From positions 2,604,001-2,668,000 of the forward strand of contig CP089279.1 in assembly GCA_023920165.1 (NCBI GenBank): a DNA stretch of 64,000 bases. The letters run 5' to 3'. The translations under genes were made by a program, and so were the position numbers. Source of the DNA: Curvularia clavata. Taxonomy: Eukaryota. Positions within the stretch are counted from its first letter, which is position 1; each line of letters begins with the position of its first letter. The notes under the pieces are model-generated. The model saw only the letters and a program-made list of their open reading frames with translations, did no database searches and had not been told where the DNA came from. This document shows, piece after piece, positions 1-64,000 of the stretch.

Positions 1-3000
1 CCGGCAGCCTTGTTGAGAAGGTCTTGACTGATCTACCGAGCTGATAGGAAACTCTCATGTGTCCAGAAGCAACACGGCAACTAATGCCGGTCTTCATACG
101 TCATACAGCCTAACCCGATGCCTTGACAGAGCTTGAAGCAATTCACAACAGTGAGAAATGCAAGCATTACAGCAACGTGCAGATACAATGACGTAGGGTC
201 CAGGGCTTCAGCGTCCGATTGATAGGTTGAGTTGAAGAAAATCAAAGTACAACAAAAACAAAACATCTAATATTGCGACCTCGGACTGGCTAATCAGAGA
301 GCACACCTCCGCCTCTTGCGTAGTGTATGAAAGTTAGCAGCACACTGATAGTGGTGTGTTGCTGCTGCAGCAACAGCCAAACATTCACATACTGCTCCAC
401 GGCATCGGAATCCAATTTCCCAATCCCGGGCATTGTTTTCGCTTAACTGTGCTTTTATCATCAAACTAGTGTATCTCGTCGCTATACGAAGCGAATCTAT
501 ACACGATGTGCCCCACTCGTACCTTTTCTTCTTATTTCCTCTCTTGGTCCTATTGCATGCTAGCCTTGCGTATGTATGACTGAGCGAAAGAAAGCTAGTA
601 GAGTGGGGAGCCTATACACTTTTTTCTTTTGTGTATACGTACGTATGTACATGTATATTAGAGAAAAAAAAAGGGCAAACGAAAAAACAGGGGTTCTCTT
701 TACATGACGAGTTCCGCGGACGTTTGTCTTCTTGCTCTCTACGCATGTCCAATCTGAGTCTTGCCGGGGCTATGGTATGGATCTCGGGAATTTGAGAATT
801 CCCATGTTTCGGGGCTTCCAAGGGACTTTGCTTGCCACCGATCACGCGCATCCGATTGAAGAAAACACTTTGTGGAGGCGAGGCTCGATCAACGGTATCC
901 GTTCTTTCCGTCTTTCCCGTCCCAGAACCAGATTCAGAACCAAGATCTAGTTCTGGGAAGAGCCACGGAGGCTCCAAAGCTTTACCTCTTTTCTTTTTCT
1001 TTTTTCCCTTTCGCTATGCTATGATACTTTTGAAACGTCGTGCCCACCCTCTCTCTCACACACATACACGTCAATTGTCTGTGCATCAATTTGTCTGTGC
1101 ATGGGTGTCTGTGTGGACTGCGTCTTCTAGCGCTGAAAAGCTGATACCACAGCCGAGAAAAAAGCATGCTCACATGTGCATGCATGTGCAAAAGGAACAG
1201 GGAAAAAGGAAAGTAGGACGAGGGAGCTAGGGTTACCATAGCGTATTTCCCGTCCTCACCATGAACGAAGGAACGGAACGGGTCTAATTTTACTTTTGGG
1301 GGGAATACGGCTTTGCGTTTGCCATCCCCTCCCCCTCCCCCTCGAGTACCCTGAATGAAGGCCCCGTAAGAACAAGGGTCCAAAGGGCCTTTTTTTTTGC
1401 TTCTGCATGCATCTCTCGTATTGGCCTTCGTTTTTCTTAGTAAACTATCTGTTTTGCGTTGCGTTGCGTTGCTTTGTTTGTGGAATCAAGGGAACAGAGG
1501 CGAACTGCCCGTCGATAACCTCTCCAGCATCTGCGCGTCATGCAGGAGGAATCAAAAATCGCCATTATGGAAAGGGCTTGCTTTTTCCTTTCTTTCCTTC
1601 GGTCTCTCGTCTGCGGAAGCTTTTTGGCTCCCGCTCTCGCTACCACTATCTGTGGACTATTGTAAGGAGGTTTAGTGCATAAGCGCGCGGAATAGTCAAG
1701 AGGCGAAGCGAGGCGAGGAGCGAAAATGTGGGTAATGAGGCTGGGTGAGGCGAGATAGAAGTGAGTGGTGGCGAGTTTGGAATGCCGATATGGTACGGTG
1801 TGATATGCTGTTTTTAGGTATGGGCTTGTGAATTGGCATGCATGGGACGAAATTTGAGGGCTTCTGGATTGCTTGAGTTGGTGGGTCTGGCGAGAGGTTG
1901 GGGTGGGAGTGTGATGTGGAATTTGGGGATTTTCGGTTGAATTTAATGAGAAGGGGGTGATGGGTAGATGGTGGCCTTTTGGAGTAGTGAGTGTGGAAGA
2001 AAGGTACTGTTTGCCGGCTCTGAAAGCATGATGAAGCTGTTGTGTTGACATAATTGTTGCTTTCGACACGGTCACAGATTAGGCAGTGTTCCTGATTCAG
2101 TGGCTTCGTTGCGCTATCGACTCCCCTTCTCGTAGGAGACCAAGTCTGGACCTGAAGAAAGCAGCATGGATGAAATAGAAAGGCGTTGTGTATTCACAAG
2201 AAAATCAGGTGAGGAAGTTGCATGTCCTGATTGTCATCATGTTCCCGATGACCAGCGGGAATGAAAAACCCTTGTAGCGGTGCGTGGTGATCCAGTTCTA
2301 CGATTTGTAAAAGTTGAAGATGTTGTTCTACATAATCATCTCATTCGAATTCTCAACCCCTCATCGTGTGTTTTCGACTTGTAATCTTTGCCATTGCAAC
2401 ACTGTAAATATGTTCATAATGAGAGTCCCAAAAATAATGATTATGACTTCCAGGATATCACGTTGAAGCTCACTGCCGTGAAATAGCACATATCGTGCTT
2501 GTAAAAATGCTATTTGGTCTTTAATTTTATCAACCCCCCGTTGTGAGTGGGAAGGTATGAATCAGTGAGAAGTAACATGAAGAATTGTGCCGAAATTGCC
2601 CATGAGGCCATAAAAATCTCTTTCAATTGTATTAAAGGTGTCGAACGGAAAGATGTGAGCATGTGCAATGAGCAGTTTTCTTATACAGCCACCTGCCAGA
2701 TTGTTTCAAGGGTTTCCTTCACTGATAACGGCCGTATTTTTCTTTGCAAGCTGGTCACATTATCAGCCAGAGAGAACTGATGATTTTGCTACGACCCTCC
2801 AACTGCAGTATCTTAGTCACAGATCGTATGACCCAATTTCTTTTCTTGCACACAATCTACCTCAGATCCGTCTGATGAGAGATGAGAGTTTCAAAATCGC
2901 CAAAGCAATCCTACCTCCGTTCCCAACTAGCCGAACAAAACTTACACCAACACACCTCTCTCCGTCCCACCCACCGACACCAAGTCCTCGGAGCTTACCG

Positions 3001-4105
3001 TTCACCAAGTATAGCGTCTCCGATGTAAGACACGAATCGGAGTTCACGGCCTACACCTTACACAAGCTCAGCACTCCATTCAAGCCTCTTCTCGGCCGTA
3101 CCACCGCGCCTAACAGCTCCACTAGCGTCTATAACACAGGTCCAATAGAGAAATAAAGGAAGAAACGCCTCATGAATCAATTGAGATGGCGGCAGAGACC
3201 ACGTAGCACGGGGTCAATATGTAAGACTGGGATTCAAAATCGCTGAGAAATGAGGCAACGACAGGCGGTGGGCTGATTATTCTACTGGAAGTAGTGAAAC
3301 TTGCGGCCTTTACCTTCGCTTTAGGCAGTGCGGGTAGTACAGAGTACTTCGTGTTGGGTTGGGGGTCGGTTGCACAAGGTATAATAGGTGATGGAATTGC
3401 GGAGGAGGCCGATACGCTGGGTTGATTGTGTGTAAACACGGAACCTGAGAATGAGAAAAGGAAGAGGAGTTGATTTCTTTGTTTGTAAGAGCGCGACTGA
3501 TGTGAAGTGGGTAGTATCGAGGCACTGACCTAATTTAATACTCCTATTAGGTGGATACTGTTGGCGCCTTCGAGCGACCATGACAAATTTCACACGGCAT
3601 CTTGTCTATGTGCATCTAGTTTGTAAGTGTACAGAACAACATCTTTGTAAAGTTCGTACTGACTACACATGTACGATGGGGACTAAGTATCTATCGCATG
3701 TTGGCCACTGATCACGTGAGGTTCAAGTACGTCTATTCCTCGTGCTGCATAAAAGTTGACTAAATGATGTACGAGCCAATCGTAAAGCTACCAACGGTAC
3801 CATAGAATGTCGCCTCTTGTTTACACACCCTGCATTATCAACACCTTTAATGACCTCGGAGACATTTCATCGCCGGATATCGGGACCGGAGACTTTTAGA
3901 AGCAAGGCCACCACAATTCGGTACCAATCACAAACGATGCTGAAATGAGCTTCCATCTAGGGATAACGCTATTCGTACCAGGAATCTTCTCGTGCCTATA
4001 TCGAAGCCAGTATATGTAGCATACGCTTCACTCCAGCAGAGACTCACTGGCTATACTTTCAACTACCCGCCCAACCCCACCTTTGCATCACCCAGACCCA
4101 TCGTC

Positions 4106-4584
4106 ATGACCGACTCGCAACGCACCAAGCCCTCTTTACCCAATTTTGATCCAGAAAATTGTCAAACCTATGCAGCAAGTTGCCACTGCGGTATCGTACA
4201 GTACTCTGTTATTCTCTCACCACCGCTGCCCCAATGGAAGGTCGTATCGTGCAACTGCAGCATCTGCACACGCCACGGCTACCTGCTAGTGTATCCCAAT
4301 CGGTCGCAGCTACACATTAAGAGCGGTGAAGACATGTTAAGGGAATATTCCTTCGGACCCAAGAGGAACTTACACAAGTTTTGCGGGAAATGTGGAAGTG
4401 CCGTCTTCTTTGACCCGAGGATGCGGGAGTTTGGAGAGACGGAGCTTGACTTGTTGGGCATGAATGTAGGCCATTTGTTTGTTGAATTGGGTATCAGAGT
4501 ATAGGTGCTAAAATTTCACAGGTTCGCATGTTCCATGATGTCAACACGAGGGAATTAGAAATTGTGTTCGTGGATAATAAATAG
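4106..4584 (+). CDS. GFA/CENP-V (Mss4-like) zinc-binding protein, 2 exons
   Basis: ASCHCG, CNCSIC and FCGKCG motifs. GT-AG intron 4466-4521 restores the typical NVR continuation; stop at 4582-4584. Confidence 0.85.
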
Positions 4585-4863
4585 TAGATGGAAGGTTGAA
4601 ACGTCAAGCTGACGAGAAGGGAATTGAATCGCAGTCATTTTGAGACATAGAGGACCTAAAAAATTATTCCCGTACACGTTGTGTGTTGACTTTTTAATGC
4701 CATAGATTCAGATATGTAGTTGTTGGGGATGGCGTCGCCCACGAAGTCGAGGTGTGCATGAGCGCCAAGCCTCTAAAGTTGAGCCTCGGTGAACTAATCC
4801 CTGTCAGCAGGTCCAGATATGTCGAAACCATCCCCAACTAACGTCGCAATTGCGAATATCGAA

Positions 4864-5855
4864 ATGTCTCGAGCGCGTATTCTCCTCAATCGCACTCCCT
4901 TCACGGCATCATGCCGCGCCTCCCGCCAATTCACTCGCTCCTCTCGCAATGCCCCAGCCCTTGAGCTTCCCCTCCAATCCCGCATCCGCTGGTCCTACCT
5001 CTGGTATGCCAGCATTCTCGCCCTAGGAATAACAACCGGCCTAGGTGCCCGCCACTTTGCCGCGCCCCTTGGACTGCCTGAGCCCGGCACGCCAGACGAC
5101 GATCTAATTCTTGATTCCCTCAGCCACGACGCTGATGCTCTCGAGATTGTGCAGTCGCTCCGCTCTCAATCATACAACCTCCATACCGACACTGCACTGC
5201 GGTCCGGCCCAGGATTGACATCTAAACCTGTCCCTGGAAGCCGGAAGATATCCGCGTACAAAGGATGGCTGGAGCTGGATTTGGACTTTGGGCGAGAACA
5301 AGAAGGAAAGAAGGGAATTCTGGGGGTCATGAGCGGGGCAAGGGGACTAGGGGTCCAAAGGGCATTTTGGAACGCAGAGACAAGAGAGATGGTGGCAGTG
5401 GTATGGATTGGAGGTGGCCTAAGTGGTTGGCCGGGGGTTGCGCACGGAGGTGCTATTGCGACTATCTTCGAGGAGATCTTTGCAAGGATGGTAAGCGGGC
5501 CGGATGGGGTTGTTGGTAAGTACATCAATGCAATTGCACACATACCAGCATCATCCACTAACAAGGATATATAGAGCCAGTTCACCGCCCTGACTCGCTC
5601 TCGTTAACCTACGCGAAACCTACGCACAGCCTCGATTTCTATGTCCTTCGCGCGGCTTTCTCGAAACCAAATCTCTCGCAGACTGAACCGCCGCCCGAGC
5701 CTGAGTCCGAACCTACAAAGAGCTGGTTGGCGTGGCTGTCGCCGAAGAAAGATCTTACTAAGAAGCCACAGGCTTCTAAGGAAGAAATTATCGGGACGCT
5801 AGAAAGCATGAGGGGAGATTTGTGTGTCAAGGCCAAAGGCACGTTCGGGAGCTGA
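4864..5855 (+). CDS. Hot-dog fold thioesterase-like protein, probable mitochondrial presequence plus TM segment
   Basis: LSGWPGVAHGGAIATIFEE motif, Arg-rich N-terminus and hydrophobic segment. Intron 5516-5574, then exon LSLTYAKPT...KAKGTFGS*. An upstream in-frame ATG at 4819 is possible. Confidence 0.75.
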
Positions 5856-6419
5856 TGAGTCGATTGAAGGGGATGGTAGAACAAGTACGAGTGCAGAGTC
5901 GGTCGGTTTGATGTGCATGATAAGATACCCATGAGCTAAAGGCGAGTTTCGAAATGCACTTGCCTCGTATTCCACTCTGTGTGTTGGACTTTTGAGTCCG
6001 ATCTTTGGGTTTCATGCGGCATCACATTGCATCTCGCATGCGTTCTTTGAGGCTTTCATTCGCGTACCTTTGCCGGGTGACTCTAGCACAGTGGTCGCCT
6101 CGAGAGCAATCTGAAGAAGTGTCTCCCCAGCAACAAAAGGCTATTACTCTCGTAGACCTTCTTTCATCTAAGACCGCCCTAGTCTACGTTTAACGCCGTC
6201 CCCCAGCATACCACTTCAGTCTGCGTCTAGTCTGCTAGCTTTCCAATGTTACTCACTGAGCCTCATCAACATACCAAAGCGCTTCGGTATACGACCACTC
6301 TGTCAAACAACGACGACGGAATCCGTATATCTTCGCACGTAGATCGCTCTTAGCCTAGGACCTCTCAAAGATTCCGTACTCGGTTCAGCAAATTGGAAAG
6401 TCTGCGAAGAGAGAAACAG

Positions 6420-6701
6420 TCAAGTCCCCTGTGGGTCTCCCACCCACCGATCGGGATGGTCGCCGCTCCTGTGCGGTATAAGGGGTTTCGACAACGAAGA
6501 CCAGATCGGATGGAAGGAGGCGAGTAGCAGAGCAATGAGTAGAACAGAGATCAAACTCTGGGGAAGAGGAATTGGAGACGTGGAGTCGAGACTGGGATAG
6601 GACGGAGTAACATCATAATTTTGTGAAAGATGGGGGAGAATGATGGGACGTGATAGTTGTATAGTAGAAATGTCAGAAGTCGTGGTCTGATCAATAGCCA
6701 T
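6420..6701 (-). CDS. Possible small single-TM hypothetical protein
   Basis: ORF with one hydrophobic stretch (LISVLLIALLLASF). A possible intron near 6403-6447 would change the C-terminus. No family recognised. Confidence 0.25.
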   Translation of the reverse strand: MAIDQTTTSDISTIQLSRPIILPHLSQNYDVTPSYPSLDSTSPIPLPQSLISVLLIALLLASFHPIWSSLSKPLIPHRSGDHPDRWVGDPQGT

Positions 6702-7118
6702 TGTAAGATGTTTGATTGGGTGAGCGAAGTAGCGATAGGGTGAGGGACGAAGAAGCTGCATAGCAGTTGAGTTTTCTCCGATTTTTACTTTATTTGGACC
6801 CGATGCTGCACGGTATGAAGCCCATATATTTCATGTTTTGAGCGTGTTCATAGCCAAAGAAACATGATATCTGGGTTCGTTTTCTTCAACATGATCGTGG
6901 TCATATTGGGGACGACTCTGTCTTTGGTTGAACCGACTGAACATGTTATGCCAGCAAGATACACGAGCAATGGGTGCAGTTGACAGCTGTGGACCCATGC
7001 TGTGTCGAAAGTACGCATTTTTTCAAAGACGCCATCAGCCACATCGAGGCATACAAACATCGCTGCAACATCATAATGAGTACTCGTTCCATATATTACA
7101 GGCAATGGCATTCTATGC

Positions 7119-7855
7119 TCAATGCTTCTTCGCTTCCTTCGCTCTCCTTTTCTCCTCAATCAATGCATCCAGCCGCCAGAACGCTGTGATGCCCTCTACA
7201 AAGCAAGTACCCACCCATTTCCACCAAACCGCGTCCAAAAACGTACAGCCATGTTTCGCCATCTTCTTTACCATAATGACAGTTTCGATCGAATGAATTG
7301 CTATCATCATCATAAAGATAAGTAATCCATACTTTGCCGCGAAGTTCGCGAGCCAAGGCACCATAAACAGCACATGATCATACAGCAGGGAGCCAGGCCG
7401 CCAATTCGCTGCTCTGGGTAGCAATACAAACGCCAGCAGAGCCTGGGTGAAATTCCACAAGTGACCAGGGCGCGCCGACGCAGGCACGAACTTGGTGATT
7501 GTAATGTCGCTGCGGCCCAGCGTCTGCAGCGCGTCGCTATCCATTTTAACTAGTCGCTCGCGTGCCTCTCGCAGCGTCTTCATGGGCGGATCTAGCCCGA
7601 TGACGGCTTGTTGGCCACCACAGCTAAAAACCATTTTGTCGAGATCAATGTCGACCATTTGCGCGTCGCGGCTTTGGAACATGGAGCGTGCGGCGTAGGC
7701 TTCGACGTATCGGCGGATCTGCGGTCGGATATCAGAAACGTTATTCGAATATGACCATGTTCAGTACGCTCACGTACAGAGTCGTGGTGATCTGCGTTCA
7801 TGTGCTTGATGATTCGCTGCTTAGTAGCTCCATCGGTGGCTTCTTTGGTCGCCAT
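7119..7855 (-). CDS. DUF2470-like domain plus membrane segments, 2 exons
   Basis: RIIKHMNADHHDS motif, intron 7719-7777, then IDLDKM...AREARERLVKM and C-terminal TM helices. Confidence 0.8.
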
Positions 7856-8743
7856 TGTGACGTTAGTACTGGTGTTAGCAGGACTCTGGGCTTGAGAATT
7901 GCCAATTGAGCACTCTCGTGGTGTTGAGCAGAGAGTACCAGGACTGCGGTGTACCGGCGCTCATCGGCCCGGCCATAGCGGAATGAGCGTGCCGCGCCCG
8001 CGGGTGGGAACTGGGGGACGTCCGACGTTCTCACTAGCATCTAGCACAACGCCTCCCGCCTACACCTAGGAATTATCATTTGTCTGTCTGCTCTAGATGT
8101 TACATGCTCTCGTGTGCACGCTGTTCGAACGGGAAAACGCTGCATGACCGTGCAACCTTGGCGCTTGTATGTACGAGACGGACGGAACGGTAAACGCCGC
8201 CTCCTGTCAGTCGATGGCAAGGTGTGCCGATCGATCGCATTAGACTGACGCGTTGGTTGACTTCATAGACATTTGGTCCCAGAATGTGCAATACAGGGCG
8301 GCGGAGGTTGGAACGCGCATTGGACTGGCCACGCTGGCCGGATACATTCTAGGCCCAGGATCCGGACGGCAAAAAGTCCTTTCAGCTGTTCCAACCAGGC
8401 AGGGATAGCGTCCGGTTTTTGGCTGGGTTACAAGTCGCCTAGGCTGTGATGGTGGGGTGACCGTAGACAGCGCCACATAGTGCGTCAGAGTGCATGCGAG
8501 GTGGGTCGGGCGCAGCAAGGGTAGCAAGTACCTGGGAGCTTCAAACCGGTTCCAGTTGCTATGCTGGCTTTCTCTTATTAACGAATTGCTTCCGTGGTCC
8601 TGGATTTCTGACTGATATTTTTTTTCCAAGAGGCTACTACTCAGCGCGTGACGATTGATTGATTTCCGCGCGCATACATCACCAACAGTTCAAACCAGGC
8701 CCACTACATTTTCCTCTGAGACGTATACCAGCATACACACACC

Positions 8744-9504
8744 ATGGCGGACACAGTTGAGGAGAGCAAGCAATCCATCTCTGGAGAGGGACAGGCTGAT
8801 GCCAACGCTTCGCTAGGAGCAAAGGGCAGTGCGGAATCATCGAGTAAGAAAACCGAAAGGAAGACGCCGAAGAAGTTGGGCGGAAAGAAGCCTCAACAGC
8901 AGCCCACTCCTGACGCCACTCCTGCCCCTGATAGCGATGGCGAAGGGAACGCTGAGCAAGAGGACGCAGGATCAAAGAAACAAACCAACGGCGATGCCGA
9001 CAATGACTCCGACGAACCCCAGCCAGAAAAGTCAAAGTCGCAATCCCGGCGCCGCCAGTCTCGTGGCCGCGGCCGACGAGGCGCAGACTCTGGCGCCGAG
9101 TCTGATGCCCGATCAGACGTCTCGCAATCCGGAGGCCGTCGCAACCGCCAGCGCCAGAAGAAGGGCGGAAAGGGAGGCCCGCTCGACGACATTTCCGAGA
9201 ACATCCCTGGCGGAGAGCTTGTCAGCGGAGCTGGCGACATGGTCCAGAACACTGCTGGCAAGGCCGTTGGCTCCGTTGGCGACACAGCTGGCAAGGCTCT
9301 TGGAGGCCTGACTGGCGGCTCAAAGGATGACGACGGCGGAAAGGATGGCGGCGAGCAGCTGCGACTGCGACTGGAACTCAACCTCGACATTGAGATTCAG
9401 CTCAAGGCTAAGATTCACGGTGATCTTACGCTTGGATTGCTGTATGTTGCAATCATATTTAGTCTCGTGAACTCTGATACTGACGTTTGCTCAACAGTAA
9501 CTAA
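8744..9504 (+). CDS. Hydrophilic/disordered protein with C-terminal LRLRLELNLDIEIQLKAKIHGDLTLGLLN motif (paralog 1)
   Basis: Long GC3-biased ORF. Intron 9442-9497 (GTATGT...CTGAC...CAG) gives a terminal ...GLLN*; the ORF-track tail beyond 9441 is intron/UTR. Confidence 0.8.
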
Positions 9505-9860
9505 ACTTGTCACGACGACTAATGCACGGCATGTATCGACTGTTGTTAATTGGACATTTGGAAGGCGTTTGACTGGGAGTTTCGCATACAGTGCCCCCCC
9601 TTGTACCTATTCTCGGTGTATACGAGCATCCTATACAATGAATTGCATATTGAATATTTCTTCCTTTTCATGTTTGCTCGTTGCTGGTAGTAATTTTACA
9701 GTAGTGCAGCTATGTCCTGTTGTTGCTCTCGTGAGTGAAGCCTAATCAAAGCCTTGCATTGACTTCTCCCGAGCTATGCATAATCCCTTTCTGAATGAAG
9801 CTGTAACGCCGTACTCGACAAAAGGAATACAGTGCGACCAAGACGGGACGCGCTGTACAA

Positions 9861-10210
9861 TGACGTCATAGGTCGTAAAGACAGAAATCAAAAAAGGACG
9901 CGCGGAGATGCAGGACACACCCCAGTTGGATTGCATCATCCAGACCTGGAATCATGACAATCCTACAGGGAAGCGTCCTGAAGCTCTGGATCCAGCAAAG
10001 GTTGTCCGTCAAATGTTGGCAAGGCTCTTGCGTGTGTTGTCGTCAGCTGCGTGAGGGATAGAAGAAGAAGCAACGATTTGCAGGCGCGATACACGTAAAA
10101 CCGTACTATGGGGAACAACGTTTGGCGTGCGGCCGTCATGACCCGGGGCGATGACAGGAGCTGAGGCTGATGTGGAGACATGCACTTGGCCTGATCCGAC
10201 ATTGACGTCA
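9861..10210. promoter_or_regulatory. Two perfect CRE palindromes (TGACGTCA), candidate Atf1/AtfA sites
   Basis: TGACGTCA at 9861-9868 and 10203-10210, upstream of the 10691 gene. Confidence 0.4.
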
Positions 10211-10525
10211 GATGGTGTGGGCTGGGGCGACGGAAACGGACACACGGACTAGGATGCAAGCTTGGTTACGGCGTCGCCTAGGCGGTGGCCACGGGCTGCT
10301 GGCATGTCCCAGAGTGGCTGGTTGTAATAATCTTGTTTTTTGGGAAGCGAATGTAGCTTTTTTTGCTGCAGCGTCCGGCCGTGGCTGGGGCGTGGGCAGG
10401 GCCATGCGTTGGTGTGGATGCATGCATGGGGCGGGGCGGGAATTGTCTCTCTCCACTTGTTACCTTGGACCATAGAGATGCGAGACCTTGATTCTCGACT
10501 TGCAAGCTGTGCTGGAGCCCTTTTG

Positions 10526-10544
10526 CCCCCCCCCCCCCCCCCCC
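10526..10544 (+). repeat. Poly-C19 tract
   Basis: 19 consecutive C in the promoter of the 10691 gene. Confidence 0.9.
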
Positions 10545-10690
10545 GTTCCTTGAATCATCTGACATAGCTATCCTTTGCTCTTTTGTGTTTTTCCCTCCAT
10601 TCTTCGATTGCAAACACCTACACCTAGCCCTCTCCCCCTACTCCCCCTCTTTCTTACATCCCTTGCATGATTGCAAGGATACCCGACGAC

Positions 10691-11411
10691 ATGGCGGACA
10701 AGAACCAAAGCGACAATGACGACTACGAGAACCAGCCGCACGAGCGGTCGACCATGGCCCAGCAGAAAGCCATCAACAAGCAGAAACAAGAGCGACGCGA
10801 GGCTGGCCTACAATCCGCACGCTCTCGCTCATCGTCGCGCCGCGCCCGCCGCGCCCGGCTCGAGGAAGACAAGAAGAACGGAAAGTACATGTTCACGACG
10901 CCGCTAGAGGTACTCGAGGAAGCCGATGCCAACGGTGATCTTCAGAAGATGGGCATGTTTGAGCGTATTGGCCCCGATAGCACATCCATGGACGGACCCG
11001 TCACGTATGCTCGTGCCATGCGAGGCGAAATTCCTATGCGCGGCACCAACCCCAACGAGCCCTTCCGCATGGAGCCGCAGAAGGGCGGCAGCGAGCTGAG
11101 AGATCAGGACGGATTAAAGTTGACGCTCGAGGCCAACCTGGAGATTGAGATTGAGCTCAAAGCGAGTATTCGCGGTGACTTGACCTTGAGTTTGTAGTAA
11201 GTTCCTTCTCTTTTCCTTCCTTTTTCGTCTCCTCACTTGCCATGTCCCTCTCCCTCCTGCAACCCTTCACCCCACCTTTTCGCTTACACGAGAGCCTTGT
11301 ACACCGCATGTACACGACTACCCGCAAGCAAAAGCCGCAGAAACGTCTCGTTACGACCCACCAAAGCATTTGGCGAAGAAAATGCTAATTGGCCTTGTCA
11401 ACAGCCAATAA
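10691..11411 (+). CDS. Hydrophilic protein with C-terminal LKLTLEANLEIEIELKASIRGDLTLSL motif (paralog 2)
   Basis: ORF from MADKNQS. Likely intron 11197-11404 (GTAAGT...GCTAAT...CAG) gives ...SLYQ*; unspliced it stops at 11197. Confidence 0.8.
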
Positions 11412-14225
11412 CACACACTTGCCCTTTTTGTATTGTCATTCCTGTATCCTTGCGAATCGTTCAAGAGACACATTGTACTTTACTGTCTGTGTGCAGTATG
11501 AGCTCCGTGACGCCAGAGGGGCGGTTGCTCCTTTTCCCCTCCTCTTCCCCCTCCCTTTGTTTTTCATTTTCCAAGGCGCCAGCGTTTCTGGCCTGTAATA
11601 GTAACTGAACTTAACAGTGAATAGTGCTTGAATTCGATACATCGGCATTCATTTGGGAGTTTTTGCTTCTTCGTCGACGAACATTTACAACGACTTGGGG
11701 AGAAGAAGGCGAAGAAGCGGAATGCAGAAACCAATCATCTGAGCGTTTAGGAGTTTGACCAGGGCTATTATTTGGGTTAGCATTACGGCAAGATCAGAGA
11801 ATTTGATTTAATGATGACATGATTGTTGGTGCTGCTGTTGTTCCCTAAGTGTAAGAACCAACACTAAGCCAGGCTTTGCATCCGTTTGGCATCGAGGATA
11901 CATGTATACTCTAGTGATGATGCTTACAGCCTCCTGATATCGATAACAGGGTGCGACGCACGGTTTGGAGAGAGCGGTACATGTACCGCGAACACGACAA
12001 AGCGTCAAAGTTCAACTCGGAGTCTCTCGTGACCAAATCGACGCAAGTAACAGACTCGAGGAGGATACATTCAGCAAACTTTCAGGTTGCCCGAGTTTGA
12101 GCATGATGCAAACGTTGTAATTCATTTCCGAATTTTGTCCTAGTTTTGCTCAAAAAAAAAGAAGAGTTAGGTTCCTGGGTCATCCAAATGAGCATTTGCA
12201 GCTCGCTATAAGAGACAGGGGAATTTCTTCACGTCCGTGCAGCGTTCTTGGAGCCCAAACAAGGAACATGCCGACGTGGGACGAGCGTGGAAAGATGAAA
12301 AGGGAAGCCAAAAAAGTTGTCTGTCCGAAAAGGGCTAAGGTATACGAGGACCAGGGTTAGGGTCTCGTTGTGAAGACGGCAATGTGCGTATAAGAAGCGC
12401 AAGCACAGAACATGTGATCTACACTATCCAACGACCAGGCGGTGCAAACACTCTTTCCCTTGAGTGCAGCGGGATAGACGGAACAGGGAAATATAGGAAA
12501 AGGTCAAGTACACGTATGCATTCGATTGTTCGTTTCCAAGATAGCATGCAGCTGAATTGGATCCTATTCTTGACACTCGGCCGCCAATCCCACGCCAGGG
12601 CCAGCCCCTCGAACCAGAGTTCTCTCTTCAGAGGTGGGTTGGTATCAGCAACTGCTTGGCAGCGTCCTGGGCAATTTAAGCTTGGACTTTGGAACGGCGT
12701 GGGGGTTTTGGATGATTGTGGAAGGTGTGGCGTTTGTGGTGAAGTCACGAATACGTTCTGTATCAGCAACGATAGGGAGTAGCAAGGCAAGGGGTAGACG
12801 AACGACGAAGGGATTGGTTGTGTGATTGTGCAATTGTATGCATGCAAGGCATGACACGGTTCGGGGAGAGCAGGTAGGTTCCGAAGTGACAGGGCAGACG
12901 GGGGGCAATGCGGAAGACTGAGTCTCGGTGCAGCTTCGGTGGTGTCAAGGGGACGTTTACAGCATTCATACGAGAATTTGGGGGGTTGCGATATGTAGCT
13001 AAACAGCCATCGGAGGACATGGGGCCGAGTCAGGTGTCAGCGGCTTTGCCCAGCCATATGCGAGGGCTTAGTCGATGACGGAAAGGCGAGGTCGACGTTG
13101 TGAGAGTAGGCCTGAAGGAGACGGGCCAGTACGTAGGTACATAGCCATAGGCCTAATGTGTGTAGCGTCTGGCTGAGAGGGGGGGCATCGGAGGGTGGAG
13201 GGACGCCGATCGTTCGGAAATATAAGTGCAGATCAGTGCAGCAGATGAGACGATTCGATGCGGAGGGTAGCAACAGGCACTCGAGGCGGCAGCAGGGCTG
13301 TTTGTTCCGACGGCAGGCTGGTGGTGCATGTGTACAGGGCGCGATGGCCCATTCGCTCAAGGTGGAGGCTTATCGAGCATCAGGTTGCAGGCGAATGGAT
13401 ACTTGTCATGCACCCCGCCCGCGGGCGGCTCGACTCGACTCAACGGGGCTGACTCGGGTGACCAAGTTTGAGATGTTCACAGGTGGTGGAAGCTTGTTAT
13501 CTAATACGCGTTGGAGGTGTTGGAGTCGGTCGGACATAGTGGCCAATCGGAAGCGGCAACAGAGAGGGCTCGGAGCCGGTGATTGGCGGGGATGTGGTGC
13601 CGGAGCTGAGGCGTTGAGAGTTGGACAGGCAGCGTGTATGTAGACGTGTGAGGCAGGCATGCGGGCCGCAAGGGCCGACAACAGCACACACACAGGGTTA
13701 CAAGTAGTCGTGATGTGAGGATGCGCGGATGTGGTAGTAATGCGTGCGTATACGTGTAGCGTAGCCATGGGAGGCCTAATGTGGAGAGGCAGCGCGCGCT
13801 CGGGGGGCGGAAGCTAAGCACTCTGGGTACGCGCATCTGTGGACGGACTGAGCGAGACCCTGCCTGGGCTGCTGCACTGCACTGCACTGACTGCGACTTT
13901 CTCTCCCCGCTGAATCCACACCCACACACACACGCCCACACCCATCGTCCGCCCACACACGCACCCCCACGGGCGCCCTCAACTACGCGCGCGCGACTCA
14001 GCATCCATACGTACATACTGCACGTACACACGCTCTCTCCCAGGCACTCTCGCCCTCGTCCTCCTGCTGCTCCCCCGTCCTCTGCCCGGCACATTCGCGC
14101 CTCCAATGTCCCAACTGCGCCTGGGGCTTGTCGTTACGCCCGCAACCACGTCGTACAGGCCACTGTCTGCACCCTCCGCAAAAGTCGACAGAGCCTCTTC
14201 CATCGGGTGGTAGGCCCAGCACACA

Positions 14226-17200
14226 ATGCCTGCCACGGGAGGAGGAAGGGCAGCCCATGCCCCGCCCTCCAAGATGCATCCCTCGCGCCGAGAGAGCAGT
14301 GCTACCGCTGCTGCCATCCAGCGCCCCGGCATCAAGACTCGCGCCTATTCAGCCCCTAACGTCCCCAAGTGCGACAGCGACACCAGCAACGGCTCCAACC
14401 GCACAGACGACGACCATGAAGGCGAGGAGATCGCCGACGATGCCTTTTTCCAGCGATATCACTTCCCCCAACCCGTCCCCATTGCCCAGGAGGAAGAGGC
14501 CGGCGGCAGCAGCGCCGAATCCTCTTCAGACACCGAAGGCCCACTGTCACCCACTTATGTCAAGGACCACAGCCAGGCGGGCGACTCCGTCTCCGAGCCA
14601 TCTACAGGGGTGAGTCTTGATGCTATCCCCCCATCCCACTGCTATTTCCACGGCCCAAGTGCTACAAGAGGAGGATCAAGACGGCCATGACGACGACGAC
14701 GACGCGAATGTGAACGAGGAGCAGGTAGACCAAGTGAGACAAGAAGATGGTGAAAAAGGAGTAAGCACAAGGGTGTGGGAAGGACAAGATGAGATAACAA
14801 CACAAAATCTCACACTTCGCAATGCTGACATTTTATTCATCCAGTCTGCCAATAGTGATTCGGCATCAACCAGCATGCCAGACCTGAATATCGCCGTGGT
14901 TGGAGTGCGGGGTTCGGGCAAATCGACCTTTTCACGACGCGCTCTTGGGCTGCCCGACTCCGCCACGTTGGGCAATTGCTCGCGCACAATGGCAATCGAC
15001 GGCACCTCGTATCTGGTCCGCTTCATCGAGATGGCCCTCGCCGATGTGCACGTGGGAGAGCGCGGTACCATCAAATGGCCAGAATCCGTAGCCGACTCTG
15101 CAACCCCTCGTATACATGCTGCCGTTATTCTCTTCGATGTGACAAACCAGGAAAGCCTGGTTAATGTTCCTGAAATGCTCAGTTAGTGCCCGTTTAACCG
15201 GCCCACGAGGCGCCTCCACCTACGCGCCCCTTGCTGACCATGTTCGCAGACACGTTCAACAAGGCCCAACTGCCGTTTGTTTTGGTGGCCTGCAAGTGCG
15301 ATCAACACCCCGCTCATCGCGAGGTCGATCCGTCGGATGTGGAGCACAGAGCAAAGTCCCTCATTGGAGACGTGACCGTGTTTCAGACGTCCGAATCGTC
15401 GCCGGAGGCGCACCGAGCATGCCTGTCGGTCATCACCCGCGCAGCCATTGCAGCCAAGCGACGTGAGTAATTCATTTCCTTTTTTTTCCTTGACAAGCCC
15501 ATCCCGCCCAAAAAGTGACGTGTCGAGCGTGTCACCCCCCCATGGCCAGGCTTCGTGTACCTGCGCACTAGGATGCAAGTCATTAACGTGCTTCAGCACC
15601 CTCCCAAGCCTCCACAGCTCGGCGCCGGGCCAACTCTTCCGCTGTCCAGTCCAAGACCCAAAAGGACCTTTGGGGCCGCAAACACGAGCGAGCTAGCTCG
15701 GAAATCTCCCTCAGGTTTCAACGCAGGCCTAGTGAGGCCAAGGGCCACCGTTATAAGCCCAGCGACGTCAACAAAACGTTCTTCAACGCCGACGAGTCGC
15801 CCGGCTACGACTCGCAGGATTCCGATGATCAAGACTCGGATGCCGGGCAAAGCATCATGTCAGTGAAGCCTTCCGATGAAAATGGATACACCTTCGAGCA
15901 GCTCGTTGACCGCCTGCTGGCCCAACCAATGTCCAAGAATGACACAAAGTTCGTCTCCGTCTTTTTGGCCTTGTACCGGAGGTTCGCTACACCGGGCCAG
16001 CTGCTCGAGGCCATTATCAAGCGCTTCGAGGCCTTGAACAAGGACAAGGAGCCGCGCATGCTCCGCATCATTGCTCAACTCCGCTACCTTTCCATTCTGC
16101 ACCAATGGGTCGCCTACTACCCTGGTGATTTCGCCTACCCCACGACCCGCCGCTTGGTCCGAAGGTTTGCATCCTCGCTGGCCTCGAACCGTGAGTTTTC
16201 CGTCGCAGCAACCGAAATCCTACGCGATCTCGAGATGGTTACCGAAGACGACGATACCGACTGGGCCTGCAGCGACCGTCAACGGGCGCAAAACGAAAAT
16301 GTGCCTGCCTTCCACAACAACGTACTTGATGAGGATTCAGACGAAGACGAATTTTCGAGGGCGTTGGGCCACATGTCCATGGACGATTCCTCACGAAACT
16401 CAATTGCCCAGAGCAGCATGACTGGCGGGGCGCCATCTACAAGCGAGTCCATGGGCTCATCACAGACGCTGCTCACCCAAGTTGAGAAGAATGAACGGCT
16501 TGCCCGACAGCTCGAGCCTAACCCTATCAAACCACTATCCAAAATCCAGTGGCATCAGTTCATGAGTGAACCCGAAGAAGCGATTGCCAGAGAACTGACC
16601 CGCATCGACTGGATCATGTTCTCCTCGGTCCGACCACGAGACCTTGTCCGCCATGTCAGCCTCAACCCAGACGAAAAGAAAAGATGCAAAAATCTGGAGA
16701 ATGTCACACGCATGACGGAACATTTCAACTACATTGCACTACTCGTCACCAACTACATCCTCCTCCGAGACAAGCCCAAGCATAGGGCACTAATGATGGA
16801 AAAGTGGATGAAGATTGCGAGGCAGCTTCGCAAGCTGAACAACTACAACATGTTGGGTGCTGTCATGGCGGGCATCAAGGGCACAGCCATCATCCGCTTA
16901 CATGCAACCAAGGACTTGGTCCCACAAGCCACGACTCAAGACTTTTGGAAATTGGATATTCTGATGAGCCATACCAAGTCGCATGCCGCATACCGATTAG
17001 CCTGGGAAAACAGCTCAGGACAACGCATCCCATACATACCCTTACTTCGCCGCGATCTCGTCTCCGCTTCAGAAGGCAATTCCACCTTTATCAGCGACAG
17101 CAAAAAGACAGACTCGGCATTGGCACCGCATCCTGGTGTCAGCGTATTCGAGGCTGCTGCAGGCAAGCGTGACAGTCGAGAGCCATTACCGGGAGGAGTT

Positions 17201-17494
17201 GTTGGCAAAGAGAGGATCAATTGGCGCAAATTTGAGATTATGGGCGAAGTGGTTGTTGGAGTGCAACGCGCCCAGGGCACACCTTATCCCAACTGGCAAA
17301 AATGCGAAGAGATTCGGACGCTTATCCTTGATGTTAAGATCAACAAGGACGACGAGGTAACTGCTGCAAGATTCCTTTCATGTGTTTTCAGACAGCTAAC
17401 ATTGGACCAGGAACTCTGGGAGCGAAGCGCTCATCTCGAAGCCCAAGGAGCGAATGAAAAGGGGAGAATTGCTCGATGGTTTCGAGAGCGTTAG
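14226..17494 (+). CDS. RasGEF (REM + CDC25 domain) with an N-terminal Ras-like P-loop domain, 5 exons
   Basis: Introns 14610-14844, 15182-15249, 15463-15596 and 17357-17410. GVRGSGKST and CKCD motifs; FLALYRRFATP (REM); IARELTRID, LNNYN and IPYIP (CDC25). Confidence 0.9.
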
Positions 17495-18698
17495 TGCCAC
17501 CATTTCTTACTAGTCTGCCCTTTTGAGGTTGGCTTTTGTCTTTTTTTCCTTTCGTTCGTAGAAGCTTAAAGAGGAGAGGAACTAAGCCGAAGACTATAGC
17601 TGGGCGTATCTCTTTGCCCTCGATGCCTTTGGCATTAACGTTAACCCATCCGGCTATTGCGGCAGCGACAGCATCAGGCACCTAACACACACTCACAACA
17701 CATACACAACCTCCACAAGTGTCTTCGCGATCAAAAGAGACACAGCAGCAGCAACTCGACTGGGCTTCTCTGCTCCTCCACAGCAACGTCCGTGCAAAAA
17801 AGCTACGCAACGTGCGCATCTTGTTCTTTTCCACATTTTACAACCTTGCCTCCCCTGTTGCGCCCTCGCCATATATACCCATCTTTGTTCCTCCCTCCCT
17901 CCGACTCTGGCTGAATGTGGTAGTGGGGGAGGAACTGCATCTGTAACGACATGTTCTGTTTTGGCCTTTTTCTTGTGGCACACATTACGAATCATCTCAT
18001 TACTTATTCGCTTGTCTATCCTTTTATATACTTGGCCCCCTTTTTTTTACATCTTTTTGAATCGCACGATACCTCTTTCTATATATTTTCTACTTTTAGT
18101 TTTCTTCTCTCTCGCTGGGTGGCTTTGCCTTTGTGGGGGGTGGGGGTGGGGGTTTGTTTGTGGATGGTGCTTGGTTGTGTGGCTTGGTCGTGGTAGTGAA
18201 GGATCTCGATGTTGTCGTTGGATCATACATATTTTCCGTATCTTCAGAGAGAGAGAGACAGTCCCAACAAAACAAAAAAATAATTGGAAAAATGGTTGGT
18301 TTTCGTTGTCATTTTGCTGCTCGTTGGTATAAACCAGGTCTTGGCCCTGTTCTAGAGCTCGTCACTTGAGTTTTACAGCCTTCTTGGGTGAGGGTTTTGG
18401 CTTCTGTTTTTTGCCTCGCTCGAGTGTGTTGGGAATTAGATACGACAGTACTAGTTATGGAATTTAATATTCTTCATCAAGCTCTTTGCTCTGTGATTCT
18501 GCTTAGAATAGGGTATGAGTGTTGCTAGTAAGATGGCATAGCACAATAGGGTAGAATGTATATCAACTTGAAGGGAGAGAGAGAGAGAAAGGGCAGTGCA
18601 CAGCAAGTATATGTATGATTGATCTTTCATATATATATATGATCACATAACCCTTTCAGGACGCGAATCTGTACTCATGCCGTAGTGATTATTCCCTT

Positions 18699-19078
18699 CT
18701 ATTTGTTCAGCTCCTCAGCCCTCTTCTTGAGCTCTTCCTTGCTCGCAGCCTCGGGGAGCTTGTCCGCCATGACAGGACCCTAGAACAACGGTTAGTAATT
18801 ATGAAGGTCTCCCACTCTTATCAATTGCAGTATCTTACCTTTGAATTGTGAGCCGCCGCGGTCATGTGGCCCCCAGAGTTGTCGTGCATCTGATGGGTGG
18901 AAGCGGTCGAGTCGGAGGAGTCCTTTGCGATCTTGTCGGTGATGCCTGTGCGAAGTGAGGTTAGATTGGCTTGATGTTGGGAGTAGAGTGAGGGGGCATG
19001 GCATTTGAGTAAGAAAGGAAGAGGGAAAGAGAGACACTTACTGCCAGGAGCAGACTCTTGGACTGGGTGAACGGGCAT
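18699..19078 (-). CDS. Small hydrophilic hypothetical protein, 3 exons (MPVHPVQESAPG...SKEELKKRAEELNK*)
   Basis: Canonical introns 18946-19041 and 18780-18838 with branch sites keep the frame open. Confidence 0.7.
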
Positions 19079-19090
19079 ATTGTACGGATG

Positions 19091-19342
19091 CTAGTTTTGC
19101 TCTTTGTTCTTCTCTGGACGAGATATCTTCGGGGCAGGACCACCGATGTAGAGAAATTCTTTGCAGTAGGTGTCTACTTTTTCGTCAAGAGTTGTCGGCT
19201 GCTCGTCGTTGACGTTGAGCTTCTGGGTGTCAGTGGTTAGGGAGGCGGTGGTGGTATCTGTTGCGTCGGCTTGCTGCAGATACTCGAGAATGGAGGTGAA
19301 TGCTTCTTGGTTGAGTTTAGAATGTTTAGAGAGGGACGTCAT
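19091..19342 (-). CDS. 83-aa ORF directly upstream of, and in frame with, the 19078 gene
   Basis: Protein-like composition. The TAG is followed 12 nt later by an in-frame ATG. Confidence 0.35.
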   Translation of the reverse strand: MTSLSKHSKLNQEAFTSILEYLQQADATDTTTASLTTDTQKLNVNDEQPTTLDEKVDTYCKEFLYIGGPAPKISRPEKNKEQN

Positions 19343-20726
19343 GATGGAAGCAGCAGTTTATGTAGGCGGATAAGGGCACGTAGTGGATGCGTGATCGGTG
19401 ACGTAGGTGTGTGTGAGATTGTATGGTAGGAGCTGCGAGTGCGTGGAGCGGGTTGTGCTAGTGCGGGGTAGGAATGGTAGGTAATTCACATGTCTGCTAC
19501 CTACGTAGTATGTACAAACGGTGTCTAGAGTATATGACGAGACGAAAAGTTCAAGGCACGGTAAATTGCCAGGCGTACGTGATGAGCATGACGGTTCCCG
19601 TGTCATGGTGTTAGATGCATCGGCGTTGAGTGATAACGTTGAGACGTGCTTCTCAACAATTTCTGGGTCCTCAATATGCTTGAATCCGTCCAATTTGGTG
19701 GTAAGAAGTTGTTCCTATGCTTGTTGATGCACTTTGGCTTCCGTGGAGGTCGTCTTCAGACTGATCACTCGCAAGGATACGCAGCACGCAAGAAAGACCT
19801 CAAAAAGCATGTATATCTCGAGTAGGCATCGAGTCTAGAACATGTCCAGGTTTAGCTAGTTTATTTGTGCTACCTTCATAGTACACGCTAAAGGTATCTC
19901 TGTTGTCGTCTAACCATGCGCGGTGGCTGTATGGCGGACTAGTCACCTGCATTGTACCAATGGCTACGCTAGAAGAGCAGGTATACCGTACCTTGTATAA
20001 GCAAAAACAAAGATGCAAGTTTGAAGATAAAACCAAATGGCGTTGCATAGCACATCCACATTTGCCCCATGAGGCGAAAACGCATACTATACACCAGGTC
20101 CGCCATGGCCCCTTGCTATTAATACACTTGAAGCCGGCTAGTTGCTTGACGTTTGGCACCCTTCGCTCTGCCGGATAGCGGGGACGGTTGACACTGCTTG
20201 GAGGCTGGTGGTTTCCCCCACCTGGTCACATTACCGCCAGTGCCAAAGACCAAGACGCACCGCGCATCCAAGACCCAAGCCTTACTCGCACGCGATCAAG
20301 ACGCCGTCATTCGATGATTAACGTTTGTGGAAAATGACGCGGGGAGCAAGTGGCCCACAGCCCGCCGAACTCTGTGAGCCGGTGCTCAGCCACCGAAACG
20401 CGTCGCAAGGGTGCTGGGCCTTCCCCTTCCGAGCCCCCCAGGCATGTTTCGCCTTAAGCAGCGCCTTCATTCAGGGAGAGCGGCACACTCAACAACCGCC
20501 TCTCTGCTCAGGTCTCCCCAGGCTCTTCTCTTTTCTGGTGCCATGTACCCGGAAGCCATGTGAGGAACGGAACGTCGTCTGCCGTCGATCGTCATAACCC
20601 TAGCCTCCTCACCAGCGTCGCATCGCAATTCACCATTTGACCTTATACCCGCTGGCCGGAACTCGTCTTCCTGACGCTTTCGTTCCCGCCTGCACTGCGA
20701 CTTGCCGTCGCACCTCAGGCTTCGCG

Positions 20727-22224
20727 ATGCCTTCGTTACTCGCGACCTCACTGTTCGCGCGCCAGAACCCCCTGGACGACGCGAGGAACACCTTCTCATC
20801 ATGGGACAATTGCATGGCCAAGGCCTACTGCAAGTGCGTAGTATCGCCACTCGTTGGGGGGCTTCCCCTTGCTCACATTCCACAGGTGGCCAGTCATTGC
20901 TGCGATCATTATCGGCGGTCTCATTCTTTTCTCTGTAATCGCCTGCGTTGCGCGATGCATATGTTGCGGTGCTGAATGCGCCTGCTGTTGCTTTAGGTGC
21001 TGCACTTCATGCTGCGGCGGCGGCGGTGGGAGGAGATCACACAAGCGTATCAATAGTGAATCGGCTCGCCCATATCCTCAATCTTACGCTCCACCGCCTC
21101 CTGCGAATCCCTATGCGCAAGCACATGCAGCTGCACCGCCTGCACCAGTCTTCGCCCCGCAACCGGTGAACCAGCAGTATCGCTCCAATCCCATGCCCAC
21201 CTTTACTCCGGCCGCGCAGCCAGAAAGACCGCAATTCGCTACGTTTGATTCGTCCAAGGCTGTTGTCAACGAGGACTCCCTTCCGGCTATGCCAACTTGG
21301 AAGGAGGGGCGGGATGTTCACGTCGAAGTCGAGGAACCGCCTATGCCACAAAAGAAGGGAGATATGGAGATGGACAGGCTGGACCACAACGGAAGTGTGA
21401 CGAGTGGATCTATGGCGGCGGCGGCAGTACCTGGAGCGAGGCGGTCTCCTGGCCCGGGCAGGTCCCCGGTTTCACCAAATCATGGTTATCCGCCAAATGG
21501 TTCCTTTGTGAGCGATTCCACACACTACAACAACAACAATAACCACGAGCAATATGGCCAACCGTATGGCCAGCAAGACGGATACCGCCAGGGCCCTGCA
21601 CAGAACCAATCTCCAGTCTATGGTGCGGGTGGAGGCTATGCCCCACAGCAGCAACAGCCATACGGTCGAGGTTCACCGGGTCCATCCCAAGCATACGGGT
21701 CCCATGACCAACTGAGTCAGCATCACGAGCAGCATGCACCATACCAGCAGCCGCAGGCAGCATACAACCAACAGCCGCAGACATCGTACAACCAGTCAGC
21801 GCCTTACAACAACCGTCACGATCCCTACGATCAACGAGACTACCCCGATGAGCCGAGTGACTACTCAGCTCCTCCACCAGCCTCTAACCCGTACGGTTAC
21901 AACGCGAGCGTAGCCCCATCATACCACACCTACGACCCCGCTCCGGTGCAGCAACAACCGTCGCCACCACCACCGGCGGAGGGACCCCCTCCTTCACTCA
22001 CTCCCGGCCGTCCTGCTCAGGCGACCTCGCCAGTATCTGCATACCCGGGGCAACGCTCGTACACTCCCGCGGCGGACACTACAGCACAAGCACCGCAGCA
22101 GACATACCGAGCGTTTACTCCGGGAGCAGAAAGGCAACAGCAGCAACAGCAGCAGCCGCCGCTACCACAGCAGTATAATGGAGTGAGCCGAAAGCCAATT
22201 GATGGATCGTACAGGGAAATATAA
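20727..22224 (+). CDS. Single-TM protein with juxtamembrane Cys cluster and Pro/Gln/Tyr-rich tail ('fibroin-3 related' type fungal protein)
   Basis: SSWDNCMAKAYCK^WPVIAAIII; intron 20834-20885; CICCGAECACCCFRCC; PQFATFD...VNEDSLPAMPTW. Confidence 0.8.
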
Positions 22225-23031
22225 GCAACGCAACACTGAAGGGACGCGTGGTTTCTTTTTTTCATCTTCGCTTCACCTTTTTTTCAGAATTGATGTAAAT
22301 GTCTGATACCCATATCACCTCTAGTCTCAACAAGGGTTATTAGCAGGGAGCGTAGTCGTAACACACACTCGAGACTTGATTTATTCAACCATTAACCTTG
22401 AAATGCTGCACTTGGCGGCATTCTTCATTTCTTTTGTTCTTCTTCTGAACTGTCGAGTAAACGTATTTATCTTTTGCTTCATTCGTGTTTTGGACCAAGT
22501 CACGGTATAGAAGTGATGTTGGTTCAGACAAGGTAGAGAGAGTAGACAAGCAACAATGCATAAAGTAAGGTCCATTACTACAAAGCTAGCGGGGGTATCA
22601 ATCTATGCGCAGGTTCGTGTGTTATTAAGAAGAGAAGAGAAAAAAACGTCTTCGACTTCCCCCACATCCCCTTTGCATCCGTCTCTCTCTGCCAACAGAC
22701 CATACGATAAAAAGGTTTACAGGAGAAAATAGACCAGCCTGCTCGTTCGCACGCCAGCGCTTTCCATGCCATAATCATTACCACTTCCTTCGTCTTCGTT
22801 TCTCTGCTCCGTGGGTATAACCGCTCTCGTTCTCAACAGGCGAAAAACAAATGAAAAAAAGAAGGAGAAAAGTCGTTCGGCCGCTCATCGCAATCGTCGA
22901 TCTCGGTAATCGTTGTATCGACAAGTCGCCCTCGCAGCCTCAATCGTACCCGTACCTCACGCGCACATCTAGCCCAACAGAGAAACGCGTCACGTCAGTC
23001 ACGACTGAACGCGGGAGGTAACGGGTTCAGA

Positions 23032-23300
23032 CTAGACTCTACTCGTATGCGTGGTCCTCCTTCGGCCGCCGCCGCCACGGCCGCAAGTCAGGCAGCTGAT
23101 GATGATGCCGAAGAGGGAGACGATGGCGTTGATGATTGCCTTAAGACCAGCAGCGATGGCGTTGACAATGGCCATGATGCAGTTGCCGATGGTGCGGAAC
23201 TAGCAATGTGTTAGCGGATATGTGTGTGCGGGAGGGCTAACAAGCGCAAGGCTGACGATGGACGTACAATGGACTTGATGCAGGATACGACGGCACCCAT
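23032..23300 (-). CDS. 66-aa small hydrophobic protein with N-terminal MGAVVSC
   Basis: Exons 23268-23300 and 23032-23199, intron GTACGT...CTAAC...TAG. Product: MGAVVSCIKSIFRTIGNCIMAIVNAIAAGLKAIINAIVSLFGIIISCLTCGRGGGGRRRTTHTSRV*. Confidence 0.75.
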
Positions 23301-23809
23301 GGTTGCGGTGTTGTTGTTTTTTGTTTACTGAATGGGTGTGTTTGTATGAGACGGAAGGGCGCCGATTGGCAAAGATGATTTTGTTGGATAGGTGATGTGA
23401 TGTGTGTGTGTCTGTGAGGAGGAATGTAGAACAAAGCAATGAAAAAGGCTTCCAGGGCTTTTATTCTAGCAGACCGCCAGCTCAGCGCGCCTTACCTTAC
23501 ACAAACGCTACGTCACTGGCGTCCGTGCCTGCTGCTGGCCGTTTCTCCCCCCCTCTCTGCTCATCTCCGTTTCTGCCATTGCAGAAAGCAGCACCGTACA
23601 GCACAGCAGCCCGCAGCCCGCAGGCTCTCGCGCCCCACTTGTCTGGCGCCGCAATATGGGCAAATTTGCGGGATCTAGGTCATATGCTGCAGCTGACCTT
23701 TCCTGAATCGGCCGTGCAAAAGCCAGCCAGGCCCAAAAAACACCATCATTTCATGGGAAAGGCAGGTTTTCCATGGCCCAGCCTGTGACGCAAGGCCATG
23801 GAGCATCCC

Positions 23810-23866
23810 CACCAGGTGGGGCAGTAATTCGTTGTGCATCTTGTGATGAGTAATCCACCCCAACAC
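23810..23866 (+). repeat. Left TIR CACCAGGTGGGGCAGTAATTCGTTGTGCATCTTGTGATGAGTAATCCACCCCAACAC
   Basis: Exact reverse complement of 25377-25433. Confidence 0.95.
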
Positions 23867-23951
23867 TCCGCAGTGTCGCACCTACCCACCACCATCTTCA
23901 CAGCCACACAACGCAGCCAATACTAGTCCAAATGAATCAATTCAAAGTGCA

Positions 23952-25253
23952 ATGGACAGGCCTTCTACTCCAGAAAACTTTTGCGTGCTAAAAGTACCAG
24001 ATACTGAAGAGCGTGCGCACTTTTTTGACCATTACGATCGGCGGGGCAAAGGGGACACACTCAGGGGCATTGCAGAACAACATGGTATCCACCGCAACAC
24101 AGCAAGTAAATGGCTCAAAGATCGCAAGGAGTTTGGAGACGAGAGGCGCGTAAGGAAGAGGAAAGCAGAAAAACAAGGAAATAAACTTGGACGGCCATTC
24201 AAAGTGCCTTTGGAAACTATTGAATCTCTCCTCGATGACAGTCAGAATCCTTACCGCGATGCACCTTACTTCCTTCAAGCCCGCGCCAACCAAATCCCTC
24301 TTAGTGAGCGTGCATTAAGGTATAATCTATCAAGTAGACTTGATGCCCATTTATATGTGGCGTCTTACTCAAAAGACATTCTTCCAGCCAACAAAGTATA
24401 CCGTATTCAGTATGGTGAAGAGCACAAGAATAAGCCATTATATGGCTACTGGGATGGTGTCTGGTTTACCGACGAAGAGCATTTTAACCCTCGTACTTCA
24501 TTTCAAAAGCCTCGGATACTCCGGCGTCGTGGTGATCCTCGGACAAAAGGGAGTAACTTGCGCACCCGTAGTGAAATGGGGAAGGATTCTAGGACAGTAC
24601 ATATGTACGCAGCAGTTAACTGGTACTATAAAAGTGCTTTAAACTTCTACAACGACGACTCTGAGATGCTTACACCTCCTAAGCCTCCAAGAAAGCCAAG
24701 AAAATCAAAGTACCAGACTGAGAAACAGTACGCCGAAGAGATCAAAGAATGGGAGGCAAAGAAGCCCCCTCCTTTGCAGGTTGTCAGTACCGGCCACCAT
24801 ATGACTCAAGAGTATTACACTGAAACTATACTACCGTATTACTGCAAGTTAGTGCAGGAATCTCGGGCTGTAGATACTTTAGGTATCACCACCTGGAGAT
24901 TACAGGAGGACAACGACCCATCCCATGGCACAAAAAGTCAGAACAACATTGCAAGAGACTACAAAACAGCTAACTGGATTGACGTTATTATACACCCACC
25001 ACAGAGTCCTGATCTAAACCCACAAGAAGGTGTGTGGTTGATTCTTAACCAGCGCATGAAGAAGAGACTTTGGTGGCCTTTACCACCCCAAAAAAGATGG
25101 GATGGGACAAAGAAACATCTCAAATTACTTCTCCAAGAGTGCTGGGACACTATTACTATCCAAGAAATAAGAGAGAGAATCATGGAGATGAAGGAGCGGT
25201 GCGAGGAATTGACCCGTAATAGTGGTGAGAGAATTCGCGGCAGAAAGTGGTAA
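23952..25253 (+). CDS. DDE transposase (Tc1/IS630-like, DD38E spacing)
   Basis: N-terminal HTH (LRGIAEQHGIHRNTASKW); WFTDE, LQEDNDPSH and PPQSPDLNPQEGVW motifs. Confidence 0.92.
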   Translation: MDRPSTPENFCVLKVPDTEERAHFFDHYDRRGKGDTLRGIAEQHGIHRNTASKWLKDRKEFGDERRVRKRKAEKQGNKLGRPFKVPLETIESLLDDSQNPYRDAPYFLQARANQIPLSERALRYNLSSRLDAHLYVASYSKDILPANKVYRIQYGEEHKNKPLYGYWDGVWFTDEEHFNPRTSFQKPRILRRRGDPRTKGSNLRTRSEMGKDSRTVHMYAAVNWYYKSALNFYNDDSEMLTPPKPPRKPRKSKYQTEKQYAEEIKEWEAKKPPPLQVVSTGHHMTQEYYTETILPYYCKLVQESRAVDTLGITTWRLQEDNDPSHGTKSQNNIARDYKTANWIDVIIHPPQSPDLNPQEGVWLILNQRMKKRLWWPLPPQKRWDGTKKHLKLLLQECWDTITIQEIRERIMEMKERCEELTRNSGERIRGRKW

Positions 25254-25376
25254 AACACCAAGTAAAACTCTAAAAAATCAGTATATACAGAGTTTGTTAC
25301 ATAGTTTCATAACTACATTACTTAAAAAGCATATAAGATAGATGCGCAGTTCATTATTTTGTATGGGGGGTTGGGT

Positions 25377-25433
25377 GTGTTGGGGTGGATTACTCATCAC
25401 AAGATGCACAACGAATTACTGCCCCACCTGGTG
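25377..25433 (-). repeat. Right TIR
   Basis: Exact inverted copy of 23810-23866. Confidence 0.95.
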
Positions 25434-26416
25434 TCCCTGCTGCGAAAAAAGAGTGGGGCGCGCGCCACAACCTTAAACCAAAGCGCCGACGTCACTTGCA
25501 GTCCCCTAAACGGCAGCGATCTGTACAAACACACCATGGCGCCATCACTCACCGCTCCAAACAGAGTAAAGCTCGAATAAGAGACACCCAACCGCTGCCA
25601 GTAGCTCCCCTCCTTCTTAACCCTCGCTTGTTCCGCATCCAGCACATCGTTGCCTATCTCATCTTCCAAGTCTTATCCGGCTCCTTGTGCCGTTACCACT
25701 CTGGTTTCATTTCCCCCCAAATGAACGGCGATGAACGGTCATCGTGGGGGAGAGCACAGAGTCACGCTGACGTCAAAGCTGTGGCGCCCGAACACATTTC
25801 CAAACACATGGGCTCTCGTCTGACACGGTGACGCCACAGATTGTACGAGGTGGGAGAGGCATGGGATTCTCGACCCCAGAAAAAAAACAAGGTCGGACGT
25901 TTTCGTCATTTAGCGTGAACATGGGATTGCCTTTCGAGGGTCTGCTCACACCACTCCATGATGTTGTGACGGGGGCTGGCTTATCGTACTATGTTCTGCT
26001 ACTATGCGGTCATGATTCGATATGCGGATGCGTTGAAGCCCCCTGCGAATCTGAACTGGTTTTTTCTCACTCTCTTGGTTTGGGCTAGAATGCTGATTGC
26101 GATTGATTATGCATGTTGCTATTCGTAATTGTAATTGTAATTTTAATTTTCCCGTCATCACATTTTGCCAGTCTGAGCACGGGCGGCTGCGGAGAATTAA
26201 GAGCATGGTTTTCGTACTACCTGCATGGTGTGTTACGCTCCGTACATAGGGTATTAGCGCTGGTGCGCTCTGAGTACCTATCATGGGAGGCTCTCTTCGA
26301 GCACGTGATCAAACATGATACTATTTGTATCACGTCCATTGTACTAAGACTAGGTGCGGAGAAGCGTGCTTTGCACGAAGAAGAGCGCTTGTATGTATGA
26401 CAACTCAGAGCCCTAT

Positions 26417-29400
26417 CTAGGTGGGCGTCGGGGACGCAATCGAAGGCTGGACTGAGCCACTCGAGCTCAGATTATCTGCATCTTCCTCGTTCTGTTTCTG
26501 CGCCAGACACTTCTGGCCCTTTGCACTCTTCCAATGTCGACTCAGCATATCTCCGCGTTTGAAAACACGCCCACAGCCCCAGTGCGAGCCATCGTTGAGC
26601 TCGCCCTCACAAATAAACTTCTTGGCATCTTTGTGTGCAGTCGTTTCATGCCGGGTGAGAGCCCCCTTTCTTGTAAAGCTCTTGCTACATATTGCACAAA
26701 CAAAGGCTGGCTTGTTTCCGCTCTCTGCGTGGCGACTCCGCATATGAATTTGCAGGTTGTGATTCCGAGTGAATTTAGCGTCACAATCATTGCAGTCATA
26801 GGAAGACGGGAGTTCAGGATACTCTGCTTCATCGTCGTCGTATTCAAACGTTCCGTGGTACATGGTCTCGTGCTTGTGCAGTTCTTTCAGCGTACCACAA
26901 CCTATTGTGGCCATTGCGCAGCCTGAGAATGAGCAGAAGAATGACCTTTCGTGCTTCTTAATGTGGTCATCTCGTTCTTGTTTCGTTTTGAAGCCGCTAT
27001 GGAATCGTATGCAATTGGCTCTGGGACATTTGAAAATATCGGCCCCATACATGGACGCAAGCCTTCCCTTGCTCGGCGCTGAACGAATCGCTGGTTCGAG
27101 ACGCTCCCGTACTTTGAGTAATGCATCGTGAAGTTTGAGTGCTTGAGCATCTGGCAAGTGTGCCGTGGAGGCAAGGAGCTGTCTCTGTGCAAGATGACCA
27201 GCAACGACGAGTTTGTCAAAGTTGCGGTTGTTCGAGAGCGCCTGCCATCGGGCTGAAAACGTCTTTGGAGGCACTGTCTTCGTCTTTGGTTGCGTCCAGT
27301 ACATGTCGATGAAAACTTCCGCTGCCTCGGATATCTCTTTCGTGGCATCTTCGGACTCTTGTACACGCAAAAAGGCATCCAGATGACGAGCCCAGTAGGC
27401 GTAGGCGTAGTCGACAAAACCGTAGTACCCCGAGGGTATGTATCCTGAAATATTCAGGCTATCGTCTTCAACATCAAAGCCTTCAAAACACAAGTATGAA
27501 ATGCACAGTAGAGCTAGAGTGCCTTCGCCTGATTCGAGGCTGACAAGACTCTTGTCGAGTAGATATCTGCGAAACTTAGTATATTAGGATCGATGATATC
27601 ACCACGCTTACTGGAAACAATCAATTTTTACAAACCGGGGATAGGACCGACCTTTTAGCAGAGTGATGGACAAGCACAACAGTGCCGTCGGTTTGGACAT
27701 CCACCAACGATCCACACAAGTCTTTCGAATCTACACGGAATCTGTTGCGCCCCCAATTTACAGTCTGGTCCTCCAGGTTGATTGAGACAGCGCACTGAAT
27801 CTCTCGCCACAGAAGAGGGCGTTTTGCACATACAAGCCACGTCAGCAGCTGGAGGGTATTTTTACTTGGAGACCCTCGATCATTAGATAATCGTTGCATG
27901 ATGCGGGTGTAGCTGCTCATGTTAGCCATATTTCGTAGGTTATCCCAAAATACACATACATCGCTTCTAGCCTCGTACCCCCTTGAGGAAAGTTCTCTGG
28001 CAACAGTTCCTTATCGAGTTCTGCTCTTGAGTCTTGATCGATGAGGTAGGAAGTCATGAGGTGCGCGAATAGGAACATGCCTGTACAATTCAGAACCAAC
28101 ATCTTCAATGGGTTGGCATTGCATTTGCACTCACCATCAGCACTCTTCGTTACCTGGTCTTGAATCCATTGTTTCCGATCTTCAGTTAGGTCAAATTTTT
28201 GTTTGATGATCATACTTCTTGCTGCTACGAAATGAGTTATATCTTTCCTTGTGTGGCTCTCTGTAATCTTTATCGACGACATAGCAGCAAAATCTTTCCT
28301 CGAGATATCGTCATCTTGGCTAATGAACATGCAGCGCAGTGAGTCCTTGTCAGCCGAGGGGACCGACTCCCATGTATCTTTGAAGAAAGATACAATCTGT
28401 TGTCGTTGCTCACGTTCACACTCGTCAAGTCCGTCGATAACAATATAAAGCTTTTCGAAGGCCTTCAACGATATTTCAAGCAATTCTCGTGCAGTGCTTT
28501 CGAGGGAGAGCGTGACCTGTCCACTTGTGGATAGCTTTTCGTAGAGATATGATAGCAGTGAGGCATCCTTGAAGAGTAATTGGGATAGAATACCGCGTGC
28601 AACAGCGAGGAATGTATTACGTGCACTGTCCAGGTAACGGCAGTAGAAAAACGCAACTTGCACGTCCTGTAGCTTCCCAACTTCTTCAATTTGCTCAACT
28701 ACTAGTGAAGTTAGAATTGTTTTTCCTGTCTACTTCGTGAGAAAAAGGCTCTATTCAAGGATTATGCGAGCTGACCTGCACCAGGAATACCGGTCATCCA
28801 AAGTAAATGTGCTGAACATAAGTCTGGCTCAAACCAGGAAGAAAATTGGCGCTCTTGCAAAAGCCAATGTCCACTCCCTGGAAACTCTTGACGCACTTTG
28901 GCATATGCTTCTTGGTCAGCACGACAGTTGGCTGCGGCAAGCCATTGATATACAACCATGCGACGCTTATATACTTCATCCTTGCTCTGTTGATCAAGTT
29001 CTTTTTCTATATGACGGCGTAATCGAAGAATCTCAGAGAATTGAGCGACAGAAGCTTGGGATTTGATCAACTCCATGTGTGCGTGTAAATTGCGGAGTAT
29101 AGCGGCGAACTCTGTGTCGAAATTTTTCCAAAGGGCCTGGGAGAGCTGTCGCCAAACTGTCTTTCATTAACCCTATTGTTTCTTTTCGAAAGGTGAAGTA
29201 CCAGATAGACCCACTGCGATTTTTGAAATATTTCATCGCTTTGAAGTGAAATTTGAGTATATCTTCGTATATCAGGCTCAGCAGCCGAGCCATTTGCGGA
29301 TGTTTCCGAAAATAATCTTCGTACTGGGCCAAGAGAGGTATATGCTCGCCCATGCGCTGATAGGCATCTAGCAGGGCATCAAAAGCCTCGTGAAATGTAC

Positions 29401-29887
29401 ATGCTACCTTCTTTGTAATTAGAACTTTGGATCTCGCCAGTGTCGGTCCGAGTACGTATTGTGTATCTAAGTAGCACATAACCAAGTCGGTTTGAAGAAT
29501 AGCGAACCTGATTCGAATCGAGTGAAAAGACAGGCAGGAAAGACATGTACCTGTAAAAGAAATTTCATTGGACCCTAAGCGCCTTGAATTTAGCCTGTGG
29601 TGTATTGTTTCGAGGTCAACGACTCGTACCCAAACAAACGCCAGAATTGGACCTGTGTTGAGAAATACGGATACGACCTTGTCGTACTCCTTCATGCCCT
29701 CGAGAAATAGCTCTAGTTTGCTCATGGCACGCAGCCTTTTATCGGATTGCTGCTTGCGCTGAATTGTCTCTATAGCCATGTGAAGATCATCGAGAGTCGT
29801 TACCGTGAATTGTCGCTTCTCTTCCTCACTCAAGCTTAGCTTGAACTCTTCCAACACTCGTTGAAACGTCGTGAGTTGTGCTGCCAT
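26417..29887 (-). CDS. NACHT (STAND/NLR-like) NTPase with helical N-terminal domain, winged-helix region and five C-terminal C2H2-type zinc fingers
   Basis: Multi-exon model (about 8 exons) stays open. Walker A GIPGA^GKT, VAFFYC, Walker B YIVIDGLDE, GMFLFA, WLVCAKRPL and VHHSAK; C-terminal CxxC...HxxxH repeats. Confidence 0.88.
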
Positions 29888-30227
29888 GTGAACATGCGTG
29901 CGACAAAGTTGATCATACTGTTATCAAGGGGAGAGTAGAAAGAACGATATCGTGCTGAGGAAGGAAGGCTGAATATGGCGGGCTGGTCTGTGCACAGATT
30001 GCGCATCTCCACATCCGCCCCCAAGGCTGCGCCTTGCTCGCCAAAGACACTCGCACAGTCTGCCTTGTGTGATCTTGCCGCTCACACGAATTTATAGACG
30101 TAGGCAGTGTTTAAATTGGAGCTTCCATGCGTGAAGGACTTTGGCGAACAAAGGGTTTCTTCAGCGCTACCGTCACTGCTCTACCGTTACGGTCCAAAGC
30201 AGACCCACATCATATCACGGCCTAACA

Positions 30228-33200
30228 ATGAAGAGACCATTATCTCCGGTTGGAGAAAGAGATTCATCCAAGCGGAACACGAGAAGTCTGATTGCTGGGT
30301 CAGGTAATAAGCTGTAACATAATCGGAGGCTGTAGACTGACAATCACTTGAGATGATACTGAACCGCAATCTTGTGCTACTCGCGTGTTCGTTGATACTA
30401 CGAGGAAAGCAAGTTCAAATAATATCCCGAAATCTCTGAGTATAGTACATACTCGTAATTCGGACGAACGAGACAACTTGAAGGAAATTTGTTACGGTTC
30501 GGTAACGATCACAACCGAAACCTGATAATACCGTACGAGTCACTAACGCCTCTAGCTACTTGAACTGGCTCTTCAGATAAGAGAAGACCCGCTCATCTAC
30601 AGAGAGTATGTGGTTCAGGATGTCAAAGGCAATTTTGTTCAACTCAAACCTGACTTTGCCGGCGGCTACTGCTGGATGAGCCTCCATGATGCTGTCAACT
30701 TCGGATGCTTAAATCAAAAGACTTCACAAGCCTTGAAACGTCTAACAGCTCTTCCTAACGTCGATTTTGAGGGCATTGCCTCATGGCACAGTCTAGAGAA
30801 GGCTAGAGCTTCATGGAAGAAATCAGGAAGCTCTACACATTTGCTTGTTGACATGAATATATACGGCCCAAGTACCGTCGAAGTCGCTAAGGAGGCTGGC
30901 AGAATCCTCAGTAAGGCGAGGCTATTTCTGCAAACTCCCAGTTCTATCACGAGACCGGTCATTCATGATAACCCTCAGTATCTCAAACTACCTGATGTCT
31001 CGCACCTAAAGATCACCCACACACCAAACCCAAATTTAGTGGAGCCAGTATTACACAGCGAAAACGAAATTTCGCATTCGGATATCGAATCTGTACTGGA
31101 CAATATGCCACAGTCGAAAGTTTTGAGGGAAGTATCTACAAGCTGGCAAATACGGACAGTTTTGAAGAAGTACGTTCTCAGCACACTTAAACATCGTTGA
31201 CTAACCCTAGAAAGTTACCAGAGAGAGGCCGTTGACTTTATTAACAGAAGGGAGATGGGGGATTTGCTTCCTTCGCTAAACCTTTGGGAACCTTGCTCTC
31301 TTCCTGAGGGCCGTTTCTGGTAAGTCTGTCATGCCGAAATCGTCGCCTCCCGACTAAGACTCCAGTTATAAACATGTCATTACTGGTGCGAAAAGTAGCA
31401 CAATGGAGGATACTTTAGGAGGCATCTTTGCCGATGAGATGGGTCTCGGAAAGACGTTGACAATGTTAGCTGTGATCGTAGGGTCTCGCGAGCGAGCGAT
31501 CAACTACAATGTAGGGCTTACAGCAGGCTCAACAAGCTCATGGAAAGATCTTCCTCCTTGCAAGACTACCCTTGTCATCGTGCCATCTTCCTGTAAGTGA
31601 TGCATAAACAATCCATCATTCTGATCTAATATATTTAGTGTTGCTAGAAAGCTGGGAAGAAGAGATTACGAAGTCAGTTTAGAACCATATCATTGGTTTG
31701 TTATCTGATGTATTTTAGGCACATAGAGCCTGGTACGCTCCAGGTCTATCGCTACCATGGTTTGGGAAAACGCATCGATCTCCCTGATCTTCTTCGCATG
31801 GATATTGTCCTCACAACATACGCGACAGTCGCTGCGGAATTTTGTCGCGGAAAAAGCACATTAAACCGCATTTCCTGGTAATACCGTTTGGTTCTAGATG
31901 AGGGTAATGCAGGCCTCTCATCTGTAGCGCTTGTGGTAAATGCTGACATTCTTAGCTCACTACATCCGCAATCCCTCACGGCAGCAGTTTCGGGCAATTC
32001 ATACCATACCTGCTCGTATTCGATGGTGTATGACGGGTACTCCCATACAGAACTCCTTAGAAGATTTAGGTGCCCTTGTAAAATTTTTGCGTATACCAGT
32101 GTTCGACGACTTGGCGTCGTTTCGCCGGCACATCAGCACACCAATCCTGTCGAACACTAACAACCGTTTTGGTAATTTAACCAGACTCCTGGAAGCGATA
32201 TGCTTACGTCGCACCAAAGCGGTCTTAAAACAACCTGAGCCGGTTGTCGAAACAAAGCTGGTCCAGTTTTCTGCCGAAGAACGGATACAGTATCGCGATT
32301 ATGCAGAGCGCTGTAAACGTGCTATCGATTTGGCTGTTTCAGGGCGGAGCTTCCAAAAAGCTAACCAGCAAGTCATTCAGACTATTCTAGGCCTAAGGCT
32401 ATTTTGTAACGACGGAGAAAGATCACTCGCCCAAAGAAACTCACCATATGGTCTCTCAGGATCGCCGGAAGAAGTTCTAAGCTTCCTACAGACTTCTTCT
32501 GAGGCGGTGTGTTAATTGTGGCTGCGAAATCACAGCAATGTACCAAAGCGACGATAAGAGCTCGGGCGTACTTACTATCTGTCATCATCTCATATGTGGT
32601 GAGTGCCTTCCCGATTTTGAGTCGGACCTTGACGACAATTGCGAAGACGGACGCAGCAGCTGCCCGTCCTGCGGACTGAGTGCAGAGAGGTCTTCTTTTA
32701 TTATCGCCACTTGCTCGGATTCAGAAATCTCTGCAGATATCCAAAATAAAACATGGCCCACAAAGCTGCACGCAGTACTTGGCAGCGTTCGGGAACAAGG
32801 ATTGAATGACAAATGGTAGGTTTCGCGGTCATTACCATTTATCGTTGACCCTTAATGTTCCACGACAGCGGACTTACCTGATGCCTAGTATTATATTTTC
32901 CGCCTGGAAAACAACGCTCGACATCATGGCCGGTATATTCGATCAAAGTTCCATCTCATATTTTCGTATACACGGTAGCATACCAGCCAATAAGAGGAGC
33001 AAGATTCTCGCGGACTTCGAACACTCCATGACGACTAGGATCTTATTAATAACCTTGGGCACCGGAGCGGTCGGGTATGTCTAACTCGCTGCGATAACCA
33101 CCCTGGCTGATGATACCCAGCTTGAACAAAATGAAGACTGCCAATATTGTTCATATTATAGAACCACAATGGAATCCTTCGGTTGAGCACCAAGCAATTG

Positions 33201-33498
33201 GGCGCATCATACGGCTCGGACAGGAAAAAACGGTAAAGATTGTGCGCTATATTATGGAAGGAAGCGTCGAGAAGGTATAGTACGGCCCTGGGATCTTTGG
33301 AGGATAACATTTGACGTTCATCAGGCCGTACAATCCCGCCAACTGCGCAAACTCCAACTCGCACGGGGAGGATTTGGTCTCTCCAAGGACGATCATAGTG
33401 AGCAGCGAATCAATGGGATTATGGTAAGCCACAAAACTCATCTCCTCTACTAAATGCTAAGGACATATTAGAGTTTAATTTGCCCCTCTGTCTCGTAA
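30228..33498 (+). pseudogene. Rad5/Rad16-like SNF2 ATPase with RING finger; in-frame stop and frameshift
   Basis: GGIFADEMGLGKT, DIVLTTY, LDE^AH, TGTPIQN, LRRTK, IIFSAW and EPQWNPSVEHQAIGR motifs. TAA at 31879-31881 just before Walker B, and a frame change at about 32510 in the RING. Start MKRPLSP at 30228 inferred via intron 30304-30352. Confidence 0.8.
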
Positions 33499-34589
33499 AA
33501 AAAGCGCGTCGACCTCCCACTCTCTACTCTAGAAGGATAGTTTAGTCCTCTCCGAGCCCAACTTGTCTGTGTATGACGAGATCTCTTTCTCATTAAACGT
33601 AGTCATGCAGAGAATTTACATTCGTGTACTCAGAATCAGTCTAGCCTTGCACACTCAAAGGTATCCTCTATAAGACTAGCTAAATATGGTATTAGCGTCA
33701 AATCGCCTGTCTATCTCAGCTCTCCTCACTTTGCATCACCGCAATTCTCCCAGGCAGCAACTTAAAGGCACCGGTGAGGTCGCCTAACCCTGTATTTCAG
33801 AACAAACGACCCAATAGCAGACTAGAATAGAGATTGGGGGCTGAATAAGCCGTGTCCAGGATTCAATCTCATTGGTAACATCTTAAGCGCGACCCCACCT
33901 GAAGGAGCAGGAAGAGATGCACGCATTCGGATATCATGTATTGGCTTTGGCAGCGCGAAGTCCTGGAGCCCTCGTCCAATGAGAGAGCGATGACCGCGGC
34001 CCCTGCAGTCTGGTGGTGCTCACACCATTGCCAGATGGGCGCGAAGGGTAACACACTATTAGTATTACTACAAACAGCATTAAAAATCGTGAATGATCGC
34101 ATAATGTCATGTGCCACTGAGAGAAGTGAATTGCACTATCTTAAAGTCGGCGAAAGCCTGCTGTCATGGCAAGGAGTGTTTTTCTTGCCCTACTTTGGCA
34201 TATAGTCGTAGACATAGTGAGCAGGCCATAAGCATAAGGCCACTGGAAGAAATGCAATTCTCTCATGTGCTTATGAAAACCACGAGTCAACTATACTTGA
34301 ACTGTGCTTTGGCACGGTCATATGTATCATAAGTATATGTTTCCCCAATCACAGCCAGTGTGACTCGCGTGATAAGTAATGCACACCATTTCATAACAAC
34401 ACGGTTCGTAAGAACCATGCATCAACAACAATCATCGAAAACATTTCCCCTGAATATTTCGCCATTTTGTATTGATTTACACCCTGTTCACTACACAGTC
34501 ATCATATACACCTACATCAAGCATAGCCATATAAGAAATCACTCCAGTCTAGTCCAAGCAAGTTCCAACCATACAGATGCTCTCCTTCC

Positions 34590-35569
34590 CTACTCCCAAA
34601 AAGCCACAACCCTCACCTCAACACTCTCCCTCGGCTCCTCCATCTCACTCCCTGGCAACCTAAACGCCGTATGCGGACACCTCCATCCAGGCGTCTCCCT
34701 CTTCGTATCCAACCCCTTAAAAATAACCATTTCCCACGGCTGCATGCCACTCATACACCACCATTCATGTACCTGCTTTTCCTTCTCCCCATGACTCATG
34801 ACGTAATTCTCACTCTTATTCCCCGTGCGACTAAACTCTCTTTCGCGGATCTGATAGTCGCTGTTTGGCACGCTGGCGGCATCGCATACGGCTAGCGGGT
34901 CTTTTCGTACAGTCTTTAGGGGACGCCAGGCGCCAAGGAAGGCGAAGCGCTGGCTGCGTGGGAAAAGGGAGGAGATGTGCGGTGGTAGGTCGAGTTCGAG
35001 TTGCGTGCCGGCGAGGGCAGAGGGTGAACCAGCGTAGTCGACGTGAGGATGGCCGGATGGCACGTCTTGCCAGCGTCCTTGGGCGTCGAGGATGCCTTTT
35101 TCGCTGGGAGACGAGTGCGCGCGGATTACGTGGTTGAATACATAGGCGGCGGTTGCGCCGGTCCTATTTGGTCGCGTGTGTTAATAGGTAATGGTCCTTT
35201 TTTTGTAGCTTTCTTGAGGATTACTTGTATCTAGGCAGGATAGCAGGTTATGAAGAAGGGACTATACAGTTTCTTGACTAGTTCTTCCACTTCAGGATAG
35301 TATTCGCGTTTTACTTCTTCATCGGTACTTTCGCGGGTTACTCTATCTTTCTGTGGAAGCGTGATGAAGGTGAATCCGTTGGTGTCGAGATCGAAGTTCT
35401 TATCACTCTTTCGCACATCTCGAATAAGCATGGAGCGAGTGTGTTCGTTGTGGTCATCTAGGAATGGTGTTTTCCAGGCTGATCTGGGAATCGGGATACC
35501 AGTTGCAGGGAAGTAGTTGATGGGAGCAACGACGTCGCCGCCATGCTGGTCCTGTTTGGTTTCCTGCAT
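34590..35569 (-). CDS. AsaB/CmcJ-like hydroxylase/desaturase
   Basis: IRDVR...FDLDTNGF, YYPE, HVDY, WRPL...DPLAVCDA, PHTAF and RESVEVR motifs; intron 35164-35267. Confidence 0.85.
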
Positions 35570-35828
35570 TTTTGAAAAGGCATCCAAATCCAAAAATGCG
35601 AACCTGCGTTGTCAAGTAGCTATGCTGAAATTGGCTGATCTTCTATACGATCGCATCACCATGTTCGCGGACCCGCGGGCAATGAAGTGGGGTAGACGCA
35701 TGTGCAGGGTAATACTGAACATTGAGCCGCAAGATTCATTACTATTTCTCATATCTCATTCATGGTGACGCTGGAATCGCTCCAGCTCTTGTCTATTTTT
35801 TTCTTTTCTTACATGAAGATAATCTCGT

Positions 35829-37304
35829 CTAGAGAAGTTGCTTCATAATGTCTATCTGCTCCATGACAGCACTCTTGCTTGTACCGCCAGTAGCATTCTT
35901 TAGCTCGACTGCGCGCTCGTAGTCTAAGCACTCTACGACATCATCACCAAGTCTGGAGTCGATGCCCTTGAGCTGCTCCAGACTCAGCTTATCCATGGGC
36001 ACATTCTCCTTCTCTGCGAGAGCTACCACACGGCCGGAGATGTGGTGGCCCTCACGGAATGGCACGCCCTTCCGGACGAGGTAGTCTGCGAACTCTGTAG
36101 CCAGCATTTCAGGAGCCAGCGCAGCGTGCATCTTATCGGCGTTGATGGTAAGAGTTGACAGAACGCCAGTGGCAATCTGAATGGAGTCGCTGACGGTCTT
36201 GATGTGGTCGATAAGAGGCTCGACAGATTCTTGAAGATCCTTGTTGTAGGTTGTTGGAAGACCCTTGATCGTGACGTACAGACCTGCCATGTGTCCGAAT
36301 GCACGACCACTCTTGCCACGGATCAACTCGAGCGAATCTGCGTTCTTCTTCTGGGGCATGAGGGAGCTTCCGGTCGAGTACGCATCAGCCAGGCGTACGA
36401 AGCCAAACTCCAGACTTGAGTAAATGATCAGATCCTCTGCCCAACGAGACATCTTGAGCATGAGGCTGGATCCCCACTGTAATGTCTCGAAGACGAAGTC
36501 ACGATCTCCGACCGCATTCAATGAGTTTGGAAGGAGACCCTCAAATCCGAGCTCCTTAGCCATAGCATGACGGTCGATGTTGAACGGGTTGCCCGCAAGC
36601 GCACCACAGCCGAGTGGGGACCTGTTGACACGCTTGATAACTTCACGGAGGCGCTCAAGCTCAGATGCGAAAGCGGTCGCGTGTGAAAGGATCCAGTGTG
36701 ACCATCGCACTGGCTGAGCTTTCTGAAGATGAGTGTAACCGGGCATGAGGACGTCGATCTCGGCCTCTGCTCGCTGAACTGACGTCTTGATCAAGAGCTT
36801 CAGGTTACTCTCCAGTGTCCTGAGCTGCTCCCGCAGCCATAATCGCATGTCGGTTGCGACTTGCTCGTTCCTGCTGCGCCCTGTGTGTAGCTTTCCGCCA
36901 ATTTCTTTGCCAATAATCTCGCTCAACCTCCTTTCGTTGGCAGTGTGAATGTCCTCATCGTTTGCCTTGACTTCAAATGTGTTGGAGGCCCACTCTTGCT
37001 TGATCTGTGCCATTCCCTTTTCAATGGCAGCAAATTCATCCTCGGTAAGGATGCCATTGTTCTTGTTGGCGCGTGCAAAAGCAATTGAGCCAGCGATATC
37101 CTCGGCGTAGAACAGGCGGTCGTAAGGCAGCGAGGCGTTGTACTGCTCCATGACGGGGTCAAGGCCCTCTACACACGTCTTAGTACCATCCTCTCACGCC
37201 AAACGAGTCGCGCTCTTTGTAGGCCAATTGAGGCACTGGAGGCACTTACCTGTGAAACGACCACCCCAGAGCATGTTTTCTGCTACTTTCTTTTCTGAAG
37301 CCAT
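35829..37304 (-). CDS. ARG4: Argininosuccinate lyase
   Basis: LWGGRF, HTGRSRNEQ, MPGYTHLQ and STGSSLMPQKKN signature; intron about 37169-37250. Confidence 0.97.
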
Positions 37305-37715
37305 TTTGTGTATGAGTGAATTGAATGTGTGTTGAACTGTGTTGTGACTGTTTTGCGCGTTCAAATAGAAAAAAGATATGACGCTCCTGCATCGGCGGCA
37401 GGGGTGTGCGATAAGCGCTAGTGGCTGCGGGGAACTCTGCCCCACGCCCGCAGTGTGACTGTACAGTTAGCGCAGGAATTATGAGTTACGATCGGGACAG
37501 TATCTTGCTTATAATCTACTATTCAATTGGAGACATCTAAAAAGAATACAGGGATAATAGAGTATTAATCATCATGTCAAGACTAACTGGTTCTCTTTTT
37601 CTGGTCTCGGTGGTAGAAGTCATCATATTGCCCTTAAGATCTACACAATCTAGCACCAGCTTTTGCAAAACAAACGTTTCCAATTTGATCCCCATGGCCC
37701 CATATTTTTTTCCCT

Positions 37716-38066
37716 CTAATAAATTTGCTGCCGCTTCTGAGTCTTACCACCGAACCCAAGGCATTTCAATCCGGCTCCCAGCTTTGCAAAGAAGCCCGCA
37801 ATCTGTTTGCGCGTGTCAGTACCACATTCCTCATCTTCGATCATTTTGTCGACCGGTTCAAAATCTTCGCTGTTCTGAGAGAACCTAGCAGGGCGAAGAG
37901 GGCTGTTGGTACGCTCTGCTGGCAAAGATGCAGCATCATTATCTTTGAAATCTACAGTCTCCGCACCTGCTTCCAAAAATTTGACATCAGTAGACAGCTC
38001 ACGCTCGGGCTTTGGATGTACCAATGGTGCCTGACAGGATCGGACGAATAGCGGTTCTTCTGCCAT
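37716..38066 (-). CDS. Hypothetical 116-aa protein
   Basis: ATG-initiated ORF with protein-like composition; no family recognised. Confidence 0.35.
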   Translation of the reverse strand: MAEEPLFVRSCQAPLVHPKPERELSTDVKFLEAGAETVDFKDNDAASLPAERTNSPLRPARFSQNSEDFEPVDKMIEDEECGTDTRKQIAGFFAKLGAGLKCLGFGGKTQKRQQIY

Positions 38067-38415
38067 TTTGATCAGTGGTAAATCTCCAAAGTTTGGTTTA
38101 TTCTCTTCTTGACTAGAAACTTTTCAGTGCGTTTAAGTATTAGATTCCAACTACTGTAGTGTGAGTTCACAACCAGGCTGATTTCACAATATCCCCAACA
38201 ACGCGATAAGGTCTATACAAGTGAAACTATTGTGTGCAGTAGACAGAGACTCACACCACGAGAACAGTGAATGGACGATTTGTAATGTCATTATTCATTG
38301 TATTTGAGCCTGAACGCCGATAGATGCAACAACTTGGTATCTGATGCCGTCGCCAATGCTAACCCCATGCTATGCAATGCCCATACTGCTGTGTTATGTT
38401 CATCTCCTCAATTCT

Positions 38416-38889
38416 TTAAGCCAGCGCACCAATAACACTCAGCGCCATCAAGATGGAAAGAGCCCAGCTCCCACTTCCACTGATTCTCAATGCGGCGTTC
38501 GTACACGGCGCATCGTTGCCAGCTCCGTTGGCTTTCCTCGGTCCAACGGCCTTGTCAGTGTTGAAGCATCCGAACATGCCTATTCCAGTGGTACCCTCTT
38601 TGTCGAATGCTTGCATCTTCTCGGCAAGACAGCTTCTGACAATGTCCGGTGTAGTGGTTATGCAATATTGGAAGCAGTCATCACCATCCTCAGAGTTGAC
38701 AATTACAGGCGCCGACGAAGACGAATCTGTGGAGAGTGTAGTTTCTGGGGCCGAGTATGTCGCTATGGCGTTGATGTGACCGTTGCAGCAAGCATCTAGG
38801 ATTGAGCTATTTGACCCGCCAATTGGCACGGCACAAGCAGGGTGGGTGGTTGGTGGTGGTGGGATTGCAGTCACAGGCTGGCAGGACAT
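38416..38889 (-). CDS. Small Cys-rich protein with hydrophobic C-terminus
   Basis: CAVP...ACC...CFQYC...SCL...GCF pattern; C-terminal WALSILMALSVIGALA. Confidence 0.65.
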   Translation of the reverse strand: MSCQPVTAIPPPPTTHPACAVPIGGSNSSILDACCNGHINAIATYSAPETTLSTDSSSSAPVIVNSEDGDDCFQYCITTTPDIVRSCLAEKMQAFDKEGTTGIGMFGCFNTDKAVGPRKANGAGNDAPCTNAALRISGSGSWALSILMALSVIGALA

Positions 38890-39931
38890 TTCGGCAATCT
38901 GGTATCTTCGTAGAAGGGTCGTGGTTTTGTAGTAAAGAACGGACTATCGAAGTTGTGATAGTTGGTTGCAGTGTCGTACCAGGATTTGGTATTTCGGGAG
39001 TACGGTTGAACACGGCTAGCGTGTAATCAAACAAACTTTTAGAAAGAGAATGTAGAGATTGGTTGAATGAGATGAGAACTCGACGCCGAGGCAATGCTAA
39101 TATGTGATGGGAAAAGAGAATGCGAGTCTTTGAAGAAAATGATTTGTTGAGTTGTTCGCAGAACACTCAGAAGGATAAGGAAAGAACCCAAAGAAGATGA
39201 CTGAAGGAAAGAAAAATCTCGAGGCTGTTGGATACCTCCATCATCGGGCGCAGAGCCTCATTCATATGCATCGAACGGCTTCTAAGAATATCCGAGTGGA
39301 GAGACGGGTGGATGGGCGGGTAGCTGGGCCAGCTGGAGACCCAGCGTTACGCGCCGACCGCTCGGCTGTGGGACATCGTTGGTTGGCCAGCGGTGGTCGA
39401 TGGAATTACGCGCTAGACCCACTTACGCCCAAAACAACCTGCTCTGTTACGTTTGAAACATTATCGTGCTGCTTCTGTCGGTCTCCCAGCTCTGTTTGAC
39501 CCAATGAACTGTGCAAATGGCGCAGCAGAGGCATATCACGTGTAAGGCAAGCCACCACAGCCAAGTCCATGCGTTTGCTCCAAGAGATGGCGGGCGGCTT
39601 TCGAGTCCAACAAATGTCCTGCAAGGCTGTCAAACGGAAGGAGTGTTTTGTATCCCAACCGGGTCCGGCACATCGAGCAATGAGCAGTTCTTGGCGTGGG
39701 CCTGAATGAACGGCGCCACGCTTCATTGACCGTCTGTGGACATCTCTACTAAAATATGGATGCCATACGATTCATTCATCGGGATGTGTCATGAGTGCCC
39801 GATCGAGCCGTTGCTCTTGCAACATCCACCACCCACCAGTTCTGTGACTTTTGTGTGCTGGAGGATGAAGCATGAAAATGGAGTTAGAGAGGGACTGGAG
39901 ACTTGAGATGGCATGTCGAATCTCACTCGTC

Positions 39932-41445
39932 TTAGTTTTCATCCTCATGTGCGGCGGCCCAAGGACTTCTCTTCCGCAATGATACTCCTCGCACCTCAAG
40001 TATAAAAGGTATAGGCGCTAAGAGAATGGCGATAGCCATCAATACCAAGGTTGTGTTTCTAGTGCCAATGCTGAGAAAAAGATGCCTGCCAACGAGTGGA
40101 AAGCCGGCGCCAGCCAGATTTCGGATGAGTCCAATGCCAGCAAGTGCTGATGCCGAATACGTTTTGTAAGCGTCTTCTGTGTATGTGAGGGTCATGAGTA
40201 CTGTGCAAATTTGTTAGAACGAAGCCCTCAGTACTATCAAGAAAACATACTCAGGGTGTAGAAAGACCATCCCCAAAAGGCGCTGGCAAGCACTGCAAAG
40301 AACGGATGTATCTCCGGCGTAGCTGTGAGTGCAAAAGCCAAAAGCGAGACCGGCAGTATTAGAGCAGCTGACTTCGCATAATGTACCCGTGCTTCTGGAA
40401 CGTCGTGACCACCGGCTTGGGCGACACGTTTCTGATAGTATCTTTCTTGGAAAGTATTCGTGATGAGACCAAGTGTGATACCGACGACTATCCCGAGAAA
40501 CGAGATGCCAACACCAATAGTATCGAAACCGTAGCCATTTGGTCCAAAGATCATGTGAAAAGCACCATTGAACAAAAAGGACAGGCCATATAGGAAGCCA
40601 TTGTAAAGAGCGCTGAACTGGACAATAGCTTCCGTGGTGAGGAACCTGAAAGGTCTAGCAAGTGCAGTGCCGAATAATTGCTTCGGTCCTCGTTGCTTCA
40701 GCTCATCCGGTATCTCCAGGCTGTCGTCTCCCGTTGCGTTGCGCAGAGCTTTTGCTTTCTTCAACAATATCACACTATGTCGTGTCTCTCCCAAGGTGCA
40801 AAGAGCTGTAACCATGATGATCCAGAACGCGAAACAGATCACTAGCATGAAGCGGAATACGCTGTGCCATGATTTGCCCTGTGCAATGAAGGAAAAGAGC
40901 ACAAACCCTGTCGGACTACCTCCTGTCGCAGCCCAGAGAAACCAAGACATTGCCGGCCCAGTGTCATTATGATGGAAAAGGTCTGCTATGGTTCCTCCGA
41001 AGTTCGATATCGTAGTCGAAGAGAAATACCCAGAGAAGAATCTGAGGACAATGAACAATCCCAAGGTCTCAACGTATGTCGTTCCCAGAAGAAGAAGCAG
41101 GAATATCCCATACGAAACAATGTAAACAGGTCTGCGTCCAAAATACTCTGACAGGGGTGCTAGAGTCATGGGTCCAAACGCCAGCCCAAGCACATACATG
41201 CTCAGTCCCAGCAAGGCGACACTTGGTGATACACCCATGTCTTTCGCAAAGTCACTTGCGACAGGACTGAACCCACTAGCTCCCCAGGAAACGCTGAGAT
41301 CTATAGGTACTATTGCAGCGATCATAAGCCATTTTCGTGCTGCTGGCCAGTTGCGCGGGTCTTCCGGATCGTTTGGCTCAAATGTTATAATTTTGGATGG
41401 TGCTCTGGCGAGTAACGGCGCATTTTCAGTTTGTGAGAAGCTCAT
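39932..41445 (-). CDS. MFS transporter (DHA1 drug:H+ antiporter-like)
   Basis: DPEDPRNW, APLSEYFGRRPVY, GGTIADLF and PEAR motifs; multiple TM segments; intron about 40201-40250. Confidence 0.92.
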
Positions 41446-42467
41446 GTTTGCAGGGATGAGGCTGGGAGAGGGTCTTCTTTGCGCCTTGCCGTTGATGCGC
41501 TTGGAATCTACTGTACGTGGGAGATGGAGGACTAGTGCAGCTCGTGGAGGATGACGTAGACGTGACTTCATTGGACAATCTCAGCATGTGCCTTAGGCCT
41601 CTTACATGTCCACAATTCAATGCTCGTGTGTCGTTTTCGAACAACTTCAACGTGGAGTAAATGTTTACCTAGGGAAACGTATTTATATTTTTGTATGCCG
41701 TCCACCGGCAACTCAGCTTGCCAATTTCCAATGTTGTCGCGCCACTTCGTACGACGCGACCACTTCACTTCCCAGGTCAACAGAGTATAGTGGTCGTATT
41801 CCACAGAAATAGGGTCATTGTAAATCCTTTCACAGCACCCGGATACTTGTTGATCAGACCGCAGATGAACCTCGCGTTCTATGGTATCAGGCACCCGTGT
41901 CACGCATTCATTTCCTTAGCGCGTCTCTCCATTCAGCTGCTCGATCCTGATTGCTGCATGTATTATACGACACGGTCCAGCCACCTCAGCACTAGGGAAC
42001 TGTGCATGATCCGGCGTGGACGCTGTTCTGGTGCGTGATTTTCTCAGACTCTCTGAACAATGTACAAAGAGACATAAAAATATAGGTGTTTAATCTTAGC
42101 ATGCACTGGAATGCGCTTATGCCCCTGCCAAGGCTCAAGCTCCGGCTCTAGCAAAGCCATCTAGAATATTTCAAGATGACACAAGGAGATATTGTATACG
42201 ATCAGTTGCCTGAGATGCTAGGAACAGAGCCCCTACTTGTTCTATACAACAAGAGCAAGCGAACTTAATGGTGGCCCGCTTCGGTATACATCCCTCCGAA
42301 GGCCCGACTAGCGTATTTACCCCATATCTCCGATTATTTCTCTACCCCGGATTTGACTAGTCTATCCGGTGGTCATTTAATTAATTTTCCCGGATGTTTG
42401 GATTATAAACATGTAGATGAAGGTACCCTTGAAGCTAAGCCGTGCCTCATAGCATTAAACTCTCATC

Positions 42468-44576
42468 ATGCGCATCATCTCAGCTACCGTGACGCTTACA
42501 CTGTGTATTGAGACATGGGCCTTTTTGAATGCCAGCCAGAACAATCGGAGTCTCACCATTGCTAATGACCGATTGGTTGCATCGGTGAGCAAAACGAAAG
42601 GATATGTCAATGTTCTAACACTCGACGGCCAAAATCTCCTTGGGACGGAAGGTGATAATACTGGTGTTGGACCATATCTTGACTGCTACTGGTGAGTGAG
42701 ATAATGCTCAAGACGCATACAACCATGAGCTGATTTCCTTTTCCTCACGCATAGCACTCCGAGCGGCTTCTGGACTCCGGGTCGCGGCAAGAATGTTCAA
42801 TACCAACTGTTCAACGGCACCGACTCAACAGGCACCCCCTATGGCGGTATCAGCATGGGAGAGACCTACGCGCCTACAGGCCAACGACTTGAACAATACT
42901 GGTTTCTGAGAGAAGGAGAGACTGGACTTCATACCTTCAGCCGAGTCGTGTACAATAACAAGACGACGCCTTTTTTGCGGAACCTACAGGAGTTCCGTAC
43001 CCTGTTTAGGCCTAACCATGACCCTCCACTCTTCACACACTTCATCACGAACGACAAGTTTTCTGCGCCTCGCCCAGACCTCGACGGACAGATCACGGTT
43101 CAAGACGCGACTTGGCAGCTTGCTAATGATGAAGATCCCTACGTGAAAGGTGTGGGAGATTACTTTACCAAGTACACCTTCCAGGATACCTGGCGTGATC
43201 ATCTCGCGCATGGTATGTATGCGGATGGGACGGGTAGCTCAAACGGCTCTACATATGGCGCTTGGCTTGTCCACAACAACGTTGAGACCTATTTCAATGG
43301 TCCAGTGCATTCGGACCTCGTCGTTGACGGTATCGTCTACAACTACATGGTCTCCAACCACCACGGCGACCAGACACCAAATATCACTGACGGCTTCGAC
43401 CGCACCTTTGGCCCGCAATACTTTCACTTCAACGCTGGTGGTTCTCTCGAGGAACTACGCAAAGACGCAGAGCAATATGGCCAGCGCCCAGAATGGAACG
43501 CCGAATTCTACGACTCAATCTCCAAGCACGTTCCCAACCTCGTTCCCACCTCAGGCCGCGGAACTTTCAAAGCGAAAGTCGCCCTGCCCAAAGGCGCCAA
43601 GAACCCTATTGCTATCCTGACTGAAAACGGCCGCAACTTCCAAGACAACGTCTTCGATACAAAAGCATACCAGTACTGGGAAAATGTCTCTCCCAACGGC
43701 GACGTCACCATTCCGCGGGTAAAAGCAGGAAAATACCGCCTTACAATCTACGCCGACGGTATCTTTGGCGACTACACCCAAGACGATGTTTCAGTAACAG
43801 CCTCCAAAACGACATCCCTCGCCGTCAAATGGGTCCCCGAGTCCGCAGGCAAAGAGCTCTTCCGCATCGGCGTGCCCGACAAATCCTCTGGCGAATTCCG
43901 CCACGGCTACACCCCTTCGCCCACACACCCCTTACTCACAGAAGAATACCGTCTCTACTGGGCTGCATACGACTTCATCACCGAGTTTCCCCAGGGCGTC
44001 TCGTTCAAAGTTGGTCGTGACGATATCGCTTCAGCCCTCAACTACGTGCACTGGGCGGTTTTCGGCGGAAAGGCGAATTCCAAGCGGCCAGTTCCTGTCC
44101 CCGATCACCAGTACAATTGGACAATATTGTTTGATGCCAAACGCGAGGAGTTGCAGGGGAAGAAGAAAGCGACTTTTACAGTGCAGCTGGCGGGTGCAAA
44201 AACGGCTGCGGGAAACACCGATGTGTATAATGCGAGTGAGCCGTATTCGAATCTGCCATATACGGTTAATGTGAATGGGAAAGATCTGGAGCCGTGGGTG
44301 ATTCCGTAAGTGCTATTGTTGTCATCATGTTCCTCTGCTGCTACTGTTTCTAACACCTGCACAATTAGATACTACCAATCGTCCTCCTGTGCCGTCCGTT
44401 CAGCAGTCATATGCTATTCTCTGGCGCACAAATTCGAGTTCTCGGCTGAGATGCTGAAGCAAGGTGAGAACAAGTTTGTGCTCAGTCTGCCGTACAACGG
44501 CACAAACTACGAAAGTGCGCTCTTACCCGAGTCGGTATATGTGCAGTATGATGCATTGAGATTGGAGGTGGCGTAG
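42468..44576 (+). CDS. Secreted rhamnogalacturonan lyase (PL4)
   Basis: Signal peptide; GPYLDCY, LQEFRTLFRP, YFTKY, SNHHG and YDALRLE motifs; introns about 42692-42755 and 44306-44368. Confidence 0.9.
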
Positions 44577-44713
44577 TTAGAAGGGTAGCTGTAATACAGA
44601 AACACGTCTCTACAAGCTACAGATGAAAACAGTTCAAAGGATCTAAATGGTATTCAAGATATAACTCCGTGATATGCAACCGCTAAAAATATACCATCAA
44701 ACCCTCTTCCAGA

Positions 44714-45973
44714 CTATGCCACCTCTTCAACCATCTTGCCACTGAAAGGCTTCTGTGCCCCCTTTTGCATATCACCAGAAAAGAGGCTGCCAACGGGGGC
44801 CTGTAGCCATTCTTCTGGCACAGCAAGTTGAGTGCCATTTGCATTTTGGATATAGCGTACAAAAAGTGGGTTCGCATGCTCGGGTTCTGGCTCCTCTGTA
44901 GCGTCTTCTGTGGCCTCTTGCACAGCCTTGCGACCACGTTTAGGGGGCTGTTTCTTTAGGAGGCGATTGATGGTGTCAAGCTAGAGACATAATCAGTGAA
45001 TGCACGTAGAAAACAGTGGATAAATGCTGATTGGACAAACCTTTTCTTCCTCGTTCCTCTTCTCGCTCAAATTCTTTCTTCGCCTGGCCATCTCTGCTCT
45101 ACGCATAGCGTGCTCTTCAGCTGTGAGATGCTTCTTCTTCTGCGCTTCGTTGGAGAGCGCCAGAAGGCCTCCGTCGGTATCATCATTGACCAGGGCGCGT
45201 TGTCGTTTTGTCATCTTGGTCACATCAGGTGTCTGGTCGCGACTGAGTTCCTCATCGCTGTCCATGTCCTCGTCCATGTCTCCGCTAGGTGTTACGCCCA
45301 TGTCATCATCCTCTTCACCTTCAGCGTCCTCGTCTTCGCCCTCGGCATCCTCATCTTCTAGATCAGAGTCCGGGTCGCTGAGCTCCTCGTCATCGTCATC
45401 ATCCATGGCCATTTCCTTGGCTTCGACCTTGTCCTGAGCCTTGGCACTGCTGGTTCCTGGAGTTGGCTTGACGGGAATGCTTCGATTGCTGTTCACGACA
45501 ATACGCGGAGCTGGCGTGTCTTCCATGTCGTCATCCTCGTCTCCCTCGGCATCCATATCTTCGTCATCGTCATCGTCGCCTTGGGCATCTTCATTGTCCT
45601 CCGAGTCGTCGTCCACGTCCATGGCATCCGCCTCTTCAATGTCTTCGTCGTCATCGTCGTCGTCTTCATCGCTGTCGACCTCCTTGACCACGCGAGTGTT
45701 TCGTGACGCGCGCTTCCCCGCGACTATGTTCTGCCGGCTGACGCCCGCCTTGGGCGCGGCTCCACCCGTTGCTTGTCTCAGTTTGTTGGGGGATGACTTG
45801 ACTGTGAGGTGTATCGACTGGCGCGTCTCTTCGGGCGAGGAGCGCTGTATGGTAGCAGCAGCAGCGGGCGACTGATTTGTGATGCTGCGTCGTGGCCGGG
45901 TCGAAGAGGCAGTCGGAGTAGCACTGTGAGCTGTCAGAGGAGCCGCAGCTGCGCGAGACCGTAGTCGAGGCAT
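44714..45973 (-). CDS. IES2: INO80 complex subunit Ies2-like (PAPA-1 domain)
   Basis: Acidic low-complexity region, then KMTKRQR...LSNEAQKKKHLTAEEHAMRRAEMARRRKNLSEKRNEEEK^LDTINRLLKKQPPK; intron about 44981-45040. Confidence 0.85.
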
Positions 45974-46669
45974 GAGGAAGGCGAGGATGGAGCAAGGCGG
46001 GCAATCAGAGAAGTGGAGTAGAGTTCAGTAGGCAAATGAGAAGGATTGCGACGGCGTAAGATAGTACCCCCGTCCGTACCGGTGGCCCAGCGCAGGGGTG
46101 GGTGTATATGGACAGGCCGGTGGGACAAAGAGGGTGGAGAGAGGCAAAAAGAGAGGGCCCTGTGTGGCCGTGAGTGTTCTCTACGGCTGCTGTCCTCCCC
46201 GCGCTGCCCTTGGCAATGGGTGCAAGCTATGCGTCGCGCCGTCAGCCACATACCTGCTGTTTCCTCGACCGTCCCATCCATCTCCTTCGGATTCGTCATA
46301 CTCGGTGCTTATGCGTCGCGTCCGTTTAGCCGCGCGTTCTGCCATTGCTACAGTCGAACAAACGGTGGGATAATGTCTCGCAAGTGTCCCAATTGGTCGT
46401 TGCGACCCGTTAACGCGTGATGTGACTTTGCTCTGTCTCAACCTTGAGATGGAGATTCGCCGGGATCTTCCCCAGGACCGGATGGCGCTAGCCACCTTTG
46501 GCTAGCTCGCAGCATCGACCCGTTATCAGCCTTTGTGCTAGACTTGGTTCAGGTGATGCCACATCAATCACATCCACTTCAGCCTTTCGATTCACTCGTA
46601 GCATGCGGACTCATTTCCGAATCCCAATTAGATTAACTACGCAACATATCATTTATCAGCGCTAATCGA

Positions 46670-47599
46670 CTAAGCAAGGGCCGCCCGGACACTCTCCTCG
46701 AAATCCTCCTTCGGGATGCCGAGCTTATCATTCCAAAGGCCATGAGGCGACAAATCCCCCAGCTGCTCCTTTGAAAATGTTACACCCTGGAGCAGTGCTG
46801 GAATGCCTGAAAAGTCTCCCTTTGAGAGCGCCGCATGCCCTTTCTCGATATGATCCTTGACATCGACATTCTTAACAGTCCACTTTGTACCAGTCACCTT
46901 CTCCGCGACAGCCAATATCTCCTTTTGAGTCGTCTGGAATCCACTAATGTAGACATACTGGTTCTTTGTCTCCTCCGCATGCTCAAGAACTTTTACCGTT
47001 GCAACGCCAATCTGGTGGAGGTTGGCGGCGGAGAATGTGGCCTCGCCATTATCGTAAAGGGTAGCTGTCTTGGACGACTTGTCGAATCCGAGGAAGCCGA
47101 CCTTCAGGCCCCAGTCAAAGAAAGGACCCTGGATGATAGATGTCCAGCTAATCTCCTTCTCTTTGCTCTTGAGATAGTTGACAGTCGCAAACTTGGCCTC
47201 GAATATGGGCACAATCTCGCGAGCACGCTTACTCGGTGTGTCGCTGCCGTACTCTGAGGGAATGAAGCGCTTCACCCCTGCCGCAATGGCGGCGTCGATT
47301 AGCTTGTTTTGGTCGCCGAGCGCCATACCACCAACAAGAGAAACAACAGCATCTTGTCCTTGAAAAGCTGCCTTGAGGCTGTCTTGCGAATCATAGTCTG
47401 CTCGGATCACATTGACATTGGGAGGGAATTTGGATTGTGAGCTTTGGCGCGAGAGGACGCTGGTATTGAAGGAAGACTCCTTGAGGAAGGCGTCCAAAAC
47501 GGAGGGTCCCAGGTTACCACCCGCCTATGTTGTCAGCGATTATCAACTGAAAGTGTTTGAGAAACTTACCCCAATGATGATAACGTTCTTAATAGACAT
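46670..47599 (-). CDS. NmrA-like / isoflavone reductase family NAD(P)-binding protein
   Basis: MSIKNVIIIG^AGGNLG and GVKRFIPSEYG motifs; intron 47525-47569. Confidence 0.9.
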
Positions 47600-49020
47600 T
47601 GTCAAGGGTGAAGCAACAGAGAAAGAATTCGAGTATTGAGTCGGCTAGAAGTATGCGTGTGGAATAATAGTGTTGAGTAAAAGGAACTGGTTTGATGAGA
47701 GGTACTTCACGCAAGGTTCCTCAGCCTTATATATCTAGGTGGTCATAACATATTTTGACGAAGGCGTGATTGAGCATTGCAATGGTGCGTATACAGGGCC
47801 CCACTTCCGCAACCCTCCGCAAGCTTCTCTCAATCGCGCTTTACACCCGCACTCATTACTAAGAAGTCCAAAAACCCTTGTCGCGGTGACATTCCCATTG
47901 GCGCTTTCCAAAATAGTACCATTATCAAATGGAAACCAATGGGACGTTGTCGCAGCTAGAGTAAATGTCTGACAATCCCAACTACACTATCTCGAGCTTT
48001 CAGCGGACGAATCCACAGTCAGCCTCAGATCCCCATGGCCGATGGTTTCGCCGCCATGGCGCCGAAATATTGAATTGCCGCGCAACAGGCGTGATGGCTT
48101 GATAATGATATACTGCCAAGGTGGGGCTGCTTAACAAAGCATGCGGAATGAAATCCGGGGAAAACCTACCACGATTTGTATTCCTTCAAGCTATCTGCTT
48201 CCACAACACTCGTCGTATGCATTCAGAAAGGATTGGAATTCACGTAGCAACCGAACTGATTTATCCTGGCAGGATTTCACTGGATATTTGAACGTTCTTC
48301 CAACAAATCACATGCCTTAGCATCTATGAGAAATTATTGAGTTGCATGATCTTGACTAGTGATAGATTATATAAAACATCCAGCACAAATGCTCAATATT
48401 GGTTAGGTAGTGAAGAGACAGCTTTACAAGACCTGCTCGGGATATTTCAAGACATTGTTAAGATAAAAAGGCGCGTAGTAAGCTCGTTTTCATTCCGTCT
48501 TAGTATATCGCATTGCAAAGAGAAGCAAGTTTTTAACAACATAAACTAGGGAATACCTTCACAACTACAACCTGCCTGTCATACACGGACTTATTGTAGA
48601 ACTTATGACAATATCTTACACTATTTTGGATATAGATTTCAAGCAAAAAGGGGTTGGAGCTGTATTCTTTGCAATCAGCGACACTAAACTGGCTTTGCCG
48701 AAACACCAGTTTCTTTCTGTAGCTTGGTGTTGCGTGTTTTTGATAATTTCACAATGTGTCTGGATTCGAGGTAGCTATTTTCTGCTTTGTCAAACTTCAA
48801 CATTGAGTGATGGTACACAGAGTTAGCCAACTCCGGACATGATGTTCAATGCGACATTTCACAATGTTCACACGCCCACATAAAAGGGTAAACAAGTACC
48901 TCCCAGGTACTGAAAACAGTCACTACTAGAACAACAACTATATATCCAACTATCTCCAATCTACTCAAAGACCATCTATCTTAGAAACATCCAAGTGCGG
49001 TAAGTACTCCCACTCCCAAC

Positions 49021-49995
49021 ATGCCTACCAGCCGTCGAACCGCATTTGATGACTACATCGAGCCTCCTCGTCAGAGCAGTAGGACTAGCCGGACTTCCTC
49101 CCCTCGCAGCAATGCCCTTTTTGGAGAAGAAGTGCCCCGTAGGCGGCACGTCCCAGCATCCCCATCATCGCCACCCCCTAGTTTTTACGAAAGCGATGAG
49201 CCGGAGCCTCGTTACTCTAGTCGCACGTACACTACCGAAGAGCGTTTCCCATTCTCTTCCCGTTCCGCGACCTATAGGCGCACTGTTACTGACCTGGGCA
49301 ATGGCCGGTTACGTGTGAGTGAGTATCTTACAGAGGAGCGAGTTCCTGATAGCCACACTTCGCACCGCCGGGCACCGCGGGCAGAGTCCTCTCGCACCTA
49401 CCGCTATGCTGAACCTGATCCCTACCGCTACGATGCGCCTGAAGAATATAGTTACGCTGAGGCAGACACCTACGAGTATGCTGAGCCTGAGTTTGAGCCT
49501 CGCCGCCGACGAGCAACCTGTGGAACTACTGGTGGTTCTTCACGCCAGTCATACTATACTGAAGAGCGCCGACCTGGTGCTGATTTCTATGATGTTCCAC
49601 CAGAGTATACTTCGTCTCGTTCCCACCGTGCGCATGCCTCTTCTTCTCATATTCCCCGCACTCCTCCGTTTTCCTCTTCTCGTTCTTCTCGTTCCTCTAA
49701 GCCTTCCGGCTCGTCTAAGCCTTCCGGCTCATCTAAGCGGCCTGGGCCTATTGGTGTCACGCCCACCACTGATCTTTACACTGTGCTTAACGTCTCGCGT
49801 GACGCTACTAGCGCCGACATCAAGAAGGCGTATCGTGCTCTGAGCCTGCGTTGGCATCCTGATCGCCACAGCGGTGAAGATAAGGATGTAGCTACGGAGA
49901 AGATGTCTGAGATTAACCAGGCCAACGATGTTTTGAGCGACAGCGAGAAGCGAGCTTACTATGATTGCCACGGAATTTTGCCTAATGGTATGTAG
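49021..49995 (+). CDS. Protein with disordered Ser/Arg/Tyr-rich N-terminus and C-terminal J-domain
   Basis: DLYTVLNV...IKKAYRALSLRWHPDR...INQANDVLSDSEKRAYYD. Confidence 0.85.
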   Translation: MPTSRRTAFDDYIEPPRQSSRTSRTSSPRSNALFGEEVPRRRHVPASPSSPPPSFYESDEPEPRYSSRTYTTEERFPFSSRSATYRRTVTDLGNGRLRVSEYLTEERVPDSHTSHRRAPRAESSRTYRYAEPDPYRYDAPEEYSYAEADTYEYAEPEFEPRRRRATCGTTGGSSRQSYYTEERRPGADFYDVPPEYTSSRSHRAHASSSHIPRTPPFSSSRSSRSSKPSGSSKPSGSSKRPGPIGVTPTTDLYTVLNVSRDATSADIKKAYRALSLRWHPDRHSGEDKDVATEKMSEINQANDVLSDSEKRAYYDCHGILPNGM

Positions 49996-50746
49996 ATGTG
50001 TGTGGTTGAGACTTTCTCTAAGACGCTCCTTAAGACTTTCCTTTGTTGGTTCTGGTGGTTGGGAGTATGTTTCTTTTGTTACTATGATAGGATGGTCTAA
50101 ACTGGAGACTATAGAAAATAAATAAAGAGTCGTAACATCAAACCATTTCTTCTGCCAAACTTTATATCTAGGCTTTACAATAGGGCCTGGCGTGAAATAA
50201 CACCTTAAGTTGACTTACAAATAGTACCTTGATATCATACTTCTATGCACTCTTTATTAGAATGCGTGCAACACCTCCTGAAATGAACTTGAATACGCCA
50301 AACCAGCTACCAAAATCTTGTCTTACTGCCCAGTCAGATTAATGATGGCGAGGAAGTAGAGAGATAGCAGCCATATTCACCCTTGACAGGAGCTGCGTAA
50401 CCATATATTCTGCGATGTGGGGATAGCGGCTACTGCGGATAGTATGACTGTGGTGGATAGGTTGGTTTCTGTGAGCGATCTGGCTGTTCCGAATACGATG
50501 ATTGTTGTTGTGGTAGGACCGAAAACTGTGTAGGTCCAATTTAATAACACCTGTCAACTTCATATTCTTACTAGAGATTATAGAATTACGCACTCAATTT
50601 TGAAAGTCCAAATTGCATGATCATTTCATCTCAGGATGCGTTCTGGGTCCCAGGGACTGACACTAGTTGGTCTTTGTCATTGTTATAAATACGGTGTACA
50701 AATACATATCATACAGTGTTATTCAACCCTTAGGTGCCCATCGTCC

Positions 50747-51638
50747 TTATGCCATGGGCACAGGCCTCAAGTGACCGTCCTTGTCGTATTTTGCCTTGAA
50801 GAATGTATAGCTCAATGTCACTGTCTCAATGCCCTTCATATTTGGATCCGTCACAAATTCTGGATCAATGTAGAAGAAGACAGGCATATCCACCGTCTCT
50901 CCAGCATTCAACCGCTGCTCCTCAAAGCAGAAGCATTGGATCTTGCTAAAATAAGGGGCCACTTGCCCCGGAGTGACAGAGTAGGTGGCTACACCGATGA
51001 TGTCCTCGGGGGACTTGTTGGTCGCAGTGTAGAAGGCCAAGGCGGTTTCGCCAGGAAGAACGCGTACCTCGCGTTGTTGAGGAACAAATTTCCACGGAAG
51101 CACATCAGAAACAGAGCCATTGAACGTTATGCGAATGCGCGGGTGGTCGGTTACGGGCTTTAGACGTTCGGCGGGGTCGACACTGGAATCGCCGCCATGG
51201 GCAGCCGACTTGATAGGCTGGCCTCCCCATCCAGTTTGTTGGCAAATCTGTAGATGAAGTTCAGAAACCGGTTTACATGCTCAGAGCAAGACTGAAGCAT
51301 ACCATCTTGTACATGGGCACTGAGCCATACGTTATTGCTACAAAGCCCACTATCACACTAAAAACGTAGTTCCTGCTCATGTTCAGCATTTGCGCACTGC
51401 CTGGGTTGCCCCGCGCTTACATGACCGTCCTGTTCTTCATTTTGTATTGTGCATGCATCTGGTCCATCCTCGGTACGGTGCCATGTTGCGTCGACTTCGT
51501 AGTGTTCAAGTATCTTTGCGCATTGAATACGGGATTGCGGGCGCGTGGTATTTTGGCAAGTGAGCGGGAGCATGCGACACATGTCCAAGACCCGAGTGGC
51601 CGCGAGGACAGCTGTCGCAAGGGTGACGTGAAGGACAT
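50747..51638 (-). CDS. COX11: Cytochrome c oxidase copper chaperone
   Basis: YGSVPMYK, CQQTGWGG and KIQCFCFEEQ motifs; introns about 51373-51420 and 51248-51302. Confidence 0.95.
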
Positions 51639-51881
51639 TGTGCGTGCGTGGGTGGAGATGCAGTGGCCATCGAAACCTCAGTAGAGTGATGAACAGTGGA
51701 AGTCCACCGCGGGATTTAGCCGTTTTGGGAACCCGAGAGGACATAATTCTGGCGCAGCTATAATTCTACTCCACATCACTCACATCACACATTCTGTATT
51801 CCAGCTTAGCTCAGCTTCATTCCGTACCCTACTGTTTTGCTGAAAAATACCGAAACCCTTGCTCGACTGACTGCCAACGCC

Positions 51882-52525
51882 ATGGCAGACATTCTCTGCG
51901 GTGTCTGCGCGACGGAGCCAAAGAAGTACAAGTGCCCGACTTGCGCGCTTCCATAGTACGACGCCCGGAGCCTCGTTGCGAAGAAGAAACTGACATAGAA
52001 AGCTGCTCATTGGCTTGTTTTAAAACCCACAAGGCTACCCACCCAGAAGGCGCCACCGCGCCTACTCGAGAAGCCGCTGCGCCAGTCGTCCCCCAGCCAC
52101 CACCACCCGCTCCTGTACCGCGCTACCTAAAGAGCCGCATCGACTTCTCTGTCCTAGCCACCAATCCTAAATACCAAGCCCTTCTCAAAAGTCACCCCAC
52201 GTTACTCTCCTCCCTCCAACGCGTCTACGCCAAGACTATACAGCCAGACCCAGAAGACGAGAGCCGACGGCGCATGCTTGAGAGAAATGCGTCTAGAGGA
52301 CGCGGGAGACGAGGAAGGGGCAGGGGTAGAAGAGGAGGCTGGAACGGAGGTGATAGAGAAGAGCGGTGGACACCCAAGAAGGGCGATAAAGATGCGATGG
52401 CGGAATTGAAGGGAATCCGCGATGGAGAGGGCAATGAGAACGAGAAGGACGCCATGGCCCAGTTTGTGGGACTGGTCGACGAGCTCTTTGGAAAGAAAGA
52501 CGAGACAAGCGGCGTTACGGGATGA
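51882..52525 (+). CDS. HIT1: zf-HIT protein (Hit1-like box C/D snoRNP assembly factor)
   Basis: CGVC...KYKCPTC^...CSLACFKTH after removing intron about 51956-52002. Confidence 0.7.
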
Positions 52526-53311
52526 ACTTTGTTCAAAAAGAGAAGCATAAGACGGGCGTGTGGTTCTATGCCCAACTCGTCAAGTCAAAATCGTTCTTGT
52601 GGGACATACAACATTCGTGAGTTGGCGGTCCGAAAAACTCGAAGTTTCAGACACACGATTCCATGTGTGCCAGTCACGTCGGGCTGGGATAGACGTATGG
52701 GGAGTGTCACCGAGAGAACCTTAACGCCCTATTGTGCGTACCGCTGTCTGGAACCTTACCGAGGATACGAAGGAGTTCGGCGCATCATATATCGGCCAGA
52801 AAGGCATTGCGAGGCGACATAATGTATAGACTCGATCACCGTCGTCTTTTGACACACTGGCCTAACGAGCGCAGGGCTGCCAGCGTACCTACATATCCCA
52901 TGCAATCCTAGCCGCTATACCTATTCGCTCAAGCCTACGGAACAGATCAGCAGAGATGTAGCTGTTCGGGCCAGATTATCCGTAGGACTTCTGGGCAACT
53001 TCTGGGCAACTAACCTGTTGCGCTATAGTACAAACGAATCTATACTGTACCTTTCTAGCTCAGTTGGCCACCTTCTGTACAAGACTAGCTTATGACGAGC
53101 CGGACTTGAGCATTGCATAGTGCTTCTCGGTTTGCAATGCGCCGAGATCAGCTATACAGACAAGATTGCCGTGGCTGATGCGGAGAATCTTGCTTGGGAG
53201 GCCATTAGCCGACGGCTCGACTTAGGCTAGTCATGTATAGCATATAAAGTAGGAAGATGCAACAACTAGCGTTATGTTGCACTGCATGGTCCTTCTATTC
53301 AAGATTCCGCT

Positions 53312-55130
53312 ATGAGGATTGCTAGGGTTTTGCTGACGTTTCTCGCTGCGCACACTAGTGCACGAACGACGAGACGTCCTAACTCAAGTGCTTTGTCTCC
53401 GAGTAGGCCTGTGGATCGCTTTGCACAAAGCTGTTGTTAACCGCAAGATACAGATGCGCAAGACCTGTTCCACTGGTCTATGCACATTCAAGACAACCGC
53501 TACGATGCGTCGTATAATTTTATTCAGTATTCGGACAAAGGAATATGGTCAGTGCGATTCACAGCGTGGTACTTGGCTGGCTTGCTGTACCGTAATGAAG
53601 GGGATGATGTTAAGCACGCGGAAGCATCAATTAGGAACATGTACGTACTGATGTACATTAGGTTGGAAGAACAGAAAGGACTGATACATTAATAAACCAG
53701 ATTGGCTTGTCAGATGACGGCCGATTTTGATGCTCCATGGTATGGGACATTCAAGCTGTCACCAGATCAACCAGATCCTACACCAGATTCTATGTTATAC
53801 CCCCCAAAGATATACGTACGTGTTTTGTAAACAACGCCATTTTCATTGTCCTGACCAAAGAGGATAGACGTCATACGATCCTAATTGGCGTGAGTTCATT
53901 GGATCCCAACTCATTCAAATCGTGGAAGAATTCGAACATCTCCTCCCCGCCACTCTTGTCGCCTCCATTGAAGACTCACTTGAAATAGCCGCGATAGGCG
54001 GTATGAGACGAAACGGGACTTTTCCACAAGACGACAACCTTACTACAGGCTACAGCAATCCCGCCATGATGCGTGCCCTGGTCGTAGGCTGGATTGGGGC
54101 CCGGCGAAATAACAGTACATTTATTGACTTTGCAAACGACCAAGGTACTAAAATCCTTGAGCTATTCCAGCACAACGGCGCAGACACGCTTTCCGAGTAC
54201 AACGCCCCAACCTACTACGGTATTGACATGTGGGCTCTGGGCGCGCAAATCAAGTACGGTCCCAAGAACTCGAGCATGACGACCGCCGCACACTACATAC
54301 TACCTGTATTATGGCAAGATCTCGCAGACCATTTCAACGGGTACTTGGGAAATACCGTGGGACCCTACGACCGCGCATACACAAGAGATGCTACACTGCA
54401 TTCCACCGTCCTCTCTCTCTTCCTCTGGGGTCTCTGGGGCCAAACCACAACACCGCAACCCCCGAAAACCGAAGGCGATCTCCTCTTCGACGTTGCCCAA
54501 GGCGCGTCCATAGCCCTCATCATCGACACCATCGCGCCCTTGATCCCCACCAATGTACCCCAAGCATTCCTCCCTTCGTCCCCTTCCCTCTCGGAGCCGC
54601 GCCTCCTGACGAAATCCATCTACGACGATATATCGCACGCGCCGCGCATCGCCACGAGCTGGATTAGCAAACATCTCATGATCGGGGGCATGTCGCTCAA
54701 CGAGACAAAAAACAGAGGCGATCAATTTGTCCCCGCAATCGTGCACTGGGCTGGCGATCAACGTCGGAAACCTCACCCGCTGAATACTTTCTTCTCGCTG
54801 TATCCGTCCGCTAGCGCCATTCACGCTGTTGTGTCCCCGAATCACATGTCGATCAGCTATCCCAATCGCACACAGCAAGGCGCTGATATCTTTACTTTTG
54901 CGGTGTCGAATGTGCCGCCGAGTTGGATGTTGGGGACAGGAAGGCGTATTGAAGGGTTGGAAGACTTGCCGTGTGTGGCGATCAGTGTTGAGGCTGAGGG
55001 CTTGCAGAAACAGAACGTGACGTATGGTGAGGCTTTGAGAAATCACTTGTTTTATAACATTTCGTATGTGGTACCGGAGGAGTTTAAGGGAGTGCCGAGG
55101 ATAGAGTTGGATATTAGGTATACGTGTTAG
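53312..55130 (+). CDS. Conserved secreted hypothetical protein, multi-exon
   Basis: Signal peptide MRIARVLLTFLAAHTSA. Spliced exons give WSVRFTAWY, YDPNWREF, YSNPA, LSEYNAPTYYG and GPYDRAY. Confidence 0.75.
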
Positions 55131-55201
55131 ATCTTTTTTTTGGCTGGAGCAAGTAAGGAGCAGAAATATGTCGTTGACAAAGAGTCACTCATAATCCCTG
55201 C

Positions 55202-57103
55202 CTACATTCCCAAAACACCCTTGAGTCCTCGGACCTTGCCTCTGAGATTTCCATAGCCCAGCCATACGATGCCCTGCGCCATGTTCCATGCTTTGAGTCC
55301 TGCACCCTCGCCCTGCAGTGGGATGTCCATGGGCGGTGGGATTCCTGTCTTGATACCTGCCCATGCCCACCGATCCCGAGTAATACTCTTCTGATTACAC
55401 AAACTCCTCAACCCTTCTTTGCCTGCAAAACGGCCATATCCGCTGCCCTTAGTGCCGCCGAACGGCATTTGCACCATGTAGTAGACGGCAAAGTCGTTTA
55501 CAGCTACCATGCCAGCATGCAGGGAGCGCACAACAAGCTCCAGATCGCGAGTGGAAGAGCCAAATACTGAAGATCCCAGGGCGTATGTGGTGCTGTTTGC
55601 AATTGAGATAGCGTCGTTGACGGATTCAGCCCGCATGAGTAGGAAGACAGGTGCGAAGAGCTCAGTCTGAGCAATCTTCATGCTAGGTGTGATGTCAACT
55701 ATGAAGGTGGGTGTGAAGTAATGACCTTTAGGGAAGTCGGGATGATTGTATCGCTTTCCGCCTGCTAGAACACGAGCACCGTTGTTGACAGCGTCTTGGA
55801 TAAGATCTTCGAGCTTCGAGTAACCTGCGTCGGAAATGGAGGCGCCGATATCGATGGGAACATCAGAGGGGCTATTCAGTATGGAGCCAGGACGGAGAGC
55901 GCGAATCTTTGGTGTGAGGTACTCGATGAGACGGTCGTAGACTTTTGGAAGTGCAATGACACGCTCGATTCCGATACAGTTTTGGCCTGCAGACTGGAAG
56001 GTGCCGCGCATCAGGATGCTGGCAATGCGCTTGAAGTCGCTGTTTGATATATCGTCAAGCACTATGGCTGGGTCTTTTCCTCCGAGCTCCACGCATACTG
56101 GTGTCAGTGCCTTTGCAGCCGAGGCGCAGACATGGTGGGCTACGGGACGTGAGCCAATGAAGGTTATGTGCGAGATGGACGGATGCGAAGTGAGATAGTC
56201 GGCGACGTCAGGCCAGCAGACCACTGATTGTACGATATCAGGCGAGTGGCCGCATGCTTCGAGAGCGCGGGTAGCGATTGACGCAAAGTACGACGACGAC
56301 CAGGCGGTAGCTTCGGAGCCTTTGACTATGATGGCGTTCCCGGCGAAGATGGAGGCTATTACAGGGCTGATGAGATTGTGGAAAGGGTAGCTAAAACAGG
56401 TCAGCCAGAGTCATTCTTGGTTCGCGGCCATGCAATACTCACTTCCAGCTCACACAGGCCGCCACTACACCCAATGGCTCCCAGACAACCTCGTTCCACT
56501 TGTACATCATGAGGAGGTTTGTGTCTCTCCTCTCGGCCTTCAGGCTCTTCTCTCCGTGCTTGATTGTCCACCTCAGCTTCTCTACCGTGACGAGTATCTC
56601 ACCCAAACTTGCATCCACCATGGTTTTGCCCGAGTCCAAGCACGCAACTCGTGCAATTGCCTCTTGATTTTCGAGGATGAACTTGAGCATGGTACGCAGA
56701 ACCTTTCGACGCTGTAGGAAGCTTGTTTGGGCCCATTTCACCTGAGCAGCTTTGGCTTTGGCGATTGCGCGATCGATACCGTCTGGAGTGGAGGGGTTGA
56801 TGCGCCCGAGGGCTTCACCAGTCGCGGGAGCGTAGCATTGGATCAATGCAGAGCCAGATACCTGTATCATGTCAATTGATTTGCTTGAGTCTCAGATAGT
56901 AGCCGTACCTTCAATCCAGGCTCCTGGAGTACTTCGCCCTTCCATCCTTTCTCAGCTTCCTTGGGCGTTTCTATCGTGTACGGGACCGGCTCTTCAGGGT
57001 CGGCACGGCATGTGAGCCAGATAAAAGAAAGGGCAGCTATCCAGAGCGTGCCGTACAAAACAACGTTGAAATCATTTTCACTATGTGTGGTAATTCGGTC
57101 CAT
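55202..57103 (-). CDS. MSC7: Aldehyde dehydrogenase with N-terminal TM segment (Msc7/ALDH22-like)
   Basis: IQCYAPATG, VSWNYPFHN, FIGS, VELGGKD, catalytic GQNCIG, ELFAP and PFGG motifs. Confidence 0.85.
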
Positions 57104-57368
57104 GGCGGAATACTGGCGCGCATGCGGCCAGTTGTCGCGTGTGTCGCTTTAGGGAAATGCAACGCTGGACCCTGACCTGACACGAAGGTCGAATCGGAAA
57201 TGGCGCTAAAACGCGTGGTCATCTGCAAGCGAGTTCAAGACATGAACTTCACACGTGGTCGGTGTCAGACACTTGGGGTCACTAGGTGCATATTCAGAGG
57301 TATCATTTGATCATCATTATGTGTCTGCTATACATTTTCCTCCCATCGTTCCTCCGCCGGCCCTGCAC

Positions 57369-58451
57369 TTAGCGTGCGTTGTTCTTGGGCGCCTCTAGGG
57401 GTGGTCCGGTAGGCGTAGTGTAGCACTTGGTCATACCACCATCAATGACAAAGTCGGTTCCGTTGACAAAGCTGGCCTCGTCGCTGGCAAGAAATAGAAC
57501 ACCCTGGGCCTGCTCAACAGCCTCACCAAAACGGCCTGTAGGGAAGTGAACTTCGCGGCGGTGGCGCTTCTCCTTGTCATCGCCGAGCCAGTCCTGAAGG
57601 AGAGGTGTGCTGTGGTCGTTAGCTTTGTATAGGTCAAATCCCACGCTATCGAAAAGCTTACTTTAGCGGTGCCGGGCACAGCGAGTTGAATCTGAAGCCC
57701 TCACGTGCGTGAACCATGGCCAACTCCCTTGTCATGGCCAGAACAGCGCCCTTGCTTGCGGTGTATGCAAGCTGTGGTGTGGCGCTACCAACCAATGCAA
57801 CCACACTGGCGGTGTTGATGACGCTCGTCTTCTTCTTTCCGTGCTTCCTGAAGCTGTTGACTGCGTGTTTGCAGCCGAACCAAACACCCTTGACGTTGAT
57901 GGCCTGTGTCAAGTCCCAGATCTTCTCGGGCGTGTTGACGGCATCGTCGTCGTTGGCATGCATGATGCCTGCATTGTTGAATAGGACATCTACACCACCC
58001 CAGGAATCCACGTGTTCAATCATAGCCTGAACATCGGCTTCCTTGGATACATCGGTAACCTTGGTTTCAACCTTCTTGGCCTCTGGAACCACCTCTTTCA
58101 GCTTGGCAGCAGCCTTCTCCAAGGCTGGGCCAGAAATATCAGAGAGAAGGACATTGGCACCTTCCCGAGCAAAGAGAATGCCGGTCTCAAGACCGATTCC
58201 ACTATACATTGTTAGTAAGCGATTGTAGGTGCAGGAGGGCTGTAGGTGCCATGACAATCAACCAACATGCCGACAACGAATGCAGCTTCAAACTTGAAGG
58301 AAATCAAGTAGAGCAGCTTTCGCCATGTTGGCACTGTCAAACCGACATAGTTTTTCAAGATGCTTGGTGGATGTATGATGTTATAGAGAGAGATCCGTGC
58401 TTACCCAGCTCCTCCGGTAATGATACAGTTCTTGTTCTCTAGACGGCCCAT
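57369..58451 (-). CDS. Short-chain dehydrogenase/reductase
   Basis: ITGGAG^GIG, NNAG, YTASK and DGG motifs; introns 58202-58404 and about 57610-57661. Confidence 0.92.
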
Positions 58452-58815
58452 GTTGAATATCTGGTCTTGAAGTTGCTTCTGGTACAGGTGGAGTAAAGAA
58501 ACTGCAATGGTGTCAAACGTTGCTGTGGGCAAGGCAAAGTTTTGTGTCAAGCCATGGAAATATGACTAATATAAACTAGACAGAAGCGTCATGAGGGCAG
58601 GAGGCTGGGCCGTAGACAGGGAAGGTATGCCAAATAGGTAGCAATATGGACAAGGACTCCACACTTACCGTTGAGTCGGCTGTCCGAGTGTGTGCTGGCG
58701 TATGGAAACGTGGACGGCTTCAGAAAGGCAAAGGAGGGGAGATGGCGGACGGGTAATCACGGGCAGCGAACCGATCATTCAGACGGTCATGGCTCCGCAA
58801 ATCGGCCCATTGCAT

Positions 58816-59237
58816 TGATAGACGACGATAAGGTCACCGAGATCGCGTTTGGTGCTGTCATACTTGGGCGGGTTGCAATAAAGCGGTGGATTGGTTCACG
58901 ATAGCAGCCGTGCTTGAATGGCTGTCGCATGGTGCACCCATGCTACCAACGGCGATTCTACGAAGTGCGTGATACTACAGTGAGCCGTACCCCGCCATTC
59001 CGTTGCTCTCTGTGGTAAGTCTGGCGGCTGGCGGCTCATCACGGAATTTTTGCATAGGGGTTATCTTGTCGCGTTGGATAGGGTTGCATAGGGCGGCCGC
59101 ATGAGAGGATGGCAGATAGCAGGTGGGCGAGAAATGTAATATATAGGCTGTACGCGCCTGCATGTCGAATCCTATGATGTCGCTTCGTGCATACCAGCCC
59201 GCGTTCCCGTCACCCCTCATTGGCCCGAGCTCTATCG
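58816..59237. promoter_or_regulatory. Cluster of six HGATAR sites in the divergent SDR / GS-like promoter (candidate AreA sites)
   Basis: TGATAG 58816, CGATAA 58826, CGATAG 58899, TTATCT 59061, AGATAG 59114 and CTATCG 59232. Confidence 0.45.
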
Positions 59238-59381
59238 CATCCAGACTGCCTTTGGCTGCGTCTCCTCCACAGTCGCGTGTCTGCTTGAAAACCTGATTGC
59301 GCCGAAGAAAGCATTTTCTTTTGCTGGTCATTCTCCAGCCTTCTTGTCTTCATCAGCACACCCTAATCGCCCCTGCCCATC

Positions 59382-60971
59382 ATGCCCGCCGAGTTCGACC
59401 CCTCCACTCTGACGGCCGAGCAGCTGCCGGAGCTTCTCAAAGATGACCTGTCAGTCAAGGTTGCAGGCATCGACGTCGACGGCATACTGCGCGGAAAGCT
59501 CATGGCCAAGAAGAAGTTCCTCAGCATTGCCAACGAAGGCTTCGGCTTCTGCAGTGTCATTTTCGGCTGGGATATGCACGACCAGACATACTTCAAAGAG
59601 CTGGCCATATCGAACAAGGAGAATGGCTACCGCGACTTGATCGCCATACCAGATCTCTCTTCTTTCCGAAGGATACCATGGGAGGACAATGTGCCCTTCT
59701 TCCTTGTCAGCTTTCACGATCCCGACACCAAAGGCACTCTGAGCGCATGCCCAAGAAGCCTATTGAAACGAGCCGTAGACAAGCTCAAGGAGAACGGTTA
59801 CGGCGCTATGGCTGGAGGTGAGTCGAGCGTTTGTGAGAGATCGGATACTGCGCGTCGTCAATGAAGCTGATGTGTGTTTCCCAAGCCGAGTACGAGTTCT
59901 ACCAGTTCCGCGCACCCCAGACTCACGACGGATCGGAGAAGAACACTTCGAGCACAGCGTCCTTTTTGCGCGAAAACCCAGTTACTGCTCTGCCCAGTCT
60001 AACAGAAGGCATGTTTGGATACAGCATTACGCGACCGGTCCACAACCAGGAGTACTACTATAGTATCTTCAACACATGCGCCCAGTTTGGCTGTGGTATT
60101 GAAGGATGGCACACCGAGTCTGGTCCAGGAGTCTTTGAGGCTGTAAGTCGTCCATGCTGCACCACGCCATAGGAACTTTAGGACTGACATGTTACAGGCC
60201 CTCGAGTTTGGTGAAATCCAGCAAATGGCTGATAAGGCTTCGCTCTTCAAGCTCGTTGTCAAATCGCTCGGATCCAAGTACGGCATAACACCATGCTTCA
60301 TGGCGAAACCGCGCGAAGGTCTCCCAGGTAACAGTGGGCATATGCATGTGTCGATTGTCGACAAAGAGGGAAAGAACTTGTTCTACCGCGGCGAAGAGGA
60401 CAAGAACGCGCCTTACTCAGATATCCGGTACCTTTCGGATCTGGGTCGACATTTCCTTGCCGGCCTCATCGACGGTCTCCCAGACATTATGCCTATTCTG
60501 GCACCCAACGTGAACAGCTACAAGAGGTTAGTAGAAAACTTCTGGGCGCCCGTCACCGTATCATGGGGCCTAGAGCACCGCGCTGCCTCTATCCGCCTCA
60601 TCTCTCCCCCTACTTCTTCGCCCAAAGCCACTCGTTTCGAAGTGCGCGTCCCTGGCGCAGACACAAACCCTCACTTTGTGCTCGCCGCTATCCTGGCACT
60701 TGGATGGCGGGGCATCGAGAAGAAGATGGAAATCGCCATACCACCTCTCGGCAAGGGCGAGGATGTTGGCAGCGAAGCCGACAAAGGCGAACGGCTGGCG
60801 AAGAGCTTGAAGGAAGCAACAGAGCGCTTCATGCGCAAGGAAAGCGTCGCGAGAGAAGTGTTTGGAGATCAATTTGTCGACCACTTTGGCGGCACAAGGC
60901 AGCATGAGATTAGACTTTGGGACGAGGCAGTTACGGATTGGGAAGTTCGAAGATATATCGAGACGGTGTAA
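59382..60971 (+). CDS. Glutamine synthetase-like gamma-glutamyl-amine ligase (GlnA4/PuuA-like, bacterial GSI-type)
   Basis: DVDGILRGK, EYEF, HTESGPGVFE, FMAKP...GNSGHMHVS, NSYKRL and RFEVRVPGADTNP motifs; introns 59818-59885 and 60143-60198. Confidence 0.88.
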
Positions 60972-61542
60972 GAGATTTAGAAAAGAGAAGAATTTGTCTA
61001 GGGCGAAGCACAGTGTCTTCGTTTGAATTATTAGATTCTTGAGATACCACAATGACATTAGTTGTCTTGCTGTGTAGTCTTTGTTTTGAACTTTAGATTG
61101 GTGCCACGAAGCACTAGAAGTTCTTGTTTCTCTCTTACAACTGATAGTTGCGTTATTCCTCAATATTGATACGAGACGATAGTGCGGCAAGTGTTGCGCA
61201 ACGTGAAGTAGCCACACAGTCGATGGCTGTGTCATCTTGTACTGTTGCTTGCTCCCAAGACTTGATCGGCTACGCACCATCCTTTTGCGCACTCTTTAGG
61301 CTGGATCTTTGCTCACCAGGACATGTTCAAATGCCCAGTGATCTTGAAGTGCTGGTCGTCGGACACAACCCTACGTCCGTCTGTATGAGTAAAGAACAGT
61401 GTCGCACTTCATTTGAGACGCCTGTTGACCAAAGCGGCTGTTTGTAGGCCTAGTTCATCGTACCAGGCCAAAATCTCATCCAGGACAAAGTTGTGGAAAG
61501 AATATGTTGAACCATCTTCACACTATACTCAGCCGGCGTAGA

Positions 61543-62079
61543 TCACTCCGTCCCTGTATGAGGCGTGGCATCCGAGCCCTTTCCTTCCTCTTCAACCTTC
61601 GTGGGCGTCTCCCCCATTACCCCCAGCACTCTTTTCCTCTCCTTTTTCTTCTCTCTCGGCGCCGCACCCACCGGAAACCTCTTCTTGCCACCGCAAACCC
61701 CACACGTGACGACCAACACGTCTGCCCACGGTTTGCTGCCGCCTTTACTAGGATTTTCGATGGCGTGCGTTGCAGTGCGTCCCGGGACAAGAATCGTGTT
61801 GCAGCTTTTGCACAGGGAGCGCTTTAGGTCGATGGCGAGGCGCAGCTGACCTTTGCGAGAGACTTGCTGTAGGTCGGATCCTAGGGCGAGCGCGATGGAG
61901 GATCGCGAGTGAGAGTTGGGTGGTGCATTCGACTCAGGTTGGTTGTCTTGAGTTGTGACTGAGTAAGGTGGTGTAGTTTGTAAGGTCAGGTATGTGGCAG
62001 CCTGGTAGAGAAAGGAAGAGCGCGCGTGCAAATGCTTGTTCGGAATGCCCTTGGTTTTGGGGGCTTTGACTTTGCTCAT
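61543..62079 (-). CDS. RPR2: RNase P/MRP subunit of the Rpr2/Rpp21/SNM1 family
   Basis: HLHARSSFLYQAA, KRSLCKSC...LVPG and VTCGVCG...RFP motifs. Confidence 0.85.
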   Translation of the reverse strand: MSKVKAPKTKGIPNKHLHARSSFLYQAATYLTLQTTPPYSVTTQDNQPESNAPPNSHSRSSIALALGSDLQQVSRKGQLRLAIDLKRSLCKSCNTILVPGRTATHAIENPSKGGSKPWADVLVVTCGVCGGKKRFPVGAAPREKKKERKRVLGVMGETPTKVEEEGKGSDATPHTGTE

Positions 62080-62589
62080 GATGGTATCTTGACTCCCTGA
62101 CAAGAAATTACGATGGATATGCTGGCTTCTTGGGGGGACTGTGGCAGGTGTGCTTGTATTTGACGACCCTCTCATATACAAATCGTTCACCTGGGCGCAC
62201 GTGCTCGTTTGCACCTCACTGGCGAACGTGCAAAAGGCATCAAAGCCGTTTGGCGTATTGTGGTTCAAAGCCGTCCGTTTGCGGCCTAGCGCAACGCCCA
62301 GCCAGGTGTCCCAAGCTTTTTACCTAGACATCACCGCCCAGCGACCGCTCTTCTCCACCGTCAACACCATCACGAACCTCTCCCGCCGCCGAACCTCTCC
62401 AGCAGCAGTCGACTCGTGTGCCTGTGAGCCCGCAGCTCAGTTGCTAATTTCTTCTCCTCCTAGTTCTTTCATATAATACTCGCTTCTCCTCTACACTTGC
62501 GACACGGCTTTGTTAGCAGCCTTGCTTGCGACACACGCAACCACCAACTCCTTATTATAGCCACACGCATTTAGGACATATAATCCATC

Positions 62590-64000
62590 ATGTCTCACGA
62601 GGAGGATCTCATTGACTACTCCGATGAGGAGATCCAGACCGAGGCGCCCGCCAACGGCGGCGCGTCAAAGGGCGGTCTTGCCGCGGACGCTGCTGGCGAC
62701 AAGAAGGGCAGCTACGTCGGCATCCACTCTACCGGTTTCCGCGACTTTTTGCTCAAGGACGAGCTTGTGCGAGCGATTACGGACTGTGGCTTCGAACATC
62801 CTTCCGAGGGTTAGTCTAATTATTTCCCCTCAGCCTTCTCAACCTACAAGCGTCCGTCCATCAACGAAACGAGCCATGTCTGTAAAAAAAAGAAAGCGGC
62901 CATGGTCTGTCTATACACGAGAGAGTGGCGAGGGACCCAGTGCCTTCCGCTACGTACCAACCTCGACGCACATTGCAAATGTCGTTGCACCGATACATCC
63001 ATCAAGAAACCTAGCGGTGCCTGACGGGCCCGCTCAAATGGTCCTAAGGACTGGTTTCAGCGGAGGAGCGCATGCTGTGGATGCGTAAGAGGAGGCGCTG
63101 ATGGGAGACGGGGAGGATAGACAGACTGGCACGCACGCTAGATGGAGGATCTCGGCTGCGCAAGATGGACGGACGCTTCGATTCCCACGCTTCGTTTCGA
63201 CCGCTTAAGACATATTCTGACATACTTTGTGCCCTACAGTCCAGCAAGTTACCATTCCCCAGGCCATTCTCGGAAACGATGTCCTCTGCCAGGCCAAGTC
63301 CGGTCTCGGAAAGACTGCTGTCTTCGTTCTTGCCACACTCCAACAGATGGAGGAGAAGCCCGAGCCCGGTGTTGCGACCATCCTCGTCATGTGCCACACT
63401 CGTGAGCTGGCGTACCAGATCCGTAACGAATACAACCGATTCGCCAAGTTCCTTCCCGACGTCAAGGTTGGCGTCTTCTACGGAGGAACGCCTGTGCAGA
63501 AGGACATTGAGCTCCTCAGCAACAAGGATACTCACCCTCACGTCATTGTAGGAACACCTGGCCGTATCAACGCTCTGGTTCGCGACAAGCACCTCCGTCT
63601 CGCCAACCTGAAGCACTTTGTCCTCGACGAGTGCGACAAGATGCTTGACCAGCCCGGTGCGTATCAAACTTGAAGTTATCACAACACCCGCTGACATGCT
63701 GCAGATATGCGCAACGATGTCCAGTCCATCTTCCGTGCCACTCCTCAGCACAAGCAGGTCATGATGTTTTCAGCTACCCTTAACAAGGACGTTCGCGTCA
63801 TTTGCAAGAAGTTCATGCAGAACCCACTTGAGATCTACGTCGACGACGAGAAGAAGCTGACGCTGCACGGTCTGCAGCAATACTACATCAAGCTGGACGA
63901 GAAGGAGAAGAACCGCAAGCTTAACGATCTGCTTGATAACCTCGAGTTCAACCAGGTCATTATCTTTGTGCGCTCGACGCTGCGCTGCTCGGAGCTCGAC
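62590..64000 (+). CDS. SUB2: DECD-box RNA helicase UAP56/Sub2, truncated at the window end
   Basis: [29 protein letters not shown] and SAT motifs; introns 62810-63239 and 63657-63704. Confidence 0.97.

Follow-up and report, generated by a model that had tools for sequence, protein, structure and literature searches.

The window analysed here is a 64,000-nucleotide stretch of Curvularia clavata DNA (GenBank assembly GCA_023920165.1, contig CP089279.1, positions 2,604,001 to 2,668,000 of the forward strand). It carries two divergently arranged genes, one encoding a NACHT-type NTPase with zinc fingers and the other related to SNF2/RING ATPases, and a transposon nearby. Their features, in window coordinates, are as follows.

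23810-25433, plus strand: Tc1/mariner-like transposon, a neighbour only; 467-aa open frame with Pfam DDE_3 and HTH_23, and 60-nt inverted ends that are 98% complementary
26417-29887, minus strand: NACHT-zinc-finger gene, intact; hand-spliced into 8 exons that run from the ATG at 29887 to the stop codon, which ends at 26417; 992 aa
29887-29630, 29574-29551, 29407-29215, 29156-28776, 28725-28135, 28080-27960, 27912-27652 and 27566-26417, minus strand: exons of the NACHT gene (hand-spliced, stop included)
26531-27046, minus strand: zinc-finger array of the NACHT gene; two atypical C2H2 fingers kept family-wide, then C2H2 fingers of the classical kind (Pfam zf-C2H2 2e-11)
28136-28723, minus strand: NACHT-type P-loop NTPase core in exon 5 (Pfam NPHP3_N 1.2e-19, NACHT 0.0043)
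29888-30227, no strand: divergent intergenic region, 340 bp between the start codons, delimited by the gene starts
30228-33498, plus strand: HIRAN-like/SNF2/RING/Helicase_C gene, now a pseudogene; 12 exons running from the ATG at 30228 to a last codon that ends at 33498
30228-30303, 30353-30501, 30556-31169, 31215-31319, 31366-31592, 31639-31672, 31719-31903, 31956-32815, 32889-33074, 33121-33274, 33325-33423 and 33472-33498, plus strand: exons of the SNF2 gene
30556-30975, plus strand: N-terminal domain of HIRAN fold, encoded by the first 140 codons of exon 3 (AF2 and structure comparison)
31879-31881, plus strand: lesion 1, an in-frame TAA brought in by a 3-base insertion, between the W and the Y of NRISW/YRLVLDEAH, just 5' of helicase motif II (the DEAH box)
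32505-32675, plus strand: RING finger, read in the shifted frame (Pfam zf-RING_5 4.9e-5)
32511-32512, plus strand: lesion 2, a 2-base deletion and frameshift just before the first RING cysteines, with a stop at 32513-32515

The NACHT gene had been placed on the minus strand with its ATG at 29887 by the initial annotation, and splicing by hand agreed with this: with seven introns, all GT..AG, the reading frame stays open over 992 aa, and NACHT-type domains were found in it with Pfam. Residues 3-992 of the product aligned end to end with residues 7-991 of the ortholog P0006, and full-length alignments with four Pleosporales orthologs (P0006, P0010, P0012 and P0015) gave 51-59% identity. The protein database searched also holds a C. 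clavata ortholog that is 95% identical. In the spliced contig of a relative (X4) positions 27565-27649 are skipped, corresponding to intron 7 with the cut placed 2 positions further left; 85 bases are removed either way. The Walker A motif GIPGAGKT straddles intron 4, and Walker B reads IVIDGLDEC in the spliced translation. The NTPase was recognized by Pfam in the ortholog P0010 as well (NPHP3_N 1.9e-35, NACHT 6.8e-9), and it is followed by a winged helix on exon 7 (GPIID_WHD 1.9e-9). At the N-terminus the Pfam match to DUF7708 reached 22.6 bits on one exon, under the 25-bit cut-off, and 68.5 and 72.5 bits on whole orthologs; a weak Goodbye match was seen in P0222. Judged by its sequence, the protein has the features of a fungal NACHT-type NLR (STAND NTPase), namely a P-loop NTPase, a winged helix and an N-terminal effector-type domain.

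No ANK, TPR or WD40 repeats were found at the C-terminus of the protein with Pfam or in the AF2 model; a helical domain and C2H2 fingers are located there. The cysteine and histidine columns of the finger array are invariant in two family alignments (A2, A4). An AF2 model of the region (pLDDT 84.6) matched the finger arrays of CTCF and WT1 with an E-value of 6.6e-5, so that on the model the array resembles DNA-binding arrays. In other members of the NACHT family (P0016 and the metagenome locus L021) ankyrin repeats do occur.

For the SNF2/RING gene the initial annotation was right about the position (plus strand, ATG at 30228), and 12 exons and the Pfam domains were found, but the gene is not intact. 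It is collinear with the Bipolaris maydis ortholog P0029 (904 aa) from residue 50 of the latter to the end; residues 1-49 of P0029 remained unaligned. Pfam detected SNF2-rel_dom at 4.9e-26, a weak zf-RING_5, and Helicase_C, and the order SNF2-rel_dom, zf-RING_5, Helicase_C, with the RING between the motor lobes, is common to the gene and its relatives. The RING was found in 28 of 30 family members (best 7e-7), and its Cys/His columns are invariant. The N-terminal domain was recognized by its fold. AF2 on the family alignment A3 gave residues 1-140 mostly at pLDDT above 90, and the VIA-align comparison with the HLTF HIRAN domain 4xzg_A gave a Z of 11.4 and an rmsd of 2.0 over 103 residues; K. 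lactis Rad5 (6l8o_A) followed at Z 9.2 and the next rows at 7.7 and 5.1. With Foldseek, all rows to rank 15 were HLTF HIRAN or K. lactis Rad5 entries. Pfam HIRAN itself was not found in the window gene or in any of 30 relatives at E-values up to 1, and it is absent from the precomputed domain column of the 120 listed relatives. On these models the architecture of the predicted protein is Rad5/HLTF-like.

Both lesions were located by comparison with relatives. At the first site W and Y are adjacent in P0029, and the family consensus is W-F-R. At the second, residue 649 of P0029 continues in the next frame, and the contig of the diverged relative X4 has two extra bases behind 32511 and keeps the frame. 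Splicing that would skip the TAA from a donor GTAATA at 31878 was considered and rejected, as it would cost motif II its DE residues without restoring the frame, and so would not rescue the gene. RIP indices showed no signature of RIP in either gene, and with indels instead of C-to-T changes as the lesions, RIP was rejected. The SNF2 gene is a pseudogene with no frame for an active enzyme beside an intact NACHT gene, and its lesions are few and look recent. That the NACHT frame is open despite the broken partner speaks against a two-protein unit; it would point to a very recent break or to a separate function of the NACHT protein.

The remaining observations of the initial annotation on the setting of the pair were all confirmed. 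The start codons, estimated at about 340 bp apart, are separated by exactly that distance, and the block was rightly described as intron-dense and low in GC: 18 introns lie within the 7.1 kb of the pair, and GC is 0.468 in the NACHT gene and 0.461 in the SNF2 gene, about 5 points lower than the 0.51-0.52 elsewhere in the window. The transposon noted there is an intact-looking Tc1/mariner-like element about 1 kb from the pair. The intergenic region contains no direct repeats and two weak inverted pairs (24 nt at 75%, and an 11-nt palindrome). No 9- to 13-mer occurs three times or more in the flanks or the intergenic region, short repeats being present in two copies only, and Crz1-type motifs number 15 in the window against 18.9 expected.

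The pairing extends far beyond Curvularia. Homologs of the two proteins carry consecutive GenBank protein accessions, a proxy for adjacency that is silent on orientation, in 13 of the 15 species tested from three fungal classes: three Bipolaris species and Pyrenophora, Parastagonospora, Setomelanomma, Plenodomus, Lophiotrema, Tricladium, Chaetomium, Lophium, Amylocarpus and Annulohypoxylon. The exceptions were Paraphoma, 2 accessions apart, and Periconia digitata, 30 apart. In Xylaria curta the locus tags NUW58_g3536 and NUW58_g3537 mark an adjacent pair. Among the 33 species found in both match lists, the two homologs lie on a contig of the same size in 30, some of these contigs being just 18.5-91 kb; the same-contig match was absent in Trichoglossum hirsutum, Apiospora arundinis and Xylaria arbuscula. 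A metagenome scan with the SNF2 family alignment used generic SNF2 motifs, and nearly all of its 80 loci were SNF2 genes of other organisms, about 30% identical; the N-terminal domain of the family was present only in L003, where the gene lies at the contig edge and its upstream side is missing, and in L021. Close orthologs of the SNF2 gene also turned up on JGI contigs. On contig L021 a NACHT-finger-ankyrin gene (21-28% identical) stands tail-to-tail beside a SNF2 gene of the family. Since this pair is tail-to-tail, the shared promoter described by the initial annotation is not essential to the pairing.

The trees of the two families, built for 31 matched pairs, mirror each other: 20 of 28 splits are common to both, and 2000 label shuffles gave at most 3 shared splits with a mean of 0.11, a congruence largely expected of any two vertically inherited genes and exceeded only by a non-taxonomic clade and the double pair of Xylaria curta. 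That clade, with an SH-aLRT of 100 in both trees, contradicts taxonomy by grouping four Dothideomycetes and seven Xylariales. The adjacency is not a chance neighbourhood, as homologs are neighbours in many unrelated fungi, and a lack of enrichment beside SNF2 genes, which the initial annotation had named as refuting its proposal, is clearly not what is seen. What the two families do not have is a common motif; hhalign of the family profiles A5 and A1 gave a best probability of 0.1% with an E-value of 0.55, and so no templating signal of the NWD2/HET-S type was found. In a three-chain co-fold of the DUF7708 region of P0010 with the finger region (exon 8) and the HIRAN exon of the window, a control outscored the complex.

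Known systems resemble the pair in part. The SNF2 protein has the domain order of Rad5 of yeasts and human HLTF (HIRAN, SNF2 and an embedded RING), proteins whose hallmark activities are 3'-end DNA binding, fork reversal and PCNA polyubiquitylation. It differs in a HIRAN domain too diverged for Pfam, in belonging to a multi-copy, patchy and dispensable family with a pseudogene in this genome, and in the tie to a NACHT-finger neighbour, which canonical Rad5 and HLTF are not known to possess. Rad16-Rad7 is the E3 of global-genome nucleotide excision repair. In PMC2871058, RAD16 and RAD7 are described as a conserved divergently transcribed pair in Pezizomycotina whose products form a complex. The window pair would correspond to it in having a SNF2/RING ATPase of the Rad5/16-like group head-to-head with another gene, which in RAD16 is the gene of the partner protein according to the same passages; it differs in that the neighbour is a NACHT NTPase with zinc fingers and not an LRR protein, and in the HIRAN-fold domain of the SNF2 protein. 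In systems of the NWD2/HET-S type, as presented in PMC4344463, a fungal NACHT-type STAND gene has a genetically linked second gene with a presumed downstream role. The window NACHT-type gene is likewise linked to a second gene; here, however, the second protein is a nuclear-type DNA enzyme and not a pore-former, no motif is common to the two families, and the NLR is conserved at full length among the Pleosporales orthologs instead of hypervariable. A catalogue of Sordariales NLRs lists 34 with C2H2 fingers, mostly C-terminal, and discusses these fingers as non-canonical, possibly decoy domains; helicase and SNF2 have 0 occurrences in the passages of it that were searched (PMC12258605). Sordariales members are present among the matches of the NACHT-finger family. 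No description of the NACHT-finger/SNF2 pair was found in the literature covered by our search, to which subscription journals and supplements did not belong. The resemblance to CIITA and SWI/SNF that the initial annotation drew would be an analogy at most.

The pair might be held together only by shared regulation or by joint movement, through a bidirectional promoter or as a mobile or horizontally transferred segment, with products that do not cooperate. Divergent pairs can persist for regulatory reasons alone, as stated in PMC2871058; the two genes have 340 bp in common, their GC is below that of the surroundings, the transposon is close, and the non-taxonomic clade present in both trees could reflect transfer of a segment. 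Yet the L021 pair manages without a common promoter, the adjacency is kept in three classes and after at least one duplication (the two pairs of Xylaria curta), and recurring together is known only for the NACHT and SNF2 genes themselves, which makes this explanation unlikely. It is very improbable that the SNF2 gene is an ordinary RAD5 or RAD16 repair gene with the NACHT gene as an incidental neighbour. Several database records do label family members 'DNA repair protein rad5', the N-terminus has the HIRAN fold, the RING lies between the motor lobes, and among solved chains K. lactis Rad5 comes closest, at 4e-52. However, that match spans the ATPase core only, Pfam HIRAN is missing in all the relatives checked, the gene is broken here, and several copies occur per genome, with two pairs in Xylaria curta, two in Neocucurbitaria and one extra in Paraphoma. 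In addition, the conserved neighbour of RAD16 is RAD7 and not a NACHT gene (PMC2871058). Simple orthology to RAD5 or RAD16, which the initial annotation had named as evidence against its proposal, is unsupported, and the family appears to be a multi-copy paralog family and not canonical RAD5.

The lesions, in turn, could be errors or private mutations of one culture, in which case the species has a working SNF2 gene. This we consider quite improbable. Contigs of X1 and X2, two runs with depths of about 90 and 63 that come from two studies, show 0 differences from the window across both lesions, though both runs are flagged as possible sources of the window DNA, and the lesions may therefore be confined to one strain. 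Apart from the lesions the pseudogene has kept well, as such a scenario would have it: exon 8 is 81% identical to B. maydis, and no motif is missing. On the other hand, a 3-base insertion is an atypical read error, and the SNF2 matches include no Curvularia protein of at least 325 aa, in the same database that holds the C. clavata NACHT ortholog.

The locus is probably this genome's representative of a two-gene unit which is passed on, duplicated and lost jointly in filamentous ascomycetes and which would act on DNA; half of it is dead here. The first gene would encode a STAND switch that begins with a DUF7708/Goodbye-like region and continues through a NACHT NTPase and a winged helix into a helical domain; a C2H2 finger array, or ankyrin repeats in some lineages, would replace the usual repeats as its sensor end. 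The second would encode a Rad5/HLTF-like enzyme that combines a HIRAN-fold reader of DNA ends with a SNF2 translocase, whose motor lobes have a RING E3 ligase set between them. We infer that the NACHT protein may bind DNA through its fingers, switch or oligomerise with ATP, and recruit or license its dedicated HIRAN-SNF2-RING partner, leading to remodelling or ubiquitylation at the bound site; such a partnership would be Rad7-Rad16-like. A working two-gene module, as had been proposed for this genome, cannot be maintained, since with the SNF2 half broken the unit cannot act as two proteins here. As a bolder version, possible but rather doubtful, the unit may correspond, in a eukaryote, to a defence island, its two proteins forming a system dedicated to DNA surveillance in filamentous fungi. 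The NACHT switch would read DNA directly with its fingers (or another ligand with ankyrin repeats) and license its own motor/ligase to act there, on targets such as DNA that is invading, transposing or being replicated aberrantly. Like conflict systems, the unit would then have undergone duplication, perhaps transfer from class to class, and loss part by part, as with the SNF2 half here.

Fungal genomes encode hundreds of NLR-like proteins each, and to our knowledge the partner or output is known for very few of them. The NLR-like family described here comes with a fixed neighbour gene, inherited along with it, of the Rad5/HLTF-like type, a group whose enzymology as DNA-end reader, translocase and E3 ligase is well understood in relatives. 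Because of this, two questions become testable: what fungal NLR signalling targets, and whether a STAND switch acts on chromatin. The half-broken copy in C. clavata is a natural experiment, in which the unit is dispensable and the fate of the NACHT gene after the loss of its partner is open to study.

The spliced models of the two genes were built by hand from the sequence and checked by script. The anatomy proposed for both in the initial annotation was right, as judged from the rebuilt models, Pfam, spacing, GC content and the nearby transposon. The genes and the features around them are as follows.

26417..29887, minus strand: NACHT gene; ATG at 29887, stop ending at 26417, 8 exons, 992-aa open frame
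30228..33498, plus strand: SNF2 gene; ATG at 30228, 12 exons
23810-25433: Tc1/mariner-like element, which looks intact; 60-nt inverted ends, 98% complementary, and a 467-aa open frame with HTH_23 and DDE_3
15587-17494: RasGEF, an ordinary neighbour
35829-37193: argininosuccinate lyase, an ordinary neighbour
40237-41580: MFS transporter, an ordinary neighbour
42729-44309: polysaccharide lyase family 4 protein, an ordinary neighbour

The two start codons are 340 bp apart, and the GC content of the NACHT and SNF2 genes (0.47 and 0.46) is below the 0.51-0.52 found elsewhere in the window. No RIP signature was found in either gene, no arrays of a repeated DNA word were found beside the pair, and the 13 frames scanned in the window included no secondary-metabolite genes and no further NLR genes. 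A third copy of the 11-base tip word of the Tc1/mariner-like ends lies at 20216. All seven NACHT introns are GT..AG and 47-143 bases long, and residues 3-992 of the spliced protein align with residues 7-991 of the 995-aa ortholog P0006; the orthologs P0010, P0012 and P0015 likewise align over the whole length. A spliced contig from X4, a sequencing run of a diverged relative, omits 27565-27649, which is NACHT intron 7 cut two places further left. Pfam searches of the single exons found a weak DUF7708, NPHP3_N/NACHT (1.2e-19), a GPIID-type winged helix (1.9e-9) and C2H2 fingers (2e-11), and in the predicted structure of the C-terminus a helical domain precedes a finger array that resembles those of CTCF and WT1. 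A family profile retrieved 288 relatives below 1e-30 from Dothideo-, Sordario-, Leotio- and Eurotiomycetes and lichen fungi, ending in classical fingers or ankyrin repeats; two atypical fingers are invariant throughout the family, ankyrin-ended forms included.

The pairing of the two genes is not due to chance, and the count of adjacent homologs partly supports the earlier suggestion of a two-gene module. The search with the NACHT-finger exon gave a tight ortholog set of 15 Pleosporales matches below 1e-100, followed by a gap to 2e-13, and SNF2 orthologs were found in mostly the same species. With consecutive GenBank protein accessions as a proxy for adjacency, since we infer that these track gene order in such submissions, the homologs were consecutive in 13 of 15 species tested (Bipolaris zeicola, B. 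oryzae, B. maydis, Pyrenophora tritici-repentis, Parastagonospora nodorum, Setomelanomma, Plenodomus tracheiphilus, Lophiotrema, Tricladium, Chaetomium sp., Lophium, Amylocarpus and Annulohypoxylon), the exceptions being Paraphoma (2 accessions apart) and Periconia (30 apart). The locus tags of a Xylaria curta pair are g3536 and g3537. Read from the tables, both homologs lay on contigs of identical length, some of 18.5-91 kb, in 30 of the 33 species present in both lists; Trichoglossum hirsutum, Apiospora arundinis and Xylaria arbuscula had no same-contig match. A shared promoter is not what keeps the pair together, since a distant pair of the family (21-28% identity) on a GC-rich fungal metagenome contig, L021:1278-8955, is arranged tail-to-tail; its NACHT gene has two atypical fingers and then ankyrin repeats at the end.

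Several loci showed local peculiarities. The Periconia digitata orthologs, on one 5.8-Mb contig, nevertheless group as partners in both trees, and this pair may have been pulled apart. In Parastagonospora nodorum the locus tags always differ by 20 (e.g. 068970, 068990), with some protein accessions consecutive and one unnamed protein-less locus between the pair; the SNF2 models, at 588-626 aa, are short, and the N-terminal HIRAN part may have been annotated separately or left out. In one Pyrenophora tritici-repentis isolate the NACHT-finger ortholog P0013 (66% identity across 66% of NACHT exon 8) is recorded as a 1308-aa model in which it is fused to dimerisation domains of a hAT transposase; a transposon may have inserted at the orthologous locus, or gene models may have been merged there.

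Trees of the two proteins, compared over 31 same-contig pairs with the three mismatched species and every unpaired match excluded, also agreed with the proposed module, having 20 of 28 splits in common against a maximum of 3 in 2000 label shuffles. Most of this sharing is expected of any two genes through common descent. In both trees, however, the Dothideomycetes Amniculicola, Lojkania, Zopfia and Lophium group with seven Xylariales and not with other Dothideomycetes (SH-aLRT 100 each), and the two Xylaria curta pairs are treated alike. Be its cause old paralogy or transfer, the two genes have that history in common.

The frame of the SNF2 gene is broken at two sites that the initial annotation missed.

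31879-31881, plus strand: in-frame TAA (lesion 1), between W and Y of NRISW-YRLVLDEAH, directly ahead of helicase motif II
32511/32512, plus strand: frameshift (lesion 2), directly ahead of the first RING cysteines; the B. maydis ortholog P0029 continues gapless into the next frame

To judge from the alignments, the TAA is a 3-base insertion, because W directly adjoins Y in P0029, and exactly one residue separates W from R in the family consensus. X1 (depth ~90) and X2 (depth ~63; record 11 covers 31363-33500), two runs that belong to different studies and are each a possible source of the window DNA, gave contigs with zero differences from the window over both lesions. In X4, which covers the lesion 2 site and not the TAA site, two additional bases after 32511 maintain the open frame. 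X4 carries the same species label as the window's likely source, yet 13 of the 15 of its contigs aligned to the window (26411-32637) are less than 90% identical to it. This label covers a clearly diverged relative. The breaks look recent, since the remainder of the gene is well kept and exon 8 has 81% identity to B. maydis. No Curvularia protein of at least 325 aa was among the SNF2 matches, although a 95% identical C. clavata NACHT ortholog is in the same database; this hints, short of proof, that the break may predate this strain. The SNF2 gene is dispensable in this genome.

Pfam recognized SNF2-rel_dom, a weak RING and Helicase_C in the SNF2 protein, and no match in the first ~280 residues. 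Folded with 38 relatives, this N-terminus gave a confidently predicted α/β domain, for which the top matches by far were the HIRAN domains of HLTF (Z 11.4, rmsd 2.0, 103 residues) and of K. lactis Rad5 (Z 9.2), ahead of rows at 7.7 and 5.1; with Foldseek, the rows to rank 15 belonged to either HLTF HIRAN or K. lactis Rad5. The RING lies between the motor lobes in 28 of 30 family members, so the family has the Rad5/HLTF architecture of HIRAN fold, SNF2 motor and RING between lobes. Despite this, it appears to be a paralog group, because Pfam HIRAN was found in 0 of 30 members, the sequence match to Rad5 is limited to the ATPase core, there are several copies per genome, and this genome can dispense with the gene.

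As a gene arrangement, RAD16-RAD7 (PMC2871058) is the closest precedent. A catalogue of Sordariales NLRs ending in C2H2 mentions no helicase in its excerpted text (PMC12258605), and no published description of a NACHT-finger/SNF2 pairing was found in the portions of the literature searched. A comparison of the two families gave no common motif. We infer the interaction, the DNA binding and the biological role of the pair, which would be a co-inherited two-protein unit where a STAND switch that binds DNA acts together with a Rad5-like motor and ligase dedicated to it. In this genome, the two-protein unit is half dead.
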